Assembly (NCBI GenBank): GCA_013265495.1
Contig: MU057781.1
Location: forward strand, 746,001-810,000
Source of the DNA: Vicugna vicugna
Lineage: Eukaryota
DNA: 64,000 nucleotides
Direction of reading: 5' to 3'
The notes beneath the pieces were generated by a model. The model did no database searches and was not told where the DNA came from. It saw only the letters and a program-made list of their open reading frames with translations. Of the stretch, positions 1-64,000 are shown in pieces (within the stretch, counting starts at the first letter, position 1; the number at the start of each line of letters is the position of its first letter). Made by a program: the position numbers and the translations under genes.

Positions 1-2760
1 GTCACTAAAATCTCCCCACAGAGAAAACTCCAGGCTTAGACGGCATCGCTGGTGAAAGCCAGCAGCTGTGTAATGGAGAAACAGCACCAACCCACATAAA
101 CTTCTTCAGAAAACGGAGGAGAGGGAACACTGCCAGCCCGTTTCATGGGGCTGGCCTACACCTGACACCAAAACCAGACAAGGCCACTACAAGAAAAGAA
201 AACCTAGACCAATATCCCTAACGAGCATCAATGCAGGAATCATGAAGTATTAGCACGCTGAGTCCAGCAGTATCTAAAGATGAACCGAAGGATGCAAGAC
301 TGGTGGACCGCCCAGAAGTCAGTCAGAGCGACTTACCACGCTGGCTAAATGAGGGCGGTCATCTCCCCAGGTACGGAAAAAGCATCTGACGAAATTCAAC
401 AACCATTAATGACTCAAAAACAAAAAAAAACTCTGCACAGGAGGAAGAGGAGACGTCCTCAATCTGAGAAGGCAATCTTTGAGAAAGCTCAGCTGACATT
501 ACACTTAATGGTGGAATATTGAACGCTTTCCCCCTAACAGCAGGAAAAAGGCAAGGCTGTCTGCCCCCACGGCCTCTATTCAACATTGGGCTGGAGGTCC
601 TAGACAGCATAAAAAAGCATGAAGTTGTAAAAAGGAAGAAGTAAACCTGTCTTTGCCCACAAATGACACAACAGTGGCGTAGAAAACCCTAGGAGGTCTA
701 CAATCAGAGACCAGAATAGGGTGATCAGCATGGTTTCAGGATACAGTCAGTACACAGCAACTTATTTTTTAGACCCATAAACAAGTAGGGATAAATGAAG
801 TGTGTGCAGCCCCTGCGCACTGAAAATCATGAAGCCGTGCTGACAGAAATTAAAGAAGACCAGAACAAACGGCATGACACGCCACGCTCCTGGACTGGAA
901 AACTCAGAAGGTAAAGAGATCCGTTCTTTTTGAATTGATCAGTAGTCTCGTGTGACCCCAATCAGTGTCTCAGCCAGCTCATTCTAGGAACTGACAAACT
1001 GGTTTTAAAATATATACAGGAAGGCAAAGAATCTAGAAGAGTCAAAACAATTCTGAAAATGAAGAACAAAGTTGGAGGGCAAACACGTTTGCTTCCAAGA
1101 CCGGCTATAAAACCAGGACAATCAATACAGTGTGGTTTTGGTGTAAAGTCAGACAGACAGGCCAATGGGACAGAAGAGAGTTCAGAAATAGACCCATGAT
1201 CATAAGTTCAACGGACTTTCAGGAAAGATGCTAAAGGACTTCAGTGGGGGACGGACGGTCATTTCAACAAGTGGTGCCGGATCAGACAGACACCATGTTG
1301 CAGAAGGAGGAGGGAGAGGGAGGAGGAGGAGGGATGGGGAGAGAACCTTGGCCCTTTCTATTTGTCAATACAAAAGTCAACGTGAAATGGAACATAAACA
1401 AAAATTAACAGCCGAAGCTATAAAAATTCTAGAAGAAAATAAAGGAAAAAAACCTTTGTGACCAAGAGTTAGGCAGATTTTCTAGAAAGTACACGAAAAG
1501 AACAAGCCATAAAGGAAGGACTGAGTCACCAAAATTAAAAACTTCTCCTTTTCCAGAATCACCACTAAGAACTGAAAGGAATGATGAGACGGGGGGCACT
1601 GCCCCTCCTCCCAAGCGGCAGCTCCAGTACATGACCAGATTGGCCAGAAAGGGGTACAGGAAAGGTCCTGGGGTGACAGAGATATTCCACACTTGAGTGC
1701 AGTGGTGGTGATCTGACTGTATACATTTGTCAAATCTCATTGAAACAAATCTTTAGAATTGATTAACTTTATTTTATGTAAATTATGCTTCAATAAAACT
1801 AATTTGAAAAATTTAACTGTATTTCTATGTACCAGCAGTAAGAAAATCTAAGAACAAAACTGTAAAAGTAATGCCACTTACCACAGCACCAAATAAACAT
1901 AAAATACTGGGGGAGCAAATTTAATAAAAAATGTACAAGACCTGCAATCCATTTCGGAGAGAAACTAAAGCAGACTTAAGTAAGTGGAGAGATATACCAT
2001 GTTCATGGATTGGAAGACTCAATATCATTAAGATGTCCATCCTCCCTAAAATTGATTTATGGATTTAATATAACCCCAACCAAAATCTTAGACTACGTTT
2101 TTGTAGACATTAGCAGGCTGATTCAAAATTTGTAAGGGAACACAAAGGACCTAAAATTGACAAAGCAAATTTGGAAAATGAGCAAGGTTGGATGATGTTC
2201 ACTACCTCACTTCAAGATTTACTATAAAAGCTACAAGAATAAAGATGGGGTGTCATCGGTATAAGGAAAGACAGAAAGAGATCCCCGAAACAAACTTACA
2301 CATACAGATCAACTGACTCCTGACAAAGATGCCAAAGTAACCCAGCAGAGACAGGGCGGTCTTCCCAGAGAATGGTGCTGAAGTAGATGCCACCCCACAC
2401 TCTGCACAGAAATTAATCTGAAGTTTATCCTAGACTTCAACTTGACTTGAGAGTGGATGGAAATTTCCTAGACAAGACCCAGAAATCACTAATCAGAACA
2501 GGGCACTGAGAGAATGAAGGGGAAAACCAGAGCCTGGGGGAAAGCGTTCACAGCACACACCCATCCGAGGACTGGGGTCCAGGGGTTTAGAGCTCTCCTG
2601 CAGCTCAGTATGAATGCCACACACTGCACAACGGGTGAGAGATGTGAGCTGTCACTTCACACGGTAACTGTGCAAATGGCCAGTCAGCAACTGGAAGTCG
2701 TCCAAGGCCTCATCACCAGGGAAACGCAGGTGCTCCCGACACCAAGGCTCCCCTTTGTTT
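1..2760 (+). mobile_element. Degenerate LINE-1 (L1M) ORF2/3' fragments, at least two elements
   Basis: A-rich plus strand with motifs like aaaactccaggcttagacggcatcgctggtgaa (KSPGPDGFTGE-like) and ccatgttcatggattggaagactcaatat (PCSWIGRLNI). An L1 3'-end-like tract lies at ~1700-1800. Confidence 0.85.
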
Positions 2761-5693
2761 ATTTAGTTCATCACTTTTAGAGATGCCCGTTGTCTGCTAA
2801 CACAGGAGGCAAACATTTTGGAGAATGGCAGAGTCCTCCACAGCCACCAGACATGGCCACGCCTGCTGGACAGAGCCTGCAGAGCCTCTGGAAAACCAGC
2901 CGGCCGCCCTGCGGCCAGAGGTGCCTACATCCCAGACCCCACGAGCACCCCTGGAACCCAGCAGAAAGAGCAGGGCTGAGCCACGTCTGTGCCCTGCACA
3001 CTCCAGAACAGCCCCTAAAGGGGACCAGCAAGTGTGACACTGGTCGGTCACAAAGCCCCCAGCTGGGGCTGGTCTCAGCACGTCTGCATCAACTCCTCCA
3101 TTTTCCCTCCTGTCCAATTTAGTCACACTCAACAAGCCTTTACTGAGAGCCGCTTACGTGCACGGCCCAGAGTGAGCACAAAGTGGAGTCCAGAGTGGGC
3201 ACAGCACGGCCCCGCCCTCGTGGCTTTCCTGGCGCTGGAGAGAGACCACATTTCAGCACAGGAGACCCCCTGGAGAAGGTGTCAGTGTATCGGCCTGGAT
3301 CCCACACCAGGGTTCTCACCCAGAGCCACCCACCCAGGACCAGCATACCCAGGACCACCCACCCTGGGCCGCCCCCCCAGGACCCCCAACACCCAGAAGG
3401 CCCAGGGGCAGAGGTACCACCAGTCACAGACCTGCTCCCCCCACCACCCTCTTCTGAGAAGGACCTACTCCTCTGCGGGAGCGCATCGCTGGTGCGTTGG
3501 CAAGATGAAAAGAGATGTGCTTAGAAGAGAGGGCACTGCTGATGGAAGTGTAATTAACAAGCCGTCTGCACCTTTCAATTAACACAGGCAGCACACGAGC
3601 AACCCTGTGGTCTCTGGAGTGTCGCTTTTTTTTCTTTTTAATTAAAAGCAATTTGAGTTCCTTCTATAAAGGTTTCTGGAGATTCCACCGGACACATCCA
3701 CTAGGTCCGAGGCGAGGACCACCCCGCCTGGCTCCAGGTGACCACTGTCCCCTCTGCTTTCTCAGCCCACGATGCTCTCCCTCCTCGGCTGCACCCATGG
3801 GGCCCGAGGACCTGTGTCACCTCTGGGAGAGGCTGGGCGGACAAGTCCCCACCCGCAGGAGTAATAAGCCCCAAGTCAAGCTGTGCTGAACAACCTCACC
3901 CCCCGCCTGCGGCATAGTTCCTGACCCACCCTGGGGGTTCTGACCTCACCTGCAGCTCGGCACGGAGACTCCGGCCTGCACAGCTGGTGGGTGCAGCCGG
4001 CACAGGCCCCAGGCCCGCCTGTGTGCACAAGGCGGCCATTCCTAACCCCCCGCCCCAGTGAGCTGAACGCCGGCAGCAGGAGGCACTCGGGACTCCACGG
4101 CCCTCCCACCCCAGCAGAGAAGGGCGCAGGGGGCAGAGCCCATGCACGGGGTCGACCGCTGGCCTTGCCTCCCCAGCCATATCCTGGGCCTCTCTCAAGA
4201 TCCAAGGCTTCCCCTGCAGGGGCCCACGGAGGACTGCAGAGACAGAACCACTGCGGGGCCTCAGCGGCTCCAGCTGCTGCTTCAAGATGCAGGAGTGAGA
4301 ACAGGCAGGGGCAGCAGCCCAAGGGGCAGCCCCACCCTGCCCGGGGCTCCCCGCACCTCCTCGGGGGGCAGCACGTGGAAGCCCAGCCACGGCGGGTGCA
4401 CCCCAGACACACACACACACGCCTGTGTCACCTGCACATGCAGGTCAGCCCCAGACCCCTAGGTGAGCCCGGGTGCCCTGAGAGCACTCAACCAGGCCCT
4501 GGAGTTGGTGACACCAGCCGAGACAGGATAGCCTGTGGCTCCCGGTGCAGGGGCCCTGGGGGGACCTGGGTCCCAGGCCGAATGCTGACAGCCACAGGAG
4601 GCCAATGCTTCTCTGAGCCTCTTTGGTCCCGACAGCATCTTTCTGGCCGAGAAACCTTGGCCCGACTGTCCAAAGGGCCAGGGGCTTCTGCTGCCCAGGG
4701 AGGTGGGGTCGCCTTCTGCGTGGTCTCCCAGTGCCAGCCAGGGCCCTTCCCACCGACACAGAAAGCACTGCTGAAGGAACGGTGAGCCCCGAGGCCTTGA
4801 TTCGGCTGGACAGCCTCGCTGTCCGGGAGTCAGGGCCCTCGGAGCCTCTCCCTGAGGCATGTTTCTGCGCTCCCTGCACAGGCCCTTCAGAAGGTCCTCG
4901 CCCACAGCCCTCCATGTCCCCTCACCCCTGTTCTCCGGGCCCTGCCCTGTCCAGGTGGGGCCGAGTCACTTGGGCCACGAGAGGGACCTAGGAGATAAAA
5001 CCCTGCCCCGTGGGATATTCCGTCTGGGGCCAGGGGCTGAGACGTGACAGATATCACAAGTGGCACAGAATGCAGTCACGGGGTAAGTGCCCAGAGAGGC
5101 AAAGCAGGCGGGGGCTGGCGGGCCTGCAGGCCCAGTTTTAAAGCAGGCCTCCCAGGAAAAGGCAGCACAAAGGCTTGAGGGAGACGTGGTGGTTGGTGCT
5201 CGGGCCGCATCACTGTACCACCCTGCTGCCCAGGCCCGGGGGTGGCCCTGCTGGCCTCTGGGGGGCGGGCCGTGTAATGCCCCAGGCAGGGACTGTGGGC
5301 AGATGCTCCTGGGCCTCCAGGCCAGAGTGCCGCTTGAACACTGAGGCCTCCAGTCTGGCTCCACCCTGGGGCCACACTTCATGTGGGCCAGTGGGTCGTG
5401 GATGAGCCCCTGGTGCCCCAAGATGGAAGGAGCCAGAGAGGGAGTGAGGCCTTGCCCTCCTGAACCTGGGAGAGGATGCTGCTGCAGTGAGCAGGGCCCA
5501 CGGTCACACAGACAGATGCCAGTGGCGGAGCTGGGCAGCTCAGGGCCGAGGGAGGAGACCGTGCACGCCTTGTGGAGGGCCACCCAGGTGCTGGGAGGTG
5601 GGCACAGCCAGACACTTAGGTAGAAAGCATCACTCTAGCCTCCTGGCAGAGAATATGAGGAAGCCTCTTGAGGATGCGCTGCTCAGAGCCCAT

Positions 5694-5808
5694 GGAGGGG
5701 AGGGGACACGGGAGCTCAGGGCCCGTGGAGGGGAGGGGACACGGGAGCTCAGGGGCCGTGGAGGGGAGGGGACATGGAGAGGCCAGGGCATGTGGAGGGG
5801 AGGGGACA
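5694..5808 (+). repeat. G-rich 33-bp minisatellite, ~3.5 copies
   Basis: Unit ggaggggaggggacacgggagctcagggcccgt starts at 5694, 5727, 5760 and 5794. Confidence 0.9.
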
Positions 5809-5809
5809 A

Positions 5810-6400
5810 AAAGTAGAAGAGGGTGCCATAGAGGAGTCAAAAGGCAGCTGGAAGGGTGAGGTCATGAGGCAGCCAACTGCAGGATGCAGGTGGAGGGGCT
5901 GGAACTTGATTTTGAATGTCCTAAATGTGACACGTCTGAGAGACACTGGAGTCAGAGACTGTACAGAAAAGTCTGGGATGGGGGAGGCAGGTCAGGGCTG
6001 GAGATATCAACTTGGGAGTCTTCGGCACGCAGATGGCGTCTGAAACCCTACGACTGTCTGCGTGACTAAAGCAGAAAGGATAGGAGAGGGCAGGAGCCCC
6101 CGGTGCTCCAGCGTCACAGCAAGGGGAGAGCAGGAGGGTCCGCAGAGGGGCAGAGAAGTGCGCATCCTGGAAGCCCCGCGAGAGGGAAACTGGAGGGGTC
6201 CAGAGACACGTTCTGCCGAGGGTCCGGGCCGAGCAGGTAAGAACTCAGCTTGGCCACGTGGAGAGACCTGCACAAGACCTCTGGGGCCGAGCTCTGGTGA
6301 GGCTGGAGGGCAGGACTGGGGACAGCGAGGACAAGGTGCTCTCAAGGAGTTCTGCTGAAAACGTGGAGAAAGCAACAGGGACGCAGAGTCAGGTAGAGCT
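5810..6400. mobile_element. LINE-2 fragment
   Basis: gggctggagatatcaacttgggagtc...agatggcgtctgaaacc resembles the L2 consensus. Confidence 0.55.
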
Positions 6401-7099
6401 TCCTCAGCACAGGGAGCACAAGCAGGCTGCTTATTCTCTGAACACCTGGCGCCACGCTCCACCTGGCGACTCAGAAACGCATAGTCCACTCCCTCGGGAG
6501 CCCGCGATGTGACGAGTCCACAGGTACGAAACGTGAATTTCGCACCATGCACAGCTCAGGCTCAGCCCTGGAGCCCAGGAGCCTGGACCCGCAGGCTGCG
6601 GTCCTCCCGTCCAGAGCCGGGACCTTCCTTGGACAGCTCGTCCCCAGGCCCCTGCCCGCACCCCCCCACCACCACCAGAGGCCTCCTGCAGGGCCTGAGG
6701 CCTGGACGGAAACAGTCCTGGCCCTAGTCCGGTGGAGGGGCCTGGGGCAGGCTGGGACACGGGGCAGGGAGGGCCATGGGGCAGGCGCCTGGCCTGGGGA
6801 GACTTCCTGGAGGTCAAGATTCCAGGCCTGAGGAGGAAATGGGCATGGGGGACACATGGCAGACACACTGGGGAGACACAGTGGGGCACAGGAGACAGGA
6901 GAAATGGCTTGGATGCGCAGTTACGCGCAGTCTGGGGCCAACAGAGAAGAGCCTGCAGCCCAGGAACCCGGGTTCCCAGATCCAGGGCTGCACGGTTCTC
7001 CCTTCAGAGCACAGGCCCTGCGGCACCCGCGTCCCCTGAAGCATAACTTCCAGGTGGGGGTGGGGGGCTGGGCACTGGTGGGGCTTTTTAATATGCTTG

Positions 7100-7600
7100 T
7101 AAACTTTTGATTAGAGTAGAGCACACATGCAGAAAAAGTGCACATAGAACGAGTGTCCAGCTTGAGTAACTTTTACAGAGTGGACACACCAGGTAGTCGG
7201 CAGAGTCAGGAGACAGCGTTCCCAAGGCCCTCGAGGCCTCACGCCCCAGCCCAGGTGACACAGGCTTGACACCTGGTGGCACAGATCAGCACTTTGTGCT
7301 CCTCATACAGAATCAGTACCTGGACCTCTCGCTCCCTCCGCCGTGTGCTAGGAGGCGCACCGGGCTGGGTGAAGCCACAGGGTGTTCACCCGCCACACAG
7401 AGCAATGCCCTCCAGGAAGACGCGCGAATTCGCTTGTCCCGGGGATGCTGTGGACGCTTGGTCTGGTTCCAGCTGCTGGCAGTTACACACAGTGCCGTGT
7501 GGACTCCCGGCGGTGTCTCTGAGTGCACGTTTGGTGGGGGCTACACCTAGGAATGCAACCCTGGGCTCTAGGTGTCAATGTCCCGAGCCAAGACCACCGG
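7100..7600 (-). mobile_element. Old L1M (L1ME-like) 3' end
   Basis: acacatgcagaaaaagtgcaca...cagcttgagtaacttttacagagtggacacacc is typical of an antisense L1ME/L1MB 3' UTR. Confidence 0.65.
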
Positions 7601-8771
7601 AAACAGCATGAGGCTGAGCACACTGTGTACACTCGTCGCAACGAGGGAGAACAGGAGGTCTCAGGGAGTCTGGGTTTGGGCGCCTGTCATGGCATCACAA
7701 AGGCTCAGGCCGCAGGACCCCACGCAGTCAGGAGGCTGGGGCAACTGTACGATGGGCACCTTCCCCCAACCCCTGCCGCCAGGGAGGCTGGAAGGGTGAA
7801 GAGTCTAGAGCTGCGACTGCAAGCCCAGCGGGCAGGACGGGGGTCTGGTCACTTGGGCCTGGACAGTGGTGGTGTCTGTCCGTGCTCAGGCGGGATGATG
7901 GAGGGTCTTGTGTTTGTCCTGGCCCATCACGGTCAGAGGGGCTTGGCCTCTGTGAAATCGCTCATGTGCAACAAGAGACTGCCGGGGCCGGAAGCGAGGG
8001 CCAGGCCAGCTCCTGGATGCCAGGGGCTGCTACGCTCTCTTCCAGGGCTCGGCTGTGCGCCGGGCCGTCTCCCCACGGTGGTGTGTGCACACTCCCCCTG
8101 CTGGCTGGGAACAGGGCAGGTGCACGGAAGTACATGCAGCTAAGGGAAGAGACTAGGAGCAGTGGAGCTTTAAGCCAGGAGTGGCGCGGTCAGCCTGTGC
8201 TTTAAAGGGCCATCCTCCCCAGCAGCGGCGAGCACACCCACACCCAGATCTTGGTGTCTAACACCTTCCCCAACTGAAAGACCAATGGACCAATGGGCTC
8301 CTTGGAGAACTGGCCGACTCTAGGTTGGGAGCGGGTGGTTCACACGACGACCCTGAAGCGTCCTCTAGCCCCAGAAATAAGGAAGTGCCCAGAAGGAGGC
8401 AAAAACAGAACAGTGAGGGCAGCACGCCACAGGACACAGGGGCCCGCGGAAGAGCTCCTGAAGGCCAAAGCTGGGCCATCTGAGCACAAAACAAACTAAT
8501 ACCATACAGTAGGACTGGACTGTAATGCAAAGTATAAAACAAACATCCATGAGCCACGTAGGTTTAAACAAACGACTGAATAACAAAATGAATGGGAAGA
8601 ACACAAAAATCTTCTGTGCAGAAGTAATTTTATGTAGACACCTCCCCCCAAGGGGGGCGGCCCTTGGGCCCCACCCCACAAAGTGCGGGCCCTGCAGCCA
8701 CTTCCTTCCGAAGAGCACAGTGTGGATGGGGGCAAAGAGTCACTTGACGGTGGAGACACCTGACACAAGCC

Positions 8772-8850
8772 GAGCCATGTGGCCACGGTCAGCCCCAGCG
8801 TGACGGGTTGGCCTGAGCCGCGTGGCCACGGTCAGCCCCAGCGTGACGGG
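8772..8850 (+). repeat. Tandem duplication, period 43 bp
   Basis: gtggccacggtcagccccagcgtgacggg occurs exactly twice (8779 and 8822). Confidence 0.9.
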
Positions 8851-9182
8851 CCATGTCGAGAGGATGTGCCCCCAAAATGGCGTGATGATTAGGACACTTT
8901 CCTGTGGTCTTCCCCTCAAAGACCCGTGACCCAAGTCTACCCACTAGGAAAACGTCACACAAATCCCAGCTGAAGGATATTCTACAGAATTCCTGAGCAG
9001 TCATCCTCCAAACGGCCAAGGTCATCAGAACAAGGAAAGACTGAGAAACCGTCACAGTTCAGGGAGCCTAAGGACAGACGACAGTGCCCCTGGGACCCTG
9101 AATGGGGCCTGGAACACGGAGAGGACACTGAGCAGAAACAAAGGAGATCGGAACAAACCGTGGACCTCAGTTACCGAGAGTC

Positions 9183-9656
9183 GTGACGCCTGATCTCACG
9201 TGTCACGCTGCCTGGCCACGGGCGCCCAGATTGAGCAGCGATCCGGGTGCCCCTCCCTGTGGGGGTGTTTGCAGACGGGATCGGCCGTGGAAGCAGTGGA
9301 CTCGGCAGAGTAGACGGCCCTCCCTGATGTGGGTTCTCCCTGATGCGGGTGCTCTGCTGTCTGAGCAGAACGGCTGCCGGAGGAAGGAGGAGGGCCCCTT
9401 TCCCGCCGCCGGCGGAGCCGGGACCCTCACCCCATCCTCTCCTGTCCTCGGGCTGGGAACCACTCTACAGGCTCCCCCCGGCCTCCAGCTTGCACATGGC
9501 AGGTTGTGGGACTTCTTGGCTTTGTCACAGCCTGATGCAACTCCTCAATAAATCTCCTCATATACATGAATGTAAGCGTGTGTGTAAGCACACGCACACG
9601 CACACACACACAATTATTCTACTGCTACGTTCGTCTGGAGAAGCCCGCCCGGGACA
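9183..9656 (+). mobile_element. MLT2 (ERVL) solo LTR
   Basis: MLT2-like start, AATAAA followed by a (TG)/(CA) tract, and degenerate terminus ctggagaagcccgcccgggaca. Confidence 0.65.
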
Positions 9657-9984
9657 ATAACGTGGCACTGCTGGGCCGCTGGTTACGACAAATGGACCTG
9701 CCGCTGCACCTACTGTGTCGTCAGACGGGCGACATCAGCGTTCGGGGACACCAGGTGCGGGGCACGTGCCCACCTTCACAACTTCTCTGTACATCGAAAA
9801 TATTCTAAATAAAGTCCACTTTCAAAAAGGGTTTTCAAGTAGTATGTACTTTGCATTCCAGCACGGACCGGAAGGCGATACGGAGGACTGCGGCGACATT
9901 CGCGCTGAGGTTACACAAGACTCTGACTTTGGTTTTTTTTTTTCGATCTTGATAATTTTTCTTTCTTTTTCTGTTTGCAATACC

Positions 9985-10265
9985 TTTTGTTTATTTAATT
10001 TTCAAACATTTTTCATTGCGTTATAGTCAACTTACAACGCTGTGTCAGATTCCAGTGTAGAGCACAATTTTTTCAGTTGTACGTGAACATACATATACTC
10101 ATCGTCACATTCTTTTTCGCTGTGAGCTGCCACAAGATCTTGTATATACGGTATAATCTTCTTTATCTATTCCTGCATATGCCTGTCAGTACCTACAAAT
10201 TTTGAACTCCCAGCCTGTCCCTTCCCACCCCCTGCCCCCTTGGCAACCACAAGTTTGTAGTCTAC
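9985..10265 (-). mobile_element. Lineage-specific L1 3' end (5' truncated)
   Basis: T-rich tail followed by cattgcgttatagtcaacttacaacgctgtgtcagattccagtgtagagc...ggcaaccacaagtttgt. Confidence 0.7.
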
Positions 10266-11204
10266 ATAAGACTGATTTTATTAATATTTTCCTTGTCCCT
10301 TCTCATTCTGTAATAAAGAGCTACAAAGGGAAAAAGATCGTCCAGCCCAGTGTCCGGAGCTAGACGGGCAGCCGTGTAATCTGTCACCCTAACTGGGACA
10401 CGTCTAGGACTGGTGGGGACACTTAATCTTGCCAGTCACCAGGGGAGAGCGAGGAGTCCGGCGCCAGGAGGTGCAGCATCGCGGACACAGGGGCTGCGGG
10501 CTCCGCCCGCTCTGATTCCCAGAGCAACAGTGACCCCGGGAAGGAGCCCCAGGGCAGCAGGGAGGCTGGAGTTGACCCCGCACTCCCCTCCCCCCACCAG
10601 TTACTCCTCTGACGGTTCTCTCCCCAGGAGAAGGCACAGGGTCTGCCCCAGGCCCAGGCCCGGGGTGTCAACTGAGCCCCTTCTTGTCTGTGGGCTCTGG
10701 GGAAGGGCCTGGGGACCCACCCTCCACCAGAGCCACCCTGGGGGCCCCAGCCGCCTCCCCCCTCTTCTCCGCCCTGGCTCCCGCTGTCCCAGCACCCAGC
10801 AGGCCCTCCACGAGCAGAGCCAGCCAGCCCAGGCACAGGAGGGCCATGCCAGGGCACCGGGCCGACCCCCTTTCTTCAGCACGATTTTCACCCCCTCCCT
10901 TTTCTTCAAATCTTCCCTCCTTCCTTCCCTCTGTCTTATCTTTCTCTTTCCCCTTCTCGGTCTCAGGCAACTCTGCCAATTATCCTTTCTGCTCCAGGAG
11001 CTAAAATGCAATTTCAGGAACACAAGATGATCCTGACACAAAGAATAAAAGAAACAAGAAAAGAACTGGTGACCATGCAAAGGAATGTGACCCCAGGACA
11101 GCTCCAGGCAGCTTCCAGGGTGCAGCTCGGGCCCTGGGGCTGAGCCCCTCCCGAGTCACCAAGCCTGAAACCAGGAGATGATCAGACTGCTTAAGGCCAC
11201 TGCG

Positions 11205-11738
11205 TTTTTGTTTTTTAACTGAATTAGAGTGGGTTCACAATGTTGTGCTAGTTTCCGGTGTACACACAATGATTCAGTTACACACGTGTATGTATTCTTA
11301 TCATATTCTTTTTCATTATAGGTTATTGCAAGGTACTGAACACAGTTCCCTGTGCAGTAGGACCTTGTTGTACACCTATTTCATATGCATTAGTTGGCAT
11401 CTAATAAGTCCATACTCCCTATTTATCCCCTCCCCCCTTTCCTCTTTGGTAACCATAAGTTTGTTTTCTATGTCTGTGAGTCTCTTTCTGTTTCTGTAAA
11501 TAAGTTCATTTGTGTCATCTTTTTAGGTTACACATATAAGTGATATTATATGGTATTTTCCTTTCTCTGTCTGACTTACTTCCCTTAGTATAATAACCTC
11601 CAGGTCCATCCATGTTGCTGCAAATGGCTTTATTTCATTCTTTTTTGTGGCTGAGTAATAGTCCATTGTATCAATATACCACAACTTCTTTATCCAGTCA
11701 TCTGTTGATGGACATTTAAGCTGCTTCCGTGTCTTGCA
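11205..11738 (-). mobile_element. L1 3' end (ORF2 C-terminus + 3' UTR) inserted in an MLT1-like LTR
   Basis: Minus ORF gives QLKCPSTDDWIKKLWYIDTMDYYSATKKNEIKPFAATWMDLEVIILREVSQ. Flanks aaggccactgcgtttttg / aagctgctgtgttttg look like a degenerate TSD. Confidence 0.9.
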
Positions 11739-13629
11739 AGCTGCTGTGTTTTGAGGTCTTAAGCAGGTGTTAGAACTAAGACAGCAGCCGACAGCAGGAA
11801 TGGAGACCCCCAAGGACAGGGCTCCTGGTGAGCCTCCACCAGCCGCCAGCCCTCCAAACCGTCACAAGGCACCGTGAACCAGGATGCCATCACACACGTT
11901 CCACCTGGAGCAGGGGACCCATCTCCACTGGGACCTGTCCAAATTCCCAGCCCATAGAATCAGGAGAAATAATAAAAATGCTTGTCGTGGAGACATCAAG
12001 TTTGAGGCAGTCTATTTCCAGCAATAAATACGAACAAACGGTGCCCAGTTTGAGCGACACGGAATCAGGACCCTGCTCCCTGCCTCCAGACCCAGGTGCC
12101 CCAGGGAATGCGGCTCCCGGGCAGACGCGGCGACTGACAGAGGACACAGGCGGCCAGGACAGAGAAGCGAGCACCAGACCTGGGCAGACCCTGCCTTGCT
12201 GCGCAGTGTAGTGGACCAGGAAAAGCAAATGGCATCTTTAGAGAGGCCCAAACGTCCACGCCAGGCCTGCGGAACTCAGTCATCACAAACACGGAGCTGC
12301 TTTATCTCCCGATTTTGTAACAAGCCTGCCAGCGCCCAGGACGTGAGAGCAGAGACCTTTCTAAGTCAACGCTTAATCACTGTGAGAAACTGAATGTGCT
12401 CAGCTCCTATTTTTAATGAATTGGGGGCGACACTGACTCCTACCACACCATCTCCTTGGCTTCAGAACTTAAATAACTCCAAGCCGGGTTTGCATGGCAC
12501 CAGCTGGGGTCGGGCCGGCTCTGGCCACGTGCTAGAGACCACCATGGGCCCGAGTCCCATCTGGGGAAATGGAGGGCGGGCAGCAGTGACCGTCTCGGGG
12601 CTCTCGGGGCTGGACGGTGCCACACTGATCTCACCTTGATTTTTAAATAAGAGATTTCAGGTTGATGAGCAGAACACTGTTTGATGAAGCCAGCATCCCG
12701 GGTTTTTTAATGACAATTACTGTATTAATTACAGCTTCTCCCAAATTGTCTCATGTTCTGATCATTAAAATCATTCAGGATGCTGGACCCAGCCAGGGTC
12801 TGGGGAAGAGAAGAGCCCAGCATGTCTCTGGGCGGGAAGGAGGCCCCCAGGGAGGAAGAGGGCTGACCACCCTGCAGACAGGGCCCGGGGCTGGAGAAGG
12901 CGCACACAGCTGGCGGGAACGGCTGGAAAAGCAAAGTCCAGAATTTGTCGGAAAATCGTCAGCCAGTAAGAATGGTTACCAAAGCCTCACTTCTGTCTCC
13001 CGTCACGCAGAGACAGCAGAGGGAGGCAGGTGCCAAGAAGCACACAGTTCAACGTGTTTTTCTAACGAGGAAGGAAAATCTGACTGGGAGGGAACAGCAA
13101 CACCAGGCCCTGCACACAGAACCCCTGGGTCCGGGGAGGCCTCGAGCACCCGTGGCCTGTCCCCCCGGGCGGGGCTGCACGTTCAGGGTGGGGGCTCTGG
13201 GACAGGAGGACACAGCGACCCAGAGGGGGCATCTGCGCAGCCCTCAGCAACCTGCCCCCGCCATGCCAGGGAGTCAGACTCACGGCGGAGGAAGAAGTCC
13301 AGGCTGCAGTGCCAGGTGAAAACGCAGGACACAAGACGCTACCTGTACTTCTGGTGCCCGTGTCACCTGTCACACGGCCGAGAAAAAGGACACGGAAAGA
13401 AAAACACAGTGAGAGAGGAGCCTCTGCAGGAGGGGCTGGCCTGTCTCCTCATGACACACAAAGTAAGCGTGGAACCTCCCGCCCACCCCCATCGCCCAGC
13501 GGAGCATGGGGCAGGTGCAGCCCTTCTGCTCCGCATCCATCGGGGCCAGGGCACAGGGTCCAAGCTCCGTGAGCTTCTGCCTCACTCAGCGATTCCACCT
13601 GCTGGGTCCTCACGAAGCCCTCGCCACCC

Positions 13630-13790
13630 ACAGTGGGCCTCCCTGCACCCAGCAGGTCTGGGGGCCAGAGGTAACTACAGACCCTCACAACCGCCCCAAC
13701 CCCTGCCCGAGACCCACTGAATCAGAATCTGCATTTCCACAAGGTCCCTAGGGGGCTGGGGGGGGGGCCTGACAGTTTGGGAAGCTTCTC
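13630..13790. mobile_element. MER5-like hAT-Charlie DNA transposon remnant
   Basis: gagacccactgaatcagaatctgcatttccacaaggtccctagg. Confidence 0.6.
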
Positions 13791-14714
13791 TGAGCTGCCC
13801 TGACGCTGTTCCGAATAAATGCTCGTCTGTGGCTTTGCCACCCTCAGACTGTCTTGGGGCCTCAGGGAGCTCCATCCTCAGAGAGAAGCCCTGAACAAAA
13901 GTTACCTCCAATGCATTCTCCTGTGACTTCTCAACTGGAAAGATGGGTGGTTAAATTTTTAAAATAAAATCAACTTATTTTTAGCAATTTAAAACACACA
14001 ACCAGATGGCTAGACTTGCAGAGCTGACATTTGTTACATAAAAAAGAACGACAGTGGGTCCCAAGTCCACTCCAGACCAGCCTCACCAGCCTCGGGAAGA
14101 GACTCGCACCAAGCCCTGTGCTGCCCAACGCCCCTCCCCCCGCAGTGGGACAGCCGGGCTGCAGCTGGGAACCCAGGGGGCCCGGGAGCGGAGGAGCAAG
14201 GCCCCTAGGACCACGTGCCTCCTCCTCAGCTTGGACCCAAATGCCCACCCCTCACCAGGGCCTCTGCACCCATTTACCACTGGTAAAGGACCCCAGGGTC
14301 TGCAGCCACCAGGCTGCTGGCCACTAAGGGCCCTGCAGTGTGGGGGAGGGGTATAAACGGCCATCAGCCCGGGTCTGGACCACAGAGAGCCAATGCCCTA
14401 GCCCTGGTGGCCCTTCTCCCCAGGAGGAAAGGGAAAGGCCCCTGAAAAGTCAAGTCCATGCTGGACAAAGACTCATCAACGGGGTAGACCGACTCTTTGG
14501 AACCACGGCCCTGTCAGCACTAACAGGTCAGCCCCCAGACTTCCCGTGCGCTCTCCTCTGCCCGCGAGCACACGAGCACCAGCACATGAAGTCGCCAGCG
14601 GGTCATTCTCCGCAGGTGACACACCAGACCATCCAGAAAGTCTGGGAAAATCAACCCCAAACCATGAGGACTAACAAGAGCCTCAGCAGAGTGGCCAGAC
14701 AGGTACTTGTGGTT

Positions 14715-15022
14715 TTTTCCTTCTTCTTCTTATATTTTTTTATTGAAGTATAGTCAGCTACAATGTGTCAGTTACAATGCGTACAGCACAGTGTCCCAGT
14801 CATGCTTATACATACAGACAGACAGACAGACAGACAGAAGTGGCGGTATACAACGTATATACCGTGGAATACTACTCAGCCATAAAAAGAATAAAATAAT
14901 GCCATTTGCAGCAACATGGATGGACCTGCAGATGATCATTCTAAGTGAAGTAAGCCAGAAAAAGAAAGAAAAATACCATATGATATCACTCATATGTGGA
15001 ATATTAAAAAAAAAAAGAAGAT
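14715..15022 (-). mobile_element. 5'-inverted (twin-primed) L1 insertion
   Basis: Antisense L1 3' terminus (T-tract, attgaagtatagtcagctacaatgtgtcag) is joined through (CAGA)n to a sense ORF2 C-terminus (IMPFAATWMDLQMIILSEVSQKKKEKYHMISLICGI). Confidence 0.8.
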
Positions 15023-15059
15023 AGATGTTTTTTAAAGTTGTTTTCCTTCACACCAGCCC

Positions 15060-15420
15060 TAACCAGTGTGGAACTGGATGGGTACAGAGAGATCTCGTTC
15101 ACAATTTGACCAAAACAGGCAGCACACATGCTTGGCCTCAGCAAGCGCAGGGCTCCCACGAGGAAGCCCGTCTCACTCTGTGTCCAGCGTGAGTCCAAAC
15201 TGAACGAAATCTGCAACATAAAAAGTAAAAGCACAGAAGCACTAGAAGAAGGCACGCACGGAGGTGTGTAAACTGGATGAGTACAGCCCGTGCTCGGTGC
15301 AACACGACACCAAGGCAGGAAACCGCCAGAATGGAAGACGGCGATGAATCTGACCACACAAGATTAAGCACATCCACACAGGAAAACGCTAGCCAATGGA
15401 AAGATAAATGACGCTCCGGG
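15060..15420 (+). mobile_element. Old L1M ORF2 fragment
   Basis: aacataaaaagtaaaagcacagaagcactagaagaa...gaatctgaccacacaagattaagc resembles the L1 ORF2 3' region. Confidence 0.5.
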
Positions 15421-18400
15421 GCGTGCCTTCATACACCGGGAGCCGTGAAAAGAAACGGGGCAGCAAACATCCCCACGGGAGGCTCAGCTCCACTTGGCGG
15501 GGGGAGCGGGCACTTCGGGAGGGAAGAACGCAAACACCCAGATGTGGAGAGAAAGAGATCGCCAGCCTCTTGGGACAGCAAAGAACCTCGAAGCGCTAAT
15601 GCCATCTTTCCCTTCCCGACCGTCAAAACCAGGCGTCCCCAGCACCCAGAGGCGCGAGGATGGAGGAAGGAGCCTTCGTGCGTTCTGAGAGCCGGCTACG
15701 GCGGCCTCCCTCTTCCTCCGGCCCCTCCTGCTGCTCACATGTATTCCTGTTTCAGGGTCGGCTGCCCGTCTCCTCGCCTCCCTCTCTGCCTGGGCACCCA
15801 CACGGCAGGCAGCAGCCACTGGGTCACCGCCATGTAACAAGCACCCAGGACAGTGCCGGCTCGTGCAGGGACCGGTCATCTCCAAGGGAGCGGCCAGACA
15901 CGGCACGCTACTCTACACGCACCCTCTCGTGACTCGGCCACGCCGCTCCCAGGAATTGATCCCAAGGCACCAACGTCAAGGGTGTTCACTGCTGAACTGT
16001 GGACGCCCTGGTGCCTGAGCTCCAGCGCCCCCCAGCCCCACCCCACTAAATTCAACCTGAATTTCTGGGAGCACCCAGGCATTTACAGTTCTTAAGGGCA
16101 TCCACAGAGTCTTGTTCACAGCCAGGGCTGAGGACCGCTCTTGCAAACTTAGCTAACACACGATGCCTTAGATCATGACACGGTCACTACGCACTGCTAA
16201 GTAAATAAGCAGGTTAACACAAAAGCATATGAAGAGCTCGATCGCTCTTCCGTATCAAAGACGCAAAGTGCGTCTCCATCTGGCTGACGTGTGACAGCGC
16301 TCCCAGGACAAGGCTGGGGAAGACGGAGACCGAAGAGGCCTCTCGGGGCTCAAGTTAGAGGGGCCTTGGTTTTCCTGTGTAGGACGATTTCAGGGAAGTA
16401 TAAACTGATTACAAATTTATATACTAGGATACTTCTATAATTAGAAAAAACAAAGGTTTTATAAATTTTGAACAAGGTTAAAAGAATCTGGTAGCCTCGT
16501 GCCCCACCTTACAGCCCACCCCACCCAGCACACGGCCAGCCCAGGTGCTCCGCAGCTGGCGAGGGCGCGCTGACTTCCAGATGGGGAACCTTCCCGGCAA
16601 TCAGGCGCTGCCCGCTAGTAAACTAATGTCACGTTAGGTCTGAGACCTACCAGACCGCCGAGGAGGGCAGGTGCGCCCCCACTCCCGTTAGCGGTCACCA
16701 AGCTGCGCTGTGGAAGGAGCTGGACCCCCGCTCAGCACCACTCAACCTCCTCGTTTCTCACAGGGACCCCGAGAGGAGAGGAGTGGGGGCCTGCCCAACC
16801 CCCACAGGGCTGGGGTGGGGCAGCGGAGGGCGAGCGAGCCCCCAGAAAGCCAGTCCTCCCACCGCCTGCTCCCAGAGTCCGAGAGGGGTGGGGTGGGAGG
16901 AGGTGTAAGGTCCAGGGAAGAGGGAAGGGAGCCCGTGGCTCTGGTGTGAGGAGGGGCACAGGGACTTTCAAACTTGCCCCCAACACCCGCCAAATAAGGA
17001 CAGCAGCTCAGACACCACAGGGTTAACAGGGACAGGGTCCTTCGAGATCCCACATGTCACGACTCTGCTTCGTAACTGGCAGCTACCTGGCACTCGGTTA
17101 AACTGCACTCTTGTTCTCCTTCTTCCTTTTCTCTGCATACCAAATCTGATAGATAAATTGGGTGTTTTAATCTAAAAAATTCATCAGAAGGTCTCACATC
17201 GCCATGGCAACCATGTAGTCCCAGCAAATGTGAGTCCTCAGCAGAGCACTCGCCTCTTTCAGCCCACGCGGCATGGGGCTGAGGAAGTCCTGGGACCCTG
17301 CCTCGGGTTGGGGGCGACTTCACACCCTGAAAGAAAGGTGAGGTGCAGTCTTTCCCCTCCCGAAAGATGGGCCTTCCTCCCTCCCAAACCTCACTCTTTC
17401 CGTCTAAATAAACCCACGGCTTTCAGGCTGAGAGCCGCACACCGTTCCCTCTGCAGGCACGCACTGTGACTCCTGAGCCATGTGTGCCCTGACGATGACC
17501 TGGGAACACGGAATCAAAGTGGAACCAAGTGGTCGCCCACCTGATAGCACTCAGGGCCATCGGGCCCAGGGCCTGGCTCCGCCTCCCACTCTCGTCAAAC
17601 AAAGCCAGTAAGTTCCATCCTGTGCTGGGTGTGGAGCCGTGGCCACCACGCCCAGGGATGACCAAGTGACTGATGGTCACCTGCCCTAAAGAGCATGCAC
17701 CTGTAGCCGAAGCCAGTTCCCCACTGCTCCCGAGCCCAGGACAGCTGGGACCTCTGCCGGCCTGCTACAGGCAAGTAGGGAGGGGCAGGTATTCGGTAGT
17801 TCCCAAGCTGGACTGGGCGCAGCAAACAGGTTCCGTGCTCTTTGTTCCTCTTTAATGGTCCTTGAATTCTGAGGCACAACACTGTAAACACGTAGGAAAA
17901 TTCTGCCTGAAAAAGCTGAAGGCAGCCATGTGCTGCATCAGTGTCCCCGTCTACGTTACCTGCCTCGGCGAGCACGATGCTAAGACAGGAAAGACAGGCC
18001 AGCTCTCGGCCAACAGCGGCCAGCACTGAAACCAGATGTGTCTCTCAGGTTTCCTCATCCCGCAGCCAAAGGCAGGATGCAAACCTGCTTCCTGACGGGC
18101 TCCTAATTCACTCTGGGCTTTCTTGACTTCGCACGTCCACGTGGAAAAGAGGGACACTCACAGCAGTGCCCGTGTCCCAAAGCTCAGAACACAACGACAG
18201 GCCGCCCCGGAGCAGTGTGCGGGTGTGTCTGGTCCTGAACGCCCCTCCGCCGAGTCCAGGGACCCACTCCCTCATCGGAGCCCAGGCTCCCTGGGCAGCA
18301 CGGAGCCCAGGTTCCAAGTGCCCTCCGAGATGACTGCCTACACGGCCTGCACATTCTCTGACACTGGCCTGAAATCGCATTATTGTAATTTCCCATAATG

Positions 18401-19049
18401 CTTAAATTATTTATCAGAAATAAATAGCTTGGGCTCTTTTGCTGAGCTGTGCTCTAAAATTATAAAAAGAGCCATCAGACCTCCGCAGACTGTCTACAAA
18501 TGAAAAAAAAATGGATATTTCAACTATTTTACGAAAATGTCAAAAAACATCAAAGGTGTCATCTCATAGCATTTAAATTCTCTGCATGACATCTGTAGAG
18601 AAGAGCTGTCTGCCCGAGACGTATCCCAGTGCCCAGCGGCGGACACTGGGTGGCCACCGGCCCAGAGGGTGCTAAGCCATAAGTCCCGGGGCCGCAGGGC
18701 TCCGGAGGTGTGCCTGCAGGCCTGCAACCTGCCGCCTGCTTTCCACCGGCGCCCAACTCCGGGTCACCGGCTTTCCCTGCAGGAGGACCTGAGGGCAAAC
18801 GAGTTCCCCAAAGGGCAGGTCTTTGCACAAAGGGAAGCGTCCACCGCACATCTGGGTGCAAAGGCTGGGCATGCAGGCAGCCGTGCAGCACCGTCACCCT
18901 CAACGCGCACTGAGAGCTCCAAGGGCCGGGCCCCGCGCCACCTGTGGGGCAGGCATCTCCCTCCGAAATCGAGGCACATCACAGGTCAGAGTAACAGCCA
19001 ACCCTCACACCGCGCATAAAAGCAAATTGGAAACACATCGACAAGCCTG

Positions 19050-20600
19050 AGCCACCCCGACCGCAAATCCTCACCCTTCAGGGCCAGCCTGCCTGCTCCG
19101 CCCCCAGCGCCCCACTGGACACGGAGGATGCAGGCTGGCGCCCCGCGAGCGCGTGGGCACAGCAGGCACCGTCCGCGAGTTTCCTGGGAAACCGAGACAC
19201 CCGGGGACGCCGTCCCACTGGGGGGGGGGGCCGTGGTGTCCAGACCACCGGAAACCCTGCGGCGGCGGTCCCCCAGCGAGAGCGCGCGGGGTTCCCAGGC
19301 CGCGCGCGGGTCCCCACGTTGACCTCGCGAGCAGCCGTTCTCACCGTCCTCCTTGTCGTCAAACACCGGCCTCCGCGCGGTGGCCGCCGACATGGACGAG
19401 CCCATCCTTTTCTTCCACTTGCTCCACTGAAACAGGGGGCGCGGCTGCGCGCGGACATCGCCTGAGTCCCGGGCCCGGGGCTGGCCGGCGGCGGGCGGCG
19501 GCGGGGCCAGGGGCGCGTCGGGGCCGGCAGGGCGCGCGCGGCCGGGGGGGGGGGAGCCGGGGGGCGCCGCGGCGCTACTGCCCCTGCGCTCGGCGCCGCT
19601 CCTCATGGCCAGGTCGGGGTGTGTGCCGCGGCTGGTGTCCCGGGCATGGCCTGCCCGCCGAGCGGGGAGCGGGAACTCCGGGAGAGACCGGCAGCGCCCG
19701 CCTTGCGCCCCTGGCTCTGCGCTCGCGGGTCCTGGCCGCCCGGCCGGCTCCGCCGACTGCGAGCGCGCGGGGGCGGGGCCGGCGGGAAGGAGCCGGGGCG
19801 GAGCGAGCGCTGGGGGCGGAGACGGGGCGGGCCGGAGCGGGGTGCGGCGAGCGGTACCCGGTACCCGCCGGCCACCTCCCATGCAGCGCACACCGACGCG
19901 GCGGCAGAGACATGAGCGAAGAAGCGGGGTCCTTTGGCCACTGTGAACTAAGCTGACCCAAGGAGCCCTGCCGCCCGGCCTGGGGGACCTTAAACTTCAT
20001 CCTGCGGCTCTGCGCTTCCCGAGGCCGCGCGCAGGACCCGGGATGCGGTGGCGGGAAACGGCCGCGCGAGGGCCTAGGCCGGTCGGCGTCAGGACGCGCA
20101 GCCCGCGGCCCAGGGTCTGGCGCCAGTCCCTCCCAGCTGCCGCGCCGGGGACAGGGAGAGAGGAGGCGGGGAGGGGGTGAGCCGGGTGCGAGAGCCCCTC
20201 CCGCGCGGCCGGCTCAGACCCTGGCTGCAAGCAAGCGCGCGCGCACGCGCACGGGCGCGCATGGGGTCGCGGCGACGCGGAGCACACGTCCTGCGCTCTC
20301 GGAGTCCCCTTCGTTGGGTCCCGTGTCCAGCTCTCAGAGCTGCCGGCCAGGCACCGGTCCCGGGCGGAAGCCCCTGGCGCAGGTCCGTGACTCAAGCCCG
20401 CCCGGGGATGGTGTACTGCGTCTGCGGGGGAGGGGAGGCAGCGAGGCGCGGTTTGACCTCGATGCGTCCCCCCCACTACCCGGTCCATTTGGCCAGGAGA
20501 GACCTCGCCAGTAAGGCCCTCTGCACAGCCCACGCCCCAGCAGACGACTCTCCTGTCACCTGCTCCCCGCGCCTAGGACTGAAGCGTCGTTTTTGTTATG
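19050..20600. promoter_or_regulatory. CpG island / STK32C promoter
   Basis: Very high GC and CpG density, several GGGCGG GC boxes (~19770-19845), and an NRF1-like GCGCGCACGCGCAC run (~20235-20260), overlapping exon 1. Confidence 0.9.
19345..19606 (-). CDS. STK32C: STK32C (YANK3 serine/threonine kinase) first coding exon, 262 nt, phase-1 end
   Basis: Translates MRSGAERRGSSAAAPPGSPPPGRARPAGPDAPLAPPPPAAGQPRARDSGDVRAQPRPLFQWSKWKKRMGSSMSAATARRPVFDDKED, near-identical to the recalled human STK32C N-terminus. Ends at donor GACG|GTGAGA (19345/19344). Lies in a CpG island. Confidence 0.96.
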
Positions 20601-20879
20601 GGTTGCTTTACTCTGACTCTTCGGAGGCCTTTGCCTCCTTGGTAGCCAGGCCGTAGAGATGGCGGTTCCTTCCTGCCCTAGGAAGCCCTGGAAGGGCCTC
20701 CTGCTGCCCCAGTGAGGACGTACCACCCACCTGGCTTACAGGCTGAGTCTCAGACCCTGCGGGTCTCTCCCCGCCGCTATCCTTCAGACCCCTGGGCCCT
20801 GTACTTCCCTCACCATCCCTCACTGACTCAGCTTCCAGCCCAGCTGTGGTGCTCTGTCTTGGCTCTTCCCACTTCAGTC

Positions 20880-21160
20880 TCCTGCCATAGTAGGACTACA
20901 CTTGTCCTCGGCCCCACCTCTGAAACTCAGTGTGGCCCACCTCACCAAGGAAATGTGAGCAGAGGTGATTTGTGTCGTTTCTGGGCCACACTTTAGGGGC
21001 CGGGGTCCCAACCAGCCATCCATGCCTCTGGCTAAGAGTCCTGATCACTTGGGGCCCACCTGTGATCAGCTGCGGACTCACAAAACCAGGGAGAGGTCAG
21101 GCACTGTGCTAAGTCATTGAGATTTGGGGGTCACATTCCCCGCAGCACGACCTGGCCGTC
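20880..21160 (+). mobile_element. MLT1 (MaLR) LTR remnant
   Basis: ggaaatgtgagcagaggtgatttgtgtcgtttctgggcc and tgtgctaagtcattgagatttgggggt. Confidence 0.55.
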
Positions 21161-22604
21161 CAGCGCAGGTCTCCCTGCCTGGCTGACACCTGCATCCAGT
21201 CTTGACTTAAGCTCCACGAGGCAAGTTCCCTGGGCTCCAGGCTCCCAGACTGGCCTCAGCCTCCTTCGATAGAGCTGCCACAGCTCTCTACATGTGGCTC
21301 CCTCGCACTTTCCCAGGCGGCATATTGCCGGCACGCAGCTCAGCGCTTGCACAGAGAAGATGCTCTGTAGACTTCGGTCCGGTGCAGCAGTGAGGGCAGG
21401 AATGTTTCTGAGCGGGGGAGCTCTGAGTGGGGCACAGGCCCAGGCAGGCTGGAGCAGGGGCGCGGAGTGTGGACAGGAGTCACAGCAGGTCGGCAGCCCC
21501 CTCACCCGGGGGCTGACCAGGCTGCCACACCCCACTGGGGGCCGCTGTGACGTTCTAGAGGCCTGGAAGGGCCTTAGCCTGTGAACAGAGAGGGGGAATG
21601 AAGCCAACAGAGCATCCCTGGGCCCGGGGTGCCCACCTTGACCAGGAACATAGCGGGGTGAGGACAGGGACCTCTCCGTCCTGTTCCAGTGACGGGAGAT
21701 AAACTTGTCCACAACACCCCGCGCGCAGGAGCACCTACACAGGATGGTGGCAGTGTGTGATCACAGGACCACCGCAGCTGGGGTGGTCAGCAGGGGTCCG
21801 AGCAGGGGACCTTGTGAAGGCCTGGGGCCCAGGAGCTGCTAGGACACTGTCCCCGACCGAAACGAGCTAATGTGCGAGGACAGAATATGGCTCGTGTCTG
21901 GGGGACAGCGAGTGCCCACTGAGGGCTGTGCAGAACAGCCGGGGTCTGACTTCTGGTCGAGGCTCAGCCCCTGAAACCCAAGCACAAATATGCACCGGCC
22001 TCTAATTCGTCCCCAAAGCTGTGCTTCCGGAGAGGGTGTGATTGCCAGGTAACAGCACACAGCAGAGTCTCCAGCTCTCTGTGTACCTTGTGTGAAACCG
22101 TCATTCTGAAATTAACACTGTGGGCTTCCCACGCTGCATGCACCTTTGTAAATAGTCCTTTTATGAAACTCCACTCAGATTTCCAATTTTAATGTGCTGC
22201 TTCCTGCTGGGAAACAGCAGAACCGGCCCCAGGAAGCAAGCTCAAGTGGGATTCCAGTCCTGGGTGGCTCACCTGTATGGGGAATCCCTGAGCCCCTTTC
22301 CTGGCAGGAAATGGGAAACCAGGGCATCCCCGGCTGTGGTGCCATCAGACGTAGCCCTGGTGGGATGTGGGACAAAGTACGTGTGGAAGGAGGGACACAG
22401 GAAAGCAACTGCTGGGTTGCCAGGTGACAGGACTGATTCTCCAGGTCATGGGGCCGCCTGGCTCCCTCTGATGAGTCCAGAGAGCACAGACAGGCAGGGG
22501 GAAATGCGCAGTGGGGAACGGGAGCCCATGGCTGCTTGACCTCTGCTGTGACAGCTGCGGGGCTGAAGCCCAAACACCCCGCTGAGCTCCGTCAGACTCC
22601 TCGT

Positions 22605-24350
22605 GCGTCAGTGCCCGGGGCTGCTGTGCCCGAGAGCCAGGATGTGTGCGCGAAAACAGCAGACCCTATTCTGGAGGCCAGAAGTCTGCAGTCACGGTGT
22701 CAGCGGGGGCAGTTCCTTCTGGAGGTCCTGAGACCTCTCCCCCAGCTCCCGGCGGCCCCTGGCGGCTCCTGGGAGCCCTTGGCATTGCTGGCTCCAAGCT
22801 CTGCCTCTGTCATCACGTTGCCTTTTCCTCTCTGTGTGTGGTTTCCCCTGTTCTTCCCTTGCAAGGACATTTGTCAGAGGATTTAGGGCTCACCTTAATG
22901 AGGATGACATCTTCCTAAGAGCCTTAACTTACTTCCATCTGCAAAGACCCTCTTTCCAAATGAGGTCACGTTCACAGATTCTGGGTGGACGTATCTTTCG
23001 GGGGGCCACCACTAAGCCCACTACAATCCACCCTTTGGTCCCCCAAAATCTAACCCCAGCTCATGCACAGAATACATTCACCCCATCCCAGCATCCCACA
23101 AAAGCCTCACAATTGGAGCATCAACTCTAAGCCCAAAATCTCATCTAAATATTATCAGCTCAAACGTTCCAAGTCTTCTCATCTAAATCAGGTATGGGTG
23201 AGACTCAGCATGACCCACCCTGAGGCAAAACTCCTCTCCATCTGTGGACCTGTGGAACTAGAACACAAGTTACCAGCCTCCAGAGCACAATGGTGGGACA
23301 AACGTAGCACAGTCATTTCCATTCCAAAAGGGAGCCGCTGGAAGGAACACAGGAGTTACCAGTTCCCAGTAAGTTCAAATCCAGCCAGGAAAACTCCGTG
23401 CAGTTTCCAGGCTGAGAAGGATTCTCTGTGGTTTGATGCTCTGCCTTCTGGGCCCACAGGGGTCCCTCCAGCCTCTGCTCTACCCTCAGGGTCAGACTTC
23501 CTTCTTCCTTGAAGGGGAGCGCGGAGTTCCAGCTGAGTTGCTCCATCAGCTCACTTCCTGCTTCCAGAATTGTGGACGTCTAACAGCCCTCCTTCACTTA
23601 GACCTGGATCTGTTCCTCTCCGTCCAAGCGAGCACTGTTTCTGCTGATACAACATCCTCAAAAGCCTTGTGAGTCCCCGCGTATGTCACAGGGGTCACTG
23701 AACAAGAGGGCCTCTGCAGGTCTTTCCTGGGTAACCCGGGCTCCGTTCCTGGCTTCTGCTCAGACAGCTGAGAGCACTGGCGAGTCACACATCTAGTCTC
23801 TTCAGCAAAAGGTGGTCCAGCCACACCCTTGACCCGCTACTTGGAACGTGCTCTTCCCACAGCAAATCTCCTAATTTTAATATCCTTTGCAATCTGGATA
23901 GGCCAAGAATCTCCCAAATCTTTAAATGCTACTTCATCTCCACTTCACAGATCCTTCTTAATTTATCTCTTTCCTCTGACATTTTACTGTAAGCAGCAAG
24001 AAGAAACCAGCCCACACCTTTAACACTTAGCTTGTAAGTCTCCTCAGCCAGATATCCAAGCTCATCGCTGACAAATTTTGCACTCCACTAGACATTGGAG
24101 CACAATTTAGTCAAGTTTTCTGCCACTTTATAGCACGATTCACTTTTCCTCCAGTGTCCAACAGCTCCTTCCTCATTTCATCTGAGATCTGACCAGAAGC
24201 ACCTCTAACGCTCACATTTCTAGGAACACTGTGTTCACGATGGCATGTATGTTCTCTAAGACGACAGCTTTTTCTGCCCTGCTTTTTATTTCCCTCTGAG
24301 CGTTCACCAGAAAAACCTTTATGGTCCAACTTTTTACCAATCGTCTCTTC
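22605..24350 (-). mobile_element. MLT1 LTR (~22605-23025) plus MLT1 internal sequence
   Basis: ggaggccagaagtctg...catctgcaaagaccctctttccaaatgaggtcacgttcacag...cccactaca, followed by MaLR-internal-like atccaccctttggtcccccaaaat. Confidence 0.8.
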
Positions 24351-24359
24351 AAGGCATTT

Positions 24360-24530
24360 CAATTGATTAGGTGAGACCAACCCAGATTGCAGAGGGTAAT
24401 CTCCTTCATGTAAACTCAACTGATTGCAGATATTAACACATCTACAAAACACATGCAAAGCAACACCTAGATTAGTATTTGATTAAATAACTCCTGGCTA
24501 AGTTGACACATAAAACTAACCATTACCCCT
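24360..24530 (-). mobile_element. MLT2 LTR 5' part
   Basis: gggtaatctccttcatgtaaactcaactgattg...ctaagttgacacataaaactaaccattac. Confidence 0.75.
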
Positions 24531-24799
24531 GTGTTAGAGTCAAACATGTGTGGGGCAGAAGGGGCACCTTGAGAGTCAGATGGAGACCTCTGGGCAGACA
24601 CGATGAGGTAGAGAACCTTAATGCCGAGTCTCCCTGAGCCTCCTTTGCTGGCAGAAGCAGCCCTTCTCCCCTTGGAGGAATAAGCTTTCCTGTGCACAGA
24701 GAAGCCTCTGAGTGACTGTACCTGGAGCAGGTGCCTCCCAAGCTGATGCCAGTTCTTTTCAAGACCCACCCTTAACACCCCCGTGCCTGCAGGCTCATC

Positions 24800-25125
24800 A
24801 GATATTGAGATGACAACAGAGCCAGGATGCACAAGTGCAGAGACTGCTCTGGTAGGAGACGGCCTTTATGCAAAAGGAGCTACAAAACCTCACTTGTCTG
24901 TATCCAAGAGCAAGCAAGGAAGTGGAGTTGAGACTTGTTGCTCCAGGGAAGAGGAAATAAGGCTTGACAGGACCAAATCTACCGACCCGGGTGCATGCAC
25001 CAGGATTTCATAGGTTGATCCGAGCGCCTGGAGGTGGCATTAATCACCACCCAGGTTGGTAAGGGAGGGCTGACTCAGTGGTAGGTGGCACTTAAGAGAT
25101 TGAAACGCCAGAATTTCCCTGGCAT
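24800..25125 (+). mobile_element. ERVL internal (gag-like) remnant
   Basis: ggaaataaggcttgacaggaccaaatctaccgacccgggtgca resembles the ERVL gag motif NIKLDQAEFIDMG. Confidence 0.5.
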
Positions 25126-25134
25126 ACTGCAGCT

Positions 25135-25230
25135 TTGCTTCTCGACACGCAGCACACAGGCCGCTGCAGCGGCCCCTTGGAACGGTTAGAGATGCAGAAT
25201 CTTGGGCCTACCCCAGACCTGCTGAGTCAG
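25135..25230. mobile_element. MER5A-like remnant
   Basis: gttagagatgcagaatcttgggcctaccccagacctgctgagtcaga. Confidence 0.7.
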
Positions 25231-25239
25231 ATAAGTATT

Positions 25240-26055
25240 TTTAACATAGAATTCTGTACCAAGGGAGAATATTCTTCAAAAATAAAGGCATGGGGAGGGT
25301 ATAGCTCAGTAGGCCTGGCACGCACGAGGCCCTGGGTTCAATCCCAGGACCTCCATTAAAACAAACAAGTGAGTAAGTAACCCTAATTACCTCTCCCCCA
25401 AAAAACAGACAAACAAAGATAAAGGTAAAGAAGCACATTTTTAGGTAAACAAAAATACTGAGAGAATTTGTCACCAGCAGACCAGCACCATAAGAAATGG
25501 AAAAAGAAGTTCTTTGAGATAAATAAAAATCACACTATTGGAAACTTGCATCTACATAGAGGAACGAAGAGTACCCAAAAATGTCAAGCAGGTAACTAGA
25601 AAATGCTTTTACTTTCCATAAATTTTAAATCTTTAACAGACAATTGACCGCTCAAAGTAAAAGTCATCACACCGTAGACCAAGTCTGTAATACGTACAGA
25701 AGTGAATATACAACAGTAGCGCAAACAAAGGCCAAGAAGTTACAAAGCTCCTTCTGCTGTGTTGGAAACGGTGTCATGTCAGGCCGAGGACGGCTGCTAA
25801 GTCAAGCATGCATATTATAATCCAGAGCAATCACTTTAAAAAGTGATGAGCTAAAAACCCAACGGAAAAGGTAAACAGAGTAAGAGAAACACTCATTTTA
25901 TCCAAAAGAATAACAGGAGACCTTAAAAAATAAAAAACAGATGGGACAAATAAACAGCAGGGCAAGAGTGGCAGACTTAACACAGCCACGTCAACAGCTA
26001 GTCAGCGCCCCTGGACTAATAACTTCAATGAAAAGGTAGAAACGCCCAGACTGTT
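25240..26055 (+). mobile_element. L1M ORF1 C-terminus / inter-ORF region
   Basis: agaattctgtacc...ttcttcaaaaataaaggc...ctgagagaatttgtcaccagcagaccagca (RILYP..FKN.G...LREFVTSRPA-like). Confidence 0.75.
25292..25414 (+). mobile_element. tRNA-derived SINE (camelid Vic-1-like)
   Basis: ggggagggtatagctcagt (A box)...ctgggttcaatccc (B box)...ctaattacctctccccca plus A-rich tail. TSD-like aaaaataaaggca (25278-25290) / aaagataaaggta (25415-25427). Confidence 0.85.
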
Positions 26056-26059
26056 CTTG

Positions 26060-27393
26060 TCCTTATTTGGAGATGACGTGCGGACTAAGATGCATCCAGG
26101 TGACAAGCTGACAAGAGGTGGACTTGTGGTGGTTAACTTCACGTCCGCTTGACTGGGCTAAGGGATGCCCAGCTCGCCAGTCAAGCCTGGTTTCTGGGTG
26201 TGCCCGTGAGGTGTTCCTGGCGGAGATTAGTGCACGAGTCAGTAGACTCAGGAAAGGAGGCGGCCCTCCCCGACAGGGTGGGTCCCAGCCAACCCGCGCA
26301 GGGCCTGAAGAGAACGAATCAGCAGAGGAAGAGAGAACTCTCTCCTTCTCGGGCTGGGACGTCCATCTTTCCCTGCTCACGGACATCAGAGCTCCTGGTT
26401 CCTGGTCCTTCAGACTCTGCACTCGCCCCAGCACCCTCCCCACCCACACACCCCTCTCCCCGGTTCCCAGGCCTTAGGCCTCGGGCTGAGAGTTACACCG
26501 CCAGCCCCCACCCCAGTTCCCCACGTGCAGACAGCAGCTCCTGGGGCTTCTCAGCTGCCAGAACCGTGTATCCTCTCATACGTCTACATCTACGCCTGCA
26601 TCTGCATCTACATCTATGTCTACATCTGCATCTACACCTACAGCTGCATCCACACCTAAGTCCACGGCTACATCTACGTATGAATCTATGCCTACATCTC
26701 CATGTACGTCATCTACATCTATATCAACACCTATGTCTACATCTACATCTACATCATGTACATCCATATCTACATCTACACCCACATCAACATCCACATC
26801 TATGTCTACGTCTGCATCTGTATCCACATCTACATGTACGTCTGTTCTACATCTACATCATTTACATCCACATCCACGTCTATGTCTATGTCTACATCTA
26901 TGTCTACATCTGTATCTAGATCTGCATCTACATCTACATCTGTATCTACATCTATGTCATCTACATCTACGTCTACATCTGTATCTACATCCACATCTAC
27001 GTCTACGTCTACATCTGCATCTGTATCTACATCTAAGTCTACGTCTATATCTATGTCATTTACATCCATGTCCATGTCTACGTCCATGTCTACATCTATG
27101 TCTACATCTGTATCTAGATCTGCATCTACATCTATGTCTATATCTACATCTACATTATTTACATCTACATCTATGTCATCTACATCTATATCAACATCTA
27201 CATCTACGTCTACATCTGTATCTACATCTACATCATTTACACCTACATCCACATCTATCTCATCTACATCTGCATCTGCATCTATGTCTGTATCTACACC
27301 TACATCCACATCTATGTCTACATCTATATATCTGTTTGTCTATCCATCTATGTCCTATTGATTCTGTTTCTCTGGAGAACCCTGACTAATACA
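26060..27393 (+). mobile_element. ERVL internal 3' end (PPT) + MLT2 3' LTR (26125-27393)
   Basis: caagctgacaagaggtggact|tgtggtggttaacttcacgtccgcttgactgggctaagggatgcccag ... attctgtttctctggagaaccctgactaataca, the canonical MLT2 terminus. Confidence 0.88.
26576..27352 (+). repeat. Degenerate hexamer microsatellite (TACATC)n and variants, ~770 bp
   Basis: tctacatctacatctatgtctacatctgcatc...; produces HL-, ST-, YI- and DV-repeat ORFs in several frames. Confidence 0.95.
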
Positions 27394-27399
27394 ACAGCC

Positions 27400-28898
27400 C
27401 AAGGAAAGAGCAGACTATCCCCCATCACAGGAGATTTCCATTCTTCTCTCACAGTAGTCCACAGAACAAGCACACACATGCAGAATTACTGACACAGAAG
27501 TCTGGGGAACACTACTACACAACTTGACTGGGCTGACATCTATAGGACGTTGTAACTAACGACTGCATATCACACATTATTTTCAAGTGTGCAAGGAATA
27601 TTCACAGAGATAAGTTATATCCTGGGAGAAAAAAACCCCAAGTTTCAGTAAATTTCAAGGGTTTGAAATCATACAGAATATGTTGTCTGAACACAGAGAA
27701 ATTAAATAAGGCATCAGCAATAAAGATACGCTAAAAGTCTACAAACATTTGGAAATTTAGCAGCTAACTTCTATATGATCCATGGACCAAGTAATAAATC
27801 CTAAGGGAAATTATGAAATATTTAAAACTGAATATTATGAAAACCAACATAATAAAATTGGTGGGATGCAGCTAATTTTAAATGCTTATATGAGAAAAAT
27901 AAGAGAAGTTTAAGATCAGTGATCTAAGCTCTATCTTAAGGAGCTGAAAAAAAGGAGAGTAATTTAAATTCAAGAAAGAAGGAAGGAAAAGACATCAGAG
28001 CAGAAATCCATGAAAGCAATTAATGCTGGGGAAAAATCAACAAAGCAAATTATTGTTCCCTTGCAAAAAATCAATAAAATCGACAGACTTCTGGCATTAC
28101 AGAATAAGAAAAAGGAGCAAGAAAATTGCCATTTCAGAAATGAAAAAGGGGTATCACCACAGAGCCTAGAGACACTAGAAGAGTAATAAAAAGGAGTATT
28201 GTGAAAATTTTGTGCCATAAACTCACAACTCAGATGAAATGGAGAAGTTCTTTGAAGAATACAATTTATCAAAACTGACAGAACAGGAAACGTGAGGGGC
28301 CCATGTATGTAAACAAAATGGAATTTATAATTAAGAACATTCCCCCAAAGCAAACAGCAGGCGCTGAGAGGTCCATATGAGAACAGTAAGCCTGGACTGT
28401 ACATAAACGTTAACTCATAATGGGTCAGAGGCCTAAGTGTAGAAGCCAACACTAAGCACTGGGAGAAAACCGAGGGGACTACCTGCACGGCTTTATTTTA
28501 GGCAAAGAGCTATTGGCTGTGACACCGAACACACGAGCCTGGAAAAACCCTAAACTGGTCTCCACTAACCTCAAAAACTTTTGTGCTTCAAAAGACACCA
28601 TTAAGAAAACAAAAAAACAAGACACAGACTGGGAGGAAATACTGCAAATCATATTTCTGGAGGCCTGTACACAGAATATATAAAGGACTTTTACAACTCG
28701 ATTATAAGAAAACAAGCCACCCAATTAAAAGGTAGACAAAAGCCTTGAATAGACTTCCGACTATTTCATACCAATGGCACATACACACATAAAACTGTGC
28801 TTCCCACCATGAATCATTAGGCAGATGAAAATTCAAACCACAGTGAGTTACTACTATATACTTACTTGAAAGGCCACAATAAAAAAGACAGACAATAC
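27400..28898 (+). mobile_element. L1M ORF2 fragments (endonuclease region onward, deleted)
   Basis: ttttcaagtgtgcaaggaatattcacagagataagttatatcctggga (FSSAHGTF.KIDHILG-like), aaaatcaataaaatcgacagacttctggca, and cttttgtgcttcaaaagacaccattaaga. Confidence 0.85.
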
Positions 28899-29365
28899 TG
28901 TAGCAAAGGAAAAAAAGCTTTTCCTCTATCCTCTTGTACTCAGTTCCTGGGGCATGTGAATTAAACCGACAAAAGACAGAATGACAGGAGAAAATGCTTA
29001 TTTTGTATACACAGCAGGTGGCGGGGGTCACAGAAAAGAAGTGAAAACTCAAAAAGTGATCATATCCAAGAGTTTATATACCATTTCAAAAAAGGGAAAT
29101 AAATTATGGGGAAGTGACAAGACAAAGGAAAAACAGTGTGGGTTTCTAGTGAGGTGAATTGTGGGAAGATAAATACATGGAGAGAACTAATGGAAGGTAA
29201 CGGTTGTTTGGTAAAGTCTGTTACACGACTCAGCTTGACCATCTCCATGGTCAGAGTGGTCGCCTCTTCCTGGCGTGGGGTAAGGGGAACACCTTCAAAG
29301 AAGGAAATGGACGCCCTGCTTCTCAGCAAACGAGGGCCGGAGAGCTCCTCCCACGGGTTTTCCAG
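28899..29365. mobile_element. ERV1-type LTR-like insertion within L1
   Basis: Interrupts the L1 ORF2 C-terminus, starts with TG, and includes gaattaaaccgacaaaagacagaatgacaggagaaaa. Family assignment is uncertain. Confidence 0.5.
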
Positions 29366-29945
29366 GAATTGGCAGAACTGGGATCCTTGTGTTTTGCTGA
29401 TCAGAATGTAAAATGGCACAGCCACTTAGGAAAACAGGTAATTCTTTAAAAATTCAAGCATAAACTTACCAGATGAGCCAGCAATTCCACTCCTAGAAGT
29501 CTGTCCAAAAAAAGAAAAGATGTGGCAACTCAAATACTCGTGCACGAAAAGTCGTAACAATGCTCTTCTTAATATCCCCCAAGTGTAAATAGTCCAACTG
29601 TCCATCAGGGGTGAATGAATAAACCAACAGGACCTCCATGCTGTGGAAAACTACTCAGCAACAGAGAGTGAAATACTGATAACTGCTACTGCACAGATGG
29701 ACCTCAGAATTATCATAGGATGAAAAAAGCCTGATTCCATTGATGTGAAATATCCTGAAGATGCCACAGGGACAGAAAGCAAATCAATGCTTACCTGGGG
29801 CTGGAGGTGAGAAGGAGGAAGGTCAACACTCAGATCTGTGGGGATCTGGCGGGCGAGGGGGATGTGCTGCAGCTGGAGCACGGTGAGGGCTGCACAACTC
29901 GGTCAATTCACTAGAAGCCCTGCCTTGTGGCTTTACAACGGGCTG
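29366..29945 (+). mobile_element. L1M ORF2 C-terminus and 3' UTR (continuation)
   Basis: gaatgtaaaatggcacagccactt...ccagcaattccactcctag...tgtccatcaggggtgaatgaataaac. Confidence 0.8.
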
Positions 29946-30934
29946 TGGTCTTTTGTCTAAGTTTGTCGTAGCCCCACGCTCTTCAGCGTATAATCCACAA
30001 GCTCTGCATTTACCTGCTGGACCTCAGAAGAGGAGACTGCAGACAAGACGGGGTGAAGAGGCTCCACTGGAGGGAGGAGATGCCTGCTCGCTGGGGACCC
30101 CGGAGGGAGCGGCCTTGGGTCACCTTGGCCAATGTCCCAGAAAGTCTGTAGGAGACAAAGCAGCCTTACAGCCAGTTCTTCCCATAAGAACTCTGCATAG
30201 TGACCACCCCAAACTTGGCAGCCACAGTGTCCAGCATCGGCTGTGACTCGAGGTCTGCAGGGCGGCCGTGGTTGGCTCATCTCTGGGACGTGGATTCAGT
30301 GGGGTGGGTCCCATGGGCTCTCATTCTTCTGGGACCACAGGCCACTCATGTGCTTCCCACGTGAACACAAAGCTGCAAGAGCACTCAGGCCTCTGCTCCT
30401 GTCTGTCTGCTGCATCACAGAGGACGTGGACCCAGAGCTCCTGGTGGCTGGGGGCCTGCGGACCAAGGCGAGGCACTGGGGTGGGATGGGCTGGGCGCGC
30501 TGGCTGCCTGGAGGAGCGGGCCTGGGGAGGAGGCCTCACCTGTTGCGGGTCCCCGGCCCCCAGGGAGCAGGTGGGTGGCGGCCACTCAGCCGTGTGCACG
30601 ACGCCTCAGTCTGCAGGCTCTCCCTGGCCACCGGCTCTCAGAGCTCGTGCCCCACCCACATTGGGGCGGACGGCGCTGCCCAAGACAGGCCCCTGAAAGG
30701 ACGCGCTGGCCGCTGTGAGCTGAGCAGGGCGTCTGAGGGCCCAGCCGCTGGTCAAGGACTAAGGCAGGGCCAGGAGCTGCAGTCTGCTTGCCCTGGGGTA
30801 GAACTCTTATCTCTTTTGCAGTTGAATTTTTGCATTCTTATCCTCTGTGACTGGTGAGGTTTCGAATCCTTTTCTTTTTCTTCACATTTGAAAAATAGCT
30901 GGCACTGGAACCTCAGTCCTCCAGCGACTGATGA

Positions 30935-31020
30935 TCGGGCCCCCAGCCCCGCTCTCTCGCTGTGTGGCCCCAGCAAGTCCTTAGCCTCTCTGAGCTTGAG
31001 GTTCCTCATCCATAGCAATC
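30935..31020 (+). mobile_element. MIR SINE core
   Basis: ctgtgtggccccagcaagtccttagcctctctgagcttgaggttcctcatcc. Confidence 0.7.
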
Positions 31021-33244
31021 AGGGTGTGCACCAGGAAATCACCTCCAAAGGGCAGAAAAACAAGGTTCCAAAGTGTCTTGTTATTAGGCAGCTGGGACTC
31101 AGTCTATTGGGCACTTCCTAGGCCTGCTTTTTAAAAATCTCCTCTTTAGAGACATTCTTTTACCCTGAACGAGGCGTGTCTAGTGGAGTCACGCTTAACC
31201 TAAACTATTCGGCCTCCATGAACAACAAGAAGGGAGCACAAGTGCAGCGGGTGCCCTCTGTGTGCAGGCTATCGCCCACGTCCTGTCCTACCCGCCTCAC
31301 AGTGACACGAATTACAGGCTGGGAGAGTTGGGGCCGACGTCTCCAGTGCAGGCTCACGCGAGCGCATCGGGACGCCCACCCAGCTCCCAGAGTGCAGAGC
31401 CCGTGTGTGGTGAACCAGGAGGGGCTGGCCGTGTCCACGTGTGACGTCTGCGGGCTGGTGGCGTGGCACCGCCCCATCCTGTCACCCACCATTGTCGCCC
31501 TCCCCAAACAGATGCAGATTGAAACTCATTGGTCCACCCCTTTTCCCTTGGGCGCACACTGGATTCAGAGCTCTTTACATTTGACACTTTTACCTTTTCT
31601 TGGGAGAACGTCACTCTGGAGCAGGCAGGGAGGTGGCTGTCACCAGCCTGAGCTCCCCTCCAGGCCTGGGGCTGGCTGCGTCTCCACCCCCACACCCCAG
31701 TTCTGACACACAGGAGCCACCAAGCCACCCTCCACAGTGACTGTCCTCTCATGATATCCGGTACACTTTTAAATTGAAAGTGAACCTCAGATCTGCCCAG
31801 GGGGCTTGTCAAGGGTGAAGCCACACGGGGAGGAAGGGTTGGGGGAGAAACCTTGTTTCTGAGGCAGTTCTACACAAACTCTCCTGAAGTCTTTGGAAGA
31901 AAGGTCCAAGCCAATTTCCTGCATCGTCCTGGTTCCTGTGGCTCCAAGTGGGCTGTCATGTCCTCCCTCTCTGACTCCGTCGTGGGGCTATGATGCTGAG
32001 ACAAGACTTGCAGCACCCTGTGTGCTTTCCAGGCCCTGGGAAAGTGCCGTCTGGCTGGGGGAGGCCACCCGCCCGGGAGAGCGTCCAGCAGCAGCTTGTA
32101 AGCGTTGGGTGGGGTATCCATACTGGGCAGCTGGGATATCTGCCCTCCAAGGTCACGGCTGTGGGTCAGTCTCTGCAGGGACCAGTCAGCTGTGTCCCCC
32201 CGATGGACTTCGCCCCGACTCGGCTGGGCAGCCAACACCGGGTGGGGGACAGGTGCTGGAGCCTGGAACAGAGAGGCTGGGTCAGTGCGGACGCTCCGCC
32301 CAGGACAGGGAAGCCTGCCCAGCATGGAGACAAGACCTTGGTGATGTTGTGGGGCCCACTCTGCCCAGCACAGAGCTTCCCCAACTCCTGGGCTAGGTGT
32401 GTGTGTAGTTCTGTGACCAACAGTGCCAGCTTCTGCAGGACAGCCACGTGCTCCACGCATCCCCGTGGGGTCCAGCCTGGGCTCCCGATGTCCAGTTTGC
32501 TGCAGGTTCATCTGTCCTCACTGCTGCACCTTCCCTTCCAGACTACCTGCTCCGCACACTTCCAGCTGTGGCGTCAGGCACAGGGTAGCAGCCTTCAGAC
32601 TACCCAACCAGCCCCGCAACCGCAGGCCAAACCCCTTAACCGTGGCATCCCCCAGTGGCTCCGCGCCTGACTGATACAGACTTGAGGAGGGGACCCAGAC
32701 CCAGAGAGAAATCCTGATTGGTTCGAGCCCTGGTGGTGGTCTCCTTTCCCTTCGGGCCACTGACTGGTCTAGGTAACGTAACCGAAGCAATTCTGGCCAG
32801 TTCACAGAGGCAATTATTGGGAGTGGGGGCGGGGGCGGGGGGTGCTTCTGGGAAGGATGCGTCCGTCTCCCTCCGGGCGATGGGTGTCCGTGCGAGGACG
32901 GCAACTGGGACAGCCGTCCGTGACCCCAAGAGGAAGTAGAGCTGCTGCTGCATACGGGAAGATAAAAAAACGGGAAGGGCTTTCAAGTTCTTGACGCCGG
33001 CGGATAACCTGAAATTCGAGCTTTCTCGTGTGAAAGCCGCGGTCCCCCGAACGGTCCACCGGCCCCCGCCGCGCCCTCCTCGCGCATCCTGACTCTCCGG
33101 GCTTCAGCACACATGACCCCTTGGTCCGGGACGCTCCAACCGCTGTGTGTGTCCCTGACTACCCGGCGGAGGAGGTCGCGGGCAGCGGGCCAGCGCTGGG
33201 GACCGGGCGGGGCTCCGCAGCCGGACGAGTGGACAAGGGCCGCG

Positions 33245-33256
33245 TGCGCATGCGCG
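33245..33256. promoter_or_regulatory. NRF1 binding motif
   Basis: TGCGCATGCGCG, an 11/12 match to the TGCGCATGCGCA palindrome, inside the promoter CpG island. Confidence 0.75.
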
Positions 33257-33330
33257 CCACACGCCACGCGAGCCCCGCGGCTGCGCGCCTCCCGCGCGGC
33301 TTGGCGCCTGCGGGCCCCCGTAGGCTGGGC

Positions 33331-33344
33331 GTTTCCATAGCGAC
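33331..33344. promoter_or_regulatory. RFX X-box
   Basis: GTTTCCATAGCGAC resembles the X-box GTTNCCATRGCAAC and lies just upstream of the first LRRC27 donor. Confidence 0.65.
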
Positions 33345-33427
33345 CGCGTGGGCCTGGCGGCCTCCATTGTTGCGCCGCGGCTCTCGGCTGGCGGGGCTTG
33401 CTGCCGGGCTGGTGGGCAGGCGCGCAG
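33345..33427 (+). other. LRRC27: LRRC27 non-coding exon 1 (5' end approximate)
   Basis: Strong donor CAG|GTGAGG at 33427/33428 in the CpG island. A second identical donor lies at 33503/33504. The TSS cannot be fixed from sequence alone. Confidence 0.55.
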
Positions 33428-34689
33428 GTGAGGCGGGGCCGGGGCGCGCGTCGGGAGCGGAGAGGCTGGGGGCGCCGGGGCGTGGGGGACGGGGGCGCCG
33501 CAGGTGAGGCCGGGGAGTCGCGGGGGGATGGGGGTCCCCGGAACGCAGCCTGAGACGCGGGGGGAGCCGGACCTGGGGGCAGGGGCGCCGCGGGTTTGCT
33601 CCAGGCCGGCCCCTGCGGCGGGGAGACGAGGCCGGGCGCCCGGGGCCTGAGCAGCCGGCGCCACCCGCCCTGCCGGTCTTTAGGTCCTGCCGTTTGGCTC
33701 GCGGTTCTAAGACACTCTCCCTGTTCAGAGGTTTGTGGGAGGCTGAAGCCTCCCTGCCACCTGGTTCACAGAAAAGGACCCACTTGGGAAAGGCTCGGGG
33801 CCTCCAGGGGGTGCAGGCTGCCTGGGGTGGGACCCGTGGGCTCGCCCCCTCTCGTTAATTGCTTGGCATCTGAGCAGTTCCTTGACTGACCCACACCTCC
33901 TAGTCCCCATCCCTAAAATGGAAGGAAATGCATGCAGCGTGTGTACCAGGTGCTGGCTGTGTCAGTGAGCGGATTGTATGGACGGGTGGAGGCCTCTGAG
34001 CCCTTAACCGGTGCAGCCCTGACCGTCATTGCTGGATGAATTGTTTGGAATGAAACGTGGAAGCGTGCCTCACCAAACGAGGAGAACCAGCTTCGGTTCT
34101 CCAGCTTTGTGTTGAGCAACAGTATTGCCAAACAACTAAAATTCAAGGTTCTAATTTGGCAGATTTTCTCCAGTGCCTAATTGGAGCCGGACCCAGAGCC
34201 GATCACTGAGCCAAAACTGTAAACTGAACTGCAGGACCGGGCCCGGAGCGTGGCGCTGACAGGAATGGCACGGAACCACAGCACAGATGAGACAGTGCAA
34301 GTGTAGGTGCCCCCACTGCACTTCGTGGAGAGGACCTGTTGGCTCGTGGACTTTGAAAGGTTCTGATCTGCTTTTGCCCCTAACGTAGCCATTCCAATTT
34401 TGCATTTGCCAGGAATTTAAAATTAAATCATGCAGCTCTATGGAACAAAGGGAAGAGCAGAACCTTAACATGAAACTCCTTGCGGTCCAGTTTGTTTTAC
34501 GAAAGTCAAATTTGTGATACTGTTTATTAAAAGCAATGGTTTTGTAAGCAAGCAAGACCATTGCCGCCTGTGTGACTGTGCAGTGTCCCTAGTTGTCGCT
34601 GCGTCTCCCCTCCCCTTTGTCTGCAGGTGACTCCAGACCCAGGAGGATGAGCAGTGGTCCCCCGAGGACTGCTTCCTCCTAGCTGACGG

Positions 34690-34896
34690 ATGGAAGGAGG
34701 CAGCCCCTGCGAGCCTCCCTGTTGGGCTGCTGACCCAGAGAGCGGTGTTGGTCACACCAGGCGTGAGCCCACGTCCCCTGCCAGAGACGGTCACAGCCGC
34801 GTCCAGGGGGTCATCTTTTCTTCCTCACCGATTTTAGACTTGAGTCAAAGAGGTCTTCACCACTTAGGAGAGATCTTTAACGTCCCCAGCCTCAAA
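34690..34896 (+). CDS. LRRC27: LRRC27 first coding exon (exon starts at 34627, ATG at 34690)
   Basis: MEGGSPCEPP...[30 protein letters not shown] matches the recalled human MEGSSSYEVP...[30 protein letters not shown]. Acceptor tcccctttgtctgcag at 34626; donor AAA|GTAAGT. Confidence 0.93.
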
Positions 34897-35369
34897 GTAA
34901 GTGGGGCGTTCCTCCAGGCCTGTGCACACTGCCATGTGGACGTGAGCGAAGGCTTGTTTCACTTGTGGGTTTTTTTTTAGGTAGAGAAATTCTAGAATGG
35001 GGCAGAGGGTCATCTTGGGGTTTCCTGCACTGCTCACAACAAAATGAGAAATTCAGGCACAGAAAATGCCTTGTGGGGTCAGATTCCAGTGTCCTGTCTC
35101 GGGAACTTCTGAAGACCAGAAAGCCCACGGTGGAAACTTGCTGGAAACACCCTTGGTCTCTTATTCAAAACACAAGACCCCTAAAAAAATGCAGCATTAA
35201 GACAGTTAAAGGCCATTTCTCACCACGTCTTTGCATATGTCACCTGCTCAGTTCTCCCTTGTGCCCTCGCCGGGTCGGGCCCTCGCCTGCTTGAGACCTA
35301 GTGGGTACCGTCTCGCCTGTGATTTCTAGAATGAAGTTCCGTCGGGGCGCGGCTTTGACAGAGACAGTC

Positions 35370-35510
35370 GGGCTCCCTCCCTGTGCGAGAGTCACGCAGT
35401 TCCCTCAAACCTCGTTTGTCTTTATTTGGAAGATAGGGATGAGGGTATTTCCATGGTTATTGTACGAACTAATGCGTATAAAGCAGTGGCCACAGCACGG
35501 AACACACCCC
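35370..35510 (+). mobile_element. MIR fragment
   Basis: cctcgtttgtctttatttggaagatagggatgaggg...ggttattgtacgaactaatgcgtataaagc. Confidence 0.5.
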
Positions 35511-36461
35511 ACACGTTGCACTGCTGCCCTGTCGAGTGACAAGTATGAGTGGTTTTACAAAAGCCGTGTACTTAGATTTTAAGTGGGTACCTGGTTTACT
35601 AAGCCCGGTCCTGTGCTCCCGCCCCGTCTCGCTGTCCTTTCCTGAGCACTCCCCTGCACAGGTGGTTACCGGTCACCCTGTAACGCGCCACTTGTAATGA
35701 GGCAGATGCTCAGCTCCAAATGCGGAACCCAGCAGGGCTGTGAGGCTCACAGTACCTCAGCCGTAAGGGAGGAAGGGGGAAGCTCCAGAGCCTTCTTCAG
35801 GCTTAGTGAAGAAACTTCATAACTGCTTATGCTTCTCAGAAAACAGAGATGTCAGTATAAATCTTGTTACCATGGCGACAAGTCACCAAGGGAGGCGACC
35901 ACTCAGCCGTGGACTCCAGGGCTTCCGGGTGCACCTGCAGCCAGAGCAGCAGTCTCCCTTAGAATCGCGGAGCACAGGCCCCCACCTTGACGTGGCCTCA
36001 CGGGGCCGAGGAGGAAGGCTGGACTGCCAGATGCAGTCAGACCAGCTCCTCCGTGAGGACCAGTGCCATCTCACTGTTCTGAGATCCCTTTTCTGGGATT
36101 TTGGGGGACCTGTGGCTTCACTGCTGAGCCTGGAGAGAGAGAGAGCAGCCTCGAGGCTGCGCCGCATCCGGAACTGCCACGTCACTTCCCGGTGGCTGCA
36201 CTGGCCGCGAGCAGGGAGCGACGGTGCCCTGGTCCTAGCTGATTCAAGACTGTGTTGTCAGTGGACTTAGGGAGGGTGGCTTCTAGCTGGTGTTCCTCAA
36301 GTTTCTGCTTCAAACTTGGAGGAACTTGGAAGGTGGTGTGGGCAGCAGAGCTGGGAGCCGAGAAGCTGTGACAGCAGAGTGGCAGCCCGGCGGGGCTCTG
36401 CCTGCTCCGTGGTCTTTGCCAGAGCAGTGCTGCTTGCCTGGCACACCCTGCCATGTGGGTC

Positions 36462-36585
36462 CCATGACCCATTTTACCAGCGAGGATGCCAGAGAACAGA
36501 GAGGTCACACAGCCCATAGTTTTCAGACACTGGATTTGAACCCAGGCAGCTTGGCTCCCAGGCCAGGGCTCTTAATGTCTGCGCT
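36462..36585 (-). mobile_element. MIR fragment
   Basis: cccattttaccagcgaggatgccagag...ggatttgaacccaggcagcttggctcc. Confidence 0.65.
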
Positions 36586-37135
36586 CTGCTGCCTGGGTAA
36601 AGACAGACGTACAGATATGTACACATGTACAGTATACATGGTGATGCAGATGTATGCAAACTACCACAGCAGCATCAGAGGAGAGTTTTGTGTCCTCGCG
36701 GCCCTGCTGCACTGACGTGAAATCCCAGCTGTGCATCCTCAGACGGCATCCTGTCCTCTGCCCTTCCTTCCTGTTCTGCCTTCTAATGGTGGGGACCTGG
36801 GCCTGTTGCGTCGGCTCCCCGAAGTGATGGCTCCTGGCCGTTTATCACAGGTGGTGCGTTTCCCAGTCGGGCCGAAGGGCCGCGGACACGAGTGTGGGGC
36901 CAGGAAGGGAAACAGGATTCAAACAGACTCTGGGACTAAGTTTGCTGCTAAAGGATGTTCAGTAGAAAAGGTTGACGTGCTCAGCGGGGGCGTCTGATCC
37001 GCCACCCAGAGAGAAACAGCATGTCCAGTCGGGGGTCCCTCCAGACACCACACCGTGGGGCCTGGCCTCGTCTCCCTGACTCTCCTGTTTCCTGTTTAAA
37101 CGATTCAAGGGTAAATGTTGTGGGTTTGCTTTTAA

Positions 37136-37378
<243 letters not shown>

Positions 37379-40300
37379 TGAGTTGTGCGCTTGCCTTTCT
37401 GGGGGAAGAAGCCATCCTCACTCCCTCAGGAGGCGGCCCTCCAGTGCCCCGTCCTTGTATGGCTGTTTCTTAACCTTTAGGAAACGTGGTACGAATTTCA
37501 GAGCCTCCTTCAATGACACCGTGTTCTGGGCAGAGGCAGGGCACAGGAGAGGCCCTCCGGTGGGCCTGTGCTTGGCGAGGCGGGGGCAGCGAGGAGGAGG
37601 CGGGGGATGGAGCGGGGGTGGGGGTTAGAGGTGCGGTGAGGGAGGGGTCGCCGGAGCTCGCAGGCTGCTCTTGTCAGCAGGGCTGCCGTTTTGGATTTTA
37701 TCCTGAACTAGGCAGGAAGGCGCAGAGGGTTTGGACGGAGGGGGTGGAATTTGACCTGGCTTTGAGGTCACTCTGAGCGGAGGGGTCAGAGTGGCCACGG
37801 GGAGGCCAGTTTGGAGGCCACCTTGGCCTCCGAGCAGGGGAGCTGCTGGGGTTCAGGGTGGGTGTAGGCTTGGGAGGGAGGGGGTTGTCTAAGGTGACCC
37901 CCGTGGAGCAGCAGAGTCGGGGCTGTGGAAGGCCCTTCATTTGGCTGGACTGAAGCTCACTGTTTTTAAAAGTATTTTTTAAGAAGTGAGTATTTCATCG
38001 CATGTAACAGTAAGAGAAAAATCTCCGTGAACCATTTGTGCATTTTCCAGCCCTACAAGGAAGCAGCTGATTTCTGTAGGCGAGTGGGCACCCTGGCAGG
38101 GCGGGAGCAGAGCCAGGAGCTGTCTTCCTGGGGCCCCTGGGCGCCTCGGGGTCCACAGAGCAGGCCTCCTGTGGTGGGAGGGGTGGTCCCGACCAAGCGG
38201 GGCGCGTCTGCTGAGCCCCGCCCGCCAGCAGCTGCGTGACGGTGGCTGTGCCCTCTCTGGGCCTGCCTCTGCCGAGTGCCCAGCGCGCCCGTGTGCAGGG
38301 CAGGTGGCTGGGGAGGCTCTGCTCTGCAAGGGTCGTCGTCTGCTGCCTTGGGAGCAGTTCAGTGCGTTTGGTCCGCGCTGTTTTAGCTCTGGCACTCCGG
38401 CCCGGACAGTGGTTGCTACTAAGGGGTAAATATAAAGGAGTGTATGTTCTCGTGGGCACTGTTCTTCCTCCTAAAATAAATACATGGTCTCAGATTTTGG
38501 AATTCTTTGATTTTGCCCATCAAAGCCAGCTGCTTAATGTTGTCTAAGATGTAATTTCACATGTGGTTTATAAGCCATTATATCATTAAAACCAGATCTG
38601 TTTGCTGAAGAGCTGAAGCGTACTCATTAGAAATTTTAAGTAATTCTGGGCTTATTAAAAACCTTAAACTTTCCAAAAAGCCTAATGGAAACAATGCTCC
38701 CTCTTCTCGGTGTCTTGGATGTGCAAGCTTGCTAGTGGGGAGGGAGGATTAAGGAAAGACCGCCAGTATCTGTGCCTCCTTAGGGAGTCAACTCGAATCC
38801 AGTGTGTAGGGGTGTGTGTTCAGTGGGAGTCAGTGAAATGGAATGATCGACGGCTTACTGATAGTATTTAAGGGACCAGCATTTATGGGTTTATCACTTC
38901 AAGTGTACATAGTAATATTTTAATCTATTAACTATATAAGGTGGGAAAATGCCCTGTACACTTTCAGGTTAATGGTTGGCCAACATGCCCCCTCCCCTGC
39001 CAGCAGACAGACGGGTGGGCTGGAACGTCCTTGGCTTGGAGAAAGGCGTGCGGGGAGGCTGGGGGCACTTGGCTGCCTGCAGACCCTGGCGAAGGCCCTT
39101 AGAGGAGCAGGCGCCGACCCCTCCGCTGTCTCTGTTAGCACAGTTAAAAGGGGGCTAAGCCAGGGACAGTGGATGTAACACTGTGTAAATAATTTGCCTT
39201 TGTGTTTATCAAGGACAGCTTAATTCACAAAGTGTACTTTTTGAAAACTTCAAGTAATAAGAATCCAAGAAAGTAAAGGGAAGGAAATTCTTTCCCTCAG
39301 GGGACCTGGTTTTCCTCGGGCCGCCGATCCATAAGTTAAGCGTAGTTTGAATGCTTACTGGAGCGCTCGACTTTGTGTCTGTGAAATTGTATTTTCTCCT
39401 TTCAAATCTCGGGGACGCTGGTGGGCTGTGCTGTTGAATTTTCATTTCTTCCCCTTCCAAGGCATAATGAGCCTGGACGGCCTCTCCCCCAGCCAGAACG
39501 TCCCGCGTGGGGGCACTTGTAGGAGGCTGGCTGTGTGCAGCTCTTCCTGAGCCGTGCTTTTTGGGGAAGGAAAGCTGAGGGTGTGGGCCCGAGATACATT
39601 CCAGCCCCCTTTGTTCCCGGTGGTTTCGGGGCCCAGAGGGCCCAGGAGAAGGGAAAAGGCAGGTGGGGGCTTCTCTCTCCAGAGCAGGGGTGAGAGAGGA
39701 GGCCACCGTGTCCGGCGGGGCGGGTGTGGGGTGTTGTGGGGAGGCTGTCCCTGGAGATTGAGGGGTGCGGCGTTTGAGGATTCTCCAGTCTGTCGGCAAA
39801 GCCTGGGGCGGAGCAGGGCCGGGGAGGGGCCAGGGGCCAGGGTCCTGCCTCTGCCTGGGCGCCCCGTGGGAGGGGCCATCCCACCCCAGGCTGAACACCA
39901 GGAAGCCAGGTGTCTTTTCACACCTGGTTTTAGCTGGTGATCCCTGAAAGGGAGGGAGAAAGAGAAACAGATCATTAACGTGATGGAGTCTCGGAAATGG
40001 GAAAAACAAAAGCAGCAGAGTAAGAGGTGCGAGAGGGGCTTTCATGTGAAAGGTTTACCTTCCGTCCTCAGTGGAGGGTTGTTACTGGGTGCCTTCCACC
40101 TCGCGGGTGCAGCCCTGGCACGCTGTTTGCTGGAGTTTGTGGTGGATATAGTAGATACAAGTGAAAGAAGAGATCCTCCGTCACGTACTTGGAGAGGCAC
40201 GCCTTGGACCGCGTTTCCTTTGTGACGTCAGGGGGCGCCCGGCACACACCTCACCTCTCAGCAGGGCGGACGTTCTGCGCAGCAGCAGGTCCCCCAGACG

Positions 40301-40672
40301 TCCTCACGTCCCTGTTCCCGGACGGGGAGACGGCGCCCCGCGGATGAGCAGCATCTGGAGACCCTGTGGTGCTCACCACTTGGGGAGGGAGCCTCTGGTG
40401 GGGTGAGGCCAGGAAGCTGCCAGACGCCCCACAGGGCGTGCCCTCCCCCAGCAAAGAAGTGCTGGTCCCGCGTGTCAGCAGTGCCGAGGCCCAGCCCAGC
40501 CCGGAGCAGAGACGAGGCCCTGCCGCGGGCTGTGGAGGCTGGGCGGACGGCTGTGCGCGCGGTGGGGCTGCCCCCAGAGAGACGGCGGATGGAGGAGTCT
40601 GACAGCGTGTTTTAGGGATGGCTGTTTGATTTTCTGCTTTTTCAATTACTTGTCTTTTGTTTTGTTTTAAAG

Positions 40673-40731
40673 GCATCTGAAAACTTTGCTTTTAGAAAGA
40701 AATCCTATCAAAATGTTACCTGTGGAGCTGG
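40673..40731 (+). CDS. LRRC27: LRRC27 coding exon 3 (LRR), 59 nt
   Basis: HLKTLLLERNPIKMLPVELG is identical to the recalled human peptide. Acceptor ttttgttttaaag; donor G|GTAAGT. Too short to appear in the ORF track. Confidence 0.95.
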
Positions 40732-41409
40732 GTAAGTGTTAAAACAATAAAATAAAAGGTGGTATTAAACGTGGCCTTCTGAAGTTACCCGAGCCTGTAA
40801 TGGGTCATCGGGCGTGTTGCAGCGGGGGAGGCCAGATGACGCCTGAACTCCCTGCACGCCTGTCCTCCCCAGGCCCTGAGGTGACGCGGCTCTCCAGGGC
40901 CGTTACTGTCACAACACACGTCCTGCGTGCGAGGCGTGGTGTGTACAGGGAACAGGACAGGCGGAGCCCCTGTGCCTGGTTCTCAGGGAAGGTCAGCATC
41001 ACCTGTACCTCCGTGGGCCCAGGGGTTCCCCTCTCTGCCTCCCTCCCTCCCTGCCTCAGCCAGGTGACTTCTGTTCGTCCTTCTCTGCTTTGAGAGCTTT
41101 ACCACTTACTGCCCCAAATAAAACGTTTAAAGGTCCTTCATTTTGACCTTTGTCTGAGTTGTGTTGCTCCATTACTCCTGGTGACCTGGCGTTTGGGGCT
41201 CAGCACCGAGTTTCTGAGGTTCATCCATGTGGACGTGGGTGCCTGTGGTGTCTTCACTTCTGTTCCTTTCAGGGAGGAGGAGGAAGACGATTCGCTCTGT
41301 CCTGCATCAGTTTTGTCTCATCGACTTCAGCTGTCTGTTGTCTCTATGTTCTCGAGGCTTGATTTGCTATTCTTCTTTCTAACTTAGATCATTGATTTTA
41401 AATTTTCTC

Positions 41410-41496
41410 TTTTTTTTTCAGTGGGGGTCCTAGGGGTTGAACCCAGAACCTCGTGTGTGCTAAGCATGTGCTCTACCCCTGAACTAGACCCTCCCC
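41410..41496 (-). mobile_element. tRNA-derived SINE (Vic-1-like, short)
   Basis: Reverse complement reads ggggagggtctagttcaggggtagagcacatgcttagcacacacgaggttctgggttcaacccctagg...aaaa. Degenerate TSD tagatcattgatttt / tagatcgctggtttt. Confidence 0.82.
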
Positions 41497-43051
41497 CTAG
41501 ATCGCTGGTTTTCGATCTTTCTTTTCTAATCTGTCAGTTGCAACTCTGGCTTCCCTCAGTGCTGCCTGGGCTTCATCCTGAAGTTCCGACGAGCGGTGTT
41601 TCCATCATTCAGCTCAGGTGTTTTCTCATGTCCACTGACCTGTGGGCTCTGTAGAAGTTTTGCTTAATTTACTGACGGCGAGCGATGTTCTAGTCTCTCT
41701 GCTACTGAGTTCTAACTTGGCACCACGCAGGCTGTGTGGTTCTGGGCATTTGACACTTGCTGGGACTTGCCTTCTGGCCCAGGATGTGTTCTGTCTGGTA
41801 AACGGACCTGCACTTGAGAAGGATGTGCGTTCTCAAGTTAACTGCTGTAAAGGTCTGCACATTCGGCTAGGCCAGCTGGCTAAAACGGTGTTCACGTGAT
41901 CTCGCTTGAGTTTTGTCTGTTTATTTGGTCGGTTACCCGGAGAGGGTGCGCAAGTCCTCCACCGTGGTTGTGCTCTGTCCGCCATTCCTTTTACATCCAT
42001 CGACTTCGCTTGATATATTTTGATTCTGTGTTACTGTTTGAATAAAACGTTAACGGCTTTACGTTTTCCTGTTATTTTTGCTTTTCTGGCGTGTGCGGTG
42101 GTACTGTGTGTAGCTTCCGCATGCATTCTCTGATGGCCGGTGGCATGGCCTCTCCCCGCGCACACTGGCCCCAGGCGTGTCTGAGCGCCGTGCACGCCTC
42201 CGCGCGCCGTGGCTGGTGCACGGGTTCAGTCTCTCACTGTCGCCCTCTGTGTCCGACTTGTCTCCTGCAGAGCTTTGCTAGTGGGCGGGGTACGGTCAGG
42301 GCTCGCGCTTCTGTTTCCTGATGGTCTCTGCCTTTTAATTGAAGTGTGTAGTCCTTCAGCTTTACTGTAATTATTGGTAGGGATGGGTTCAGGGCCACCG
42401 TTTCGCTCTTTGTCTTGCTTTTCTGTGTTTCTCCGCTTCTTCTAACTACCTTCGTGTTGGTTGCGTGTTCTTTAGATTTCTCTTCTAAGTTTTTATTGGC
42501 TTTTAGCTTTTACGTTCTGTTAATGGTTTAATGGCGGCTCTCAGGGTTACAGCGCTCACCCATAGCGTTAGGCTGCGCCGCCTCACAGGAAGCGCACCCA
42601 CCTGTGACCAGTGGGCCACATCCCTCCCTCCCTGTGCAGCGGCCGTCCTGCACGCCGCGGCTGCCTGTCTTGTGAACCCACGGGGCAGGACGGCTGTCTT
42701 TGTCTCCAGCAGTCACGTATGTTTTTTAAAAACTAAGAGGGCAAGAAGCCGTTTCCTTTTACTCAGCACTCGGCGCTCCTGGTGCTCCTCGTTCTTGCCT
42801 GAAGACCCCAGGTTCCGTCCGGCATCATCTTCCTTCAGCCTGAAGAACTTGCCTTGGGATTTCTTAAATCACTCTGCTGGCAAAGAAGTCGTTTAAATTT
42901 TCTGAAAATGTCTTCATTTTGTCTTAAGTTTTAAAGGGTGTTTCTCATGTAGAAGTATGAGTTGAATTTTTATGTCCAGGACTTTAAAGACGTCCTCCTG
43001 TCACTGGGCCTCCGATGTCCTCTGTGTGACAGGTGTTGATTATCGCAATGA

Positions 43052-43269
43052 CAGTTGACCCTTGAACGACGTGGGGGGGTGGGGCCCCGACCCACCCGAG
43101 TGTGCAGTTGGAAGTCTGAGCACAGCTTTGCAGTCAGCCCTCCAAGTCCACAGTTCTGAACCCATGGATTCAACCAGCCACCGACCGTGTCGTACCACAG
43201 TGCGTGTTTACTGGAAAAAATCACGTGTGTGAGGACTCACGCGGCTCAAGCCTGTGTTGAGGGTCAGCG
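43052..43269. mobile_element. Tigger2-derived MITE (MER8/Tigger2a-like)
   Basis: Terminal inverted repeats cagttgacccttgaac...gttgagggtcagcg followed by TA; internal catggattcaaccagcc. Confidence 0.8.
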
Positions 43270-43754
43270 TAGTCTTAAGGCTTCCCTGTGTCTTTGCTTT
43301 TCAGCAGTGTGACTGTGATATACCCAGGCGGCGGCATCTTTGTCTTTATCTTGCTGGGAGTTAGTTGAGTTTATTCGGTTTTTGAACTCGTATCTTTTGC
43401 CAAATTTGGGAGATATGTTGGTCACTGTTTCTTCAAGTATTTCTCTGCTGCTTCTCTCCCTTTTCACCTGCACGCTAGACCTTTGGTTACTGTCCTGCAG
43501 GTCCCTGAGGCTCTGCACGCTTTGAAAGGTCCTTTTTACGTTCTTCAGAGAAGATAGACGCGTGCCATCGCGGTCACGAGTCTGCCTCGTCACCTCCAGC
43601 TGCCCTGGGAGGGCGTTTGGGTAATGTGTCTTCAGGCGCGGTGCTTTCAGGCCTGGGACTTTCACACTGAAAACAGTAGCTCCCGTTTTTCTGCTGAGAG
43701 CTCTCATTTTTCCACTTGGTACAAACAGGTTTCCTTGAGCGTAATTCTAAGAGC

Positions 43755-44100
43755 TGCCTGGGCCAGAGCTGCCACAGACGGGCGGCTCAGACAACGGAAC
43801 CGACTTCCTCACGGTCGTGGAGGCTGCGGATCCAGGATCGAGGTGCCCGGGGGTTCGGCTTCTCTGGAGGCCTCACTCCTTGGCTTGCAGGCGGCTCCTT
43901 CTCGCTGTGTCCTCACATGTCTGTCCCCTGTGCACACGTGTCCCCGGTGTGTCTTCCTCTTCCCTGAGGGACACCGGTCGGGCTGGATCAGGTCCCGCCC
44001 CGCAGGCTCATTCTAACTTGGTCTGTAAGGGCTCACCGCAGATACAGAGGTGTCTTGAGGTACTGGGTGTCAGGACTTCGGGGGGTTTGATTAAGCCCGA
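43755..44100 (-). mobile_element. MLT1A/B-like MaLR LTR
   Basis: cctcacggtcgtggaggctgcggatccaggatcgaggtg...ggcttgcaggcggctccttctcgctgtgtcctcacatg...gaggtactgggtgtcaggacttc. Confidence 0.8.
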
Positions 44101-46808
44101 AACAGCTGTGCCGCTCTGGCCTGCTGACTTGGCTTACCGCAGGGTGTTCTGTGCTGTTTGCTCTTCTCTCAAACATGGGTCGTGTTTTCCTGTTTCTCCA
44201 CGCACCCAGTGATTTGGGGCTGTGTCCTGGACGTTGTGATGGATGCGCGCAGAGATGCTGGCTTCTGTTCTGTTCCTCTCTAGAGTGCGGAGTTTTTAAA
44301 AACGAGTAGCTAGATTGAGGGGACTGACCCCAGGCTCTGCCTCCCTGCGGTGAGTGGCAGGTGGCATCCCGCTGGGCTCCCACAGCCGAGGCCGCACTGC
44401 TTGGTGGTCTGTCCCTGCGCCTGCAGCTCAGACCCTGCACAACTGCGTGCACAAGGCAGGGCTCCCCCTGTCATCCTCTTCCTCTGGCCTGCACCCCTTC
44501 CTGCTTTCGCTCTGAAGGCCGTCCTGGGCCCTGCAAGTCATCACGGCCGTGCAGGTTTCTCTCTGTGTTGTGCGGGCGGCAGTTGGGGCCTTCGCTCACA
44601 GGAAGCCCCCCAGACCCGGCCTCGTCTCCGCCATCCCCGCCCGGCGCTGTGGCCCCGCTGGCTCCACCTGCTGTCATAGCCCTCCTGCCCGCAGGTGCTC
44701 GTGTTCGCTCCGGCCCCTCGTTGTCTGCAGGGAGCCGGTCTGGCTGGCGCGCCGGCACACCCAGCACTGTGGGGGCGCAGCCCCGCGCGCCGTCTGTGCC
44801 GGCGTTTCCGTGCTTCTCTGGGGCGGCGTGTGCGCCCTTGGCTCTCTCCCACCCGCCTGAGCTGAAGGCTGCTCTTACCGCTTCCCAGACGGAGACCTGT
44901 GCAGGCTCTTTGCCCTGCTGCCGCCTCCCTGCCTTCTGTGCTGCTGTTCTCGTGGATTTTGCTTTTACGTGAGTTTGTGAATCCAGGAGGCGCTTTATAA
45001 AGTGTTTGTTTCCTCGCGTGTTCACCATTCCGGGTTCCTCGTTTCTTCTTGAAGTTTCGCGCTTCCATCTGGGACGACTGCTCGGCCTGAAGGCCTGCCC
45101 TTCGTGCTGTCGTCGAGTCTGCGGGCAGTGAGTCACGGCAGGTCTTCCCTTCAATTTTGAAGGGCGTTCTGGCTGCGTGTGCAGGAGTCTAGATTTTGGG
45201 GGATCATTCACTATTTTAAAAATGTCTTTATCGTCTCTTGACTTGCGTTGTCTGTTGAGAAGTCAGCTGCAGTCTCACTGCGAGTCGTTCACAAGCAACG
45301 CGTCTTTTTCCTCCAGCTTCTTTCAAATGCTTCCTTTTGTTCAATTTTCAGCACTTTGTCTGTGAGGTGCCTGGGTGTGGTTTTCCTTGTGTCCACTTTG
45401 CTGGACTTCGCTGAGCTCCTTGACTCTGTTTGTTCATGTCTGTCGTCAGACTTGGGAAACTCCTGCCAACTGGCTTTTTTCCTGTGACTTGGGTCTTCCT
45501 CGCCGTCTTTCCCTCACATTCTGAGACTGCAGTTCCCTGTGTGCTAAGACTTGGATCCTGCCTCCGATGCCCCGGACCCTCCCTTGTCCCCCCGGCCTCT
45601 CTCTGCTCCCGTTTGTGCTGCTCTCTGCTGCCTGCCTTTGCGCGCACAGCTCCTGTCCTCTGCTGTGTCCAGGCTCGCTGCTGAGCGCACCTGCTCGGTT
45701 CAGTGGCCCTCAGCTGGGCTGGAGACTGTGTGTGTGTGTTGGGGGTGGGGGGCTGGGAGATAATCAATAGCTCATTTTTCATCGTTAGGGCTGGTTTGCG
45801 TTCTCTGAGTTGGCTCTGGAGTGTCTTCATTTCACCTGTAACTTGAAGGTCGGTTTTGCTGGGTCCAGAGGCTTGAAGAGCAGGGTTCCCAGCACCTTGA
45901 GCCGCTGTTCCACTGTCTTCCGGCCGCCATTGTTTTGGACAGAAAGTCAGCTGTTGATCTTGCTGTCGGTCCTTTTATTTGACGACTTGTTTTCAAAATC
46001 CTTTCTCTTCTTTGTCTTTCAGTAATTCGACTGCGATTTTTCTAAGTGTGAACCCCTTTAAGCTTCTTAAACATATACATTAGTGCTTATCATCGAACCT
46101 GGGTGTTTTGGCCGTGGTTTCCGCAGGCGTCCTGTCTGCTCCTTCCGCCCCCTCCCACCTGGCTACCTGTGGGTTCCGTCACCTGCTCGCGCTTGTCCCT
46201 CAGGTCTCGGAGCCGCTGCGCCTGCTGTGATCTCTTCTCTCTGGTCTTCAGATCAGGTGATGCTTCTTTCCGCATCTCGCGTCTGTGCTGCGTCCCACGA
46301 GTGAGTGTCCACCTCCGTCTTTGTGAGTTTCAGCTTCAGAGCTGCTTTCGGTTGGTTTTGTTTGCTTGTTTTCAGCTTCCGTGTCTGCTGGCATTCTGCC
46401 GTCGTTGAGTTATCGTAACTGTGTTTCCCTTTAACCGTTTAAGTAGATTGGTTTTTTTTTTAATTTCTTTGAACATACTTGTAGTGACTGCTTTGAGCTC
46501 TTTGTTGGCTAAATTCAGCCTCTGGGCTGCTTGTCCCTGAGTGTGGGTCCCACCCCCCTTTGCTCTGGCCGGTAGGGACTCCTGTTGTTGAAAAGAGGCC
46601 TTCAGAGAGTGTACGACGGTAGCTTTGTGTTTTGGTTTTTACCTGAGGGCTGTTGCTTGTTCTGTTTATTTATTGCTTTTCTTTTAGTTGTTGAACTTTG
46701 TAACTGCCCTGGTCTTCGTCTACAGGGCGGTTGGTTTTTTTCTTAAGCAAATTTCAGACATTTGTCATTAACATTTCACCCCAGATTCTCAACAGGCTTT
46801 TTTCTTAG

Positions 46809-47063
<255 letters not shown>

Positions 47064-49185
47064 TAAAGCTGAAGTTAGAGCTTTCTAGAACCAGGGCTCC
47101 GAGGAGCCTGTCTTCTCTCCATTAACGACCGAGCATTTCCAGGTTTTCAACATGGTGGCCAACTAGCCAGACACTTTCAAATACTCATAACATAATTGAC
47201 CTTGAAAGGCATTATGGTTATACTTAAAGTAAACTAGAGCTAAAGGAGAGCTGTGATTGAACGTGCACCAGAAAGGTAAGCATTCTGAACGTCGACTTCA
47301 GAATGTCTGAACCTGTACTACTTAAGACGTAGCTCCTGCAGTGAAGGCAGCGCACACACCCGAGTCAGCCAGCCAGGCTGGTCATGTGTGCAACGCCACG
47401 TGAGTGTGTGACCAGTGGCTGTCTTGCTAAGATGAGCAGCAGCAGCCAGCGTGATCAGGAAGTGATGATGCGTGCACTTCGTCTGGTCCTGAACCCGAGC
47501 AGGTGGCTCAGGAGTGCGTCATGGGAAGAGCTGACTATGTTGTAAATGGTCTCAGCCTGTGCCCCTGAGAAACGGCTCCTGACTCAAGGGCCAGTGGTTG
47601 ATGTGGGGGGAAATGCCATGGAGGCACGAGAGATGGAGGAGGGGGGCGGCACGGTTCGCCCCTGACACCGGCACTTCCTCCTGCGGGGGCTCCGAGATGC
47701 AGTGCGGCCCCGCTGGGCCTCACCTGGTCACATCCAGCCTCTCGGCGTGGCCCAGATCTGCTGAGTCGGCCCGTGCATTTCATGAGGTCCCTGTGGATTC
47801 TGTGCACAGTGGCGTCTGAGAAGGGCTGGTGCTGGGGTAGGCCCGGGGGTTGCCCCGCTTGGGTGAGGGTTCGGGCCGACACCTGCTCCAGCACCAGTGA
47901 TGCTTTGTTGGTGGGGCCTCTCCTGGTGGTGAGCACGTGGTTCTCCAGCCCTGCGGACCTGCCTCCTTGTGCCAGAGAAGGTGCTCAGGGACAGAGACAC
48001 GGGCGCCCGCGCACTGGGGACAGCGGAGGCCGAGGGCACGGGCCGGGTGCCAGCAGTCTGCTCCGTGCACTCGATGCACTGTTGTGAATCATGAGTTTCC
48101 TGGGTTGCTAAGGAACTCTCCTAGGCTTATGTTTATCTCTTAATTGTAGATCAGAATTTAACGTCATTACTCAGAAAGGGTGTCCAGGGACAAAGTTTCT
48201 CTCTTTCCAATTTGAGCCCAAAGCCAGAAAGGAGGTGTCGCCATGTGACCTGTCTTGGGGATGCAGGAGGTGGGCACAGGGGAGGCACTTCCGGTCACTC
48301 CCTCGGGGTAGATCCGTGGATGGGATATTTGAGTCTGGTCCTAAAGGAAAGGACATTCCTGGCAGAGGAGCCAGCAGGTTGAGAGACTGTCCGCCGGGAA
48401 CGAGCTGCCATGTTTGAGGAGGAGGCCGTGGGCCTGGGGCAGAGCCGCCCGGGGGGCCTGGCCGTGAGGTCAGGTTGCTGTTGGCAGAGGACCCTGGCCC
48501 TGGGCCGTGGCCAGGACTCGGGCGTCCCCCAGGAGGAATGGAGGCTTGGGGAGGGGACCATGCAGGGCAGGGCAGACCAGTTCACGTTTAGGTCACGCCG
48601 GCTGCTTGTTTGAAGGCATCGCCAGAGGCAGGGGCGGCAGCCGGGCTGGCGAGGAGGAGGTGGAGGGAGAGGACGGGCAGACAGAGCGCGTGCCCTTTGG
48701 AGGTGGAGCCAACAGCCTCGCCGGCAGACAGGGTGTGGGCACGGGGACGAGGACAGCCTAGGGGGGCTCACAGCTCTGACCTGAGCAGTTGAGTGGGTGC
48801 TTGAATGGAGGCGGACAGGTCCGGTACAGAACCAGGTGGCCGATCCAGGTGGTGGATGCTGGCTGTGCGTGCACCCATGCTGGCTGCCTGTCTGGAGTCC
48901 GGTGGCCCTGCAGAGCTGGGCTTGCAGTACAGACGAGGCGCTGTCGGCGGTGCACATGCCTGAAGGCGGGGCAGCAGGGGTCACCTGGAGAGCGATGTGG
49001 GTGCTCGGCCGGAGCCCGGGGCACTCGGACACTCGGAGGTGGACGGAGGAGGGAGAGCCCGCGGAGGGACGGCTGAGAGATGGGAGGCGAGGCCATGTGC
49101 GGAGGTGGGAGCGGTGGGAGCGGTGGGGGCTGTGTTGAAGTGCAGTTTATGGAGCAGGCGTTTTGTTCCCTGTCGACGTCCCCAG

Positions 49186-49549
49186 TGACAGAGACGACCA
49201 GAGGTGAACCGTCGCCTCCCCTGGCGGCTGTGTCCCAAGAGCGTGTGCCTAACAGAGGACCCGCCGCTTCCCAGGCGCCGGTGGGAAGCGGGCGCCCAGC
49301 AGAGGCAGACTTGCTCCCCTCTGTTGAAAAGCTGGGCCTGAGTGAGCTGGGACGGTCCGCCGACTCGTTGGAAGACTGGCCGAGCGAGGAGGAAATCCAG
49401 CGTTTCTGGAAGCTGCGGCAGGAGATCGTGGAGAACGAGCAGGCGGGGGTTCGGGAGAACCAGCTGCTGCCCGTGGAGCTGCCCCCAAACCTCAAGGCCG
49501 CGCTGAGCGCCAAGGAGAAGCCACGCCCTGACCCGAGACCCGCGTTCAG
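49186..49549 (+). CDS. LRRC27: LRRC27 coding exon 5 (acceptor uncertain: 49186 or 49192)
   Basis: Contains SADSLEDWPSEEEIQRFWKLRQEIVE...ELPPNLKAAL, matching the recalled human sequence. Donor TTCAG|GTAAAG. The first phase-compatible AG after the pyrimidine tract is at 49184-49185. Confidence 0.88.
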
Positions 49550-49762
49550 GTAAAGTCTGAGCGCAAAGGTGTGTCTTCTCCATCTGGGCAAAGTTGTGCT
49601 GTTCTTGTGATGATCTTGTGAAGCATCAGGTAGACGTGCGTCCACACTGCAGTGTCTGTCACGCAGCAGGTGCCGGCCCTGGTGTAGGGTCCATGTTAGC
49701 CGAACACGGGGGCCAGGAAACAGGCTCAGAGGAAGAGATTGCACGAGAGAAAACCTCAAATC

Positions 49763-49765
<3 letters not shown>

Positions 49766-49795
<30 letters not shown>
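49766..49795 (+). repeat. (TG)15 microsatellite
   Basis: Perfect TG run. Confidence 0.95.
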
Positions 49796-49796
<1 letters not shown>

Positions 49797-50546
49797 TGCA
49801 CACATGTGTGGATGTATGTCAAGAGAGAACACATGTTGGTGGAGGGCGACGTCATGTCCAGGGGCACAGAACTTGGCTCTTGGGGTCTGGCAGAATCTTA
49901 GCGGTCACTCTGGCCTGTGGCCCTGCGGACGGCGTGAACACCCGTCCCGCGTGTCTGTGGTAGAACCTGCGGAGGGGCTGTGGGGAGGGGCCCATCGGAA
50001 GGCCGGGGTCGGCAGCATCGACAGCCAGATGTAGGAGCTGTGACCTGCACGAGAGGTGTTCAGGTGTTTTTTGCACTATTGTTTCACCTGTTCCCTAGAT
50101 TTGAAACATTTTCAAAGTAAAATGCTATTCAGGTGTTATGAACCGGCCGTGGCCCTAGGGGTCCTGGAGGCACACGGAGCAGGTCTCTGGCTGCCCTGGC
50201 CTGCGACGTCCCGGTGCAGGGTCCTGCCGCCTCTGTTGTGAACGGAGGTGGTAACTCATCCAAGTCAGTGCGAGCCTCCCCCCAGCTCGCAGGTTTCACC
50301 CATCCCAGGCGTAGGTCCGCCTGTGGCCTGGCCTGGGGGTGGGACGGAGGCCCTCAGATCTGACCCAGCCCTGCTCAGTGGCCCTGGACGGGGGTACCGT
50401 GGATTTCCGTGGGCGGCTACCATCCTGACTGGCAGGCGGTCCCCGGGCAGCTGGCCCAAAGCCTCGCCCCACTCGGTGTCTGCTCTCTGCCACCTGCCGT
50501 CACTGGCCTGCTCAGAGGTCCGGCTGAAGGCCTGGTGTCACTGCAG

Positions 50547-50693
50547 GGGGAAGAGGCCCTCCTTCAAGAGCGTCCTGCCCGACCTCGCCGCCTCGCGCCA
50601 GGCCCTGGTGCACGTCTGCCGGCTGGAGCAGAGCCGGGACGCGGCCCTCCGGGAGCTGCGGGAGAAGCAGGTGCAGACGGAGCAGCGCAGGAG
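50547..50693 (+). CDS. LRRC27: LRRC27 coding exon 6, 147 nt
   Basis: GKRPSFKSVLPDL...RLEQSRDAALRELREKQVQTEQRR (coiled-coil like). Acceptor ctgcag; donor AG|GTGAGT; phases 2/2. Confidence 0.92.
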
Positions 50694-53290
50694 GTGAGTT
50701 GGGGCCGGGGGTCTGCTCACGGCAGTGTCTGCGCCTCCTGTGGCCTCAGTCCGCCTGCAGCTGCCCCGGGTCTTCCTGACGCGCCCTCGTCTCCGTCAGC
50801 CACTTGCTTACAGGTCTTTTCTATCGAAAGTTACTTAAAAATAACACTCATTAGTGGATCTCGCCCCCGCCCCGCCCCCTGGGGTCTGCTGGGGCTTTGC
50901 TGTCCTCACCATGTGCCCCGCCCTCCAGCTCCGCCGACCACGACCACGCACCTCCGCCAAGCTCTGGGCCCCAGGAGGCAAGCCGGCCTGGATGGTGCCC
51001 ACAGCGCCTGGGGGCCCCTCATCTCCTGGTGGGATTTGGCCAGTGTGGGGTCCTGCAGGCAGTCAGAGGAGGGGGAGAGGGAGGGCGGGGTCTTCACTCC
51101 CCCGCCCACCCGTGAGTGCCCCCTGGGGCCGGCTGAGTCTCTGACGGTGGCCGTTGGCCGTCCCAACGCTTCTGTCTCTTGGGTGCCAGCAGCCACTCCT
51201 TCCCTCGTCCCTGAGGCCTGGGGTGGCCACTGTCCGCTATCCCAGCAGGGTCCTGCTCGGCCTCTGGGCTTCACCCCTTGTGAATAAACCTCCTGAAACC
51301 TTCCCACCTGAGTGTTCTCCTTCCAGACCCTGCAGCTCCAGGCTGTTCACGGAGCACATGTTCTGACGTCCACCGGGGCTGTCCCGACACTGGACGTGCT
51401 TTTCTAATCCGGTTCCCTTCCCTTAGAGGAAGGGTCCCTGCCCCACGAGCGGCAGGGGTGCGGCCGGCTGACAGTGAGGCTGAGATCTGAAGGTGTGGCC
51501 TGGCTGCCCCAGGTCACTCTGGTCATTGGCTGCAGGCCAACCCCCACAGTCTCCCCAGAGTGTCCCTCAGCTCCGGTCCTGGCTGCAGGGCGAGGAGGTG
51601 ACCTGCCGCTCCCCTGCGGGCCCTGGTGGATGAGTCTGCAGGGCAGGGTAGGTGCACGTGCCGTGTGGTCATGGCCTGGACCCGAGGTGCGACAGCCCCG
51701 CCTCTCTCTGCACCCCCAAGTCCCACTCCCTCCTCACTTCTGCCTGTTTGCCGAGGCCATTTTCTGAAACACTGCTGTGGCGCCTGCCCGCCCCCCCCTC
51801 CCCGTCTCCATCCCCCGCTGCCCGGATGAGTGCATGAGCCCCACTCGCCCCCATAGCCACCTTCCCCGGCCTAGGCCAGACCCAACCCGGCGACTTGCAG
51901 GGAAGCGCAGGGCAGTGGTGCCTGGGCGGGGTGGGCATGCAGCGGGGGTGGGGAGCTGCAGGGCTGCGGGAGGCAGAGCAGAAAGTGTGCGTCCTCTCAC
52001 GGTCTGAGGCCTTTGCCACGGACAGCTGTGAAACACCAAGGGCTGTCAAGGGCCCTCTTCCTGGTGTCTCTGATGGGGACCTGAGGTGACGTTTGTGGCC
52101 TCCTTGGTGGCAGTGTGGGGGGCCCTGTCCTGTGGCCTCCCCTCTACACAACTCTGTGGACCCTCCATGCTCCCCAGTTACCTATGCGCCGTTGGCTCCC
52201 GAGACCATCCTGTGCCCCTGAAGGACCCCACCCATGCCACTCACCAGGAGGCAGCAGAGACGCAGGACCCCATGTCTGGGAGCACTGCCCACAAAGTCAC
52301 GAAGTCACAGCTCCAAGTGGGAGCACCCGGGGCTCAGGAAGCAGCCTCACGGGTGCAGAGGGGGTGCCTGGCTATCCCGGGCCTCTGCCGGAAATGCCAA
52401 AACCCGTGCCTCAGCCTGGACCTGCCTCAGCACCGAGCACAGGACGGAGGCCCTCGGCTGGGAGGCATCAGAAGGAAGGAGCCCAGGAGAATCAGCGACT
52501 GTGACCCTGAGGACGGCTGGCCTGGACGCAGGCGGCTGGAGAGGCCAGGGCCTGTCTGGAGTGGTGGCCAGGGTTAGAGATGTGACAGAGGGCTCGGCTG
52601 AGTGCTGGAATCTTGTGGAAGATGCAGGAGTTGGTTCAAATGGGCAGATGGAAGCCTGGTGGCCTCCAGCACCCAGAGGACAAGGTGGGAGGGGGTGGAG
52701 CCCTGGGCCCTGCGAGGATTCCCAGGACCTCCCACCCATCCCAGAGCCGTAAGCACAGCCAGAGCAGGCGTGTGCTTTCTGTTCAGTCTAGAAGCTTCCT
52801 GGTCTTGTGGGGGGGTGAGTCCCTCGGGGGTTGCTGCCGGGAGCCCAGCGGTGCGGCTACAGGTGCCCGGGCAGGGGAGACGAGGCTCACGCTCTCGGTG
52901 AAGCTTGGGCGCCTGAGAGGAAGTGGACAGTCAGCCTCCCTCTCAGGCCGCCTGCAGACCAGTGACCACCTATAGCCTTTGATGCTGAGCGCATGGCCGA
53001 GACCCGGCCGGGCCTTCCTGGAAAGGGCCCTGGTGCCTCACCAGGCAGGGGGCTGGGGGGGCCTGGCTTGGCTTTGGCCTCCCTCGGGGAGCGCGGGACG
53101 GGCTTAGGTGTGCCTCGCTCTGCCCAGGCGTGCACTTCAGAGCCCACAGAATCCCCGAGTCTGCCCTCGGGGCGAGGGGCCAGGAGTTGGGGCTTTTGTG
53201 TGAAGCTCTCAAAACAATGATAGAAATCCTCGAAAGCTTTGCATGCAGCTGCCCTTAACGCAAACGCTAACATCATGCGTGTTCCCGCAG

Positions 53291-53387
53291 GGACCGGAGA
53301 GCGCTGCAGGAGTGGAGGGAGCAGACCCGGGTGATGAAGAGTAGGAGGAGGGAGCTCAGCAGGTTCCCGCCCCTGCAGAGGAACCTG
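53291..53387 (+). CDS. LRRC27: LRRC27 coding exon 7, 97 nt
   Basis: [32 protein letters not shown] vs recalled human [32 protein letters not shown]. Acceptor gttcccgcag; donor CTG|GTACGT. Confidence 0.92.
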
Positions 53388-54604
53388 GTACGTCGGGGGC
53401 CCTGCCCTGAGTGCCCCGTGTGTCCCGAGGGCTGGGGTGAGGGGTGCCAGGGTCCAGGTTCACGGACGCAGGAGGCACCCCACCTCGCAAAGCCTGACTG
53501 CCCGCCAGCCTCTGTCATGCAGCCAGCAGGTGACCTCGGGCAGAAAACAGGCCTCCAGGGGGGCCTCCCCCAGCACCTTGCGCTCGCCCTGGCTCTGGCC
53601 ACCCCACTGCAGTCTGGGTGCCCTCCCCTGGCTTCCTGGGAGCTCCCCCAGGGGGTTCAGGCCAGGCCCGGGCATCGCTGTGAAGTGAGCGTCGCTGCCC
53701 CGTGCCCTCCTGGGGCCCCCCTGACCACCTTGTTCCCCTGGGAAGCTGTCCGTGTCCTGCCTTGGCCTGCTCCTCCTGCCCTCCCCCAGACATTCCCGAG
53801 GCCTCGCCTGTCCTCACTCTGCGCCCGCTTTCCCCAAGTCGTCTCTGTCCTGGCGTCCAGGCCTCGTCTCCTCTCCAGTGGACAGTCACCACCACACCTA
53901 TCCTGGCGTGCACCCCTGCTCTCTCACGGGCAGCCTCCATGTCTGCAGCCCTGGCCCAGCAAGGCTGTCATAATGAAGTCTCCCCTCTGGGGCCCCGGGC
54001 CCTACCTGCTGCCCACCTTCTCCCTGCCACAGTGCCTGAGGCCTCGCCTGCCGTGCCCCCGTCCGTGTCTTCAGAGCAGGTGTGGGAGCTCTGGACCTCG
54101 ACCTGCACGGGCTCCTCGGCCACATGTGCCTGCCAGCCAGGACTCTGCAGGCAGCCCCTTGACCCCACCAGACCCCTGCCCCGCCCACCTCAGGCCCCTG
54201 GGCTGGCCATGTGGGGCCTGCGGTTGCCAGCTGTCACTGTGCCCGACTCACCAGCCTCCTGCTCTGGGCGCTGACCATGGGTGGAAAGGCGAGGGGCTTG
54301 GGGTGGTGGGCTCAGGGCCTCCGGGGAGGGTGCCCATGTGAGGCCGGGATCTGGGCCTCAGTCCAGGCCTTGCCGCACGACCTGAGCAGACCTCCTCCGC
54401 CTTCCCCTGAGGCCCAGTCTGGGAGTCCCCTCAGCCTCTTCGTGGCGGCGAGGCTGCCCCTCAGCCCGGGCACAGAGGGGCTGTTCAGGGGACCCTGGGA
54501 GACCACGGCCCCAAGGCTGCTGTGGCTCCAGAGAGGGTGTCTCCTCCTGGCCCCGCCCACTCGGGGGGCCTATGTGAACATCACGGCGACTGTGGCAGCT
54601 GCTG

Positions 54605-55160
54605 GGTGATGGCTGTTAAATACATGCAGCATGGAACTCACCGTCTTACCTGTCCCCGTGTGACCACTGCCGCACCCGTCTCCCACCCTGTCCCCGTGAA
54701 GCACTGACTGCTTGTCCCCCTCCCCAGCCCCGGCCCCCACTCTACCTTCCATCCCCAGATTTGACTCCTCTAGGACCTCGTGTAAATGAGGGCAGACAGC
54801 ATTTGTTCCTCTCTGACCGGCCCATTTCACCGCGCATAGTGGCCTCAGATTTGTCCGTAGTGCAGCGTGTGTCACAGTTTCCTTCCTTTTTAAGGCTAAG
54901 TGACACTCCCTTGAGTGAATGGACCACATTTGCGTTTGCATCCATCCGGTCCGAGAACCCCTGGCGGTGGTGAGCCAGGCTGCCGTGCATGGGGAGGGGG
55001 CGCGGTGTTTGGTCTCACCTGGGGCGGCGCGTGGAGCTGCTTCCTTTCCCGTGAGGTTTGTTCTGCTTAGAATACGCCTGCGGTGCACGCGCAGGAGGCG
55101 GCCATTTCCATCCTGTGTGTTTTGTGGAAATGCTGCATAGAACCAGTTACCACGTTTTGT
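54605..55160 (-). mobile_element. L1MB-like 3' end
   Basis: gatttgactcctctaggacctcgtgtaaatg...cagcgtgtgtcacagtttccttcctttttaaggctaagt. Confidence 0.75.
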
Positions 55161-55169
55161 GGCGTGGAA

Positions 55170-55660
55170 ATTGAAGGACATTTATATAACTTGGCGCAGC
55201 ACAGAGCCTCTTAAGTTAAATAGGAAACTTAGAAACTCCGAAATGAAAAATGGAAAATTTTTACTTCATGAAACTGAAGGATTTCACGTGGCCTAAAAAT
55301 ACTATCATCAGAGTCAAAAGATAACTGGAGAACATTTGTGATGTGTGTTTGTGACAGACGGTTAACATCTAAAATATGAAGAAAAACTACAGACAGAGTT
55401 TTTACAGTAAAGAGTCCAGTGCAGAGACGGGCGGAGGGTCGGACAGGCGGTGCCCAAACAGGAAGCCCCCGAGGCGGTCAGGTCAGAAAAGAGGCTTCGA
55501 GGAACTGCCGCCGGCACCTGCCCAGGGAAGGCCGCCAGCTGGCCGGGCGTGGGAGGTGGCTCCCATCTCTGCTGCGGGGCCTCCGCTTCTGGAAGAATGC
55601 CGATCAAAGTGAAAACACACGTTCTTGGCACAGCTCCGGTGGCCCGTCTCGTGGGAGTGA
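55170..55660 (+). mobile_element. L1M ORF2 3' fragment
   Basis: aaaatactatcatcagagtcaaaagataactggagaacatttg...gttaacatctaaaatatgaa. Confidence 0.55.
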
Positions 55661-57762
55661 AGCAGCCAGGTCACGGGCGCGTGCGTGTTCACGACTCACC
55701 TCAGTGGGTTTCGGTGTCGCCTGCAGAACCGGGGGCAGTAGCTGCGTCCTGAGTCCCTTGACACCTGCTTTCTGAAAAGCACTGCATTTTCCTTCTTCAT
55801 GAGGCCCTGAGCCCAGCAGCTTTGCCAGTGACCTCTGAGTCCGTCTCACTGGCCTGAAGAGCATGACCGTGCGCTCGGCACTCAACACATGGAGCTCGGG
55901 GTGGCACCGTCCTCCTCCCTCCTCCGCCTCTTGACAGTAAAATAAGATTCAATGTCTGGCTTTAAAAGGACACCTGCCGAATTTAGCGTCTGTCTTTCTC
56001 CTGTTAGAATCTGTTTAGTAGGAGAACCCTGGTCAATGGACGTGTGCCTGCCTCCAGACAGTCTGCAGACAGCTTTAATTCTGCTGCATCTGCCGCCTGG
56101 CAGCGTCCTGGGGCGGGGGGAGAGGTCAGCCGGTGGTTTCTGCTCCCACTCCTCCCCCCGCCACGCGGTGTTAAGCACCTTCTAAGACTCAAGGCTGATG
56201 ACGCAGACAGACGGGTCCTGCCCTGCTGATCCACTTAACGGTGACCTGGTAGGTGGTTCAGTACCCCGGCCCCCAGCCTGCTCCCCACACCCACACTTGC
56301 CCCAGCCCCCTCCAGCCTGCTCTCAGTTGCCCCAGGGGTGTGCCCCTCCCTCATACGTGCAGACACACAGGCACAGGCCCCAGGCTCCCTGAGGTGGGGA
56401 GGGGTCAGCCTGGTTCCCAGACTGGTCCAGGGTCTGGTCTGGGCAGCAGTGGCGGTGCCGGTCGAGGGCCCTGCCGTGTTTCCAGTCATGTCCCTGGTGC
56501 CTGGGGTGGGAGGGGACAGAGGGCCGGGGCCACACAGGTTCCGAGGAGCCCAGGCGAGCGGACTGAGCCCCGGTCTCATAAGGACGCCCCCAGCAGAGCA
56601 TGAGAGCCATGGGCCGGCCTCCGCCCTCAGCAGCAGGGCCAGTCCAGAGGGGAGCACACGGAGGTGGGAGTCTGCATAGGGGAGCCTGGAGCTCCTGCCG
56701 GACATCCAGGTGCAGCCCAGGCCCAAGGAGGGAGGAGGGGAGACGAAGGTTACAGAGAGACAACCCGGCAGACCGGGAGCTGGGGAGAGGGGGGATCTGC
56801 AGGAGATGGAGGACAGACATTGAGGCGGTAGATGAAATCCAATGAGACCCGCTCAGTCTGGGCAGGCCAGAAATAGTGAATTTTCTAGTGTTTGTAGGGC
56901 AACTTAAACATAATTTATGTAATGCTATGGAAGTTTTAAGGAATTTGTCACTTTCTAAATAAGAGGTCAGTGAATTCTTACAGAGAGCATCCCAAAACAC
57001 ATCAGCCCCCACCCTGTCTCCCGCTGCCCCCTCCGTCCACAGCCAGCCTCCCCGGCCACCTCCTCCCCCGTAGCGCCTGTCGCAGCTGCTGGGGAGGGAG
57101 GAGGAGATGTTCTGTAGTTGACACTGGGCAGTCACAGGGTGGCGGGCGTGTCTGGGACCTGCCGTCCGGAGCTCATGGGGTCCCTGGGGCCTGCCCTCAC
57201 CTCTGAGGCGGGCCGGGGGGCTAGTGAGCAGACACGGCTGAGCTCTGGCTGTGTCCACGCACGCGCGGGAGGCACCTGTCTTCCCTGGGCATCACAGACG
57301 CCTTGAAAAGCCGCACTGAACTCTCTGTTGCAGACTTTCAGTTTATTTGTGCTGCTTCGCCGTGTCACTGACTGAAGCCCCGTGAGTCTCTGTTACAGGT
57401 TTTCTGAGTGCGAGGCCTTCTCTCCTGCCAGGTGTTAGCGCTGACGTGTTGGCATGACTTAGTGAGGAGGTACAGTCAAGTCTGAGTGAGAGGCTTGGGC
57501 CCTGGACGGTGTGTTCGGTCTGTTGTGCTGGTACCTGGGCTGAGGCAGGAACCGCCCACTCTGCCCCGTGTCCCAAGCTCTGGCCTCGTCCCCCATCAGC
57601 TGGCCAGCCCAGGGCCCGGAGCAGGTGACAGTGAGCCCAGGCCGAGGGCTGGTGACCACAGTGTCTGGGGCACGGGGGTCTGCGTGTGCTGCACCCAGAG
57701 GTCAGAGGGGTGTCAACAGCTGTGTGTTCTTGGATACTTGACCATCTTGTTGCATTTTCCAG

Positions 57763-57879
57763 GTGACATCAAAAATTCCCTTTGCCACGGATCTGATGGA
57801 GAATGAGAAAACCCGTGAATTCACCTGGAAAAATGAGACAAAGCAGAGAGAGATCACTGCACGCAAATCAAGGAATGCG
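57763..57879 (+). CDS. LRRC27: LRRC27 coding exon 8, 117 nt, with apparent frameshift near 57811
   Basis: Acceptor ttgcattttccag. The entry frame gives VTSKIPFATDLMENEK, but homology (PVNSPGKMRQSRERSLHANQGM) continues in a different frame. Donor CG|GTTGGT. Confidence 0.85.
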
Positions 57880-59914
57880 GTTGGTGACGAGTTCTGATTC
57901 AGTTCTGCTGGGCCCAGCCACCCCCCCCCACCCCCTCTGGTCTGAGCAGGAGGCGGCTGAGAGAGGGGACCGGACCGAGAGTGGGAAAGTCTTATTCCCT
58001 GCCCTCAGAGCTGCAACTGCAGCCTCTGTCCAGTTACCCCGTCCTGCTGTGCGCACCTGGTCCCGAGAAGCTCCCCCCACCCCGCAGCTCGGGGTCCTGG
58101 CAGGCCTTGCTTTCCCTGTGCTGACAACTCCCACCATGCTGATCCGGTGTCTGCACTCCAGTGGGGTGACCTCTGAGCTCCTGCGCCTGAGAGGGCCCCG
58201 CACCCCTCCCCACACCTCCCTTCCTGCCCCACCGCAGCAAAGTGCCCCCTGCTCCTGCCGGGGGCTGAGCCTGAGCATGGTCGGAGGGCCTGGAGCAGCC
58301 CTCGTGCTGCAACAGGTGGGTGGCAGAACCAGCCATCCCTCTTAGGCCTGGAACTCAGGAAATGCCACAGGTCTGCAGGCTGGGTTAGCCCCAGCCACGT
58401 GGGTGATTTAAACTGAGGTCCAGGGCGTTCAGATGTTCTCACCTGTCCCTATGGAGCCCACGTCGCCCTCGCGGGCCCTCAGAAAGCCCACGGCAGAGCA
58501 TGTCTGTCCACGGACACCCCTGGCCCGTGGCCTGGACTTTCCTAAGGGCCACGGTCTGATCTGTGTGGAGGACACCTGTGGTCTGTCTTTCAGCCTTTAT
58601 TCTCAGAGCAGAAACCCAGACAGATGTGCAGCTGTTGGAGCTGCGGTCAGGAGCCCAGTCAGAGGACACACCAGGCTCCACGTGTCCCTGACACTGGAGG
58701 CCCGGCCGCCCTTCCTGCCACACTCCCGGCTCTGAGCGAGGGCTTCCAGGGCCACTCGGAGCTCCTATTTAAAACCAAAGAATAGGGGCCCGGAGCCCGG
58801 GGGCCTGGTGCCAGCAGAGTGGGTGTGTTTGAAGCCCTGCTCAGTGCAGTGCCTGCTTTCCGTCTGAGGATTCATTAAAACTGTGTGTTTCACATGCAAA
58901 GACTCCCATTCTCCTCGTGCGGCACAGCGTCCTCAGCGTGTAACACGGTACCTGGGCTTGGAGCGTTTAAAACAGCATCCGTGGGTCGGGTGGGGAGAGG
59001 CCGCCCGCCCGCTGGCAACGCCCTGGGACTGCGGTTTGGCCCGAAGGAGGGAGAGGAAGCTCCTCCCCCCTCTTGGGATGGGAGAGGCCCCGCGACTAGC
59101 CCATCGCCCTTGGCTTTGCCAGTGCCCCCCAGGAGGAGAGCCGGGAAGAAGAGCCGCAGCAAGCGCGCGGCCAGAGAGGCGGGTCCCGTGGGCTAGCGCC
59201 CCTCGGGGGAGTGAGGGGGGCCGCGAGGGCCTGGAGACGGCAGGTGCCTGTCAGCTCGGCTTGAAGGTGCACGGTTTTATTCAAAATTGAAGGAAACCAC
59301 ACCGCCAGCGGCTGCTGTGTGTGGGAAATGTGCGGGGTTACACAGCAGTGCAGAGACCGAGGAGACACCATCCTGTCCTGAGTGACGCAGTTGGCCCCCC
59401 TGCCCCCCCGAGAGTGCCCAGGCCTCCACAGGCCCTTCCGGCCGAGCCCGACGCCCCTGTGCCCTGGCTCTCACAGCTGCAGGAAGACTCGCCTGTTCTC
59501 CCCGACCACCCAGGCCCCCCGCTCACTGTCTCGCCCTGACGGTGGTGGCTCAGGGCCCCGGGTCTGCTGTGCTGGGCTGCACCGAGGCAGCCCCAGAGGC
59601 GGCAGCCTCACCCCAACAGCTCGTCAAGGGCCCCGGCACAATGTCCCCTCCCCTGGGGCCGGAGGGGTGGTGGGGGGAGCGCAGGCAGGGGCTGCTCACT
59701 TCACGGAGGCCCCACCCTGGTCAGACTCAGCCCCCTTCTCAGACGCTTTCCTTCCGGCCCAGAGTGTTTCACCTGCTTCAGGCGAACCTTTACTCTCTCC
59801 AGATCTGTTCATGGGAGTGAGCTCATTCTTGGACACCCAAAACCCTACCTCCTGGGGCTTCTGGACATCCACGTCTCAGCCCACTGCTCAGAGTGTAGAC
59901 TCAGAAGTCTCTCC

Positions 59915-62615
59915 GGCGTCATGAACAACTCTGTGCTCACAGACCTGGTGCCCTACACGAAATGGACCAATTCCTTGAAAGACGCTACCTGCCAAAGCTC
60001 ACACGAGGAGAAACGGACAATCTGAATAGACGGATGTGTGTTAAAGAAATTGAGTCTGTAACTAATAACTTCCCAGCAGGTTTGCTGGTGAAGTCTACCA
60101 GATAATTAAGAGAGTGATCATACGAACTCTCCTAAGTCTCTCCCGAAAATAGAAGCAGAGGGAACACTTGGTGGCTCATCCTGTGAGGCCAGCATCACCG
60201 TGATACCATAGCCCAGGGCGTTACACGAGAGGAAGACTCCAGAGCAGCCTCTCTCACGAACACAGATGCGGAAGTCCTCAACAAAATACGAGCAGATCAA
60301 ATCCAACAACGTATGGAAAGAATTATGCACAACAAGCAAGTGGAATTTATCCCAGGCAAGCAAGGCTGGCTCGCACTTGAAAACCAGTTTAATAAAGCAT
60401 TACATCAACAGGCTGAAGAAGAGCAACTGTGCGGCTGTATCAGTAGAGGAAGGAAGAGCAGTTATCAAAGCCCGAGACAAAAGCTGTCAGCAAACCAGGG
60501 ACAGCGAGGTGCCTCCTCAGCCTGAAGAGCGTCCGCAGAGACTCACACTAACGTCGCACTGAGTGGTGAGAGGCCAGAAGCTTTTCTGTAAGGTCAGGTG
60601 CGAGAGGAGGAGTCCACTCCCACTGCTGCTCCTCAGCATCGTGCTGGACATCTTGGCTGACGCAACAAGAAAGGGAAAGTAAATACAAATCAAGAAGATG
60701 GAGATACAGCTTTGTTTTAAATGACACGATTGTCTGTGTAGAAAGTCCCAACAAATCGACCAAAAAAAAATCCTGGAACTGATAAGCAGTTGCAGAAGGC
60801 AGCAAGACACAGGGTTCACCTGGAGAGGTCCATCACCTCCCACGTGCCAGCGATGGACAGGTGGCATGTCAGCACTGAAAAAACGGTACAAGGCGTCGAT
60901 CTAGCAGAACGGGTACAGAGTCTACGTGAGGAAAACTGCAAAACTGAACGAAAGAAACCGAAGAAGAATAAATAAATGGAGAGACAGTACATGTTCACGG
61001 GTAGGAAGACTCAGTAGTGCCGAGGGGTCAGTTCTCCCCAGACTGATCTATAGATTCAGCGTAGGTTCACAGCACTGGCTTTGTGGACATTGGCAAACGG
61101 ATGTTCCAGCTTATGCACAGATGCAGAAGACTCGAAACAGCCAGAGCAGCCCTGGAGGGGAGGAGCAGAGGCAGAGGGCGGGCCCCGCCCAACGTCAAGA
61201 CTTCCCATCTAGCTCGTGTGTCATGTTAGTGAAAGTCTGGGCGAATATGGATCAATGGAACAGACAGAGAGCCCAGAAACGGACCCACACAAGTACAGTC
61301 AGCTGGCCTTTGACAGAGGAGCAGAGGTAACAGTGGAGCAAAGACGGGCACCTGCACAGCCACACACACAGAGTGAGTCCAGACACAGACCTGATGGCGT
61401 CACAAAAAGTAACTCAAAGTGCGTCATCCTTTTAGACTGCATACGCTGGGTGTGTGTAGTTTCCTTGTGTCTCGATTACACCCCAGTGAAGCTGTAAGAA
61501 GGTGGGTCACAGACTTACGTGTAAAACGCAAAACCATAAAGCTTCTAGAAGACGACGGAGGGAGAACCTAGATGGCCCTGAGTGGGTGATGACTTTTTAC
61601 GCAGAACGTGAAGGCATGAAAGAAAAAGTTGGCAGGTTGAACTTCATTAAAATGTACAAATTCTGCTTCGTGAAAGACACTGTCAAGAATAAGACAGCCA
61701 CAGACGGAGAGAAAATATTTACAGAAGACACATCTGGTTAAGCACTATTGTCCAAAATACGTGAAGAACTCTTAAAACTCAATAGAAAGAAAACAACCCA
61801 ATTAAATACCAGGCCACAGATCTGAGCAGACACCTTCCCAGAGGAGACACACAGATACTAATTAGGGACGCCCGCCTTAGGAGCTGCGGATTAGCACAAG
61901 GAGGTGGCACCACCCACACCTGGCTGCAGCCGGGGCCCTGCCAGTAAGGAGCGCTGGGAGGGCGGGGATGCGAAACCGTGCGGCCGCCGTGGAAGACAGT
62001 GTGATGGTTTCTCACAAGACTAAACCTACTCATCAAGTGACCCGTCCAGCCATCGCATCCCTTGGTATTCACGCAAAGGAGTTGAAAACTCACGTCCACA
62101 CAAAAACCTGCACACAGACGTTTACAGCAGCTTTATCCATAACTACCAGAATGTGGAAGCGACCGGGATGTTTTCAGCAGGTGGGCGGATGAATAAACCT
62201 TGGTCCATCCAGACAACGGGATTTTATTCAGAGACACAAAGAAATGAGCTGCCAAGCCACGAAAGACACGGAAGAACTTTAAATGCTTGTTACCGAGCAG
62301 AAGAAACCCATCTGAACTGGCTGCCTGCTGCCCGGCCCAGCTCTGGGGCGTTCTCGGGAGGGTCAGCCTACGGAGACGGTGAAATGAGCAGGGGTTGCCA
62401 GGGCTGAGGGGAGGGGCGAGGCGGCGGACACGGAGGAGTCTGGGGGCCACAAGGACCCTGCGTATGGTGCCGTCCTGATGGGCAGTGCCACTACATTTGT
62501 CCAGACCCACAGAATGCACAGCACCAGGAGTGAGCCCCCAGGCCGACTGTGTGTGGGCAATGAGCTGCGTCAGCGTGGGCTCCCAGTTGTGACGATGTCC
62601 CCTCTGCTGGGTGTG
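59915..62615 (+). mobile_element. L1MC-like ORF2 (RT to C-terminus) and 3' UTR, degenerate
   Basis: gaaatggaccaattccttgaaaga, ggccagcatcaccgtgatacca, catgttcacgggtaggaagactcag, and 3' UTR tttgtccagacccacagaatgcacagcacc. Confidence 0.88.
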
Positions 62616-63359
62616 AATACTGCTAACCCTAACCCTGACATTGGTTTTGAAATGGAACCTGGGTGCTGGCTCTTGTGTTCCCTTCCCAAGGAAGGAGCTG
62701 GGATGCCGTTGCCCAGACAAGGAGCCTGTGGCCCAAAGGAGACTGACCTCCGTGGGAGGCGCGCTGGCCCGTCTGCAGCGCCTGCTCCCGTGCCAGCCCC
62801 GCACCGTCACCACTGCCCGTGCGGAGGGCGGTGGCTCCCCACCTCGCGGTCAGAAGCCCAAGACCGCAGGCGATGCGGCGATGCCCCAGGGTCACCGAGC
62901 GGTCTGCAGCCGGGGCCTGCGCTCCAGCCCCTCGCTGCCGCCTTGGACGTGCGGGCCGCCGCGTTGGCCCGTGCTCCCCTCCCGTCTGCGCTCTTCCGAG
63001 GTGCAAACCCGCGTCGGGTTTCTCCAGAAGCACTGGGGGGCAGCAGCACGCCCACAGCCCCCGCTCCGGCTGAGAGGAGGGCTCGTTCCTCGGGACCCAC
63101 AGACACAGGCCCGGAGAGTCTGCACGAAGTCACATCACGCCCCGGGCTCTGGCTCCCGTTTCCCGGCTCCCGCTCCCCGACCGGGCCGTCTCCGGCTCCG
63201 GAGAAGTCAGCTGGCCGAGACAGGAGCGCGGAACCCTGAGTGAGCGGCCGGCCCAGCAACTAGTCCTGTCTCAGTGCCTCTTCCCCGCGCGATGGAGCTG
63301 GAGACCCCAGCTTTGCTGGGAGCCCCTACGTGAAGGAGAGACCAAACAGACTGACCAGA

Positions 63360-63610
63360 AAAGGGGAGACGTTGTCTGAAACAAAATGAAAACTAGAATG
63401 AAAGAGCTCTGGGCAGTGATAGAAATAAACCTTTACAAACACAGACAGTGGGCCGAGAACTCCCAGGGTCAAGTGGAAACACAGCCAAACTCCTTTGAAG
63501 TTAAAGAACATTTAAATCAGTGGATGAAGTTGAGCAAAATCCCAGGAAGTAGAACAAAAATGAGAAGAAGGATGGAAAACAGACAGGACAGGTGGCACGG
63601 ACAGACTGAG
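63360..63610 (+). mobile_element. Possible L1 ORF1 N-terminal remnant
   Basis: A-rich, coiled-coil-like coding pattern (aaatcagtggatgaagttgagcaaaatcccagg...aaaaatgagaagaaggatggaaaac). Confidence 0.45.
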
Positions 63611-64000
63611 AGGCCTGGCCTCTGAGGCACCAGGGAGATGCGCAAGGAAACACGGCGGTGTCAGGGAGCAGCCCCGAGCCCACACCGCGGCTCAGCATCC
63701 TGGTGGGCTTTGGGTCCAGGGCGGGAGCGGGGCGCACACAGAGGCCGGACCGAGGGCGGAGGGGCCTCACCAGGGCGGGCACGGCAGGGACTCGGAGAGC
63801 AGCTGGCGGAGTGCGTCCTCCCAGCACGGGGGGCGGGGGGGGGACCAGGGGGCAGACGTGAGCACCAGCAGGCCCAGGGGCCTCCAGGGGAGATGGGGTC
63901 TGAGGGTATGATCCTTGGATGGAGGGGGCATTCCACGACGGCCCAGGCACGGGGAACAGTTGGTGTTTTTAAAGGAGCGGTCAGTGCATGAAGAACACAG

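Follow-up and report, generated by a model that had tools for sequence, protein, structure and literature searches.

In mammalian gene-loss screens, two frameshifting indels can compensate each other, as stated by Sharma et al. 2018 (PMC5865188), who also name changes in exon-intron structure separately among the events that mimic gene loss. The TOGA2 preprint likewise uses the term compensating frameshift. In compensating frameshifts of conserved mammalian genes, a frame-changing indel is cancelled by a second event, so that the gene stays intact with a short out-of-frame stretch. The LRRC27 gene of camelids resembles these cases, with the difference that its second event would be a whole downstream exon (1 mod 3 in length) gone from the mRNA, and not a nearby indel in the same exon. 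It also resembles lineage-specific exon loss or skipping, in that an ancestral internal coding exon lies outside the annotated CDS and seems to be decaying in place as a pseudo-exon. However, losing a 1-mod-3 exon would by itself change the frame in which the last exon is read, whereas camelid LRRC27 pairs the putative skip with an upstream 2-nt deletion and is frame-neutral. Relative to the LRRC27 proteins of pig (P0045), horse (P0031) and bat (P0005), the camelid protein has the same LRR region, the same order of exons 1-7, the same start of exon 8 and the same C-terminal exon, but it is shorter, having no exon 9 segment and a new stretch of 22 basic and acidic residues. The event in camelid LRRC27 is thus of an ordinary type, in a gene about which little is known, and its particular feature would be the compensation by whole-exon loss. 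Among the titles listed, we found no paper on LRRC27 function, and in the literature searched none links LRRC27 with camelids: no paper mentions it together with camel, and the one that mentions both LRRC27 and alpaca is off-topic by its title.

The window analysed here is a 64,000-nt stretch of Vicugna vicugna contig MU057781.1 (positions 746001-810000), GC-rich mammalian DNA from an assembly of 2.03 Gb in 12,405 contigs. An ORF at 34690-34896 matches residues 1-69 of Vicugna pacos LRRC27 with 100% identity and Camelus ferus LRRC27 with 94% identity. With five LRRC27 proteins as tblastn queries, eight LRRC27 coding exons were located on the + strand between 34690 and 57879, and the locus matches LRRC27 of camel, rhinoceros, bat and rodent exon by exon. 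Since the downstream exons fall outside the window, 40 kb of DNA past its end were added, and a script scanned GT/GC-AG sites around the tblastn bounds. One path of nine exons, separated by GT-AG introns, yielded a CDS of 1422 nt whose translation is exactly the alpaca RefSeq isoform X3 (P0012, 473 aa). Pfam recognises an LRR region at residues 48-148 of this isoform, with LRR_8 (1.9e-15), LRR_1 and LRR_4 all above cut-off. The identification of the gene as an LRRC27 orthologue is based on these N-terminal LRR profiles together with a match to annotated LRRC27 of related species that is colinear over the full length. An alternative terminal coding exon (54009-54338) lies in the intron that follows exon 7 and is used by alpaca isoform X2 (CLRPRLPCPRP...GRVPM); it is proline- and cysteine-rich and has no resemblance to other LRRC27 sequence. 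Upstream of the gene, a long TA/CA-rich simple repeat at 27118-27489 translates as IYIYIY runs. On another contig, an intron-less LRRC27-like stretch (L002:1468-1992; G000:C9280, ~18674243-18674767) covers residues 1-185 with exons 1-4 joined, at 41-47% identity to LRRC27 proteins and with several in-frame stops, and is most likely an old, truncated processed pseudogene. We considered this retrocopy as a possible fossil of an old mRNA and set it aside: spanning residues 1-185 only and carrying stops, it is uninformative on exons 8 and 9.

The lesion lies in the eighth coding exon. Exon 7 (53291-53387, + strand, 97 nt) ends in phase 0 with ...QRNL at the donor AACCTG|gtacgt, and exon 8 (57763-57879, + strand, 117 nt) opens in frame behind the acceptor ttttccag|GTGACA, as the preliminary description had it. 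Exon 8 ends at the donor AATGCG|gttggt, and these bounds give isoform X3 exactly. Its entry frame reads VTSKIPFATDLMENEKTREFTWKNETKQREITARKSRNAVGDEF and, with the donor unused, reaches the stop TGA at 57895-57897 through the tail VGDEF*; this direct reading agrees with the stop predicted earlier for the unspliced exon. The +1 frame reads PVNSPGKMRQSRERSLHANQGMR. The chance of such a change of frame was assessed with a profile built from 16 non-camelid LRRC27 tails, restricted to their exon 8 portion, which was run against six-frame translations of 104 kb (the window plus 40 kb downstream). Profile positions 1-17 match frame 0 at 57763-57813 (21.7 bits, iE 4e-8 in the 104-kb search), the 17 codons VTSKIPFATDLMENEKT, and positions 18-39 match the +1 frame at 57812-57877 (20.5 bits, iE 1e-7 in the same search). 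The next best match of this profile in the 104 kb scores -2.0 bits. The resemblance to orthologues does move to the shifted frame in mid-exon, as first proposed, with 17 codons in frame 0 and the rest in +1 only, which amounts to a frame-changing indel relative to the orthologues. The first match ends at profile position 17 and the second begins at position 18, and on the DNA they share 2 nt; therefore, the lesion is a 2-nt deletion in the Thr-Pro codons and not a 1-nt insertion, and only the former of the two possibilities initially offered holds. It sits in the A4C3 run AAAACCC at 57808-57814 (+ strand), where the ancestral Thr-Pro codons (6 nt) are cut to ACCC. The exit phase of exon 8 is changed, as had been claimed, from the ancestral phase 2 to phase 0, and the native residues extend to position 403, one more than the approximate count of 402 given earlier. 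The remainder of the exon, 57814-57879 (+ strand), is read in the new frame as the 22 codons REFTWKNETKQREITARKSRNA. The abandoned frame of this stretch, PVNSPGKMRQSRERSLHANQGM, is still orthologue-like, with a mean identity to orthologues of 0.51 vs 0.53 for the functional pig exon. Both frames encode Lys/Arg/Glu-rich peptides because the stretch is purine-rich.

The deletion is common to the camelids. We compared 16 camelid tails, namely 15 of the 20 members of the C. ferus LRRC27 protein cluster plus alpaca X2, and the 11 models among these 16 that include exon 8 all read T[RG]EFTWK[NS]ETKQREITARK[SP]R[NK]A, which is the shifted frame. These models come from three species and at least four assemblies (the chromosome-scale assembly of Vicugna pacos, C. 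ferus, and the GenBank and RefSeq assemblies of C. dromedarius). In all 20 non-camelid tails (16 aligned, 4 unaligned) the frame is the ancestral one, and a Pro stands two residues past a conserved Lys (K-x-P); the same holds for those of 15 further non-camelid isoforms that include this part of exon 8. The cross-species comparison of the exon suggested at the outset, when run on protein tails, places camelids in the shifted frame and all 20 non-camelid tails in the ancestral one. The 2-nt deletion is absent from pig, horse, bats, carnivores, rodents, tarsier, tree shrew and manatee. Given the shifted reading in all exon-8 camelid models and the ancestral frame in other mammals, the protein comparison makes the deletion a fixed camelid trait older than the Camelus-Vicugna split. 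A search for further camelid proteins with exon 8 plus five read-through codons returned the known cluster only. An assembly or sequencing error in the A4C3 run, with an ordinary true exon of 119 nt, had been held a real alternative, and the lesion does sit within a short homopolymer run. Against this, the same frame is found in the chromosome-scale V. pacos assembly (which is not the 12,405-contig assembly of the window), in C. ferus and in two C. dromedarius assemblies, so that an assembly artefact was rejected. Moreover, if exon 8 had 119 nt, splicing it straight to the last exon would break the frame, yet this join gives the RefSeq protein exactly. We regard such an error as extremely improbable.

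In the alpaca and dromedary annotations, exon 8 is joined directly to the last coding exon. This exon starts 414 nt past the window end (L009:414-560, extended window coordinates 64414-64560, + strand), behind the acceptor cccccaag|GCC and in phase 0. Together with exon 8, which is entered and left in phase 0, it keeps a frame open through the ancestral stop, and it encodes the ancestral 48-residue C-terminus in frame up to the NTKY stop, ending as the mouse-like, horse and tree-shrew proteins do. It matches its profile over 48 of 48 positions with 83.7 bits in the 104-kb search, and its mean identity to 14 other mammals is 0.60 in alpaca vs 0.51 in pig. The sequence past the putative second event is hence conserved in the ancestral frame. 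The join of exon 8 to ARKLQDEV... recurs in dromedary P0024 (476 aa), which also shares the C-terminal end of alpaca X3. The preliminary description expected the downstream exons to be read out of frame, which the gene models do not support: in the alpaca X3 and dromedary models the last exon is the sole downstream coding exon and is read from phase 0 in the ancestral frame to the ancestral stop. Translating the spliced CDS into the next exon, a check it had recommended, gives alpaca X3 in the ancestral frame. The predicted truncation or NMD does not fit the X3-type spliced CDS, which is open and ends in the ancestral C-terminus, yet several predicted isoforms end early. In the predicted models, compensating splicing that skips exon 9 restores the ancestral C-terminus in alpaca X3 and dromedary, an outcome that the same description had named as evidence against its reading. 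C. ferus X1 (P0003) shares this join yet departs in its last 16 residues (...GRLCTQPGCIPASEYIF) from the alpaca and dromedary counterpart ...GRLSL(G/S)PAA(Y/S)..., a difference that suggests, from the protein sequence, another 1-nt frameshift affecting the last exon in this assembly or species. Two tandem acceptors (aag|GCCAG|AAA) serve the last exon, at 64414 and, 5 nt further on, at 64419, and the downstream one gives the KAAG* end of alpaca X6 and C. ferus X4. The splice patterns compared here are those of predicted NCBI gene models. Fourteen of 24 DNA and RNA runs, all of DNA type, hold at least 0.91 of the sampled words of an 8-kb stretch and six RNA-type runs hold 0.10-0.19; this is a word sampling of the whole stretch, with no bearing on the site, its expression or its splicing.

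Other mammals have ~44 residues between exon 8 and ARKLQ, for example S/TFHEGNLQEKLNQHVQQRHDRRSRPRGLAPLGETRKAVRDLQT in pig. From the protein alignments and phases, the ancestral exon 8 would have had 119 nt and run from phase 0 to 2, in which case exon 9 must be 1 mod 3; its probable length of ~130 nt (phase 2 to 0) was derived from pig and horse residue counts in protein alignments, plus the phases. An exon 9 profile finds a single match in the intron after exon 8, at 59133-59231, with 13.2 bits against the intron alone; against the 104 kb it is the sole positive match at 9.2 bits, and the next best scores -4.0. This match marks a decayed remnant of ancestral exon 9 at 59133-59243 (+ strand, 111 nt), flanked by the acceptor ccccccag|GAG and the donor GGCAG|gtgcct, with the phase-0 reading EESREEEPQQARGQRGGSRGLAPLGGVRGAARAWRRQ. 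The remnant is ~19 nt shorter than the probable ancestral exon, and its stretch RGLAPLGG recalls RGLAPLGE of pig. Its mean identity to 14 mammals is low (0.32 in alpaca vs 0.45 in pig). The tail of C. ferus X2 aligns to the remnant region in two different frames and with a 12-nt gap relative to alpaca, and alpaca has stops where C. ferus X2 reads W and Q. The indels that separate Camelus from alpaca in this region therefore have lengths not divisible by three, as a no-longer-coding exon would show. None of 15 additional non-camelid isoform tails runs from exon 8 straight into the last exon. When metagenome contigs were scanned for host-derived LRRC27 tail exons as outgroup DNA, 597 pattern matches came up, none of which was confirmed. 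Open frames at 60187-61494, in the intronic DNA that separates the remnant from the last exon, may be fragments of a LINE-1 reverse-transcriptase region.

We propose that a 2-nt deletion in LRRC27 exon 8 was fixed in camelids and that its shift is cancelled by the loss of ancestral exon 9 from the mRNA, and we consider this account probable. In the ancestral state, exon 8 (119 nt) would have passed from phase 0 to 2 and exon 9 (~130 nt) from phase 2 to 0, with the last exon starting in phase 0. In the camelid state, exon 8 with its 117 nt would run from phase 0 to 0 and be spliced straight to the last exon. The total change would be -2 and -130 nt, or 44 codons, so that the second event would bring the sum to a multiple of three; here the length of exon 9 as 1 mod 3 comes from the phases and the pig and horse protein alignments. 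Since any two unrelated frame changes would cancel each other with a chance of 1 in 3, the arithmetic alone is weak evidence. The camelid protein would then consist of 403 native residues, the 22 new ones and the intact ancestral 48-residue C-terminus, and ~66 ancestral residues would be exchanged for 22 new ones. LRRC27 has 473 aa in alpaca and 476 aa in dromedary vs ~512-527 aa in other mammals. The altered stretch falls outside the Pfam-recognised LRR region. On the evidence of the gene models, the transcript that joins exon 8 to the last exon may be the main functional one, and selection appears to have kept the C-terminus.

The frameshift might instead be uncompensated, with the main camelid transcripts ending early past exon 8 (~403 native residues and a short new tail) or being degraded, so that the C-terminus would be effectively lost and the X3-type product minor. 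Several predicted isoforms point in this direction. Alpaca X1 ends in an alternative terminal coding exon within the intron after exon 8 (58594-58785, + strand, PLFSEQKPRQ...KTKE*), and splicing exon 8 to the acceptor at 58594 gives P0013 exactly. Alpaca X6 and its C. ferus counterpart X4 end in KAAG* through the downstream of the two tandem acceptors, 5 nt into the last exon; C. ferus X2 and X3 end shortly past exon 8, two GenBank C. dromedarius models (P0016, P0019) read through the donor and end in VGDEF*, and the tail of C. ferus X1 is itself shifted within the last exon. The donor of exon 8, GCG|gttggt, also deviates from the usual consensus. However, no stop interrupts the ancestral frame of the last exon, which terminates at the same position and, with its 83.7-bit match, is conserved at least as well as in pig, while the phases of the exons match exactly. 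In addition, the in-frame join occurs in both the alpaca and the dromedary annotations, and RefSeq dromedary P0024 carries the sole name without an isoform label. Predominant early termination is thus unlikely in our estimate.

The exon 9 remnant could also still be a used coding exon in alpaca, such that exon 8, the 111-nt remnant and the last exon make a protein of 510 aa, with the deletions in exon 8 and in 5' exon 9 bracketing a short out-of-frame stretch. The remnant has AG and GT sites, no phase-0 stop and a length that is a multiple of three, and entry in phase 0 puts its 3' part, RGLAPLGGVRGAAR, into the ancestral frame. Its inclusion gives an open 510-aa ORF ending in NTKY, and C. ferus X2 demonstrates that the region can be spliced in. 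Yet none of the 15 camelid models compared (of 20 in the cluster) includes the remnant in this manner, and C. ferus X2, which enters at an upstream acceptor, meets a stop inside the region. The frame-changing indels between Camelus and alpaca and the low similarity to orthologues (9.2 bits) speak against continued coding as well. In GC-rich DNA, 37 codons free of stops are nothing exceptional, and frame 2 of the remnant is open too; the donor CAG|gtgcct is weak at +4 and +5 relative to the consensus. We therefore judge continued use of the remnant to be quite unlikely and retain the account in which exon 9 is lost from the mRNA and the exon 8 deletion is compensated.

Comparison of alpaca and dromedary suggests where the protein is constrained. 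No residue differs in the LRR exons 2 (0 of 44) and 4 (0 of 50), one of 32 differs in exon 7 and four of 48 in the last exon, and the new-frame part of exon 8 has the highest rate of any segment (3 of 22). By these residue counts, LRRC27 as a whole is under constraint and not decaying, and the new-frame segment may be under little constraint. A unitary pseudogene, that is, gene loss, was rejected, as an intact frame of 473 codons exists and 0 of 94 residues differ in LRR exons 2 and 4 between the two species. The 2-nt deletion might be a selected rescue: exon 9 would have been lost first from the mRNA of stem camelids, and the deletion then fixed for restoring the 48-residue C-terminus. This reading is possible but doubtful. 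If it is true, the C-terminal tail would be essential to the function of the uncharacterised LRRC27 protein, and the ~66-residue segment of exons 8b and 9 would be dispensable.

Camelid LRRC27 illustrates that a frameshift in a single exon cannot be taken as gene loss without its splice context, and scans scoring single exons would wrongly label this gene truncated. With exon 9 probably lost and the deletion compensated, camelids would provide a natural deletion experiment, in which ~66 residues (exon 8b and exon 9) may be swapped for 22 unrelated ones. The kept LRR region and the last 48 residues would then point to the site of LRRC27 function.
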